Part shown: piece after piece, positions 1 to 64,000 of the stretch
Numbering within the stretch: the stretch's first letter is position 1
How the letters are laid out: each line of letters opens with the position of its first letter
Origin: Macrostomum lignano
Taxonomy: Eukaryota
Assembly: GCA_002269645.1 (NCBI GenBank)
Contig: NIVC01000625.1
Location: forward strand, 1-64,000
DNA length: 64,000 bases
Direction: 5' to 3'
Notes under the pieces: model-generated
Told to the model about the DNA's origin: nothing
Database searches by the model: none
What the model saw: the letters and a program-made list of their open reading frames with translations, nothing else
Position numbers and translations under genes: made by a program

Positions 1-236
1 ACAATATTTACTCTTAAGCAACTTATAAAAGTTCCAATCCAATAATAAAACTGTATAATTTAGTTAGAGTTTAGTAATTATTGCAGAAATGGCTAAAAAC
101 TTGATTAGCTGCTTTGACAGATAATTGGCTGTTTATAAATATTTATCCATACAATTATAATTACAAATTCAAGCTACAAAAAATCAATTTAAAAAACCTT
201 TCTGGATTACAAATCCATGCTTTGCAGCAAAAAGCC

Positions 237-3066
237 ATGTATTACTTGAGGATCCTATTCTCATTGGTGTTTCCTTTCTTTGTTGCCAAGGCTGGGTTAA
301 AGAAGAAATCGCTATCTATTTCTGGAGCATTGCTAGGTGAGCTGAGTTGTGCTGAGAGTCTAAGAGTCTTAGTGGAAAAAACAAAGCTGAAAAACGCCAA
401 TCTCACTAGGATAGTTCTGGAATGCAAGTTGCAGACTTACAAGGGGAGGCTGCAATTGCCAGAGGCAGCTGCTGTGAAGCACTGCAGCCTTCCAGCACCA
501 AGGCCTTGGTCTGTCAGTCAGTTGGCAATCTGCAGGCCTCAGAGCCTCCCCACCTACTGTTTCAGGCTATGCCATTGGCGCCCTGCTGGCCTACGCCAAC
601 GCTTGCTATGTGGCAGCCCTGCTGGCCTTCTTCGCCTCCGGCTCCTATGTGACCGCCTGGGCGCCCATCGAAGGTCCGTCTGGAGGCCGACTTTGAGCAG
701 GGCGCGCAGCGCAACTGGATACAGGTGTGTGGGCCTGAGTTATTTGTTGCCATGAAACCGGCTCCCTAAGCCTTAACAAATTATCACGATATTCGCTGAG
801 CTTACGTTCCATCCTTGGAGCAAAGGATCGCACGTGGCAGAGTGGCCTGACCTCTCTCCTGAATTCATCCCGGACTGCCCGACTTCCCCCTCCCTTCACG
901 CAGGTCCTCTGCAACGGCCTTGCCGCGGCCCTGTGCGCCGTCGCCTACCTCGCCTTCGCCTCGCCTCCGCGACCCGAGCTGCCAATCGACCTCGCCCGCT
1001 ACCCGTCGCCTTCTTACGTCTCCCTGGCCCTGCTGGCCGCCCTGGCCGCCTGCTGCGGCGACACCTGGGCCTCCGAGGTCGGCGCCGCTTTCGCCTGGGG
1101 CCAGCCGCGCCTCATCATCGGCCTTCGCCGAGTCCCGCCGGGCACCAACGGCGGCGTCTCCCTGGTCGGAACGGCGGCCAGCTGCGCCGGCGGCGGTATT
1201 GTTGGCCTCGCCTACTGGCTGGCCGTCTGCGCCGCCGTGCCCGCCGACGACCTGATAGCCGCGCCGCCACAGCTGCCGCTCCTGCTGGCCGCCGGTGCCG
1301 CCGCCGGCTTCATCGGCTCGCTGGTGGACTCCCTGCTGGGCGCCACCCTGCAGTACTCAGGTGAGTTTAGCTCAGCTGAGATCTGGTGTATTACCTGTCT
1401 GCTCATCTCCTTGGCCACCTCGCACCACAGAATATACACAGAATGCGGATTCGAGCATTTTTGTTTAAAAAATCGGTGCAAGAATTGAAATTACACCAGC
1501 CTACTCTTGTTGTGAAGCTTTGATAAGTAGGGCTTGAGTTTTTGCCATAGACTATTCTAAGAGCGACTTTTATTCTTTGCTTTCAAATGAAAACTAAGTT
1601 CAGTGTGAGCTTTTCTGCGCAGCATGGCTGGAAAATCCACTGTCAACCACTTGTTGGGCTGTCTATCGCAGACCAACAGCAACTGCGAGAACGATGGCAG
1701 CACCTTGCTGACGAGTTTCAGGCCAAAGTAACAGCAAGTGCAAGTGCGCCCAGTCCTGGTCCGCAGGGCGATGGTCTGATTTCAGCAGACTCCACTGAGG
1801 AAGCTCAAGACCTGCCTGCTGGCACAGTTGGCTGGATCATTCCCAACAAGGCAGTATATCTGCAGTCTGTCAGATGGAGCGCTCCTTCACGACAACGGAC
1901 AAAGAGTTGTTCGTTCTGAAGGACGTGAGCAAACGGCTTCAGGAAAAGTTCTTTCCCATTGTTCTTGCAAATATTCAGACGCACAGCTCGGATCACGGCG
2001 AACGCTGTGCTAAGGCAATGGCTAAGTTGTTTGCCAGACTTCGCCTGCATCACTGGTGCAACAGCCAGAGGACGCTCGCTCAGCAGAGAAAGCGGGGGCG
2101 TACGACAGGAATAAAGAGAGCTGAAGAGAGGAAGAAGCTGATGCGATTAAATGCTGTTTAACTGTTGTTTGTTGATGATGCGAATGAATTCTGCTTAACT
2201 GGAGTTCTTCAAAGTGTTTGGTTTGTTTAGATGATAAAATACGAAAAAATTATACAATTTTACACTTGGTCCTCCAGGTTACTTATTATTCTTCGCTAAT
2301 TTATACTACTAGCTATAGACTTCACAACAAGAGTAGTGCACACGAATTTTAATTCGGCTTCATTGAAATCGCTCGATTTGGCATTCTGTGTATATTCTGT
2401 GCCTCGCACCCTTGACATCCTCATTGGCGCCCCTTGACATCCTCATTGGCGCCCCTTGACATCCTCATTGGCGCCCCTTGACATCCTCATTGGCGCCCCT
2501 TGACATCCTCATTATCGCCCCTTGACATCCTCATTGGCGCCCCTTGACATCCTCATTGGCGCCCCTTGACATCCTCATTGGCGCCCCTTGACATCCTCAT
2601 TGGCGCCCCTTGACATCCTCATTGGCGCCCCTTGACATCCTCATTGGCGCCCCTTGACATCCTCATTGGCGCCCCTTGACATCCTCATTATCGCCCCTTG
2701 ACATCCTCATTAGCGTCCCTTGACATCCTCATTAGCGTCCCTTGGCACCTCATTGTTGGCCCTTGGCACCTCATTGTTGGCCCTTGACATCCTCATTGGC
2801 GCCCCTTGACATCCTCATTAGCGCCCTTTGGCACCTCATTAGCGCCCCTTGGCACCCATTGTTGGCCCTTGGCATTCAGTGGCGCCCTTCGCTTCCCAGG
2901 CTTCGACATCGACACGGGGCTGGTGACGGAGCACCCCGGGCCGCGAATCCGCCACATCAGCGGCTGCCGGGTGCTGAACAATCACCTGGTTAACCTGCTG
3001 TCATCCGTTATCACCTGCCTGCTGCTGCCCCGACTGGCTTTGGCAGCGACGCCTTGGCTGCTGTGA
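237..3066 (+). CDS. TMEM19: Transmembrane protein 19 (DUF92 family); 4 coding exons 237-336, 566-724, 904-1360, 2900-3066; one frameshift in exon 2
   Basis: Spliced translation gives GLKKKSLSISGALL/GYAIGALLAYAN...LEADFEQGAQRNWIQ/VLCNG...CCGDTWASEVG...VPPGTNGGVS...GSLVDSLLGATLQYS/GFD...LNNHLVNLLSS. All are hallmark TMEM19 motifs. GT-AG introns are phase-compatible. The reading frame shifts between about 653 and 694. Confidence 0.9.
1690..2161 (+). mobile_element. Degenerate P-element/THAP9-like transposase C-terminal fragment inside TMEM19 intron 3
   Basis: Frameshifted reading GWIIPNKAV/SAVCQMERSF...KLFARLRLHHWCN...RKKLMRL resembles the GxLxxPS...ExxF and xRxHH...RKxxKL C-terminal motifs of P-type transposases (recalled family pattern). 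No TIRs found. Confidence 0.45.
2409..2880. repeat. 22-bp minisatellite (CTTGACATCCTCATTGGCGCCC) in TMEM19 intron 3, ending just before the acceptor
   Basis: About 20 direct copies with period 22 (2411, 2433, 2455...). Confidence 0.95.
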
Positions 3067-3371
3067 GCACCTGCCGGTGTCAATCCAGGGCTCCTGATCA
3101 CTGATTTCCAGCTGTTCTGTACATGCCTAATTGCCGCCACTGATATAATCCGCTATACTAAGAATAAAGCCAACTTTGCCAGATAATTCCGTATCTTGAT
3201 GATAAAATTCAACTGCCATTGGTTTCCAAATATACTGCTGCATTTTTAATGGGAGTAAGTTTACAAGAGTGAATGATGACTGTTTGTTTGATTCTTTTGT
3301 TAGGGAACAATTGGCAAGCTTTGTTGCTCCTTTATAGTTTTAGATTTATTCTAAGTTATACTAGTTATAGC

Positions 3372-3900
3372 CAGTGTGACACAGCCATTAGTGTAATACT
3401 GTCATTAGTCACACAGCCATTAGTGTAATACTGTCATTAGTCACACAGCCATTAGTGTAATACTGTCATTAGTATCACACAGCCATTAGTGTGACTCTGT
3501 CATTAGTATCACACAGCTATTAATGTGACACTGTCATTAGTATCACACAGCCATTAGTGTGACACTGTTATTAGTATCACACAGCCATTAGTGTGACACT
3601 GTCATTAGTATCACACAGCCATTAGTGTGACACTGTCATTAGTATCACGCAGACATTAGTGTGACACTGTTATTAGTATCACACAGCCATTAGTGTGACA
3701 CTGTCATTAGTATCACACAGCCATTAGTGTGACACTGTCATTAGTATCACACAGCCATTAGTGTGACACTGTCATTAGTATCACGCACCCATTAGTGTGA
3801 CACTGTCATTAGTATCATACAGCCAGTATCACACAGCCAGTATCACACAGTCAGTATCACACAGTCAGTATCACATAGCCAGTATCACACAGCCAGTGTC
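3372..3900. repeat. 34-bp minisatellite (TATCACACAGCCATTAGTGTGACACTGTCATTAG) upstream of LIG3
   Basis: Period 34 (3541, 3575...), decaying into shorter units near 3900. Confidence 0.92.
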
Positions 3901-4010
3901 GCATATTAATCATACAACACTGGCCTCATCCCTGTCCCCCCCCCCTCTCAGCGCATTGTCCCGTCCGCGGCCGCCAGCAGCGCCCCATCAGCGAAAGCAG
4001 CAACCAGGCA

Positions 4011-5509
4011 ATGTCGAACGTCGGCAGCTTCGGCTGCGAGTACGCCAAGCGCGGCACGGCCGGCTGCAAGCAGTGCAAGCAGAAGATTGACAAGGACACC
4101 CTGCGCCTCTGCAAGGTGGCCGCCAACCCGTTCTCGTCCGAGGGCGGCGAGATGAAGATGTGGTACCACGCCGGCTGCCTGTTCTCCACGTTCGAGCGGG
4201 CCCGCGCCACCACGCGGGTTGTGGAGTCGCTGGACGATTTGGACGGCGCCGAATCGCTGCAGGACGCCGACAAGAAGCTGCTGCAGCGCCTCATCGACGA
4301 TCTCGCCGAGAAGCGGCGCAACAAAGCGGCCGGCGGCGCCAGGGCGTCACCGAAGAAGCTGGTGCAGACCACCCTGCCCGTCAGCCCCGCTGGCAAGGCC
4401 TCCGCCGGAGCCTCCGCTGCCGCCTCCTCTGCCGCCGCCTCTGCCGCCGCCTCGACCTTGCCAACTCGAGCGCCGCTGTCGATGGCCGGTCCAGGCGACT
4501 CGCCCGAAGACGCTGCCAAGGACAACGCGTTTCGCACCTTCCGCAAACTCGTGGCCGAAATTGCAGACCGGCCGGGCTATTCGGACAAGACCCGGGTGCT
4601 GGCCGAGTTTCTAGCCAAGTAAAATGGCCTGACTCTGGTGCTTCCCTCTGGCTGCTTCTTAGTCAACCCAGTGTCTCCCAGTGAGTCACTGCTGACCCAC
4701 CCAAGTGTCCCCAGTGAGTCACTGCTGACCCACCCCAGTGTCCCCCAGTGAGTCACTGCTGACCCACCCCAGTGTCCCCCAGTGAGTCACTGCTGACCCA
4801 CCCCAGTGTCCCCCAGTGAGTCACTGCTGACCCACCCCAGTGTCCCCCAGTGAGTCACTGCTGACCCACCCCAGTGTCCCCCGGTGAGTCACTGCTGACC
4901 CACCCCAGTGTCCTTCAGTGAGTCACTGCTGACCCACCCCAGTGTCCTTCAGTGAGTCACTGCTGACCCACCCCAGTGTCCTTCAGTGAGTCACTGCTGA
5001 CCCATCCCAGCTAAGCCATCAACTCTGCCGCGCCAAATTTTTTCGCAGAGGCTCCACGGGCGGCGGCTTCAAAGGCGACCTGAGCCTGCTAATTCGCCTG
5101 CTGCTGCCGGGCGTTGAACGCCGCGTCTACAACGTGAAGGATCGCCAGCTGCTGAAGATCTTCAGCGGCATCCTCGGCGCGCCCATTGACGCGATGCAGG
5201 TGGAGAGACCGGCTCCCGCGTTTTCTGGTGCAGCTGGCAATCCAAGCCGCTCGCGGTTGACTGAGTCGCCCGTCCTCCCTCAAATGTCTTTCAGGAACTG
5301 CTCAACTCCAATGGCGACATCGCCGAGACAGTCGGCATCGAGTTCGACAAGCGGGGCAGCGGCGCCGCCAAGAGCAGTCTGAGTATGCAGGAGGTGGACG
5401 CCTTCCTGGACCGGCTGGCCGGCCTTAGCCGCGAGGACGACCAGGGCGCCGCCTTCAAGCAGCTGGCCGCCAAGTGAGACAGATAGATAGTTAGACAGAC
5501 AGACAGACA

Positions 5510-5542
<33 letters not shown>

Positions 5543-5604
5543 ACAGACAGACAGACAGACAGACAGAAAGGCAGGCAGACAGACAGACAGACAGAAAGGC
5601 AGGC

Positions 5605-5682
<78 letters not shown>

Positions 5683-8277
5683 ACAGACAGACAGACAGAC
5701 AGAAAGGCAGGCAGACAGACAGACAGACAGAAAGGCAGGCAGACAGACAGACAGGCAGGCAGGCAGAAAGGCAGGCAGGCAGGCAGACAGACGCATAGCA
5801 GTCCCATCACTGTGTCACAGCAGCCAACTGCTCCCCTCCACCCAGGTGCACCGGCAACGACCTGCGCATGGTGCTGCGTCTGGTGCGCCACGACTTGCGC
5901 ATGAACGCCGGTTCCAAGCACATCCTGGACGCCATCGACCCCAACGCTTACGCGGCCTTCCAGGCCTCCAGGAACCTGCACGACGTGCTCCAGCGAGCCC
6001 TGGCCGCCAAGGCCAGCCCCGTGAAGCGAAACCTCAGCGTCCGGGCCGCTCTCATGACGCCCGTCCTGCCAATGCTGGCCGAGGCCTGCCGCTCCGTTGA
6101 ACACGTGAGATTTGATTTGAGTCACACTGGCAGCTGTGTGATGGCTGAGATCTGTGAGATGTGAGATTTGAGTCACACTGGCAGCTGTGTGATGGCTGAG
6201 ATCAGTGAGATCAGCTGAGATCGGCGCTCACCCCTCCCTCAGGCCATGCGCCGCTGCCCGAACGGGTTCTACGCGGAGATCAAGTACGATGGAGAGCGGG
6301 TGCAGGTGCACAAGCAGGGCCAGCAGTTCTCCTACTTCAGCCGCTCGCTCAAGCCTGTGCAGCCGCACAAGGTAAGTAGCCAGGTATTTGTCAAGTACTT
6401 GCGTGTCAGTCACTGCCAGCCCCTGCAAGCCGAACTGCTATCCCCATTCTCCAACTCGCAGGTGGCCCACCTGAAGGAGTTCATTCCGCGCGCCTTCCCC
6501 GGCGGCGACAATCTGATTGTGGACGCCGAGGTGCTGCTCATGGACACCAAGACCGACAAGCCGCTGCCGTTTGGCACCCTCGGCGTGCACAAAAAGGAGG
6601 CCTTTAAAGATGCCACCGTCTGTCTGTTTGTGTTCGACTGTCTGCAGTTTAACAATGACAATCTGATGCTGCGGCCTCTGAAGGAACGGAGAGAGGTGCG
6701 TTGGATACAAAGCTTTGCTTCTCTTCTACTAAGTACTCGCGTACGTAAGCTTTCGTGTGCTTAGGTACTCGCGTACGTAAGTTTTCCTGTACTCAAGTAC
6801 TTGCGTACGTAAGTTCTCGTGTGCGTAAGTACATGTACTCGCGTACATAAGTTTTTCTGTACTCAAGTACTTGCGTACGTAAGTTCTCGTGTGCGTAAGT
6901 ACATGTACTCGCGTACATAAGTTTTTCTGTACTCAAGTACTTGCGTACGTAAGTTATCGCGTACGTAAGTTCTCGTGTACTTAAGTACTTGCGTACGTAA
7001 GTTCTCATGTACTTAAGTACTCGCATACTAAAGCTCTTGAGTACTTTTACGATTAAATAGTATCTGTCGGATCACTTGCAACCAGGTTCTGGAGCGCAGC
7101 ATGCAGGAGGTGAAGCATCGAGTCCACCTGTCTGAGGCCGAGCTCATCCGCAGTCCGGCGCCTCTGGAACGCCTGCTGAAGCGCGTCTTCAACGAGGGTC
7201 TCGAAGGCCTGGTGCTGAAGTCGTTGGACGGCGTCTACGAGCCCGGCAAGCGGCACTGGCTGAAGATGAAGAAGGACTACCTGCACGACGGAGCCATGGC
7301 GGACTCCGCCGACCTGGTGGTGCTGGGCGGCTACTACGGCACCGGCAGCAAAGGCGGCCAGCTGTCCATCTTCCTCATGGGCTGCCACGACGGCGAGGGC
7401 ACCTGGCGAACCGTCTGCAAGTGTGCCAACGGCTTCGATGATGCCACGGTGGCCAAACTGCAGAAGTCCATCGACTGGGTCAAGTGAGCTGATGGTCTTT
7501 GTTGTGAATGCCAGCTGGTCACGTGATCAGTGATTCCAGACCCATACCGGGAGCTGCTACCTGGTCACGTGATCAATGATCCCAGTAATGGTCCGTGACG
7601 CGGCTTTGCCCCTCCCCCGCAGGTACGACCGCCGCTCGCCGCCCAGCTGGCTTCGCTGCAGCAGCGGCCTCCTGCCCGACTGCCTGGTGCGCGACCCGAA
7701 GGCCTCCCCGGTGTGGGAGATCACTGGCGCCGAGTTCTCGCACTCCTCGCAGCACACGACCGGCGGCGTTGGCATCCGGTTTCCCCGGGTCACAAAGGTC
7801 CGCGACGACAAGACCTGGCGGGAGGCCACCAACCTCCAGAGGCTGCAGAAACTCGCCGCCGAGTCCAAGCGCTTCACTGGCGACGCCGGCGGCGATGGCG
7901 GCGACGACGATGACGAGGACGACGGCGAAGCTGCGGCCGCCCCGCCGCCGAAGAAGGCGCCAGCCGGCAGGAAGCTGGCGAAGTCGGCGGAGGCCTCGTC
8001 GTCGTCGCCGCCGAAGCGGCAGCGGCTGCAGCTGCCCGACGCGCTGAAGTCGGCACGGATCTGCTTCGCCGCCGAGGTGCTGCCGGCCGAACGGCGCGAA
8101 CTCGAGCGCCTCGTCTTCGCCTACGATGGCGACGTGGTTGACGAAGCGGCTGACGCCACCCACCTTGTGCGGCCGGACGGCGCCGCGGCCGGCGACTCGG
8201 CGCCCGGGGTGGCCGTTGGCAGCGTCAGCTGGCTCAGGCGGTGCCTGGCCGCGCGGCGGCTCCTGCCGGTCACGTGA
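4011..8277 (+). CDS. LIG3: DNA ligase III (PARP-type zinc finger, DNA-binding, adenylation, OB and BRCT domains); exons 4011-4618, 5049-5199, 5295-5473, 5846-6104, 6243-6371, 6462-6695, 7086-7483, 7623-8277
   Basis: Motifs EYAKRGTAGCKQC...WYHAGC (zf-PARP), EIKYDGERVQVHK (active-site Lys), EGLEGLVLK, YEPGKRHWLKMKKDYL and VWEITGAEFS...IRFPRV, plus a C-terminal BRCT-like segment. All introns are GT-AG with consistent phases. Confidence 0.97.
4672..5010. repeat. 33-34-bp minisatellite in LIG3 intron 1 (GTGAGTCACTGCTGACCCACCCCAGTGTCCCCCA)
   Basis: About 10 direct copies visible. Confidence 0.93.
5476..5790. repeat. (GACA)n/(GGCA)n microsatellite in LIG3 intron 3
   Basis: Direct reading. It explains the spurious CLSV-repeat ORFs. 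Confidence 0.97.
6730..7040. repeat. Palindrome-rich tandem repeat (AGTACT/TACGTA units) in LIG3 intron 6
   Basis: Recurrent GTACTTGCGTACGTAAGTT units. Confidence 0.85.
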
Positions 8278-8871
8278 CCCAGTAATTGTTAGACACCTGT
8301 GTAGACTATTTTAATTAACCCTTACTATGGTTTGCTGTCGTTTGCGTTGGCCTCTCTTTCCTGGGCTATTATTATTAATCCTTGCACCGCAGGCGTGCTC
8401 GAACCACCGCTGCTCTGTGACTCGTCTGTTTTATTTGTAGTTGAATTTTTTTTATTACTTTTTACTCTGTGTGTGTTGGCCAGTCCTTTATAAAGGAACT
8501 TTAATCAGCATAGCCGTACTACTCATTTTATTCATATAAGTAGTATGCATGTATATCGTGTATGCCAGTGCCTTTTTATTGTCGCTAAATGAGTAGACAG
8601 TTCTACTATAATCATCCAATAGCTTAATTCATTTCAACTCTGTCCATGACAAAGAATCTTTCTTAATTGGCTCTCGTGCACCAATTTCCAAATGTTAAAT
8701 ACAATTATTTATGTACTTTTATGTGCACAGACTCCTGCATCAGATTACATTCCGCACATTAAAAAGCAACTGACTTAGCGTCCGTTCTTCTTTCGTCTTT
8801 TTCTTTCTGGGAGATTCCAAACGCCAGCTTAAGGGCACGACCCGATTTTGTTCGAGTTTTGTTTCCATCTT

Positions 8872-9790
8872 CACATTCAGTAACACGTGTGAGAGGCCTT
8901 ACCGCAGCTTCACACTCTCAGTCACACGGGTGAGAGGCCTTACCGCAGATTCACACTCTCAGTCACACGGGTGAGAGGCCTTACCGCAGATTCACACTCT
9001 CAGTAACACGTGTGAGAGGCCTTACCGCAGCTTCACACTCTCAGTCACACGGGTGAGAGGCCTTACCGCAGATTCACACTCTCAGTCACACGGGTGAGAG
9101 GCCTTACCGCAGATTCACACTCTCAGTAACACGTGTGAGAGGCCTTACCGCAGCTTCACACTCTCAGTCACACGTGTGAGAGGCCTTACCGCAGCTTCAC
9201 ACTCTCAGTCACACGGGTGAGAGGCCTTACCGCAGCTTCACACTCTCAGTCACACGGGTGAGAGGCCTTACCGCAGCTTCACACTCTCAATCACACGGGT
9301 GAGAGGCCTTACCGCAGATTCACACTCTCAGTCACACGGGTGAGAGGCCTTACCGCAGCTTCACACTCTCAGTCACACGGGTGAGAGGCCTTACCGCAGA
9401 TTCACACTCTCAGTAACACGTGTGAGAGGCCTTACCGCAGCTTCACACTCTCAGTCACACGTGTGAGAGGCCTTACCGCAGCTTCACACTCTCAGTCACA
9501 CGGGTGAGAGGCCTTACCGCAGCTTCACACTCTCAGTCACACGGGTGAGAGGCCTTACCGCAGCTTCACACTCTCAATCACACGGGTGAGAGGCCTTACC
9601 GCAGATTCACACTCTCAGTCACACGGGTGAGAGGCCTTACCGCAGCTTCACACTCTCAGTCACACGGGTGAGAGGCCTTACCGCAGCTTCACACTCTCAG
9701 TCACACGGGTGAGAGGCCTTACCGCAGATTCACACTCTCAGTCACACGGGTGAGAGGCCTTACCGCAAATCAACACTCTCGCAGTCACAC
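8872..9790. repeat. 41-bp minisatellite between LIG3 and the CYP gene
   Basis: Unit TCACACTCTCAGTCACACGGGTGAGAGGCCTTACCGCAGCT, period 41, about 22 copies, with an internal CTCTCA/TGAGAG inverted repeat. Confidence 0.95.
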
Positions 9791-10228
9791 GTTTGCGAGT
9801 TTGCGACCGCAGATTCGAGCTGCGCCATCAGCGCAAGCTGCATTAGAGGCTGCACACAGGTGACAAGAAGAGACCTGCGAACTTTGCGGAATGAATACAG
9901 TTTTGCCTAGTCTTTCAAAATTAATTGCACTTGCAAAATGACATGTTTTGACTTGTACTTTTAATAGTGTGTGCTACAATAATTCATTCGGTGTTGCATC
10001 GTGAATATCGATTTCAAGGACCTTTAGAAGTTATTGTTGTATCATGGATTGTTGTATCATGGACGGTACAACGGTAACTTCCATATTCTGTGGTAACTTC
10101 TAGTGGTCCTTGATTAATCAATCAACTTATTTGTCGTCGGATTTAATATGCGGATACTAGCGAGGTCTATCTAATTTCTATGTCGATAAGCACTACTTTA
10201 ATTATATTCAAATTGAGCCACGTGCAGA

Positions 10229-12702
10229 TCACAGCCTGCGCTTGTGCACCACCAGGCTGTGGTCGCCGGGCGCGCGCACCACACCGTCGGGTCCCAGCAG
10301 GATTTCGTCCCGACGCAGCCGGCAGTCCTCGGTCGGCTCGAAGCGAAACTTCTGCAGCAGAGTGACGAAGAAGATGAACAGCTCCATGCGAGCCAGCGTC
10401 TCTCCCAGGCAGGCTCGCTTGCCGAGGCTGAAGGGAATGAGGTACTCGGAGGCCTTGTAGGTCCCGGTCTCGGGATCAATAAACCGATCCGGCTTGAACT
10501 CGTGCGGCTCAGGGAACAGCTCGGGGTCCATGTGGACTGAGTACAGGTTGGGCAGCACCAGACTGTCCGGTGAGATGGGCAGTCCGTCCAACTCCACCGC
10601 CTGCAGGTGAGACGATCGAGAATGGTTCGGGATGAGCGTTCACGGAGATTGTGCAGCATAAATACCAGCAACTCAGCTCGCCTCACCTCAGAGACTCGAT
10701 GCTCGACGCTCATCGGCACCAAATTAGCGATTCGCTGGGTCTCATCGAGGAATGCCTGCACTTTGTGCAGACCGCGCTTGTCCTTCATGCTGACCTCGCG
10801 CAAGCCGATGCTGGCGGCGATCTCGGCGTGACAGGCCTCCTGGTACTCCGGGTGAAAGCTGCAGTACAGCAGGGCCCAGCGCAGTGTTGTGGCGGTGGTC
10901 TCGCTGCCGGCCAGGTACAGGTCCAGCACAGTTCGCACCAGCTGCAGGTTGTCAAAACTGCCGACTCCCCCGGAAGCCTGTCGCAGCCGCTGCTCCTGCA
11001 GATAGGCCTCAACAAAGCAGCTGGGCTCGCTGGACTCATCGTAGTTGCGGTCAATAGCCTGGATTTTCTCCCGGCAGTGGTCCATGATCCACTTCTCGCT
11101 CTGTAGGTACCGCCCGGTGCTCGGCGCCAGAGCGGTTAGCCAGGCCGGCAGCTGGGGAAAGAAAAACATGAGCTCGGTGTCCAGGCCGGCTTGCGTCAGG
11201 GCCTTCGTGTGATGAAGGAAATTGTCCAGCTTGGGGTCCTCATATCCGCTGCGTTGGGCGAATACGAGACTGCCAATCACGTTCACTATGGCCTTCGTGA
11301 TGTGCACTGCAAACCACGGTGACTGATGTAATTTATGGCGAGGAAAATCCTGTAATTTGTGACATTATAAAAGTACTAAAGGCTCTTTCACACCAGCATC
11401 AAATCAAACCAATTTTTTAATGACCCACGGCCTCTACATATCGTTACTTTGTGCTGCATCAGCTGTGATTTGATAGCTGAAAATCCCTTTCTCAGAATAA
11501 GTGGCACGACCCTTTCTTCGAAAGCAGTTGGGCTTGTATAATTACCATTAATGTTAATCCATGTTAAGCTCAATAATAGAGTCCATTGAGTCCAGTCACC
11601 TTTGCTATGCAATCAATACTCGTTGTTATGCAATCAATACTCGTTGCTATGCAATCAATACTCGTTGCTATGCAATCAATACTCGTTGCTATGCAATCAA
11701 TACTCGTTGCTATGCAATCAATACTCGTTGCTATGCAATCAATACTCGTTGCTATGCAATCAATACTCGTTGCTATGCAATCAATACTCGTTGCTATGCA
11801 ATCAATACTCGTTGCTATGCAATCAATACTCGTTGCTATGCAATCAATACTCGTTGCTATGCAATCAATACTCGTTGCTATGCAATCAATACTCGTTGCT
11901 ATGCAATCAATACTCGTTGCTATGCAATCAATACTCGTTGCTATGCAATCAATACTCGTTGCTATGCAATCAATACTCGTTGCTATGCGATCAATACTCT
12001 GCTATGCAATCAATACTCTGCTATGCAATCAATACTCTGCTATGCAATCAATACTCTGCTATGCAATCAATACTCTGCTATGCAATCAATACTCGTTGCT
12101 ATGCAATCAATATACTCGTTGCTATGCAATGGGGCCCAAAGATTAAAACAAATTCGAAAATACAATTCCAGAAGTTTAGCAAAATCCTCACCATTCAAAT
12201 CCGTCTCCTGTCCGCTCAGGTCGCTCAGCTTTGCAGCGAGTTCTTGCGCCTCCGTCTGGATCTGCTGCTCCGAGAGGCTCCTGCCGAGGCCGAAGTCCCG
12301 CAGCACTCGCAGGGTGAAGCGGCGGTGCTCCAGCCACAGTGCACCTTCCGATAGCAAGAGGCCGCGGCCCTGGGCCATGACCTGGTAGAGAGGCTGGTTC
12401 GGCCGCTGCGAGAACTGGTCGGCCCGGCCTACCAGCGCCGCCTTGATCTGCTGGTAGCCGGAGATCAAGATGAACTCCTGCGTGCCGAGTACAACGGAGA
12501 TGACGTCACCGTAGGCTGCTCGCATTTCGTTCAAGAATCGATACCAACGGAAGCCCGGTTCGACAAAAGCTCTGTACAGCATGTAGGGCAGGCTGCCCAG
12601 GACAGGCAGGCCAATCGGACCGCGGCGCCGCAACCGCTGGAACAGGTGGCGGCCCAGCAGACCGGCCAGGAGGGCCGCGGCTAACGGTTTAACGATCTGC
12701 AT
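10229..12702 (-). CDS. Cytochrome P450, CYP2 clan; exons 12702-12192, 11306-10687, 10600-10229 (500 aa)
   Basis: N-terminal anchor followed by GPIGLPVLG, I-helix LYLAGSETTATT, ExxR (ETQR), KPDRF and heme motif PFSLGKRACLG. Spliced length is 1503 nt, in frame. Confidence 0.95.
11603..12128. repeat. 21-bp minisatellite (GTTGCTATGCAATCAATACTC) in CYP intron 1
   Basis: About 25 copies. It explains the AMQSILV-type ORFs. Confidence 0.96.
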
Positions 12703-12844
12703 GCGGAATAGTGAAGAGTCTGCAGGCAAGTTTGCTTAGAGAATTTGCTTCCAAGTTTCTGTAAAGAACTAAATACTGCTTTAGAGTCAACACTCGCGTG
12801 CATACCAGACATGAAGTGCAGTTTTTATTTGCACACTGCTACCT

Positions 12845-13020
12845 TCTTTCACACAGAGTGTACATTTGAACCTCCTCCCTGTCCCTTATCTTTCTGTCCT
12901 CCCCCTTTCACACAGAATGTACATTTGAACCCCCTCCCTGTCCCTTATCTTTCTGTCCTCCCCCTTTCACACAGAATGTACATTTGAACCCCCTCCCTGT
13001 CCCTTATCTTTCTGTCGTCC
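12845..13020. repeat. Three copies of a ~59-bp direct repeat upstream of the CYP gene
   Basis: TTTCACACAGAATGTACATTTGAACC...CCCTGTCCCTTATCTTTCTGTC occurs three times. Confidence 0.85.
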
Positions 13021-13332
13021 CCACTGGCGGCTCTCTGCGTACATGCACTGTTCTCTCTAGTAGCAAGAGAACAGTGCGCATTTGATACCAAACTATGCAA
13101 GTACTTTGCATGTAGGTATGGCTACTTGAATTAACTCCCTTTGGTGAACAATTCACACTGTAGAAATAATTACATGTAAGCATGTATGGAATTAGCCAGT
13201 TCTAGCAATCTAGTCCCCCCTTTCAGGGCGGCCAATTAGCAAAAGAAGAAATTTGTTTATGAGAATTTTCTTAAAAGCATTCCTTTTTAATCCTTAAAAT
13301 CGTTTACTCTGCTTTTGCAATGAATCCAGTTG

Positions 13333-13477
13333 CAGGGGGGTATATGTCCCCATGTCCCCCCAGTAAAAGCTATGGAGCGACATGGCAATTCTTTGTCCCT
13401 CCATCAATTCTTTGTTACCTTGTGACCCATTATGGAAATCAATAATTTTGCTTCAGGTTGACAAAATATAGCCCCTG
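13333..13477. mobile_element. Possible MITE with CAGGGG(G/C)TATAT terminal inverted repeats
   Basis: CAGGGGGGTATAT at 13333 and ATATAGCCCCTG ending at 13477. No target-site duplication seen. Confidence 0.35.
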
Positions 13478-13599
13478 CAGCGCAAAAAATGAGTGTCTAT
13501 GGTGCTAAACTTGATTGATTGTGGCGCTAAAATGAGTGCATGCACACCAAAATAAGTGTCTGCCTGCGACGCCAACATGTGCCTAGTGCGCTAACAGGA

Positions 13600-14262
13600 G
13601 TGCCTGCAGTGCTAAAATGAGTTCCTGCGGCTCTAAAATGAGTTCCTGTGGCTCTAAAAGGAGTGCCTGCGGCGCTAAAATGAGTTCCTGTAGTGCTAAA
13701 ATGAGTTCCTGTAGTGCTAAAATGAGTTCCTGTAGTGCTAAAATGAGTTCCTGTAGTGCTAAAATGAGTTCCTGCGGCTCTAAAATGAGTTCCTGTGGCT
13801 CTAAAAGGAGTGCCTGCGGCGCTAAAATGAGTTCCTGTAGTGCTAAAATGAGTTCCTGTAGTGCTAAAATGAGTTCCTGTAGTGCTAAAATGAGTTCCTG
13901 TAGTGCTAAAATGAGTTCCTGCGGCTCTAAAATGAGTTCCTGTGGCTCTAAAAGGAGTGCCTGCGGCGCTAAAATGAGTTCCTGTAGTGCTAAAATGAGT
14001 TCCTGCGGCTCTAAAATGAGTTCCTGTGGCTCTAAAAGGAGTGCCTGCGGCGCTAAAATGAGTTCCTGTAGTGCTAAAATGAGTTCCTGCGGCTCTAAAA
14101 TGAGTTCCTGTGGCTCTAAAAGGAGTGCCTGCGGCGCTAAAATGAGTGCCTGCGGCTCTAAATAAAAGGAGTGCCTGCGGCTCTAAAATGAGTTCCTGCA
14201 GTGCTAAAATGAGTGCCTGCGCGGCGCTAAAATGAGTGCATGTGGCGCTAAAATGAGTCCAC
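13600..14262. repeat. 21-bp minisatellite (GCTAAAATGAGTTCCTGTAGT and variants)
   Basis: About 30 copies with higher-order variant order. Confidence 0.94.
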
Positions 14263-14334
14263 GGTTTTCAAATGCAAGTACGAGCGTACATGTAAGCCTA
14301 GAGAGGGCAGACTTCTTTAACCAATTACCGCCTG

Positions 14335-14620
14335 CAAATGTCCGGCTGGCAAACGTCGGCTGGCAAACGTCTGTTGGCAAACGTCGGCTGGCAAACGTCG
14401 GCTGGCAAACGTCGGCTGGCAAATTTCCCACAGGAAAACGTCGGCTGGCAAACGTCTGTTGGCAAACGTCGGCTGGCAAACGTCGGCTGGCAAACGTCGG
14501 CTGGAAAATTTCCCACAGGAAAACGTCGGCTGGCAAACGTCTGTTGGCAAACGTCGGCTGGCAAACGTCGGCTGGCAAATGTCCCACAGGAAAACGTCGG
14601 CTGGCAAACGTCCGGCAGGC
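14335..14620. repeat. 14-bp GGCAAACGTCGGCT tandem repeat with periodic TTTCCCACAGGAAAACG spacers
   Basis: Direct reading. Confidence 0.9.
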
Positions 14621-14874
14621 AAACATCGTAGACCCACTAGCGAAGCGAGCAACTTTTACCTTGTTTTGAGCTGTTATTGCCTGCTGCATGTTGCTTGTTG
14701 ATATTGCCTGTTCCGTTTTCAGCATCGGTTCCAGAACCGTGTTCTGGTTTGATGAACCACAGGGTTCATCGGTTCGACGCTTTTCACTTTCCTACCGATT
14801 CTGGTTCTGGAACCAATCTTCCTGAAAAGCCTAAGAATTTCAGCTGAAAATTCATACAACTTCATGTACAGGTA

Positions 14875-16129
14875 CGAGCGGTGCACTAAAAAAGTCCTGA
14901 GCCTCGGTGTGAAAGAGAGAATTGGGGCAAATACAGTCAGCTTTTTTCTACATAGTCTCCCTTGACCAAGAAGCACTTGTGACATCTTGATCGCAGTGCT
15001 TCGATGCCGCTCTGAAAGAACTGCTTTGAGCACCCCTCGAACCAGGAGGTCGCAGCATCCTTCAGTGCCTCATCAGTGTCAAATCGCTGCCCACGGAGCG
15101 CCCGCTTGAGATGCGGGAACAGGTGAAAGTCGCTGGGGGCAAGGTCTGGTGAATAGGCTGGGTGCAGCAGCTCTCGGAACCCTGCAACACTGACAGCCGC
15201 CTTTGCCAGTCCACTGGTGTGGGCAGGTGCGTTGTCGTGCAGCAGCACCACACCACGGCTCAGCATTCCCCGCCGATTCTCCTTGATTGCCTCACAACGG
15301 CAGTAGCACAACTTCCAGCAGCAGTGGGCCTTTGGCATCCCAAAAGATGGTGAGCATTATCTTGCCTGCACTGCATCCAGTCCGTGCCTTCAGTGGTGCT
15401 GGTGCACCAACTGGCAGCCACTGATTCGACTCCTCCTTTGACTCGGGATCATGGTGGTGGATCCATGTCTCATCACCGGTCACGCAGCAGGACAGAAAGC
15501 CGGCATGATCTGGATCGTAAGTTTGCAGGACAAGCTTCGCATACTGCAACCGCGCGGACTTCTGCTCGCTTGTCAAGATTCGCGGGATCCACCGGGCCGA
15601 GACCTTCGACAGATGAAGATGCTGGTGCAGGATCTCGATGACCTGTGGGTCAGAGAGCCCGCTTTCCGTGTCTGCCACAGGTTCCCTGACCTTTACTCGC
15701 CGGTCGCCATCAACCAGGGCCGCGCTGGAGGCGCTGGATGTTGTCAGCAGTGACAGCAGTCCGGCGGCGTCCGCATCGAGGGTCATCTTCGAGAGAGTCG
15801 CGGCCACGCTTGAACTTGTCTGCCCATACGCTTGACAGTGGCGTATATGAGGGGGCAGCCCCAGCATACACGGCGCCATGCGACTTTGGATTTCAACAGT
15901 TTTTGAGCCCTCCAGGGTCAGGAATTTGATCACTGCCCTGTACTCAATTTTCAGTTCTTGAGAATTTGCCAATAGGTAGCTGAAAATATTAAGGTGCTAT
16001 GGAACTTATGTAATGCCTAGAGAGCTGAAAATTTTGTCAAAGACTATTAACATATTATTGTGTTAGAGCATCGAGTTTCAGCGCTTTGTGACATGGAATC
16101 TTGGTCGAACTTTTTTAGTGCCCAGCTCG
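14875..16129 (-). mobile_element. Full-length (1255 bp) but frameshifted mariner (DD34D) DNA transposon; transposase at about 15972-14937
   Basis: Imperfect TIRs CGAGCGGTGCACTAAAAAAGT / ACTTTTTTAGTGCCCAGCTCG flanked by TA (14873-74 and 16130-31). Motifs YRAVIKFL, VTGDETW, KIMLTIFWD, LLHDNAPAH and YSPDLAPSDF. At least three frameshifts. Confidence 0.93.
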
Positions 16130-17506
16130 TACATGTAATTGTATACATGAATAAATCGATTCCTCAGCTCCTGGCGCATTGTTGCAGTTTGCCACACGTA
16201 CGTACGACAAACGATCGTAGGTGAGAGCAATTCAAAGCATATGTGAAAGCAGAAATTATACAACTACGACCAGATCACTGAACTTTCGTTTTTACCTCGA
16301 TTGCAGCTATCTATTGAGTTCACCTTTAAGTAGTACAGTCCTTAACTCATGGAGAGTTTAGAATGATATATCATAAAAATTGATCATGATTCGTTGCTTG
16401 AATCCGCTATTATAAAATCTGTTGCTTCTTAATTAACTGTGATTGTATATGAGTGTACTGCTGAGCACTCCATACCCGTACAGCAATCCGACATCGACAA
16501 CATCGACCGCGGTTTCCGATGTCTTGGCTAAAGACGGAAATGGCCGCGTACTTTTTACACGACGTCAGCTGATCGACGTATAACGTCGTTATCCGAAGCG
16601 TAATGTACGAGTTAATATAAGTACTGATTCACCAGCGATGTTCACCGACGTTGGATACGTCAGCGTACGACCGAATGTTGTACGAGTTAGTATTTATAGG
16701 AACTGTTTAATAAAAAGTCTATAGTAGTAGTGCGCGTATGGATAATCAAAACTCGTCCTTGATGCAGAAATGGCCGTCTCAGTTAAATGGCTGACTAGCT
16801 GTAGGTGTTGAAAGCTGTTGAATGCATAACAATTCAATGGCAGGTGAAATTATGCATCCAAACTTCAGTTATATTTGACAGTGTAATTTTAACGGATTAG
16901 GAACGGGCTAAACGGGAGATCTCCATTTCGGTTTGTCTTTGCGATGCTGGTCTTTCTGTTGACTATTTTACATGTAAGAGTATACTAATGTGCAAAATTA
17001 GCAAAATATATGATAAAAATCGTTAATTTTGTCGGATTAACTTTATAACCAATGTTTTCTTTTGCAGCAAGAACAATAGGAAGAGACTAGTTCGTATTAA
17101 CCTTTTCGAAGAAAACTGCACGATTTCAAAAAGTAGTGGTTCAATGCACGTACACCAGCCAGCTAGCGCGGCATGCATGCAGGAAATGAATTGAAATTGA
17201 AAATCAAAATATCTGCTGAAACTAAAAGACAAATTGAAGGACAAGCATGATCAGACTGCACACTGACTGACGACTCAATGAAATGAAGAATAAAAAATTA
17301 AAGTCTATATTTTAGTAAATTTAGAATAGATGATGTAAAAAATTTGCATGCGAATGCGAAACTAGAGGACAGCCACTTATTGTTGCCGCCGATTACATAG
17401 CTAGGCCCTAGCTTTAATATTATACTTATACTATAGGCCTTTGCCATAGCCCATACAATGGGTGAGCTATATTTTATAATATAAGCCAATAAGCCATTGT
17501 GAGGGT

Positions 17507-17717
17507 CAGGGGCGTAGCCAGGAATTTCCTATGGGGGGATACACCAAGGTGAATTTTCTACGGGGGGGGGGGAAACACCAAGGTAAAAGTGCTATGACAG
17601 AGTCACATGGTAGCATGTACAGCAACAAAAGTCAACAAAAAAGTTTTGGTCAGGCTCTTTGGGGCCTGGGGGGGATACATCTACGCCCCTTCCCTATGCC
17701 CCTTCCCTACGCCCCTG
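17507..17717. mobile_element. 211-bp MITE, hAT-like
   Basis: TIRs CAGGGGCGTAG / CTACGCCCCTG. The left flank GTGAGGGT (17499-17506) recurs at 17723-17730 after a 5-bp GTGAG spacer, consistent with an imperfect 8-bp TSD. Confidence 0.65.
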
Positions 17718-18849
17718 GTGAGGTGAGGGTGTATACATGCATACATGCATAATCTATTAGTATTACTACTATAATTTCTAAATTATGATTTGACTTCCTT
17801 CATTTTAAAGCACTTTGCTGTAGTTTATTAATCTCTATAGCAATAGCATAGGTTTTGACTTTTTGACTAGAATCAATTTTCCAATTTATAGGCAAAAACA
17901 ACCTAGAAATTTTTGGGAAATGATCTGTGCACTATGACTATTGGCTTATATGCTATATATGCTCTATTTCTAATTCTAAGTGAAGCTGCATAAAATATAT
18001 TGAAGTTAGGCCCTAATAATTTTGATGTTGGCAATGGAATTAGCCACCTTGCCACAAAGGAAATCATATATCATCAAAAGCCAAAGCTAGTCTTTGGTCA
18101 ATAGGTACAGTAGATTATTGTGCTATATTTATAATTTATTTAGTGCTAAAAATAATTATAAGATTGGATCTTTGTAGTAAAATTGTTGCATATACTTTTT
18201 TATTTGTCCTTTTTGCATTTTAGGTAGGCCTACTATATAAAATATTTCCATTTCTCATTTTTCTTCAAATTTTGCTAGATACTTCAAGTCAAATATATCT
18301 AAAATAATAGCAAAATATATCTTTATTAGTCATACAAGCTATTAAACTCTTATCTTAACATTAAAATTTCAATGCAAATAGTTTCTACAAATAAAGACTA
18401 GGCCTAAGATGTTTAAATGAACATTAAAAAACCTAAGTATTAAATGAAAGTGTTTTAAAAATATAGATTAAAATTAAGATTTGATTTAATCTAATTTGAG
18501 GTCTATAATCAAATAAATTATCAGTTTTCTTTATAGACCCTAAGCATAGGTATATAGACCCTATTTATCAAATTTTTGGTCATGCCTTTTATTTTAACTG
18601 CTTTTTTCTATGATTTGTATAAATTTTGGGGTCAAAAAGATCATATTTTAGCTTTTTAGTTACCTATTAGTCTATAATTGTCTTAGCATTGGCTTTAAGT
18701 AGTATATGTTGATTAAGCCTAGTGATATAACTGGGTAGTTGCTCAGAAACAAGAAATTTTAATTTATCTAATAGTCTTAATAGGCACTAGAATCTATTTA
18801 TTAGACTGAATTAGTTATTAGTTCTATATAAAACAATGTATAAAATGCC

Positions 18850-19900
18850 CTCTAGACTCCAACCAAGTGCAGTAGCACAGCCTGTGTCCACTGTCTCTAG
18901 ACTCCAACTGCAGTAGCACAGCCTGTGTCCACTGTCTCTAGACTCCAACTGCGGTAGCACAGCCTGTGTCCACTGTCTCTAGACTCCAACTGCAGTAGCA
19001 AAGCCTGTGTCCACTGTCTCTAGACTCCAACTGCAATAGCAAAGCCCGTGTCCACTGTCTCTAGACTCTAACTGCAGTAGCAAAGTCTGTGTCCACTGTC
19101 TCTAGACTCCAACTGCAGTAGCACAGCCTGTGTCCACTGTCTCTAGACTCCAACTGCGGTAGCACAGCCTGTGTCCACTGTCTCTAGACTCCAACTGCAG
19201 TAGCAAAGTCTGTGTCCACTGTCTCTAGACTCCAACTGCGGTAGCACAGCCTGTGTCCACTGTCTCTAGACTCCAACTGCAGTAGCACAGCCTGTGTCCA
19301 CTGTCTCTAGACTCCAACTGCAGTAGCACAGCCTGTGTCCACTGTCCCTCTCAACTCCAACTGCAGTAGCACAGCCTGTGTCCACTGTCCCTCTCAACTC
19401 CAACTGCAGTAGCACAGCCTGTGTCCACTGTCTCTAGACTCCAACTGCAGTAGCACAGCCTGTGTCCACTGTCTCTAGACTCCAACTGCAGTAGCACAGC
19501 CTGTGTCCACTGTCTCTAGACTCCAACTGCAGTAGCACAGCCTGTGTCCACTGTCCCTCTCAACTCCAACTGCAGTAGCACAGCCTGTGTCCACTGTCCC
19601 TCTCAACTCCAACTGCAGTAGCACAGCCTGTGTCCACTGTCTCTAGACTCCAACTGCAGTAGCACAGCCTGTGTCCACTGTCCCTCTCAACTCCAACAGC
19701 AGTAGCACAGCCTGTGTCCACTGTCCCTCTCAACTCCAACTGCAGTAGCACAGCCTGTGTCCACTGTCTCTAGACTCCAACTGCAGTAGCACAGCCTGTG
19801 TCCACTGTCCCTCTCAACTCCAACTGCCGTAGCACAGCCTGTGTCCACCGTCCCTCTCAACTCCAACTGCCGTAGCACAGCCTGTGTCCATCGTCCCTCT
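18850..19900. repeat. 41-bp minisatellite directly upstream of pirin
   Basis: Unit CTAGACTCCAACTGCAGTAGCACAGCCTGTGTCCACTGTCT, about 25 copies. Confidence 0.95.
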
Positions 19901-19924
19901 CAAGCTTTCAGCCTCCAGCGCCAG

Positions 19925-21458
19925 ATGTCGCGCCGCGTGTCCCAGAAATTGCCTGGCATCGAGCAGGACGAAGGCGTGGGCGCCCGGGTCCGCCGCAGCA
20001 TCGGCAGGCCGGAGGTGGCCCGCCTGGACCCGTTCCTGCTGCTAGACGAGTTCCGCGGCTCCGCGCCCGCCGGCTTCCCAGACCATCCGCACCGCGGCTT
20101 TGAGACCGTCACCTACGTGCTGGAGGGCGCCGTTCGCCACGAGGACTTCCTTGGCAACCAGGGCGTCATCAGGCCCGGCGACCTGCAGTGGATGACGGCC
20201 GGCAGGGGCATTGTGCACTGCGAGATGCCGCACGGGGAGGTCGAGTGCCGCGGCCTGCAGCTCTGGGTGAACTTGCCGAGGACTGACAAGATGTGCGAGC
20301 CGGCCTACCAGGTAAGGGGCTTCTGGGGTGCGGGATTCCTGGATTCCCTCCCAGTCTGGTTGCGGGAGTGAAGGATTCTCCCTTATCTGTGTGTGGAATT
20401 CCCCCTTATCTTTATATGGGATTCCCTTTTATCTGTGTGTGGGATTCCCCCTTTTTTGTCTGTGGGATTCCCCCCTTATTGGTCTGTGGGATTCCCGTTA
20501 TCTGTGCGTGGGATTGCCCCTTTATCTGTCTGTGGGAATCCCCCCTTATCTGTTTGTGGTATTTCTAGATTCCTCTCATATACGAGCTACTAGCATTAGC
20601 AAATTAATTATTAGACTTACAAATTTTCTCATTCAATCCTCATATTTGCGTATCATTCATGGCCCGTCCCGCGCAGGACCTTCGCTCCTCCGACATCCCC
20701 AGCCGCAGTCAGGACGGCGTCACTGTCCGCGTCATCGCCGGCGAGTCACTGGGTGCCAAGTCGCCCGTGTTCACCCGCACCCCCACCCTGTATCTGGACG
20801 TCACAGTACAACCGGGTGAGCGGCGGGGGATGTCCTACACTGGCTACTCATGCAGCTGACAGCAGTAGGCTGATGCGGATATTCCATACTGGCTACTCAT
20901 GCAGCTGACAGCAGTAGGCTGATGCGGATATCCCATACTGGCTACTCATGCAGCTGACAGCAGTAGGCTGAGGCGGATATCCCATACTGGCTACTCATGC
21001 ACTCTGACAGCAGAAGGCTAGGCAGGATAAACAGTAGTAAGCGTGTGATAAAGTGAAATAACCTTCAACACTCCCTCCCCGGTTCGCTGGCAGGCGCCAA
21101 GGAGTTCACGCAGCCGGTGCCGCAGGACTGGAACGCATTCATATTCGTGCTGAGCGGCCGGGCCGAGTTCGGCAGCAGCGGGGCCGGGGCCGTCATCGGC
21201 GAGGCGCACGAGACCCTGCTGCTGGACCGCTCCGGCCCGGCCGTGCGGGTGGCCCCCGTAACCGGGGCCGCCGCTGCCTGTCGCTTCGTGTTGATCGCCG
21301 GCCGGCCGCTCGGCGAGCCTGTGGAGCAGTGGGGCCCCTTCGTCATGTGCAGCAAGGCCGAGCTGCTCCAGGCCAAGGAGGACTATCGGAATGGCCGCAA
21401 CGGCTTCGAGCGGGCGCCCGGTTGGGCTTCTTTTGTCGTGCGGGAGCAGGCCGACTGA
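19925..21458 (+). CDS. PIR: Pirin (iron-binding bicupin); exons 19925-20311, 20677-20815, 21094-21458
   Basis: Motifs EQDEGVGARVRRSIG, DPFLLLDEF, DHPHRGFET, WMTAGRGIVHCEMP, TRTPTLYLD, GPFVM and NGFERA. Metal ligands are intact and the splice phases fit. Confidence 0.97.
20330..20560. repeat. Degenerate GGATTCCCC/TTATCTGT repeat in pirin intron 1
   Basis: About 8 imperfect copies. Confidence 0.75.
20835..21020. repeat. ~49-bp repeat (3-4 copies) in pirin intron 2
   Basis: Recurrent TACTGGCTACTCATGCAGCTGACAGCAGTAGGCTG. Confidence 0.85.
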
Positions 21459-21504
21459 GTCTTGGATTTGGGCTCGTGCATCATTTGATTTTCTAATACG
21501 CTAC

Positions 21505-22080
21505 CCCTAATGTACACTCTCACCGGCTGATCCCTACCCCCAATGTACACTCTCACCGGCTGATCCCCTACCCCCAATGTACACTCTCACCGGCTGATCC
21601 CCTACCCCCAATGTACACTCTCACCGGCTGATCCCCTACCCCCAATGTACACTCTCACCGGCTGATCCCCTACCCCCAATGTACACTCTCACCAGATGAT
21701 CCCCTACCCCCAATGTACACTCTCACCGGCTGATCCCCTACCCCCAATGTACACTCTCACCGGCTGATCCCCTACCCCCAATGTACACTCTCACCAGATG
21801 ATCCCCTACCCCCAATGTACACTCTCACCAGATGATCCCCTACCCCCAATGTACACTCTCACCGGCTGATCCCTACCCCCAATGTACACTCACCGGCTGA
21901 TCCCTACCCCCAATGTACACTCTCCCCAACCGATCCCTACCCCCAATGTACACTCTCCCTAACCTATCCCTACCCCAAATGTACACTCCCCAACCGATCC
22001 CTACTCCCAATGTACACTCTCCCCATCTGATCCCTACCCCCAATGTACGCTCTCCCCATCTGATCCCCTACCCCCAATGT
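21505..22080. repeat. 34-bp minisatellite downstream of pirin
   Basis: Unit AATGTACACTCTCACCGGCTGATCCCCTACCCCC, period 34. Confidence 0.93.
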
Positions 22081-22489
22081 ACGCTCTTCAAAACTCCCTA
22101 TCCTCCAGTTTACCCTATAGAGTACTGTGTTATCAATGCGTTTGTATGACTCACAAGGGTTTTATAATTTAGCCGACTCTGTTGTGGAATATTCCTGTTT
22201 GATTCAAAAATATTTTTTCTATCTAAAGTTTTGTAATGCAAAATTGTGCTTAGCTTTCCAAAACCGTTGCAGATCTCTCGACAATTTTTGACATCGCTTT
22301 TACATTACTCTAGGTTTTGCAGCGACATGTTTATGTAGAAATATTTTTCTTGAATTATACTTAATTATAAAGGTGTGTTCTAAATTATTCTTATTCTATA
22401 TTCGTCATTAATTTGCTTATTATTTGTATGAGTAAGTAAAACAGTAATATTTTAATAGATATTCAAAACATTGTTTTTTCCTATCATAG

Positions 22490-23500
22490 ATTGCTAATCT
22501 AGCCTATCATGGGTGCAGGAATAGAATGGATTGCTAATCTAGCCTATCATGGGTGCAGGAATAGAATGGATTGCTAATCTAGCCTATCATGGGTGCAGGA
22601 ATAGAATGGATTGCTAATCTAGCCTATCATGGATGCAGGAATAGAATGGATTGCTAATCTAGCCTATCATGGGTGCAGGAATAGAATGGATTGCTAATCT
22701 AGCCTATCATGGGTGCAGGAATAGAATGGATTGCTAATCTAGCCTATCATGGATGCAGGAATAGAATGGATTGCTAATCTAGCCTATCATGGGTGCAGGA
22801 ATAGAATGGATTACTAATCTAGCCTATCACGGGTGCAGGAATAGAATGGATTGCTAATCTAGCCTATCACGGGTGCAGGAATAGAATGGATTGCTAATCT
22901 AGCCTATCATGGGTGCAGGAATAGAATGGATTGCTAATCTAGCCTATCACGGGTGCAGGAATAGAATGGATTGCTAATCTAGCCTATCATGGGTGCAGGA
23001 ATAGAATGGATTGCTAATCTAGCCTATCATGGATGCAGGAATAGAATGGATTGCTAATCTAGCCTATCATGGGTGCAGGAATAGAATGGATTGCTAATCT
23101 AGCCTATCATGGGTGCAGGAATAGAATGGATTGCTAATCTAGCCTATCATGGATGCAGGAATAGAATGGATTGCTAATCTAGCCTATCATGGGTGCAGGA
23201 ATAGAATGGATTACTAATCTAGCCTATCACGGGTGCAGGAATAGAATGGATTGCTAATCTAGCCTATCACGGGTGCAGGAATAGAATGGATTGCTAATCT
23301 AGCCCATCATGGGTGCAGGAATAGAATGGATTGCTAATCTAGCCTATCACGGGTGCAGGAATAGAATGGATTGCTAATCTAGCCTATCATGGGTGCAGGA
23401 ATAGAATGGATTGCTAATCTAGCCTATCATGGATGCAGGAATAGAATGGATTGCTAATCTAGCCTATCATGGATGCAGGAATAGAATGGATTGCTAATCT
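22490..23500. repeat. 40-bp satellite array 1 (GATTGCTAATCTAGCCTATCATGGGTGCAGGAATAGAATG)
   Basis: About 25 near-identical copies ending 23 bp before the first GNPNAT1 exon. Confidence 0.97.
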
Positions 23501-23523
23501 ACGCATTCTCCTCGCCACTCCAG

Positions 23524-26041
<2,518 letters not shown>

Positions 26042-26809
26042 CCGCTGCGACCTGTCTGGGCGATTCTTCCAAGGACGGCTTTGTCTGTCTGTGCAGATCG
26101 GCATGTACATTCTGTGCCTTGGGGGTTGGCCTCATGGGCTTGGAATCGCCGCAATGCACAACGCCAATGTCTATTTATTGATTAGTTAAGCGGGCTATTG
26201 TTTAAACTTTCTAAATTTATATTATATAAAATTGCTTGAATTTTTGGTTTCCTTGGTTGTTAGCGGATTTATTGACACCTGCTTTAGCATTCTTCAGTAT
26301 GTCACACCCCCCTCTGCTTACTCGGAGACGGTCCATGAGTACCCCTGCTACCTGCGTGTGTCATCGCGAGTTGTCACACGCGTGCCTTCGCCAGCTGTGA
26401 TACCGAATCTCACCGAGTCTGTCGCGCCATCACACTTGAGCTGCGCCTGACCGACCGACACTGATTGATTTGTAATTTGGTAGCTTGCCTGTCCCCACCT
26501 CCATGGCTTTTAACTGTATCTTTGTTTCTTTTTATTTCATTGAGTTTTTCTACTTTCTTTGCGCAGGCCAAACTGGTAATCAAGACTGGGACGCAGATTT
26601 CTTAGCTTAGTTTTGCTTATTTCAGATTTTACTTTTGTACTTATTGATGTCCTTTATGATGCCGCTTTGTTCAAATATTTTGGTCTGGATTGGATGGTTT
26701 GGAACAATAATACATCTGGTAGCTGGCGTTTAACTACGGATGTCTGTGTCTCATGTGTTTGATTTATTTTTAGCTGCTATGATTCCATAAGCCTCTAAGA
26801 TGGATTATG

Positions 26810-28810
26810 GAATCTAGCCTATCATGGATGCAGGAGTAGAATGGATCGCTAATCTAGCCTATCATGGGTGCAGGAATAGAATGGATTGCTAATCTAGCCT
26901 ATCATGGATGCAGGAATAGAATGGATTGCTAATCTAGCCTATCATGGCTGCAGGAATAGAATGGATTGCTAATCTAGCCTATCATGGATGCAGGAGTAGA
27001 ATGGATCGCTAATCTAGCCTATCATGGGTGCAGGAATAGAATGGATTGCTAATCTAGCCTATCATGGGTGCAGGAATAGAATGGATTGCTAATCTAGCCT
27101 ATCATGGATGCAGGAATAAAATGGATTGCTAATCTAGCCTATCATGGGTGCAGGAATAAAATGGATTGCTAATCTAGCCTATCACGGGTGCAGGAATAGA
27201 ATGGATTGCTAATCTAGCCTATCATGGGTGCAGGAATAGAATGGATTGCTAATCTAGCCTATCATGGATGCAGGAATAGAATGGATTGCTAATCTAGCCT
27301 ATCATGGGTGCAGGAATAGAATGGATTGCTAATCTAGCCTATCATGGGAGCAGGAATAGAATGGATTGCTAATCTAGCCTATCATGGGTGCAGGAATAGA
27401 ATGGATTGCTAATCTAGCCTATCATGGGTGCAGGAATAGAATGGATTGCTAATCTAGCCTATCATGGATGCAGGAATAGAATGGATTGCTAATCTAGCCT
27501 ATCATGGATGCAGGAATAAAATGGATTGCTAATCTAGCCTATCATGGGTGCAGGAATAGAATGGATTGCTAATCTAGCCTATCATGGATGCAGGAATAGA
27601 ATGGATTGCTAATCTAGCCTATCATGGATGCAGGAATAGAATGGATTGCTAATTTAGCCTATCATGGATGCAGGAATAGAATGGATTGCTAATCTAGCCT
27701 ATCATGGGTGCAGGAATAGAATGGATTGCTAATCTAGCCTATAATGGGTGCAGGAATAGAATGGATTGCTAATCTAGCCTATAATGGGTGCAGGAATAGA
27801 ATGGATTGCTAATCTAGCCTATCACGGGTGCAGGAATAGAATGGATTGCTAATCTAGCCTATCATGGATGCAGGAATAGAATGGATTGCTAATCTAGCCT
27901 ATCATGGATGCAGGAATAGAATGGATTGCTAATCTAGCCTATCATGGGTGCAGGAATAGAATGGATTGCTAATCTAGCCTATCATGGATGCAGGAATAGA
28001 ATGGATTGCTAATCTAGCCTATCATGGATGCAGGAATAGAATGGATTGCTAATCTAGCCTATCATGGATGCAGGAATAGAATGGATTGCTAATCTAGCCT
28101 ATCACGGGTGCAGGAATAGAATGGATTGCTAATCTAGCCTATAATGGGTGCAGGAATAGAATGGATTGCTAATCTAGCCTATCATGGGTGCAGGAATAGA
28201 ATGGATTGCTAATCTAGCCTATCATGGATGCAGGAATAGAATGGATTGCTAATCTAGCCTATCATGGATGCAGGAATAGAATGGATTGCTAATCTAGCCT
28301 ATCATGGGTGCAGGAATAGAATGGATTGCTAATCTAGCCTATCATGGGTGCAGGAATAGAATGGATTGCTAATCTAGCCTATCATGGATGCAGGAATAGA
28401 ATGGATTGCTAATCTAGCCTATCACGGGTGCAGGAATAGAATGGATTGCTAATCTAGCCTATCACGGGTGCAGGAATAGAATGGATTGCTAATCTAGCCT
28501 ATCATGGATGCAGGAATAGAATGGATTGCTAATCTAGCCTATCATGGGTGCAGGAATAGAATGGATTGCTAATCTAGCCTATCATGGGTGCAGGAATAGA
28601 ATGGATTGCTAATCTAGCCTATCATGGGTGCAGGAATAGAATGGATTGCTAATCTAGCCTATCATGGATGCAGGAATAGAATGGATTGCTAATCTAGCCT
28701 ATCATGGATGCAGGAATAGAATATATTGCTAATCTAGCCTATCATGAGTGTAGGAATAGAATGGATTGCTAATCTAGCCTATCATGAGTGTAGGAATAGA
28801 ATGGATTGAA
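26810..28810. repeat. 40-bp satellite array 2 (same unit and orientation as 22490-23500)
   Basis: About 50 copies. Confidence 0.97.
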
Positions 28811-29036
28811 TAGAAATAGTTAATATATCTAATATAAGCAATCTGCAGGGTTTCCCACTGCACAGGTTTTCAGATGCTGCGGAATCTTAGCGCAGTAACC
28901 GGAGATGCTCAGCTTTGTTGGGTCCTCAATTAATAATTCAGCAGCCACACGGGCTGTCTGCTGCTAGAAGCCTGCATTTCTGGTTCAGCTTCTTTTTGCT
29001 AATTTCTCAAGGCTCGGTGCAAAAAAGATTGCTTAG

Positions 29037-30842
<1,806 letters not shown>

Positions 30843-31074
30843 CCCTTCTGGAGTCCTTTTATTAGTCTGGAGTCCTTTTTCTCTTACTATTAAAAAAGAT
30901 ACATCCTGTTTTGCAGTTAGCATTCCTCCCATTTCGATACATTTACTCTTAGCTATTCATGGTGTTTAGCATGTGCAGATTTCTGATTTTGCCAATAAAC
31001 TCACAGCAATCCATGATTTGATCTTTTATTGTATTTTGAAGCTTTTTGTTCTTTTACCGACTAACTGATTTCAT

Positions 31075-34340
<3,266 letters not shown>

Positions 34341-34605
34341 CTGCATTTAACAGCCTGTCCCGTTGCCATGGCAACCAGTCCCCCCCCCCCTTAGATAGTG
34401 TAAGCGAATCTTGCGCATTGCAGCCAATTGAAATAGAAATACGCGAGTTTTATCAACTGCTTTAAATGGCTGATTTATTTGTTTTAGTGTTAGACTTGAC
34501 TATTGCAAATGGTAACTGACTGGCGGCTTTTGGCTGTCTATGATTCTATCTGTCTTCTTTTTTCTGCCCGAATCGAATTTTGCCTGTCACGTGCGCCTGA
34601 TCTGG

Positions 34606-34862
34606 CTCATCAGTTTACTGAGGCCTTGGCAACTGCAGTGAGCTTGAGTCATCAGTTTACTGAGGCCTTGGCAACTGCAGTGAGCTTGAGTCATCAGTTT
34701 ACTGAGGCCTTGGCAACTGCAGTGAGCTTGAGTCATCAGTTTACTGAGGCCTTGGCAACTGCAGTGAGCTTGAGTCATCAGTTTACTGAGGCCTTGGCAA
34801 CTGCAGTGAGCTTGAGTCATCAGTTTACTGAGGCCTTGGCAACTGCAGTGAGCTTGAGTCAG
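34606..34862. repeat. 42-bp repeat, six copies
   Basis: Unit CATCAGTTTACTGAGGCCTTGGCAACTGCAGTGAGCTTGAGT. Confidence 0.95.
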
Positions 34863-35015
34863 TTGCGCAGAAATTGAAATGAGCAAGCTCCAAGACAATA
34901 GACATTATTCGGCAACTTAGAAAACAAGGCAAGATTTGCGCATAAAGTACTTTATTGAATCCAGCTGGCCTTCGAACAAACTGACAACGGATTTGTCAAG
35001 TAAAGCCAAGAGTTC

Positions 35016-35455
35016 TCAGTAGCACTGGCCGTACCGGTTGGAGGCATTGATGGGCAGGCAGTAGCCCGAGCAGCACTGCCTGAAGCTCACGCACAGGTGG
35101 CCTTTGGCCAGACAGGCCGCCTCCGCTGCTGAACTCTGCCCGGACATCACTGCGGGGGCGGGTTGGGAATGGCGGTTACTGCTGCATCTGAGCCCTCACT
35201 GACAGTCCCTGCACTCCATCTGAGCCCTCACTGACAGTCCCTGCACTGCATCTGAGCCCTCACTGACAGTCCCTGCACTGCATCTGAGCCCTCACTGACA
35301 GTCCCTGCACTGCATCTGAGCCCTCACTGACAGTCCCTGCTACCTCCAGAGCTGCCCCTAGACCAGGCCATCTCAGTCAGCATAGGAAGTGACTCACCGT
35401 AGAGCAGAGTAACTATGAGCAGCAAAAGCAAAGTCTGCAACCGAGGTTGAGCCAT
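35016..35455 (-). CDS. Secreted cystine-knot (ICK/conotoxin-like) peptide A; exons 35455-35398 and 35149-35016
   Basis: MAQPRLQTLLLLLIVTLLY/VMSGQSSAAEAACLAKGHLCVSFRQCCSGYCLPINASNRYGQCY*. Signal-peptide exon, phase-1 GT-AG intron, spacing C-x6-C-x5-CC-x3-C-x11-C, and a minus-strand AATAAA near 34950. Confidence 0.82.
35180..35345. repeat. 32-bp repeat (about five copies) in the peptide A intron
   Basis: Unit CTGCATCTGAGCCCTCACTGACAGTCCCTGCA. Confidence 0.9.
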
Positions 35456-35665
35456 GGGTGAAGCTGTGCCGATCCAAGTATTCGGTCCGGTGTTGGGGCA
35501 ATTGTTACTGAAGTAGCAAGGGAGGATGCATTGAGCTCAATATGTCCGCAGACCTCATGCAAATGTCTATGGCCCAGACCTGAATGTATTCCTGTGTAAT
35601 ATGTAGTTCAAGTTTGAATATCAGCTTCGAGTTTGGTCAAGTGTCTGCTCAGAACAGCTGCCAAA

Positions 35666-35922
35666 ATGGTTTCCCATTTGAGCACAGTTATTATTTTGCT
35701 CGCAATGATTCTGTTTTTAGGTGAGTCAGTTAATTTGTGCGTTGTGAATTTTCTGCATACGTGACGGTTGTTGGAGCTTCCCAGTGCTCTTCTCCATTAG
35801 GCTACGACGCGGTAAACAACTGCTGGCTGGTCGGTGAGCACTGCTCGGATGGCAACCAGTGCTGCTCACACCAGTGCTACTCAAGCAACGACAGGTTCGG
35901 TCCTCTCGGACTCTGCCTCTGA
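35666..35922 (+). CDS. Secreted cystine-knot peptide B; exons 35666-35720 and 35801-35922 (alternative acceptor at 35777)
   Basis: MVSHLSTVIILLAMILFL/GYDAVNNCWLVGEHCSDGNQCCSHQCYSSNDRFGPLGLCL*. Phase-1 intron, spacing C-x6-C-x5-CC-x3-C-x12-C, AATAAA at about 35974 and 36000. Confidence 0.82.
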
Positions 35923-36284
35923 GTTGGTAGTACAGCCTGTGCTCACTTTTCACAATGCGATGTTTACTTAGCAAATAAACCTAAAGGTACTTATTTTTCA
36001 ATAAACATTTATTCAGATACTCTTTAGTCTTATCCATGCCACGTTTTGCTCAATATTTCGCTTTGATCTTGGTCTTCGCCACCTAGATACTGATTGCAAA
36101 TTTATCAATTCTGAGAGTGCAGGTGACAATGTGCTATTGTTGAGTCATCAGGGGTCTGTGATGTGAATACGGATGTCAGGGTGGGCTACTGTTGAGTCAG
36201 CAGGTGTCAGGGTGGGCTACTGTTGAGTCAGCAGATGTCAGGGTGGGCTGTCGTTGCGACAGCAGGTGTCAGAGTGTGCTATTG

Positions 36285-36785
36285 TTGAGTCTGAGAGTGC
36301 AGGTGTCAGCTAGGGTGGGCTATTGTTGAGTCTGAGAGTGCAGGTGTCAGCTAGGGTGGGCTATTGTTGAGTCTGAGAGTGCAGGTGTCAGCTAGGGTGG
36401 GCTATTGTTGAGTCTGAGAGTGCAGGTGTCAGCTAGGGTGGGCTATTGTTGAGTCTGAGAGTGCAGGTGTCAGCTAGGGTGAGCTATTGTTGAGTCTGAG
36501 AGTGCAGGTGTCAGCTAGGGTGGGCTATTGTTGAGTCTGAGAGTGCAGGTGTCAGCTAGGGTGGGCTATTGTTGAGTCTGAGAGTGCAGGTGTCAGCTAG
36601 AGTGGGCTATTGTTGAGTCTGAGAGTGCAGGTGTCAGCTAGGGTGGGCTATTGTTGAGTCTGAGAGTGCAGGTGTCAGCTAGGGTGGGCTATTGTTGAGT
36701 CTGAGAGTGCAGGTGTCAGCTAGGGTGGGCTATTGTTGAGTCTGAGAGTGCAGGTGTCAGCTAGGGTGGGCTATTGTTGAGTCAG
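36285..36785. repeat. 41-bp minisatellite
   Basis: Unit AGGTGTCAGCTAGGGTGGGCTATTGTTGAGTCTGAGAGTGC, about 12 copies. Confidence 0.94.
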
Positions 36786-37659
36786 CAGGGGGTCTTCAGT
36801 TAAAGCCGGAATTCATGCAGTTAGAAAGAAATTCAGACCGCAGCACTGCATGAGCCCTCGAGCTATCTTGAGTAGATAAAGGTACTTAATTGAGGCTTCT
36901 TTAGTACGTGAAGTCACTCCCTGATGTTCAAAAATGCCAACATTAGTTCTGGTCTTGCATTGTCACCTGCACGGCACTTGTGGGAGGCAATTTCAAGTGA
37001 ATTGAGGCAGCTCAGCACCCATAGCCTGGGGGTCCGTATTCTAGTTATAGCTATTCACCTTTGACAACTGAGCAATTAAGGAGCTCGGGGCTGACTCAAC
37101 TGCAGCCCGGGAATTGGTGGCTGCAGAGCCTCGGGGCATCTGAAAATTCTAGTGAGGAAAGCTCTGAGTTTGATGGCTTTCATATCAAGAAGTACTTTAT
37201 TTGGCGAGGGGTTTGGGAGCTTGGGAAATCATCAGATTTCTACCCTAAAATTGAGTAGCGCACACTTCGAAACTGCCAGGTGTCCGGGTTTAATCTCGGG
37301 TGTCCCTGAGCGGTTGTACGATCGCTACATCTGGCATTGAGCTGATGGTTCATGTGGAAAATGATATCCATAAAATATGCATTAGCTGTGGCCCACTTTT
37401 ATGAGTTCAGTGCCAAGTAAATTGAAAACTGGGGGGGGGGGCGGCAGAGCTCGGAGCTTGCAGTTTCCTGTTGACCTCAGCTTGTAAATTCGGCTTCATT
37501 TTACAACCTGGCCGAGTCTGAGCTGCCAGGTATGAAAATCAAATTAGCACCGATCAGCGTACAAGTAGAGACTGCAGAGCGCAACCAGAACTGCTCCAGG
37601 AGTGTTCGCTCTGTGGCGTCCTTTGCCGTCAGTTGGAATCTGTCCAAACTACCCCGAGG

Positions 37660-39885
37660 AGTCCCTGCTGTTCTCTTGACCGATCCGGGGGAATCCCTGC
37701 TGTTCTCTATACCAATCTGGGGAAATCCCTGCTGTTCTCTTTACCAATCTGGGGGAATCCCTGCTGTTCTCTTGACTGATCCGGGGGAATCCCTGCTGAT
37801 TCTCTTGACTGATCCGGGGGAATCCCTGCTGTTCTCTATACCAATCTGGGGAAATCCCTGCTGTTCTCTTGACCGATCCGGGGGAATCCCTGCTGTTCTC
37901 TATACCAATCTGGGGAAATCCCTGCTGTTCTCTTTACCAATCTGGGGGAATCCCTGCTGTTCTCTTGACTGATCCGGGGGAATCCCTGCTGATTCTCTTG
38001 ACTGATCCGGGGGAATCCCTGCTGTTCTCTATACCAATCTGGGGAAATCCCTGCTGTTCTCTTGACTGATCCGGGGGAATCCCTGCTGATTCTCTTGACT
38101 GATCCGGGGGAATCCCTGCTGTTCTCTATACCAATCTGGGGAAATCCCTGCTGTTCTCTTTACCAATCTGGGGGAATCCCTGCTGTTCTCTTGACTGATC
38201 CGGGGGAATCCCTGTTGTTCTCTTGACTGATTCGGGGAATCCCTGCTGTTCTCTTGACTGATCCGGGGGAATCCCTGCTGGTTCTCTTGACTGATCCAGG
38301 GGAATCCCTGCTGTTCTCTTGACCGATCCGGGGGAATCCCTGCTGGTTCTCTTGACCGATCCAAGGGAATCCCTGCTGTTCTCTTGACCGATCCGGGGGA
38401 ATCCCTGCTGTTCTCTATACCAATCTGGGGAAATCCCTGCTGTTCTCTTTACCAATCTGGGGGAATCCCTGCTGTTCTCTTGACTGATCCGGGGGAATCC
38501 CCGTTGTTCTCTTGACTGATTCGGGGAATCCCTGCTGTTCTCTTGACTGATCCGGGGGAATCCCTGCTGGTTCTCTTGACTGATCCGGGGGAATCCCTGC
38601 TGTTCTCTTGACTGATCCGGGGGAATCCCTGCTGGTTCTCTTGACTGATCCAGGGGAATCCCTGCTGTTCTCTTGACCGATCCGGGAGAATCTCTGCTGT
38701 TCTCTTTACCAATCTGGAGGAAACCCTGCTGTTCTCTTGACTGATCCGGGGGAATCCTTGCTGTTCTCTTTACCAATCTGGGGGAATCCCTGCTGGTTCT
38801 CTTGACTGATCCGGGGGAATCCCTGCTGTTCTCTTTACCAATCTGGGGGAATCCCTGCTGGTTCTCTTGACCGATTCGGGGTAATCCCTGCTGGTTCTTT
38901 TGACCGATCCAGGGGAATCCCTGTTGTTCTCTTGACTGATCCGGGGGAATCCCTGCTGTTCTCTTGACTGATCCGGGGGAATCCCTGCTGTTCTCTTTAC
39001 CAATCTGGGGGAATCCCTGCTGGTTCTCTTGACCGATTCGGGGTAATCCCTGCTGGTTCTTTTGACCGATCCAGGGGAATCCCTGTTGTTCTCTTGACTG
39101 ATCCGGGGGAATCCCTGCTGTTCTCTTGACTGATCCGGGGGAATCCCTGCTGTTCTCTTGACTAATCCGGGGGAATCCCTGTTGTTCTCTTGACTGATTC
39201 GGGGAATCCCTGCTGTTCTCTTGACTGATCCGGGGGAATCCCTGCTGGTTCTCTTGACTGATCCAGGGGAATCCCTGCTGTTCTCTTGACCGATCCGGGG
39301 GAATCCCTGCTGTTCTCTTGACTGATCCGGGGGAATCCCTGCTGTTCTCTTGACTGATCCGGGGGAATCCCTGCTGGTTCTCTTGACTGATCCAGGGGAA
39401 TCCCTGCTGTTCTCTTGACCGATCCGGGAGAATCTCTGCTGTTCTCTTTACCAATCTGGAGGAAACCCTGCTGTTCTCTTGACTGATCCGGGGGAATCCT
39501 TGCTGTTCTCTTTACCAATCTGGGGGAATCCCTGCTGGTTCTCTTGACTGATCCGGGGGAATCCCTGCTGTTCTCTTTACCAATCTGGGGGAATCCCTGC
39601 TGGTTCTCTTGACCGATTCGGGGTAATCCCTGCTGGTTCTTTTGACCGATCCAGGGGAATCCCTGTTGTTCTCTTGACTGATCCGGGGGAATCCCTGCTG
39701 TTCTCTTGACTGATCCGGGGGAATCCCTGCTGTTCTCTTGACCGATCCAGGGGAATCCCTGTTGTTCTCTTGACTGATCCGGGGGAATCCCTGCTGTTCT
39801 CTTGACTGATCCGGGGGAATCCCTGCTGTTCTCTTGACTAATCCGGGGGAATCCCTGCTGTTCTCTTGACTAATCCGGGGGAATT
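37660..39885. repeat. ~32-bp minisatellite array (GGGGGAATCCCTGCTGTTCTCTTGACTGATCC and variants)
   Basis: About 2.2 kb with higher-order blocks. The 442-aa minus-strand ORF is an artefact of this array. Confidence 0.95.
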
Positions 39886-39987
39886 GAGAGACGAAAATAC
39901 AAAAAATGTTTCAGTAGAGAACAGAAAAACCAACGCCAGTTACTTTTTATTACAACACAGTTTGATCCAAGCGCACAGATCCGAGTG

Positions 39988-40211
39988 TCACAGGCGATTA
40001 TCGTCCGGCATTTCGTGAATTCCCCGCTTGCTGGCCCTGGTCGGGAGTCTCGAACATCCATCGGACACGGCGAAAGCTGTGGGTGCGCCGGAGGACGCTG
40101 TGAACTTGCCATTTAGAATTCTATTCAGTTTATCAGCTTTGTGAGCTCACCCACGAGCAGCATGACCAGCGCGATGACAGCAAGGAGGCCTGGCCAGTGC
40201 TGAGCAGCCAT
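39988..40211 (-). CDS. Small secreted peptide precursor (56 aa) with a KR site; exons 40211-40151 and 40097-39988
   Basis: MAAQHWPGLLAVIALVMLLV/ASSGAPTAFAVSDGCSRLPTRASKRGIHEMPDDNRL*. 53-bp phase-1 GT-AG intron and AATAAA about 35 nt after the stop. Confidence 0.62.
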
Positions 40212-40939
40212 GGGTCTGCGGCTTTGGAGAGATTGAAGTTGGCAAGTTAACCCAGTTCGAACTGCTTATAACCCTGCTAATCATGGCATTCTGCCGCCTG
40301 CATCGGGTCTGTGATGGAATTCCCATGGGCTCTCCTGGCCATAGACAGTTCGCTCACTTCCTTCTCAGAGTTCTCAGGATTTGTGTTCGATTATGTCATT
40401 AACCAGTCAGTGATGATGTCAGTGACCAGTCAGTGATGATGTCAGTGACCAGTCAGTGATGATGTCAGAGACCAGTCAGTGATGATGTCAGAGACCAGTT
40501 CACTCTGTTTGTCTCTCGGGAGTTATCTGCAGCTGCTGTTTGCAGTCTCCAAGCGGCTTCAGCCATCATAAATAAAGTGCATCAAGAGTCCGGCCGAGCG
40601 CTGCTGTGTGGGGAGCACCCGACTGCAGGGTAAAATTGGGTAAAAAGTTATCTAAGAAAATCTTGCAGTCGGCAATCAGCCGCCCCCCCCTGGCAATCTG
40701 GGCTGATTGAATTTCTGTAACAAGATTTGGCACCGCTGGATGATGAGGCAGGGGAGAGGGGAGCCAGCCGGACTCATTAGCTCGAGCTGCTGAGCTTTGA
40801 ATATTCGTGAGCAGGGCGGGCCATCAAGGCTGAGCTGCATGGTCCCAGCTCAGGGAGTTGCAGCGAGAGACTTCCCCGTTGGAAATGAGTGGCAGTCTCA
40901 GCCAGTTCTCCCTATTGGTCACAGGTGCCGGCGGGGGGG

Positions 40940-40972
40940 TCCGGCCCGCGGATTCGAACCGCGCACGGCCGA
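40940..40972 (-). other. tRNA T-arm/B-box-like hairpin, possibly a SINE head or tRNA relic
   Basis: The minus strand reads CGCGG-TTCGAAT-CCGCG inside a larger TCGGCC/GGCCGG stem. No full cloverleaf seen. Confidence 0.3.
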
Positions 40973-41332
40973 TCGCAGGGGGTTTCAGCTACTCGAATCG
41001 CTCAAGTGCGAGGCCCCCGAGAGGCAGGGCGGGCACTGAAGTGACAGGCAATCAGGGCGGGGATTCGGTCTTATCGGTGTCCCTGCAGACTGGCAGGGGG
41101 TTGCGGCCGGGAGAAATTCGGAAGAAATTGAGGAGAGGCCAGGAAATTTCGGGAACAGGCGGGGCGTGGAGAGGCGAAACTCGATCCAGAGCGCGGGAGA
41201 AATATCCCAGCTAAGCCGGTGGGGAGCCGCAATTGTGGTGCACGGGAATGAGAAATTGAGACGCATTAAAGTGGAATCCGCCGGCTGAGCAGCTGCGGCT
41301 GGGAGATTGCCGCTGTTCTTGGCAACAACACA

Positions 41333-41780
41333 GCCTCCTGACCCTCATCATAGCCTCCCGATCCTCAGCCCAGCCTCCTGACCCTCATCATAGCCTCCCG
41401 ATCCTCAGCCCAGTCTCCCGATCCTCAGCCCAGCCTCCTGACCCTCATCATAGCCTCCTGACCTTCAGCACAGCATCCCGATCCTCAGCGCAGTCTCCCG
41501 ATCCTCAGCACAGCCTCATGATCCTCAGCGCAGTCTCCCGATCCTCAGCCCAGCCTCCTGACCCTCAGCACAGCTTCCTGACCTTCATAATAGCCTCCCG
41601 ATCCTCAGCCCAGCCTCCTGACCCTTATTATAGCTTCCTGACCTTCAGCAAAGCATCTCGATCCTAAGCACAGCCTCCTGATCCTCAGCCCAGCCTCCTG
41701 ACCCTCAGCACAGCCTCCTGACCCTCAGCACAGCCTCCTGACCCTCAGCACAGCCTCCTGACCCTCAGCACAGCCTCCTG
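41333..41780. repeat. Degenerate ~20-bp CAGCCTCCTGACCCTCAGCA repeat
   Basis: Direct reading. Confidence 0.85.
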
Positions 41781-42624
41781 ATCCTGTCTTTGCCTCCCTC
41801 TACCCCTCTCGCTCTCCCCTCTCTCCTTCTCTGTCCCCAATGCATCCCCCAGACTCTATCAGCTCCATCCTGTCCAGCTGCGGCTCTCCAGCTCCCTGAG
41901 TCAGCTTTTCTCGCCCACCGTGAGCTTCCGCATTGTCTCTCTGGCTTCCTCGTCTCCCTGCCCCACTCGCCTCCCCGGACACAGAATCTGCAGTCGCCAT
42001 CCAAAGCAGATTTGTCACACTGCATCACTCTGACCAGATCCCTCAATTCACCCCCTCACCCGATGAAGTCCCAGCCGAGAGCTCCCATAATTGAAGCTGC
42101 TCCGATCAATCTGTGTGGGATTTGGGAACCCTGGCCAGTCCCCACCCGGACTCGAGCCGTGGTTGCTGAATTTGCTCCATTCTAAACAGCAAGATCTGCC
42201 GTTGGTCTGTTTGCCTGCATCTTGAGCAGTGTAGCAAAAGCATGAAAATTCCGCATTGTAAATTCTGTGCGCCAGTTTAATACAGAAGATATTCAGATTT
42301 TGTTATATAGATTTGTCCCACTTGCAAGCACTCGGCACTGGTTGTCAAGCACACAGCTGCACTCTCGGGCTGAGTGGGCCAACAGCTGCGTGAGTGACTA
42401 GTGAGCCACCGGAGGGTCAAGTGGGAAAGGCGGAGTCGCTCCTCCCACAGCCCACCGCCCCGGAGCCGCATTATTTGGCTGTCATGCAATTCGCGTTGGA
42501 CTCTTAGACTCCTGTGACTGCATAACTGTTCTCCAGCGGCAGGGAGAGCTGTGGCCTCAGCAGATCCACCCAGGCCGACTCAGCTGTTAGATAGTCCTGA
42601 ATTGTGTGGATGCTCGGTGATGTG

Positions 42625-43025
<401 letters not shown>

Positions 43026-43360
43026 ACATTCAGGCACAGCCAGTTTGATGGGATCAGCTCTTACGCAGCTGGCACGCTATCATTTTCCCGATTTCAGAAT
43101 CCAATTTCACTGTCGGCTGTTCATTGCCCCCCGCTCAGCGAGTCCTGATGCCCGGGGATTAGGGGTCCGGACAGCCAATCGGAGGGGACCAGGCCGACCC
43201 CCGCCGAGCAGCTTCAGATTATCTAAGCAGCTTCCAGTCCGGCCAGGCGGGAGATGCCGACAGCTCCCTGACAGATCCCAGCACCCAAATCCCATCTTTT
43301 CTAACGGTAATTTATCATCGCCGAGGCTGAGAGCAGTCCGGAAGATCGAAATCTGCCACC

Positions 43361-43674
43361 ATGGCCGCCGCAGCCAGGGATTTGAGCGGCTATGCGATTC
43401 TACTGGCGCAGGACTTGAGCACAGACCGTTGCCGTCTCCTGGGTGAGTCTTCTCAGCTCACTTGTGCTGCCTCGCGTTATGCCAGCTTGCGCTTCTTCTG
43501 TCAGTAACGATTTGTTATAACATTATAAATGTTGCACTGAATTCTCCTATCACAGGCCTCAGCTGCGACTATACCGAAGATTGCTTCGATGAAGTATTTG
43601 CGATCAACGACATCCCCCTGTCTGACATTGTCGGGTGCTCCGACGATGACGAGCGAATGTTTCTGATTGAAATG
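43361..43674 (+). CDS. Two 5' exons of an unidentified protein (43361-43442, 43556-43674); possibly the N-terminus of the downstream MAGUK
   Basis: GCCACCATGG start context. MAAAARDLSGYAILLAQDLSTDRCRLL/GLSCDYTEDCFDEVFAINDIPLSDIVGCSDDDERMFLIEM/ with a phase-matched GT-AG intron and a further donor at 43675. Confidence 0.5.
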
Positions 43675-45961
43675 GTGAGACACACTGTGTGGCATCATCA
43701 TTTGATTGTTTTTCAATAACAGTTTTCGGAATTACTATAGCTTCATGTATAGCTCGTATTTATTTTTAATTTTCATGTTCATTTAAACGAGTAACGATAG
43801 TTTAATAAAAAAATAACGAGACTTAGCTTTCACTCTATATATCATTTTGATGGGCAAAACCAGCAGAGCTTATTTTTAAGTCTACAGTAACAAACAGCTA
43901 CTTTTATAAAACAAAAAGCGCATTTTTTGCAAAAGAATAAATTGCAAAATGCAAAAACCACGAATTTAATAAAGTTTGTTAAGCTACAATATTTAGAATA
44001 TTTAAAAATTAGAACCGACTAAGAAATCGGAAGTTTCGGCCTCTTCTAAAGCACGTTTTTTGAGTTTAATGATTTTATAAAACAATAATTTTCGTTTCAA
44101 TTCGACTCAAAGTATGCTTTACAGGTAAGCTTTTTAAATATCAAGTTTTTTCTTCAAAAAATGACTACCACAGTCAAACTAACTGTAGTATACTGCCACA
44201 GTTGAATAGTTATTTCTATAAATTCCAACTAAATTCAAATCATTTCAATTGGAATTGGCTGCAAAATTGGTCTAGTTTTAAAACCATGTTATCATAAAGC
44301 TTAAGACAGTTTTTTGATTCAGTAGATTTTTTGAATTTCCTGTTTTGATTTCACAGTTAGGTAAAAAATAGATTTTACAATGTTAAAAATATCTAGGCTA
44401 CTTATTATTTTTTAATTAAGCTAATAACAGGCAAATGTTCAGGCATGGCATGGGATAGGTTAAAATGGAATTTGTAGGCCATATTTTCTTCTATAGTTTT
44501 AATTTGTAAATTAAGAGTTTTGATTATAGGTATAGAAGATGCTTGCTTTTTTCAATTAGAGTCATTTTACAATATAGGCCTATTATGTCTTAAATTATCT
44601 ATTGACTAATAAAATATATAGACTGTAGCTTGGGCTTTAAATTCATAAATTTCTCAATATATAAAATTTATTTAGTTATCAATTATCAAGCATTGTATAT
44701 AACTCACTAAAGTTTTGATACATTAAGTTCTAAACACTAAATTCTAAGGCCTTTTAGCTTATTACTAATAATATATATAGTCATTTTATTTAGTCAAGCC
44801 TATATAACTATGTAACTTTTAGCTGGTAGCAGTTTCTTTGAGTTCAAATGCAAGTTTTGTTGAAAAATTTAAACTCAATAATTTTTGAATTTTTCTACTC
44901 AGTAATAATGCTCCATCTGCTCTACTATATAAGTAGTAACAGCGAAAATAATCTATAGTGCTCAAATATTTACTTAGAAAAAAATAGCTATGTCAAGAAT
45001 GCAATTTATCCCAAGCCTGGCTCATTGCTGGCCCAGCAGGCATTTAATGTCAGCTGCGAAATAAGGCCTGTCAATTCACTGTAAAGGGTCGGTAACTCAG
45101 AGTAACGAATTTCTATGAGATACATGTGTTTCACCGCTTAGGAACTCGCCAATCTTCGCTACAGAGTCAGGTCGGGGCCCGATAGCCCCCCCCCCATCTC
45201 GCATTCGCCGTATCGCCTCGGCTCCGCCCGCAGACCCGCCCTTTTTCGGGGCTTTGCAGAATACTCGAATGCCGCGTGTAGCCACCCCCTGCTTCACCTA
45301 CTCTCTTTCGAGCTTGAAACGCGGTCAAAGGCTCGATTAAAGCTCTAAAGCTTTGTAGGGAGTTGAGGTGGCGAAGGCCGGCTCGGCTCGACACGGTGCC
45401 TGAGTGAAGTTTCCGCCCGAGCGAGAAGAGAATTCGAAGTGGCCTCGGCCAGCAGGGCCGACCTGCCTGCCCCCCCCCTGCCCGCCACCCCCGCCGCGAG
45501 TGCGCGAGGGGCAGCCGCAGCTCCGCCAACCCGCCTCTTCTTTTTACTTTCTTTACCCCCCCCTTCTGCCGATTTTGCAGCCCACCTGCGGTCTGCGCTG
45601 GCGCAACCTCCCTCCCTCCCGCTCACTCCCGCATGCCTGCTTGGGCTATAAGAGTCTCCGGAATAAAGCGACTTCGCCATTGCTGCATGCCGTGCAAAAC
45701 TACAGAGTGTGCCTGTGTGCTCTCCAATGTTCTCGATAGAGCCAGTGACCAAGGCGGCTTATCTCTTTGCCTAAATCTCGGCGAATCTCACTATATTTTT
45801 ATTGTAGCCTATTCTAGAAACTTGCGTAAGTTTGCCCCATACTCGTTGTTCAGATCGCTGAGCGCTATGGGAGCCCGATTAATTTCCCGTTGAGCATTCT
45901 CCCCCCGCCATGAATATCTCCTAACGAGAGCTGATAAGCAGCTAGTTGCAGCTGGCTTCCA

Positions 45962-46330
45962 GTAGCCCCCTCTGTAGCTGGCGCCCCTTCTGTAGCTGGC
46001 GCCCCCTCTGTAGCTGGCGCCCCTTCTGCTAGCTGGCGCCCCTTCTGCTAGCTGGCGCCCCCTCTGTAGCTGGCGCCCTTCTGCTAGCTGGCGCCCCTTC
46101 TGCTAGCTGGCGCCCCTTCCTTCTGCTAGCTGGCGCCCCTTCTGTAGCTGGCGCCCCCTCTGTAGTTGGCGCCCCCTCTGTAGCTGGCGCCCCTTCTGCT
46201 AGCTGGCGCCCCTTCTGCTAGCTGGCGCCTCTTCTGCTAGCTGGCGCCTCTTCTGCTAGCTGGCGCCTCTTCTGCTAGCTGGCGCCTCTTCTGCTAGCTG
46301 GCGCCCCCTCTGTAGCTGGCGCCCCCTTTG
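45962..46330. repeat. 19-bp repeat (TGCTAGCTGGCGCCCCTTC) ending at the MAGUK-1 acceptor
   Basis: About 19 copies. Confidence 0.92.
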
Positions 46331-46339
46331 GATCCGCAG

Positions 46340-49612
<3,273 letters not shown>

Positions 49613-49729
49613 ACTCCGCGTGCTGGCGTGAAGGCCGGGGTTCGAGACTTAGGATTCGCAATTTTTTACATTGGGGTGGGTTGGGATCAGGATTTTAAAC
49701 ACTGGGATTTAAGGTCTCATATATTGGGG

Positions 49730-50150
49730 ATCTGGGAAGTCAGATATTGGGAATGTAGGATATCAGATATTGAGGATCTGGGATGTCAGATATTGGGGAT
49801 CTGGGATGTCAGGTATTGGGGAGCTGGGATGTCAGGTATTGGGGATCTGGGATGTCAGGTATTGGGGATCTGGGATGTCAGGTATTGGGGATCTGGGATG
49901 TCAGATATTGGGGATCTGGGATGTCAGTTATTGGGGATCTGGGATGTCAGGTATTGGGGATCTGGGATGTCAGTTATTGGGGACCTGGGATGTCAGGTAT
50001 TGGGGATCTGGGATGTCAGTTATTGGGGATCTGGGATGTCAGTTATTGGGGATCTGGGATGTCAGTTATTGGGGACCTGGGATGTCAGGTATTGGGGATC
50101 TGGGATGTCAGTTATTGGGGATCTGGGATGTCAGGTATTTGAAATCCAAG
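49730..50150. repeat. 23-bp repeat (ATTGGGGATCTGGGATGTCAGGT) downstream of MAGUK-1
   Basis: About 17 copies. Confidence 0.93.
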
Positions 50151-50994
50151 ATGTCAGATTTTGAGCTCAGAGTTTTTTACTTGCTAAAAATATTTTTGAA
50201 TTCGATGTTCGGAATCTTCAATACATTCTAATCGGCTCTTGGACCAGCAGTCGCGATGAAGCCATCGCCCAGACTCTCACCTTGCATGTCCGCCACTCCC
50301 ACCGAGCTCTCGGTCTGCCTGCTCTGCTCCAGCCGTTGGCTGGCCACTCCGCCATTGAATCACTCAGCCGTTTTTGTCACCTGTTCCACCTGATGCTCGC
50401 TTCCTTATTTTGCTAATCCCGGCTCATTAGTGAATTAGCCGCGTTGCTTCCCATTGTTGTTGTTATAATTTTATTGCCTCTGTGATTCCTTTATACCCGC
50501 CTCTATGCGCACTTGAGTCAGCCCCCGCCACCCCCGTGTAGCTCTGAACTGAATTCAATGCACTGCGCCCCCTGCGGAGAGATTTTTATACTTACTGATG
50601 ATTCCGATTGATCCGCTGCGACTTGCTGATTCTGTGAGTTCTATGAAATACACCGACTGTAATTAGTCCTCCGCCTCTCAAGCCGGCCAGCTTTGCCTTC
50701 ACGAAACCGCCTGGTGCTGCTTGCGGATTCAAATTTGTGCGCTTCAGACTGACTGACTGCTCATCACTTGAGGGCTTGCTTGTGCTGCGGGCCTGGGGGC
50801 CTCCTGGCCAGCGGTGGGGAACAGCCTGGGAATGGAACCGTCTGCCACCCTGGTTCCCACCAATGCCCTAAAGTGCTGACCAAGGCCCAAACCCTGACAG
50901 GGAAAGGGCAGCAAAACGGGGACGAGGGGGGAGGGGGGGTTGGGGCCACGCTAACAAGACTGGGCCAAGGCCCGAACCCTGGCTATGGGAGAAA

Positions 50995-51892
50995 AACTGG
51001 AGGAGGGGTTGGGGCCAACCCCACACCCTAGCAGGGGCTCGAAAGCGGAGGAGGGGTTGGGGCCAACCCCACACCCTGGCAGGGGCAGGAAAACGGGGGT
51101 TGGAGCCAACCCCACACCCTAGCAGGGGCAGGAAAACGGGGGTTGGGGCCAACCCCACACCCTGGCAGGGGCAGGAAAGGCGGGGGTTGGGGCCAACCCC
51201 ACACCCTGGCAGGGGCAGGAAAGGCGGGGGTTGGAGCCAACCCCAAACCCTAGCAGGGGCACGAAAACGGGGGTTGGGGCCAACCCCACACCCTGGCAGG
51301 GGCAGGAAAGGCGGGGGTTGGGGCCAACCCCACACCCTGGCAGGGGCAGGAAAACGGGGTTGGGGCCAACCCCACACCCTAGCAGGGGCAGGAAAACGGG
51401 GGTTGGGGCCAACCCCACACCCTGGCAGGGGCAGGAAAGGCGGGGGTTGGGGCCAACCCCACACCCTAGCAGGGGCAGGAAAGGCGGGGGTTGGAGCCAA
51501 CCCCACACCCTAGCAGGGGCAGGAAAACGGGGGTTGGGGCCAACCCCACACCCTGGCAGGGGCAGGAAAGCGGGTGTTGGGGCCAACCCCACACCCTGGC
51601 AGGGGCAGGAAAACGGTGGTTGGGGCCAACCCCACACCCTGGCAGGGGCAGGAAAGCGGTGGTTGGGGCCAACCCCACACCCTGGCAGGGGCAGGAAAAC
51701 GGGGTTGGGGCCAACCCCACACCCTGGCAGGGGCTCGAAAGCGGGGGTTGGGGCCAACCCCACACCCTGGCAGGGGCAGGAAAACGGTGGTTGGGGCCAA
51801 CCCCACACCCTGGCAGGGGCAGGAAAGCGGGGGTTGGGGCCAACCCCACACCCTGGCAGGGGCAGGAAAACGGGGGTTGGGGCCAACCCCAC
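50995..51892. repeat. 42-43-bp G-rich repeat with an internal hairpin (GGGGTTGG-GG-CCAACCCC)
   Basis: About 21 copies. Confidence 0.94.
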
Positions 51893-52741
51893 TGTTGTGG
51901 CCGCTGGCCAAATGAATAAAATCACTTCACTCGAGACGAAGGAGAGGAGAGGTAGCTCTCAGCTATAGTGAGCTAAGCCAATAAATATTATCTGACTGAT
52001 ACGAGCTAGATGTACATCGATGCGCGTACGTTACATAATAGCATTGAGGGCCGCCGCCACCCTCCAAGATCCTCAGTTGCTAAGCTAACCTCACAGATCC
52101 TCAGTTGCTGGGCCAGCCTCCCAGATCCTCAGTTGCTAAGCCAACCTTCCAAGCCATACGCTTGTTCAAAGTTGACTTAAAATTTTATCAGAAGATAAAA
52201 TAAAAATTAAGTAATTGCCAGATTCACCAAATAGCCGTCGCTGCTTGTCAAGGTGTAAAAAGAGCTTCAGCAACACAACATCACTATAATGAAAGCGAAG
52301 ACATTACTAATAAAACTAAAAAAATGCAGCCATCCATGAGGCTGAGCTCAGCATCCATGAGGCTGCAGCACTCCGCCCAGCTCGGATTGGCAAGTGAGTA
52401 CTCAGTGCGCACGAGCGAGCACAAAACCATCAAAAACAAATTTCGCTTTTTCCAACTCACCCCCGCACTCAGGCCGGGGCGCTGACCGCGCTCAGGTGTT
52501 GCTAAAAATAGCAGCAGTTTGTCTCGGGCGAGAGACAGACGCGGTACTTTGCACTGCACACAGAGCTGCCTGCGCTCGCGAAGAAAGGGGGCGCGCTCAA
52601 TCCTGAATCTTAAATAGCAAGCCGTGTTTATACTTCGACTAAAGGCCGAAGTAGAGCAGAACTGCAGATAAACAAAACCCTGCGGCGAGTTCTCTGCTGC
52701 TTGCAGATATTTTAGATTTGTAGAATTTTTGAGCAGCTGGG

Positions 52742-55700
52742 ATGAGCAGCTCGCGGCACGTGCTCTACACCAAAGACGACACCGAAGAGCTGGGTGAGGA
52801 CAACGGCATCCCCCTGTCCAACCTGCAGTCCGACGACTGTCCGCTTACTGACGACTCCGATGTTGAGGAAGTCACCGTGACAAGGGAGCCGAATCAGAGT
52901 CTGGTGAGTGAGATGCAGGGCGCGGATAGAGGTGGAGATGCAGGGTGGGGAAGGAGGTGGAGATGCAGGGTGGTGGAGGTGGAGATGCAGGGCGGGGAAG
53001 GAGGTGGAGATGCAGGGCCTGGAAGGAGGTGGAGATGCAGGGCGGGGAAGGAGGTGGAGATACAGGGCGGGGAAGGAGGTGGAGATGCAGGGCGGGGAAG
53101 GAGGTGGAGATGCAGGGTGGGGAAGGAGGTGGAGATGCAGGGCGGGGAAGGAGGTGGAGATGCAGGGCGGGGAAGGAGGTGGAGATGCAGGGCGGGGAAG
53201 GAGGTGGAGATGCAGGGCGGGGAAGGAGGTGGAGATGCAGGGCGGGGAAGAAGGTGGAGATGCAGGGTGGGGAAGGAGGTGGAGATGCAGGGCGGGGAAG
53301 GAGGTGGAGATGCAGGGCGGGGAAGGAGGTGGAGATGCAGGGCGGGGAAGGAGGTGGAGATGCAGGGTGGTGGAGGTGGAGATGCAGGGCGGGGAAGGAG
53401 GTGGAGATGCAGGGTGGGGAAGGAGGTGGAGATGCAGGGTGGGGAAGGAGGTGGAGATGCAGGGCGGGGAAGGAGGTGGAGATGCAGGGCGGGGAAGGAG
53501 GTGGAGATGCAGGGCGGGGAAGGAGGTGGAGATGCAGGGTGGGGAAGGAGGTGGAGATGCAGGGCGGGGAAGGAGGTGGAGATGCAGGGCCTGGAAGGAG
53601 GTGGAGATGCAGGGCGGGGAAGGAGGTGGAGATACAGGGCGGGGAAGGAGGTGGAGATGCAGGGCGGGGAAGGAGGTGGAGATGCAGGGCGGGGAAGGAG
53701 GTGGAGATACAGGGTGGGGAAGGAGGTGGAGATGCAGGGCGGGGAAGGAGGTGGAGATGCAGGGCGGGGAAGGAGGTGGAGATGCAGGGCGGGGAAGAAG
53801 GTGGAGATGCAGGGCGGGGAAGAAGGTGGAGATGCAGGGCGGGGAAGAAGTGAAGATGCAGGCTAGGGAGGGAACTGGAGATGCAGGGAGGTAGAGATGT
53901 AGGGTGGGGAGGAGGGAGCAGCGCGGTGTGGCCGAATTCACCCGCCTCAGCTGTCCCGCGCCACCCCGCAGGGCTTCTCCGTGATCACCGAGGCCGGGGA
54001 GCTGAAGGTCGGCCGTGTCATCGTCGACAGTCCCTGCCACGATCAGCTAAGAGTGGGCGATCGCTTGCTGGCTGTGAATGGCCTCCAGGCTGCGGGGCTG
54101 AGTCCGGGGGAGCTCTCCTCTCGTCTGGTGAGTCACCAAGTTGGTGTAGAATTTTACGGTTTGAGAATGGGGATCAATGTACATTTCTTATCAGGATGAA
54201 TGTACATTGCTTATCGGGATGAATGTACATTGCTAATCAGGATGAATGTACATTGCTTATCAGGATGAATGTACATTGCTTATCGGGGATGAATGTACAT
54301 TGCTTATCGGGGATAAATGTAAATTTCTTATTGGGATAATGAATGTTCTTTGCTTATCGGGATGAATGTACTTTGCTTATTGAGACGAATGTGTACTGTG
54401 CCGCCCCCCCCCCCAAGAATCAGGAACAGGCACCTGAGCTGACTTTCAAAGTACGCCGGGCTTCCGTGAACGGAAACGCAGCCCCAACCATCGAAGTTGA
54501 GCACCTGAGGGCTCCCTACGATTATGACGCCAGCAAGGACTGCCAGTGCCCGTGCAAGAGTGTCGGTCTGGCCTTCAAGCAAGGTGACATCATCCGAGTT
54601 CTGAACAAGAGCGATCGCAACTGGTGGCAGGGCCGCGTCCTGCAAGCGGATGGGTCCTTGGGAACAGCTGGCATTTTCCCGGCGCCCAAGTTCCAGAGAA
54701 AGCACTTGTGAGTGAGCCGGTGTTCCAGAATCAGCTGCAGATAGATCACTCACCTACCCTCAGCTGCAGATAGATCACTCACCTACTCTCAGCAGCAGAT
54801 AGATCACTCACTCACCTACTCTCAGCTGCAGATAGATCACTCACCTACCCTCAGCTGCAGATAGATTACTCACCTACCTACCCTCAGCTGCAGATAGATC
54901 ACTCACCTACCCTCAGCTGCAGATAGATCACTCACTCACCTACTCTCAGCTGCAGATAGATCACTCACCTACCCTCAGCTGCAGATAGATCACTCACCTA
55001 CCCTCAGCTGCAGATAGATCACTCACCTACCCTCAGCTGCAGATAGATCACTCACCTACCCTCAGCTGCAGATAGATCACTCACCTACCTGCCCTCAGCT
55101 GCAGATAGATCACTCACCTACCTGCCCTCAGCTGCAGATAGATCACTCACCTACTCTCAGCTGCAGATAGATCACTCACTCACCTACTCTCAGCTGCAGA
55201 TAGATCACTCACCTACCCTCAGCTGCAGATAGATCACTCACCTACCTGCCCTCAGCTGCAGATAGATCACTCACCTACCCTCAGCTGCAGATAGATCTCT
55301 CACCTACCCTCAGCTGCAGATAGATCACTCACCTACCTGCCCTCAGCTGCAGATAGATCACTCACCTACCCTCAGCTGCAGATAGATCACTCACCTACCC
55401 TCAGCTGCAGATAGATCTCTCACCTACCCTCAGCTGCAGATAGATCACTCACCTACCTGCCCTCAGCTGCAGATAGATCACTCACCTACCCTCAGCTGCA
55501 GATAGATCACTCACCTACCTACCCTCAGCTGCAGATAGATCACTCACCTGCCCTCAGCTGCAGATAGATCACTCACCTACCTACCCTCAGCTGCAGATAG
55601 ATCACTCACCTGCCCTCAGCTGCAGATAGATCACTCACCTACCCTCAGCTGCAGATAGATCTCTCTCCCGCCCACAGAAAATCAGACATGGCCGTGGATT

Positions 55701-56915
55701 TCGAGTCGGTGACCTTGCAAGACTCCGGGCACCGCCCGAATCTCCTCATCCTGGTGGGCCCTCCGCGCGGCGGTCGGCATGAGCTGCAGGCCGCCCTCTG
55801 TCAGAAGCGCCCGGACCTCTTCGCTCTCCCGGAGTGCCACACAAGCCGCCTGCGCAGACTAGAGGAGGCTGAGGCCGCTGGCTTCTGCTTCATCAGCAAA
55901 AAGGAGTTCAAAAGGTTTCGTAAGGCTGGCGAGTTTGTGGAGCAATGGAAAGCCGAGGACGGCAGCTGCGGCATTCACATCGAGAGCGTCAAGAGGGTGA
56001 TGGACAGCGGCCGAGTCTGCGTGCTGGCGCTGCGCCCCGACAGCCTGGAGGCCCTGCGGAGCCGCCGGCCGCCTCTCATGCCCTTCACAGTCTTCGTTCT
56101 GCCGCCTCAGCAGCCACAGCAGCTGCGGGACATCCTCGGGCAGCTGGAAGATAACGAGGAACTAACCACTGTGAGCACCATCACTCACTCACTCTGAGCA
56201 CCATCACTCACTCACTGTGAGCACCATCACTCACTGTGAGCACCATCACTCACTGTGAGCACCATCACTCACTGTGAGCACCATCACTCACTCACTCTGA
56301 GCACCATCACTCACTGAGCACCATCACTCACTCACTGTGAGCACCATCACTCACTCACTGAGCACCATCACTTACTCACTGTGAGCACCATCACTCACTC
56401 ACTGTGAGCACCATCACTCACTGTGAGCACCATCACTCACTCACTGAGCCCCATCACTCACTCAGTGAGCACCATCACTCACTCACTGAGCACCATCACT
56501 CACTCACTGTGAGCACCATCACTCACTCACTGAGCACCATCACTCACTCACTGTGAGCACCATCACTCACTGTGAGCACCATCACTCACTCACTGTGAGC
56601 ACCATCACTCACTCACTGAGCCCCATCACTCACTCAGTGAGCACCATCACTCACTCACTGAGCACCATCACTCACTCACCCTCCAACACTCCCCAGCTCT
56701 CATAATGACTCAATGGCCCTCCTCTACCGCAGGACCATTCGTTCGTCAGTCGCCTGTCCTCCGTGATCAAGTTCGACATGGGGCACCTGTGCGACCTGTT
56801 CCTGCAGCTGACAGACCTTAGTTCCGCTGTCCAGCAGCTGGTGGAGCAGCTGGAAAAGCTGAGCACTCAGCGTCAGTGGGTGCCCAGTGCCTGGCTGGAG
56901 GACTCAACCCGATGA
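52742..56915 (+). CDS. p55-subfamily MAGUK 2 (PDZ-SH3-GUK, no L27 seen); exons 52742-52903, 53972-54127, 54418-54707, 55678-56170, 56733-56915
   Basis: PDZ EPNQSL/GFSV...LRVGDRLLAVNG; SH3 LRAPYDYD...CPCKSVGLAFKQGDII...NWWQG; GUK LILVGPPRGGRHEL...QWVPSAW. Splice phases are consistent. Confidence 0.87.
52910..53890. repeat. 25-bp purine-rich repeat (GGAGGTGGAGATGCAGGGCGGGGAA) in MAGUK-2 intron 1
   Basis: About 39 copies. The long G/R-rich ORFs here are artefacts. Confidence 0.95.
54165..54375. repeat. 23-bp repeat (GGATGAATGTACATTGCTTATCG) in MAGUK-2 intron 2
   Basis: About 9 copies. Confidence 0.9.
54730..55662. repeat. ~29-bp repeat (CAGCTGCAGATAGATCACTCACCTACCCT) in MAGUK-2 intron 3
   Basis: About 30 copies. 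Confidence 0.94.
56165..56680. repeat. 19-23-bp repeat (CACTGTGAGCACCATCACTCACT) beginning at the MAGUK-2 intron 4 donor
   Basis: About 23 copies. The first copy spans the exon/intron boundary. Confidence 0.92.
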
Positions 56916-57282
56916 AGAAAGAAGCTGCTGCCACACCCTAGCCGAGACTCGCTGTGTACAAAATCGTCTTTTGTGGCTGTCAATTATTTATTTGTGATTC
57001 GAGAAATGCTAATTTGCACTGCCTGCCTCTACTCAAGCTCACTATATGCAACAGTTTTGCGTAATTCAATAATCCGAATTTTTCATCCACTGCTGCGTTT
57101 CTTTGCAAATCAAAAAGTCAAAGAAATTAATTAGTTTTATTTCAGTAATTATGAGAACTTCACACCGGGCCTTTTCATGTTAATTTGGTTAATTGGTTAG
57201 TGAATTACTGCTTACTGAGCAACTATTTGTTCGTATAATTTTCCTCATTCTATTTGCCCACTGGGCGGGGGTTTAAACAACC

Positions 57283-57700
57283 ACCCCATTCTCTCCTCCC
57301 CAGTTCATTCAACTGATTGGCCGGGAGCTTGGTCCACGACCCCATTCTCTCCCCTCTGTTCTTTCCCTGATTGGCCGGGAGCTTGGTCCATCAACCCATT
57401 CTCTCTCCTCTGTTCTTTCCCTGATTGGCCGGGAGCTTGGTCCATCACCCCGTTCTCTCTCCTCTGTTCTTTCACTGATTGGTCGGGAGCTTGGTCCACC
57501 ACCCCATTCTCTCTCCTCTGCTCTTTCCCTGATTGGCCGGGAGCTTGGTCCACCACCCCATTCTCTCCCCTCTGTTCTTTCCCTGATTGGCCGGGAGCTT
57601 GGTCCACCACCCCATTCTCTCTCCTCTGTTCTTTCACTGCATGATTGGCCGGGAGCTTGGTCCACCACCCCATTCTCTCTCCTATGTCCTTTCACTGATT
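57283..57700. repeat. 54-bp repeat containing TGATTGG (CCAAT box on the minus strand)
   Basis: About 7 copies, period 54. Confidence 0.92.
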
Positions 57701-57815
57701 GGCCGCGGGGTTGGTCCAGCAGCCCATGTTTTCGTGGTAACTCTGAATTTTTTACAACAGGATCAAATGTAGGATCAAGATTTAAGTCAAACTACCGAAG
57801 CGAAAACAGCTGCAG

Positions 57816-58462
57816 TTAGTATCTTGGCCGGACGCACACCTTGAACGGGGTGCCGTAGCCGGACCGGCCCTCCCACTCGCAGAAGGAGCTGCAGCACTGC
57901 CACCACTGGATGCAGGACTCGCCGAGGCCGTGGCATTGGTTCAGGTGGCTTCTGCACCCGTGAGCTGCGCTGTACAGCAGAGCTGTGGGTTTTTAAAATG
58001 CGCCGATATTTCTAACACCTACTATGAGTAGCATACAACAACAACAACAACAGAGTACGCTGCCAGATCACAAAAGCAGCGTCAGATGGCGCGCTTCAAA
58101 GCTTGGGCGCGAACAAAAGCCGCACCGCCGACAGAGTCCGGGGCGCCGGCGTCAGCCAGCAGACAGTCGACGTAGCGCCGAGTCCTCGCCTGTCCCCGCC
58201 GGTAGGGTGCCTGCAACGTAAGTAGCAGCGCCTCCTGCACCGGCTCCGGGCAGTAGGCCTCGGCGCGGATGGCGTGGCCTGCCAGCTGGAGTCGCCGACG
58301 GCGCAGCAGATCGCTAGGACGGGCCAGGCCGGCGCGATGATAGAGCATGCGAGTAGCGAGTAGAGTAGCATGCGACATTTAATAGTGTCTCAGCGGTGCT
58401 AAAAATGGAGCACGTGACTCACCTACTAGGAGATAGAGCATCAGAAGCGGGAGGCTGTGCAT
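57816..58462 (-). CDS. Secreted cystine-knot peptide C; exons 58462-58423 and 57982-57816 (alternative acceptor at 57964)
   Basis: MHSLPLLMLYLLV/ALLYSAAHGCRSHLNQCHGLGESCIQWWQCCSSFCEWEGRSGYGTPFKVCVRPRY*. Phase-1 intron and spacing C-x6-C-x5-CC-x3-C-x14-C. Confidence 0.82.
58035..58362 (-). mobile_element. 5'-truncated RTE-like non-LTR retrotransposon 3' end inside the peptide C intron
   Basis: Minus-strand RRRRLQLAGHAIR...RRGQARTRRYVD resembles the C-terminus of RTE-type ORFs. It has a (TTG)n tail and a candidate 9-bp TSD GAGTAGCAT at 58026-58034 and 58363-58371. Confidence 0.75.
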
Positions 58463-58671
58463 TATTGCCAGCAGATGAAGAAGTTCCTGGCACACTAAAA
58501 GCAGTGGCGGCTGCCGATGAATTAACTCACGTATGAGCTTGAGGTTTTGTTAGACTTTATTTAGGCTTTGTACTTGAGGCTTTTGGCCGTAGACAGGGAC
58601 CTCGGTGACCGGAGTGGGGCGAATTCTAAAGTTCTAAAAATAGCATCTGTAATTAAAAGCGCAGCAGTTAG

Positions 58672-59102
58672 ACTCCTCATGCCAGCTCATTATGGACTCC
58701 TCATGCCAGCTCATTATAGACTCCTCATGCCAGCTCATTATAGACTCCTCATGCCAGCTCATTATAGACTCCTCATGCCAGCTCATTATAGACTCCTCAT
58801 GCCAGCTCATTATGGACTGCTCATGCCAGCTCATTATGGACTGCTCATGCCAGCTCATTACAGACTCCTCATGCCAGCTCATTATAGACTCCTCATGCCA
58901 GCTCATTATAGACTCCTCATGCCAGCTCATTATAGACTCCTCATGCCAGCTCATTATAGACTCCTCATGCCAGCTCATTATAGACTCCTCATGCCAGCTC
59001 ATTATAGACTCCTCATGCCAGCTCATTATAGACTCCTCATGCCAGCTCATTATAGACTCCTCATGCCAGCTCATTATAGACTCCTCATACCAGCTCATTA
59101 TT
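58672..59102. repeat. 24-bp repeat (TCATTATAGACTCCTCATGCCAGC)
   Basis: About 18 copies. Confidence 0.95.
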
Positions 59103-59699
59103 GGTCCAGAAAAAAATGCTCACAAAATCGTGGGAGCCTCAGATTCCCAAATTCCGCATCATCCTATCCCCTCTCTCGTATATCCCCTATTGGGAATTGA
59201 CTCCCGTGACTCCCTTGACGCTCACTGCAGCAGGTTTTAATTGACTTGCTAGTTATAAAAGAGATGAAGTTGGTTCTGTGAGCGGCCATGCCTTTCAGAC
59301 GCTGGTTCCTGGTACTCCTCGCTCCCCCTGCTCATCCCCCTCATGCAGTGCACTCCAGTCGTGAGCCGCCAGCCCCCCCCCCCGCCCTGCTGGGAGGCTG
59401 CTCCGCTGCCAATAAAATGCCCAACCCGCCCTGCCTGCCTCAGACCCTCCGGCCATCGTGGCAACGCAGCGCCAACCGCCCGCAAACAGCGACATGCGAC
59501 CCCTGACTCTCTGCTGCCTCCTGCTGCACCGCCTTGGCTGACGACGACTACGACGGCTGCAGCAGCGATGGAAAGGAATCCCTGAGCCCCTCTGGCAACC
59601 TGAAGAACTCCGGACCGCACCAACCTGATCGGTGAGCGGCGGTGGCGGTGGTGAATGGCTGACTGTGTTGGTGAATGACTGACTGTGTTTTTTAAATCA

Positions 59700-60085
59700 C
59701 TAGCTGTCACTGAAAGTCCCTGGCTGTCACTGAGAGTCACTGGCTGTCACTGAGAGTCACTAGCTATCCCTGAGAGTCCCTGGCTGTCACTGAGAGTTAC
59801 TGGCTGTCACTGAGAGTCACTGGCTGTCACTGAGAGTCACTGGCTGTCACTGAGAGTCACTGGCTGTCACTGAGAGTCACTGGCTGTCACTGAGAGTCAC
59901 TGGCTGTCACTGCAAGTCACTGGCTGTCGCTGAGAGTCACTGGCTGTCGCTGAGAGTCACTGGCTGTCACTGAGAGTCACTGGCTGTCACTGCGAGTCAC
60001 TGGATATCACTGAGAGTCACTGGCTGTCACTGAGAGTCACTGGCTGTCACTGAGAGTCATTGACTGTCACTCAGAGTCACTGGAT
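59700..60085. repeat. 20-bp repeat (GTCACTGAGAGTCACTGGCT)
   Basis: About 18 copies. Confidence 0.93.
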
Positions 60086-60689
60086 ACCCCGGCAAACCCG
60101 CCGTATCATTGGCGGCCGCCGCTCAAACCCGACCAGTCGGTATCGTTGCGACCTCAGCGGCGGCAGGCGCCGCAGCCGGCGCAGCCCCCGGGGCCACCTC
60201 CGCTGGCCGCTGAAAGATGAGCTCCCCGCCTCGAACTCCGAATTCCAACTCGGCGTCGAAGGTCGCAGCTTGAAGAAATACCACTTTGGCGGCCGCCGCA
60301 GGCAGGGTGGCAGCGGTAGGCGGCCGGAGCTTTTGCTGTACCTACAGGCTCAAAATTCTCAATTTTGTTTAACCAGCTCAATGCTGCTTTAAAATAAACT
60401 CGCGAGTCTGTACCACTGAAGATCGTAGGAATTCCCACGGCAGGTGTTTGGGGTCAGAAGTGGCTCTACAAGTTTTGCAACTTTGACTTTGGAAAAAATT
60501 ACTTTAGACTGGGAAACAGCAGCAGAGCTGAAGCAAAGTGGCAGATCTTCCTACCTGTACATAAGAAGAAGAAGAATTTTTGATTGGCCTCACCTGTCCT
60601 AACCGACAGCTCAGCCGCAGCTACTGCGCGGCGCATCTGAAGGCTGCTTACGGCTGTTCAGTCCATGAACTGGAGGGTCGCCACAAACA

Positions 60690-60853
60690 CCCTCAATTAC
60701 CCCTCTATGTTGGCACCCATTTTACAGCGGGGTGAACTGAAGCAATGCAGAGTTAAGTGCAGCCTTGCTCAAGGACACAAATTGTTCCAAGTGGGTCGAG
60801 AATCGAACCCCCAACGTTCAAGTCGTGAGTCCGACACTCTAACGACTACGAGC
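60690..60853 (-). mobile_element. tRNA-derived CORE-SINE
   Basis: The minus strand has an A-box-like CGTAGTCGTTAGAG and B box GGTTCGATTC. These are followed by CCTTGAGCAAG..CACTTAAC...CTTCAGTT...CTGTAAAATGGG, matching the recalled MIR/CORE domain pattern. Confidence 0.7.
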
Positions 60854-61030
60854 GTAGGCTACAACCCCTCTCAATCGTATCAGACCATTGACCTGACTGA
60901 GTCCGAGTAGTTCTAGCCGCAGTCAGCGGCAGTGCTGTCTATGGCACAAATCAGGGCAGTTTAACCGACAAGCCCCAGCAGAGCCCAGCAGGCAGAAGGC
61001 ACATGGCTGCAGGGGGCACCAGTTTGGCAG

Positions 61031-63563
61031 ATGTGCAGCCGCCGCACCAGCATGTACTTGAACAGCTCCAGCATGTACCTGAACAGCAGCAGCATGTACT
61101 TGAACAGCACAAGCGTCAACAGCGGCGGCGGCGGCGGCGGCGGCGGCGGTGGCTCAGGCGATGACGGCGACGGCAGCAGCGAATGCGACGGCGGATTCGC
61201 CGTGACGGCCGCAACAGACCGCAACAACTCCATGGCCATCTCCGAGTTCGGCATCGGTAAAGGAAGCTACCAGGCGCCGAAGAAGCCTGAGGTGAGACCG
61301 TCTGCAGCTGGCTTTGAATCTTGAAACTTGGTTCAATGAGTGCCTGCGATCACATCCGTGTGGCTGAGTGCCTGCGATCACATCCGTGTGGCTGAGTGCC
61401 TGCGATCACATCCGTGTGGCTGAGTGCCTGCGATCACATCCGTGTGGCTGAGTGCCTGCGATCACATCCGTGTGGCTGAGTGCCTGCGATCACATCCGTG
61501 TGGCTGAGTGCCTGCGATCACATCCGTGTGGCTGAGTGCCTGCGATCACATCCGTGTGGCTGAGTGCCTGCGATCACATCCGTGTGGCTGAGTGCCTGCG
61601 ATCACATCCGTGTGGCTGAGTGCCTGCGATCACATCCGTGTGGCTGAGTGCCTGCGATCACATCCGTGTGGCTGAGTGCCTGCAATCACATCCGTGTGGC
61701 TGAGTGCCTGCGATCACATCCGTGTGGCTGAGTGCCTGCGATCACATCCGTGTGGCTGAGTGCCTGCGATCACATTCGTGTGGCTGAGTGCCTGCGATCA
61801 CATTCGTGTGGCTGAGTGCCTGCGATCACATCCGTGTGGCTGAGTGCCTGCGATCACATTCGTGTGGCTGAGTGCCTGCGATCACATCCGTGTGGCTGAG
61901 TGCCTGCGATCACATTCGTGTGGCTGAGTGCCTGCCGAATCAACCAAGTGGCGGACGTCGCTGCAGCCGTGCCGTTCCCACCGACAGCCAGTCGAGGCCT
62001 ACGTGCCCGAGGAACTGTCGGCGCCGGCGGAGGAGTTTCGGGAGACGTTCCGACCGGAGACCGGGAGCTTCGTGCAGCTGTGGCTCCGGGTGCGCCGGAT
62101 GAACTACGAGCAGCTGCTGTGGCAGCTGATCAGCACGGGCCGGTTCCAGAGGGAGCAGACCTACGACCCGGAGAACCTGCCCTTCTGGACCATCGGCATG
62201 CGGGTGAAGGTCAGGTCCCAGTTGACCATGGGCCGCGTGATGGCCGCCATCCGCTGCCGTCTGGGCACCAACTGTCCCGGCCTGCGCTTCTGCCTGGACG
62301 GCTTCTTTGGAATGCGAGGCTACTCAGACATCTTCAACAGCGCTGGTGAGCTGAGTAGGAGGGAGCAATAAGGAAATGCAGGAGGGCGCAATGAGGTACT
62401 GCAGGAGGGCGCAATGAGGTACTGCAGGAGGGCGCAATGAGGTACTGCAGGAGGGCGCAATGAGGTACTGCAGGAGGGCGCAATGAGGTACTGCAGGAGG
62501 GCGCAATGAGGTACTGCAGGAGGGGCGCAATGAGGTACTGCAGGAGGGCGCAATGAGGTACTGCAGGGGGGCGCAATGAGGTACTGCAGGAGGGGCGCAA
62601 TGAGGTACTGCAGGAGGGCGCAATGAGGTACTGCAGGGGGGCGCAATGAGGTACTGCAGGAGGGCGCAATGAGGTACTGCAGGAGGGCGCAATGAGGTAC
62701 TGCAGGAGGGCGCAATGAGGTACTGCAGGGGGCGCAATGAGGTACTGCAGGAGGGCGCAATGAGGTACTGCAGGAGGGTGCAATGAGGTACTGCAGGGGG
62801 GCGCAATGAGGTACTGCAGGAGGGCGCAATGAGGTACTGCAGGAGGGCGCAATGAGGTACTGCAGGAGGGCGCAATGAGGTACTGCAGGAGGGCGCAATG
62901 AGGTACTGCAGGAGGGCGCAATGAGGTACTGCAGGAGGGCGCAATGAGGTACTGCAGGAGGGGCGCAATGAGGTACTGCAGGAGGGCGCAATGAGGTACT
63001 GCAGGGGGGCGCAATGAGGTACTGCAGGAGGGGCGCAATGAGGTACTGCAGGGCGCAATGAGGTACTGCAGGAGGGCGCAATGAGGTACTGCAGGAGGGC
63101 GCAATGAGGTACTGCAGGGGGGCGCAATGAGGTACTGCAGGGGGCGCAATGAGGTACTGCAGGAGGGCGCAATGAGGTACTGCAGGAGGGCGCAATGAGG
63201 TACTGCAGGGGGGCGCAATGAGGTACTGCAGGAGGGCGCAATGAGTGCCGTAGGAGGCCGCGCAGTTCGAGTCAGTAAACCCAAAATAACGAATCACCAA
63301 CGCCCCCACGCTCAGACGCGTGCCCCTGGATGGAGATCTCAAACTTCTCCACGGCCATCAGCCTGCGGCTCCAGCATGGCGACAACGTGTTCATCAGCAT
63401 CGCCACGCCAGCGCAAATCGCTGACGTGATTGCCTGGCGCAGGACGCTGGCCATGTCGATGTCGAAGCCGAAGGAGAGGCAGATGTCCGTGAAGGAGGAC
63501 GACAGCTCAATCATTGGCAAGATCGCCTACGACAGTCAGGTGATGCACGAGCTGCTGCTGTGA
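61031..63563 (+). CDS. Orphan three-exon protein with a divergent SUMO-like (ubiquitin-fold) domain; exons 61031(or 61052)-61291, 61967-62345, 63316-63563
   Basis: Phase-consistent GT-AG introns. MRVKVRSQLTMGRVMAAIRCRLG..LRFCLDG...EISNFSTAISLRLQHGDNVFI parallels the SUMO FKVK..T.L.KL...Y..R.G...LRF.FDG.RI....T...L.M...D.I pattern. No terminal di-Gly. Confidence 0.6.
61335..61935. repeat. 28-bp repeat (CATCCGTGTGGCTGAGTGCCTGCGATCA) in intron 1 of the SUMO-like gene
   Basis: About 21 copies. Confidence 0.95.
62385..63246. repeat. 23-bp repeat (GAGGTACTGCAGGAGGGCGCAAT) in intron 2 of the SUMO-like gene
   Basis: About 37 copies. Confidence 0.95.
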
Positions 63564-64000
63564 GCCGCCTGTGCGGTTCTCGCTGCGCCGCTGGTCCATC
63601 TGCACACACGAAGCCTTGGACCGCATTCTCAGTGCATTAATTTTACTCATATACTCGTACCATAATCCGCAGCCACGTCTCTATTGCTTTAACACGCAGT
63701 AAATGAAGCTGATGTCACACTTTAAAGTTTAGCTGTAACATTTACACTAAATGAACGTGCGCTGTGTCTCACTGGCTCGTTTACTCTCATGGAATGATGG
63801 ACAGCTGAAGTAGGGCGCAGCACTTTCTTAGAAATGAGCCGGATGCTGCTAAGGGGAACGCGCATACGTATTTTCCGTATTTGCCTGCGCACTTAGTAGA
63901 TGCTATCGAGAAATCGTATTTTTCTTACGAATCGAATTTCTGCATGAAAACCCCATTCAGCTGACAGAACGAAAGCTCACAGCTCATTTCTAAAAAAATG

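Follow-up and report, generated by a model that had tools for sequence, protein, structure and literature searches.

A third knottin-like peptide gene in a local cluster of the flatworm Macrostomum lignano, with a probably mis-framed public model

The window, a 64,000-nt stretch of contig NIVC01000625.1 in assembly GCA_002269645.1 of Macrostomum lignano, carries three small genes for Cys-rich peptides, here called A, B and C. Gene C lies on the minus strand and, when spliced from 58423 to 57982 (58423/57982 below, a slash marking a splice junction or cleavage site), it is read from the DNA as a 207-nt coding sequence of 68 codons, giving a predicted 68-aa precursor, MHSLPLLMLYLLVALLYSAAHGCRSHLNQCHGLGESCIQWWQCCSSFCEWEGRSGYGTPFKVCVRPRY, followed by a stop. 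Two additional near-identical copies of the window region, loci L001 and L002, were used alongside it. The features of the three genes are listed here in window positions.

58555 to 58563, minus strand: TATA-like element TAAATAAAG, read from the DNA, with a putative promoter role
58463 to 58517, minus strand: 5' UTR of gene C, its start taken from the 5' end of BOX15_Mlig007128g1 (L001 10001, aligned to 58517)
58462 to 58423, minus strand: coding part of gene C exon 1, MHSLPLLMLYLLV plus the first base of an Ala codon, for the N-terminal half of the signal peptide
57983 to 58422, minus strand: phase-1 intron of gene C, 440 nt long; counted from the same donor, that of the second copy, L001, has 103 nt
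58035 to 58362, minus strand: 328-bp insertion in the gene C intron, absent from L001
57816 to 57982, minus strand: exon 2 of gene C, 167 nt, for ALLYSAAHG (the remainder of the signal peptide), the 46-aa mature peptide CRSHLNQCHGLGESCIQWWQCCSSFCEWEGRSGYGTPFKVCVRPRY and the stop
35666 to 35922, plus strand: gene A, MVSHLSTVIILLAMILFL/GYDAVNNCWLVGEHCSDGNQCCSHQCYSSNDRFGPLGLCL and stop (exon 1 35666-35720, intron 35721-35800, exon 2 35801-35922)
35016 to 35455, minus strand: gene B, MAQPRLQTLLLLLIVTLLY/VMSGQSSAAEAACLAKGHLCVSFRQCCSGYCLPINASNRYGQCY and stop (exon 1 35455-35398, intron 35397-35150, exon 2 35149-35016)

Exon 1 of gene C opens with the ATG at 58462, encodes a hydrophobic stretch of 13 residues and reaches its coding end at 58423, before GTGAGTCACG. 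The donor at 58423/58422 reads TAG/GTGAGT and is a strong phase-1 site, and a second, weaker tandem donor, CTA/GTAGGT, is located at 58427/58426. The acceptor at 57982 reads cacag/CT (AG at 57984-57983, in the context aaaaacccacag) and an alternative in-frame acceptor, gcgcag/CT, is also present at 57964. Translation of exon 2 gives ALLYSAAHGCRSHLNQCHGLGESCIQWWQCCSSFCEWEGRSGYGTPFKVCVRPRY and ends at the TAA at 57818-57816. The encoded peptide is laid out as ...AAHG-CRSHLNQ-C-x6-C-x5-CC-x3-C-x14-C-VRPRY, with a Trp-rich loop 2 and seven Cys residues, the last six of which are spaced 6-5-0-3-14, while the seventh, N-terminal Cys falls at the predicted signal-peptide cleavage site. Inspected by eye, the signal region shows an n-region MHS, an h-region of 17 residues and AHG at positions -3 to -1. 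The TATA-like element TAAATAAAG is located 38-46 nt 5' of the annotated transcript start (L001 10001, window 58517), and no AATAAA was found in the 400 nt downstream of the gene C stop, in which respect genes A and B differ. An earlier sequence-only reading of this region had proposed the signal exon, the phase-1 intron, exon 2 and the acceptors at 57982 and 57964, together with a seventh Cys near the cleavage site; all of these were read from the DNA at the positions it gave. It had also pointed out that the gene is missing from a mechanical ORF list, which is correct and is due to the exon-2 frame having no start codon of its own, as no ATG, GTG or TTG precedes the domain.

Genes A, B and C share a common plan made of a short hydrophobic ATG exon, a phase-1 donor G/GTGAGTCA and a single knot exon. 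The GenBank junctions of A and B are exactly the phase-1 GTGAGT junctions derived from the DNA. Specifically, the gene A junction agrees with that of BOX15_Mlig014797g1 (...MILFL/GYDAVNNC), NIVC01000625.1 bearing an annotated 73-aa product at 35621-35922, and the 63-aa product of gene B is identical to PAA79588.1 (BOX15_Mlig017616g4) and to UniRef A0A1I8IQJ6, named 'UPF0506 domain-containing protein', with GenBank copies that read ...TLLY/V(M/L)(S/A)GQSS..., i.e. the DNA-derived junction. The Cys spacing is 6-5-0-3-12 in A, 6-5-0-3-11 in B and 6-5-0-3-14 in C, A and B having exactly six Cys. Across the mature peptides, which show 33-38% overall identity, the invariant columns are C, G (residue 4 of loop 1), C, QCCS, C, G (in the last loop) and C; this agrees with the 6-5-0-3 spacing and conserved Gly that the sequence-only reading had described as common to the three.

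The motif C-x6-C-x5-CC-x3-C-x8-16-C was matched at three sites when the window was translated in six frames (in gene C, at 35.8 kb on the plus strand and at 35.0 kb on the minus strand) and at none in 300 first-order Markov simulations, and the pattern in gene C is not a product of chance. A family HMM scored gene C at 77 bits. The proposal of a third member with the same two-exon, phase-1 plan is borne out, and gene C is the third member of a knottin-like cluster, each gene of which already has a GenBank entry as a hypothetical protein. Only 211 bp separate the ATGs of A and B, a head-to-head layout pointing to a common bidirectional promoter, and C lies 22 kb away. A tandem repeat of five 32-bp units (35182-35340) is held in the gene B intron. 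The family had been called dispersed; what we found is three genes clustered locally within 23 kb, a small group that every genomic copy has, with no further member detected by the family HMM in the 105 kb scanned (window, L001 and L002). A search of 5.8 billion proteins with the three-sequence profile retrieved A, B and C only.

Homology searching with the gene C precursor found a single protein, PAA69910.1 ('hypothetical protein BOX15_Mlig007128g1, partial [Macrostomum lignano]'), encoded by the second copy on contig NIVC01001281.1 of the same assembly GCA_002269645.1 (locus L001). The model behind it comes from an RNA-seq-based annotation, and the gene C locus is therefore a real transcribed gene that is spliced at the predicted acceptor. 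PAA69910.1 reads SAAATAFSVPGTSSSAGNNAQPPASDALSP-T-LLYSAAHGC... in an 85-aa, 5'-partial frame with neither a start codon nor a signal peptide. The gene range and CDS length together put the end of its exon 1 at L001 10091, CTA/GTAGGTGAGT, so that its donor precedes the GTGAGT donor by 4 nt; its acceptor is the predicted 57982. The exons and splice sites of gene C are the same in the window and in L001, and the model and the junctions under comparison are as follows.

L001 10001-10365 (365 nt), equivalent to window 58517-57816, minus strand: the PAA69910.1 model
58427/57982, minus strand: junction of the GenBank model, CTATCTCCTA/CTCTGCTGTACAG (also CTATCTCCTA/CTCTGCTG)
58423/57982, minus strand: junction of the GTGAGT donor with acceptor 57982, CTATCTCCTAGTAG/CTCTGCTGTACAG (also CTCCTAGTAG/CTCTGCTG)
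58423/57964, minus strand: junction with the alternative acceptor 57964, CTCCTAGTAG/CTCACGGGTGC

With the donor at 58427, the frame opened by the ATG at 58462 ends after 25 residues (MHSLPLLMLYLLLCCTAQLTGAEAT and stop) and the knot exon is out of frame. The expectation of a spliced transcript was thus borne out in part: the locus is transcribed and the acceptor is confirmed for the second copy, but the sole transcript-based model uses the other donor and breaks the frame.

The ATG at 58462 is the first AUG in the annotated transcript. The alternative frame used in GenBank lacks any Met, and in the window copy a TGA closes it four codons 5' of the equivalent of the annotated start. Measured against the metazoan donor consensus, TAG/GTGAGT matches at 8 of 9 positions and CTA/GTAGGT at 6 of 9. 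The hydrophobic core continues unbroken across the junction, up to AHG, in the GTGAGT frame only (LPLLMLYLLV/ALLYSAA). We favour the GTGAGT junction 58423/57982 as the functional one because it is homologous to the junctions of A and B, better fits the consensus, provides a continuous core ending in AHG and starts from the first AUG, the other frame being non-initiable; fusion of the two signal-peptide halves thus appears to be the best-supported reading of the sequence. An assembly indel reconciling the GenBank junction with the ATG was also considered and rejected, as any such single-base change destroys the hydrophobic signal sequence and, moreover, the window and L001 agree base for base in exon 1.

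The M. lignano annotation was built with STAR, StringTie, TACO (isoform-frac 0.75), BLAT-mapped de novo transcripts and TransDecoder, with repeat-overlapping transcripts discarded, and its isoform filter retained only isoforms expressed at 75% or more of the level of the major one. A transcript that uses the upstream donor at 58427 therefore probably exists and, since the pipeline kept only isoforms at or above that level, its junction may even be the dominant one. The GTRAGT consensus, with GT at +1 and +5, is known to give rise to tandem donors 4 nt apart and, through them, to minor alternative isoforms. ORF calling by longest open frame (TransDecoder) would prefer the 85-aa frame without a start over the complete 68-aa ORF and may have biased the deposited model. 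Overall, the public model of gene C is probably mis-framed, and PAA69910.1 represents either a tandem-donor isoform or an annotation artefact. The 68-aa precursor had no exact match in a collection of 15 billion proteins, and hence no public model with the GTGAGT junction was found there, but the same collection also lacks the RNA-seq-derived A and B, so that this absence says little. The identifiers Mlig007128, Mlig017616 and Mlig014797 were sought in the text and supplements of a set of M. lignano papers for expression or proteomic data, and were not found there.

The genome of M. lignano is recently duplicated and neopolyploid (PMC5730564; PMC10733133), which allowed the copies of each gene to be compared. 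For gene C, whose third genomic copy would lie on NIVC01000108.1 beyond L002, the comparison was made between the window and L001. The two copies differ at 1 of 207 coding sites, the synonymous position 57944, against 11 of 329 aligned sites (3.3%), plus indels, in the intron, UTRs and promoter (Fisher p = 0.034). The mature peptides of A, B and C are identical between genomic copies, and the amino-acid differences seen in A and B are confined to the signal and pro regions (VMSGQSSAAEAA versus VLAGQSSVAEAA in gene B, VIILLAM versus VIIVLAM in gene A). Toxin families classically show the opposite, a 'conserved signal, hypervariable toxin' pattern. The proposal that the family is fast-evolving is accordingly unsupported on the recent timescale, as the mature peptides are unchanged and the changes fall in the signal and pro regions.

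The 328-bp insertion in the window copy of the gene C intron lies between the two copies of a 9-bp target-site duplication, ATGCTACTC (58371-58363 and 58034-58026), has a (TTG)n stretch as its tail and contains a 98-aa ORF (RRRRLQLAGHAIR...). This ORF gave no Pfam match, and no second copy of the insertion was found in the sequence scanned. Duplication, tail and ORF together point to a probable non-LTR retroelement truncated at its 5' end, and the absence of the insertion from L001 indicates that it is recent and polymorphic between genomic copies. The gene C copy on NIVC01000625.1 appears to lack annotation, which the repeat filter and the intron insertion may together explain. Minisatellites flank the gene on both sides, with eight copies of a 54-mer at 57280-57727 and 18 copies of a 24-mer at 58669-59101.

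Searches against Pfam placed none of the three genes in a known family. Neither the precursor nor the mature peptide of gene C matched UPF0506 (PF11703) at E<=10, and gene A gave no match to it either, while gene B scored 17.1 bits (E 0.007), below the 23.2-bit gathering cut-off and over profile positions 33-54 of 59 only. Among the Pfam venom knottin families (Omega-toxin PF06357, Toxin_29, Toxin_18 and Conotoxin), gene C hit only Conotoxin, at E = 1.2 and 10.6 bits and thus below the cut-off, and gene B reached 14-17 bits where the cut-offs are 24-25. Neither gene C nor gene A is recognised by any Pfam knottin model. The sub-threshold scores of gene B were roughly equal for the UPF0506, PhTx, O-conotoxin, trypsin-inhibitor and antifungal-peptide models. 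The UniRef label on gene B is thus a weak pointer to flatworm knottin-fold proteins, linking it to the knottin class and not to UPF0506 specifically, and from its sequence gene C is properly classified as a candidate knottin-class peptide of a local Macrostomum family. An exhaustive family-profile search of 1.84 billion representatives gave 36 matches. Most were rejected as homologues, being multi-repeat Cys-rich proteins from unrelated sources that have only C..G..C....CCS..C in common with the family, a likeness at the level of class or composition. Some of the matches consist of 2-13 tandem C..G..C....CCSG.C knottin-like modules, for example a 95-aa protein whose two repeats are separated by KR, and lipoprotein-like proteins of 400 aa that hold 9-10 repeats.

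Several known systems resemble this cluster in part. UPF0506 proteins are likewise small, secreted, Cys-rich flatworm proteins with a C-C-CC-C-C framework, from which gene C differs by its seventh Cys, its Trp-rich loop 2 and the lack of a Pfam match. They are secreted by Schistocephalus solidus and have a knottin fold and undefined function (PMC8400842); one member marks parenchyma in S. mansoni, and a UPF0506 protein binds IGFBP1 in a screen. The CRP-I peptides of Mytilus are short, secreted products of a clustered multigene family with a C-C-CC-C-C array and a predicted knottin fold (PMC10138031). They differ in having the Cys array in exon 4, in some cases several arrays, and large presence/absence variation, whereas A, B and C are three genes with two exons and one array each. 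These lophotrochozoan defence-peptide candidates remain of unclear function after assays (PMC10138031). The framework is also common to cone-snail O-superfamily conotoxins, PhTx (Toxin_29) and plant knottins (SOTI-III, bidentatide), but their precursors are organised differently, A, B and C having no long propeptide. The weak profile matches of gene B to these models (E 0.005-0.1) all fall under the family cut-offs and are class-level. Gene C further recalls omega-hexatoxin-Hv1a (omega-atracotoxin-Hv1, PDB 1axh), which has the same C-x6-C-x5-CC-x3-C-x13-C layout with the loop-1 Gly at position 4 and CCS. This toxin belongs to another phylum, gene C has no match to the Pfam Omega-toxin family and the Foldseek E-value between the two is 1.6; the likeness of their scaffolds is likely to be due to convergence.

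In the AlphaFold2 model of mature C, which was built on the three-sequence alignment and has a pLDDT of 74 (57 for the N-terminal 10 residues), strands 26-32 and 38-43 carry Cys V and VI and are placed as expected for an ICK hairpin. A Foldseek search of the PDB with this model returned knottin toxins as seven of the eight top matches, all at E>0.3 and with TM scores of 0.45-0.60; such matches are non-significant, as expected for a peptide of only about 45 residues. They comprised sea-anemone Tst2, the funnel-web toxins U21-hexatoxin-Hi1a and Hc3a, delta-paluIT2, Ms11a-3, Aps III and omega-atracotoxin-Hv1, the last of these giving the highest TM score (0.60/0.73, rmsd 1.5 Å over 34 columns, E = 1.6). 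The model of gene B reached a pLDDT of 91, and Foldseek matched it to the spinach trypsin inhibitor SOTI-III (probability 0.99), to maurocalcin (TM 0.74) and to other knottins. Against PDB chains, the A/B/C sequence profile matched knottins only, the best being bidentatide (E 0.006). The six-Cys knottin framework C-C-CC-C-C, with loops in the knottin range, is present in gene C; in a knottin the bonds run I-IV, II-V and III-VI, the third threading the ring. An odd number of Cys is unusual in knottins.

From these results, we consider it probable that gene C is a two-exon gene for a secreted peptide of the knottin (inhibitor-cystine-knot) type. Its transcription would start about 55 nt upstream of the ATG at 58462, exon 1 would supply the first 13 residues of the signal peptide and the strong donor TAG/GTGAGT (58423) would be joined in phase 1 to the acceptor at 57982. 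Exon 2 would provide the remainder of the signal peptide, ALLYSAAHG, and the 46-residue mature peptide, cleavage being most likely at AHG/C, where the residues at -3 and -1 are small. Bonds I-IV, II-V and III-VI among the last six Cys would make up the knot, together with a beta-hairpin at the C-terminal end, and the N-terminal seventh Cys would stay unpaired. The product may be a stable extracellular binder of some target, such as an ion channel, a protease or a membrane, and serve in defence, prey handling or signalling. Use of the donor at 58423, secretion, knot connectivity and any activity are steps that we infer, as are a toxin or defence role for gene C and any role of its seventh Cys.

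Three other explanations were weighed against this one. Gene C could be a transcribed but non-productive paralogue, the mRNA of which is mainly spliced 58427/57982 and yields the 25-residue product with the knot exon left untranslated, either as a decaying duplicate of the A/B type or as a gene kept off through unproductive splicing. Just this junction appears in the GenBank model for the second copy, which was built with the 0.75 isoform filter, and the lack of a canonical poly(A) signal, the odd Cys count, the retroelement-like insertion in the intron of the window copy and the standing of C as the most divergent member, unrecognised by Pfam, would all fit this reading. Yet the frame, the signal exon, the GTGAGT donor and all Cys are intact and identical in both copies, and the single coding difference is synonymous where the flanks differ by 3.3%; in addition, tandem donors are a known source of minor isoforms, and a length bias of TransDecoder may account for the deposited frame. 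We hold a non-productive gene C to be rather unlikely. Improbable, to our minds, is a secreted Cys-rich peptide that is not a true knot and resembles the ICK type in framework only, with another connectivity (an intrachain bond of the N-terminal Cys that leaves a different Cys free, for example) or as a rearranged disulfide-linked dimer. Its seven Cys, the modest pLDDT of the C model, lowest over the N-terminal 10 residues, and Foldseek E-values all above 0.3 would fit such a peptide, and in vitro the same C-C-CC-C-C framework took non-knottin pairings in synthetic CRP-I peptides of mussels (PMC10138031). Gene C nevertheless has its six-Cys framework, loop lengths and G/QCCS/G invariants in common with the six-Cys A and B, of which B is modelled confidently as a knottin, and the strands with Cys V and VI of its own model sit where an ICK hairpin would have them.

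That the locus is a chance open frame and no gene at all might be argued from an exon-2 frame without its own start codon in a region between minisatellites. Three motif matches against none in 300 simulations, a plan common to two annotated paralogues and the RNA-seq annotation of the second copy refute this in practice, and we give it next to no credence. A bolder version of the secreted knottin would make gene C a seven-Cys knottin that dimerises through its spare Cys, one, with A and B, of a family of secreted omega-hexatoxin-like effectors (toxin or antimicrobial defence) of the Macrostomum lineage that lie outside existing family models, are gated by a 4-nt tandem-donor switch and are the first functional knottins in a free-living flatworm. 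We regard this combination as a long shot, and the dimer as pure speculation.

If the corrected model of gene C is right, PAA69910.1 is mis-framed and the NIVC01000625.1 copy appears unannotated, and correcting both would add a secreted knottin to the peptide repertoire of this flatworm. As M. lignano is genetically tractable by transgenesis and RNAi, it offers a place to test what the knottin-fold proteins of flatworms do, among them the UPF0506 proteins that parasitic species secrete. The advance is an incremental one, an annotation refinement that brings one more member to a very widespread peptide scaffold, and not a discovery.

The remainder of the window holds the following host genes.

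4011 to 8277, plus strand: DNA ligase III-like gene (zf-PARP and ligase domain)
10198 to 12729, minus strand: cytochrome P450
19841 to 20371, plus strand: pirin
25601 to 26041, plus strand: GNAT acetyltransferase
29037 to 29621, plus strand: D-Tyr-tRNA deacylase
32063 to 32944, plus strand: short-chain dehydrogenase
48406 to 49035 and 55688 to 56197, plus strand: two guanylate-kinase (MAGUK) exons, tandem paralogues by their appearance

The neighbours are consistent across copies, with the short-chain dehydrogenase, D-Tyr-tRNA deacylase and GNAT genes near A and B and guanylate-kinase (MAGUK) genes downstream of C. A homology search with the guanylate-kinase ORF at 55688-56194 (plus strand) found nothing at E<=1e-20 among 183 candidates, an odd result given that L001 has an annotated 419-aa MAGUK adjoining gene C; perhaps most of the ORF is intron read-through, or else the word index missed the protein. 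The minisatellite load of the window is extreme, with 58 Tandem Repeats Finder rows of score >=200 and periods mostly of 18-60 bp in both inter- and intragenic positions, and many of these repeats make long spurious multi-frame ORFs (for example 23763-25624, 37658-39884 and 52910-53888). Lastly, a mariner-type transposase (Pfam Transposase_1, E 2e-9) is encoded by two adjacent ORFs, apparently split by a frameshift, at 14937-15972 on the minus strand, which is probably a decayed mariner-like element.
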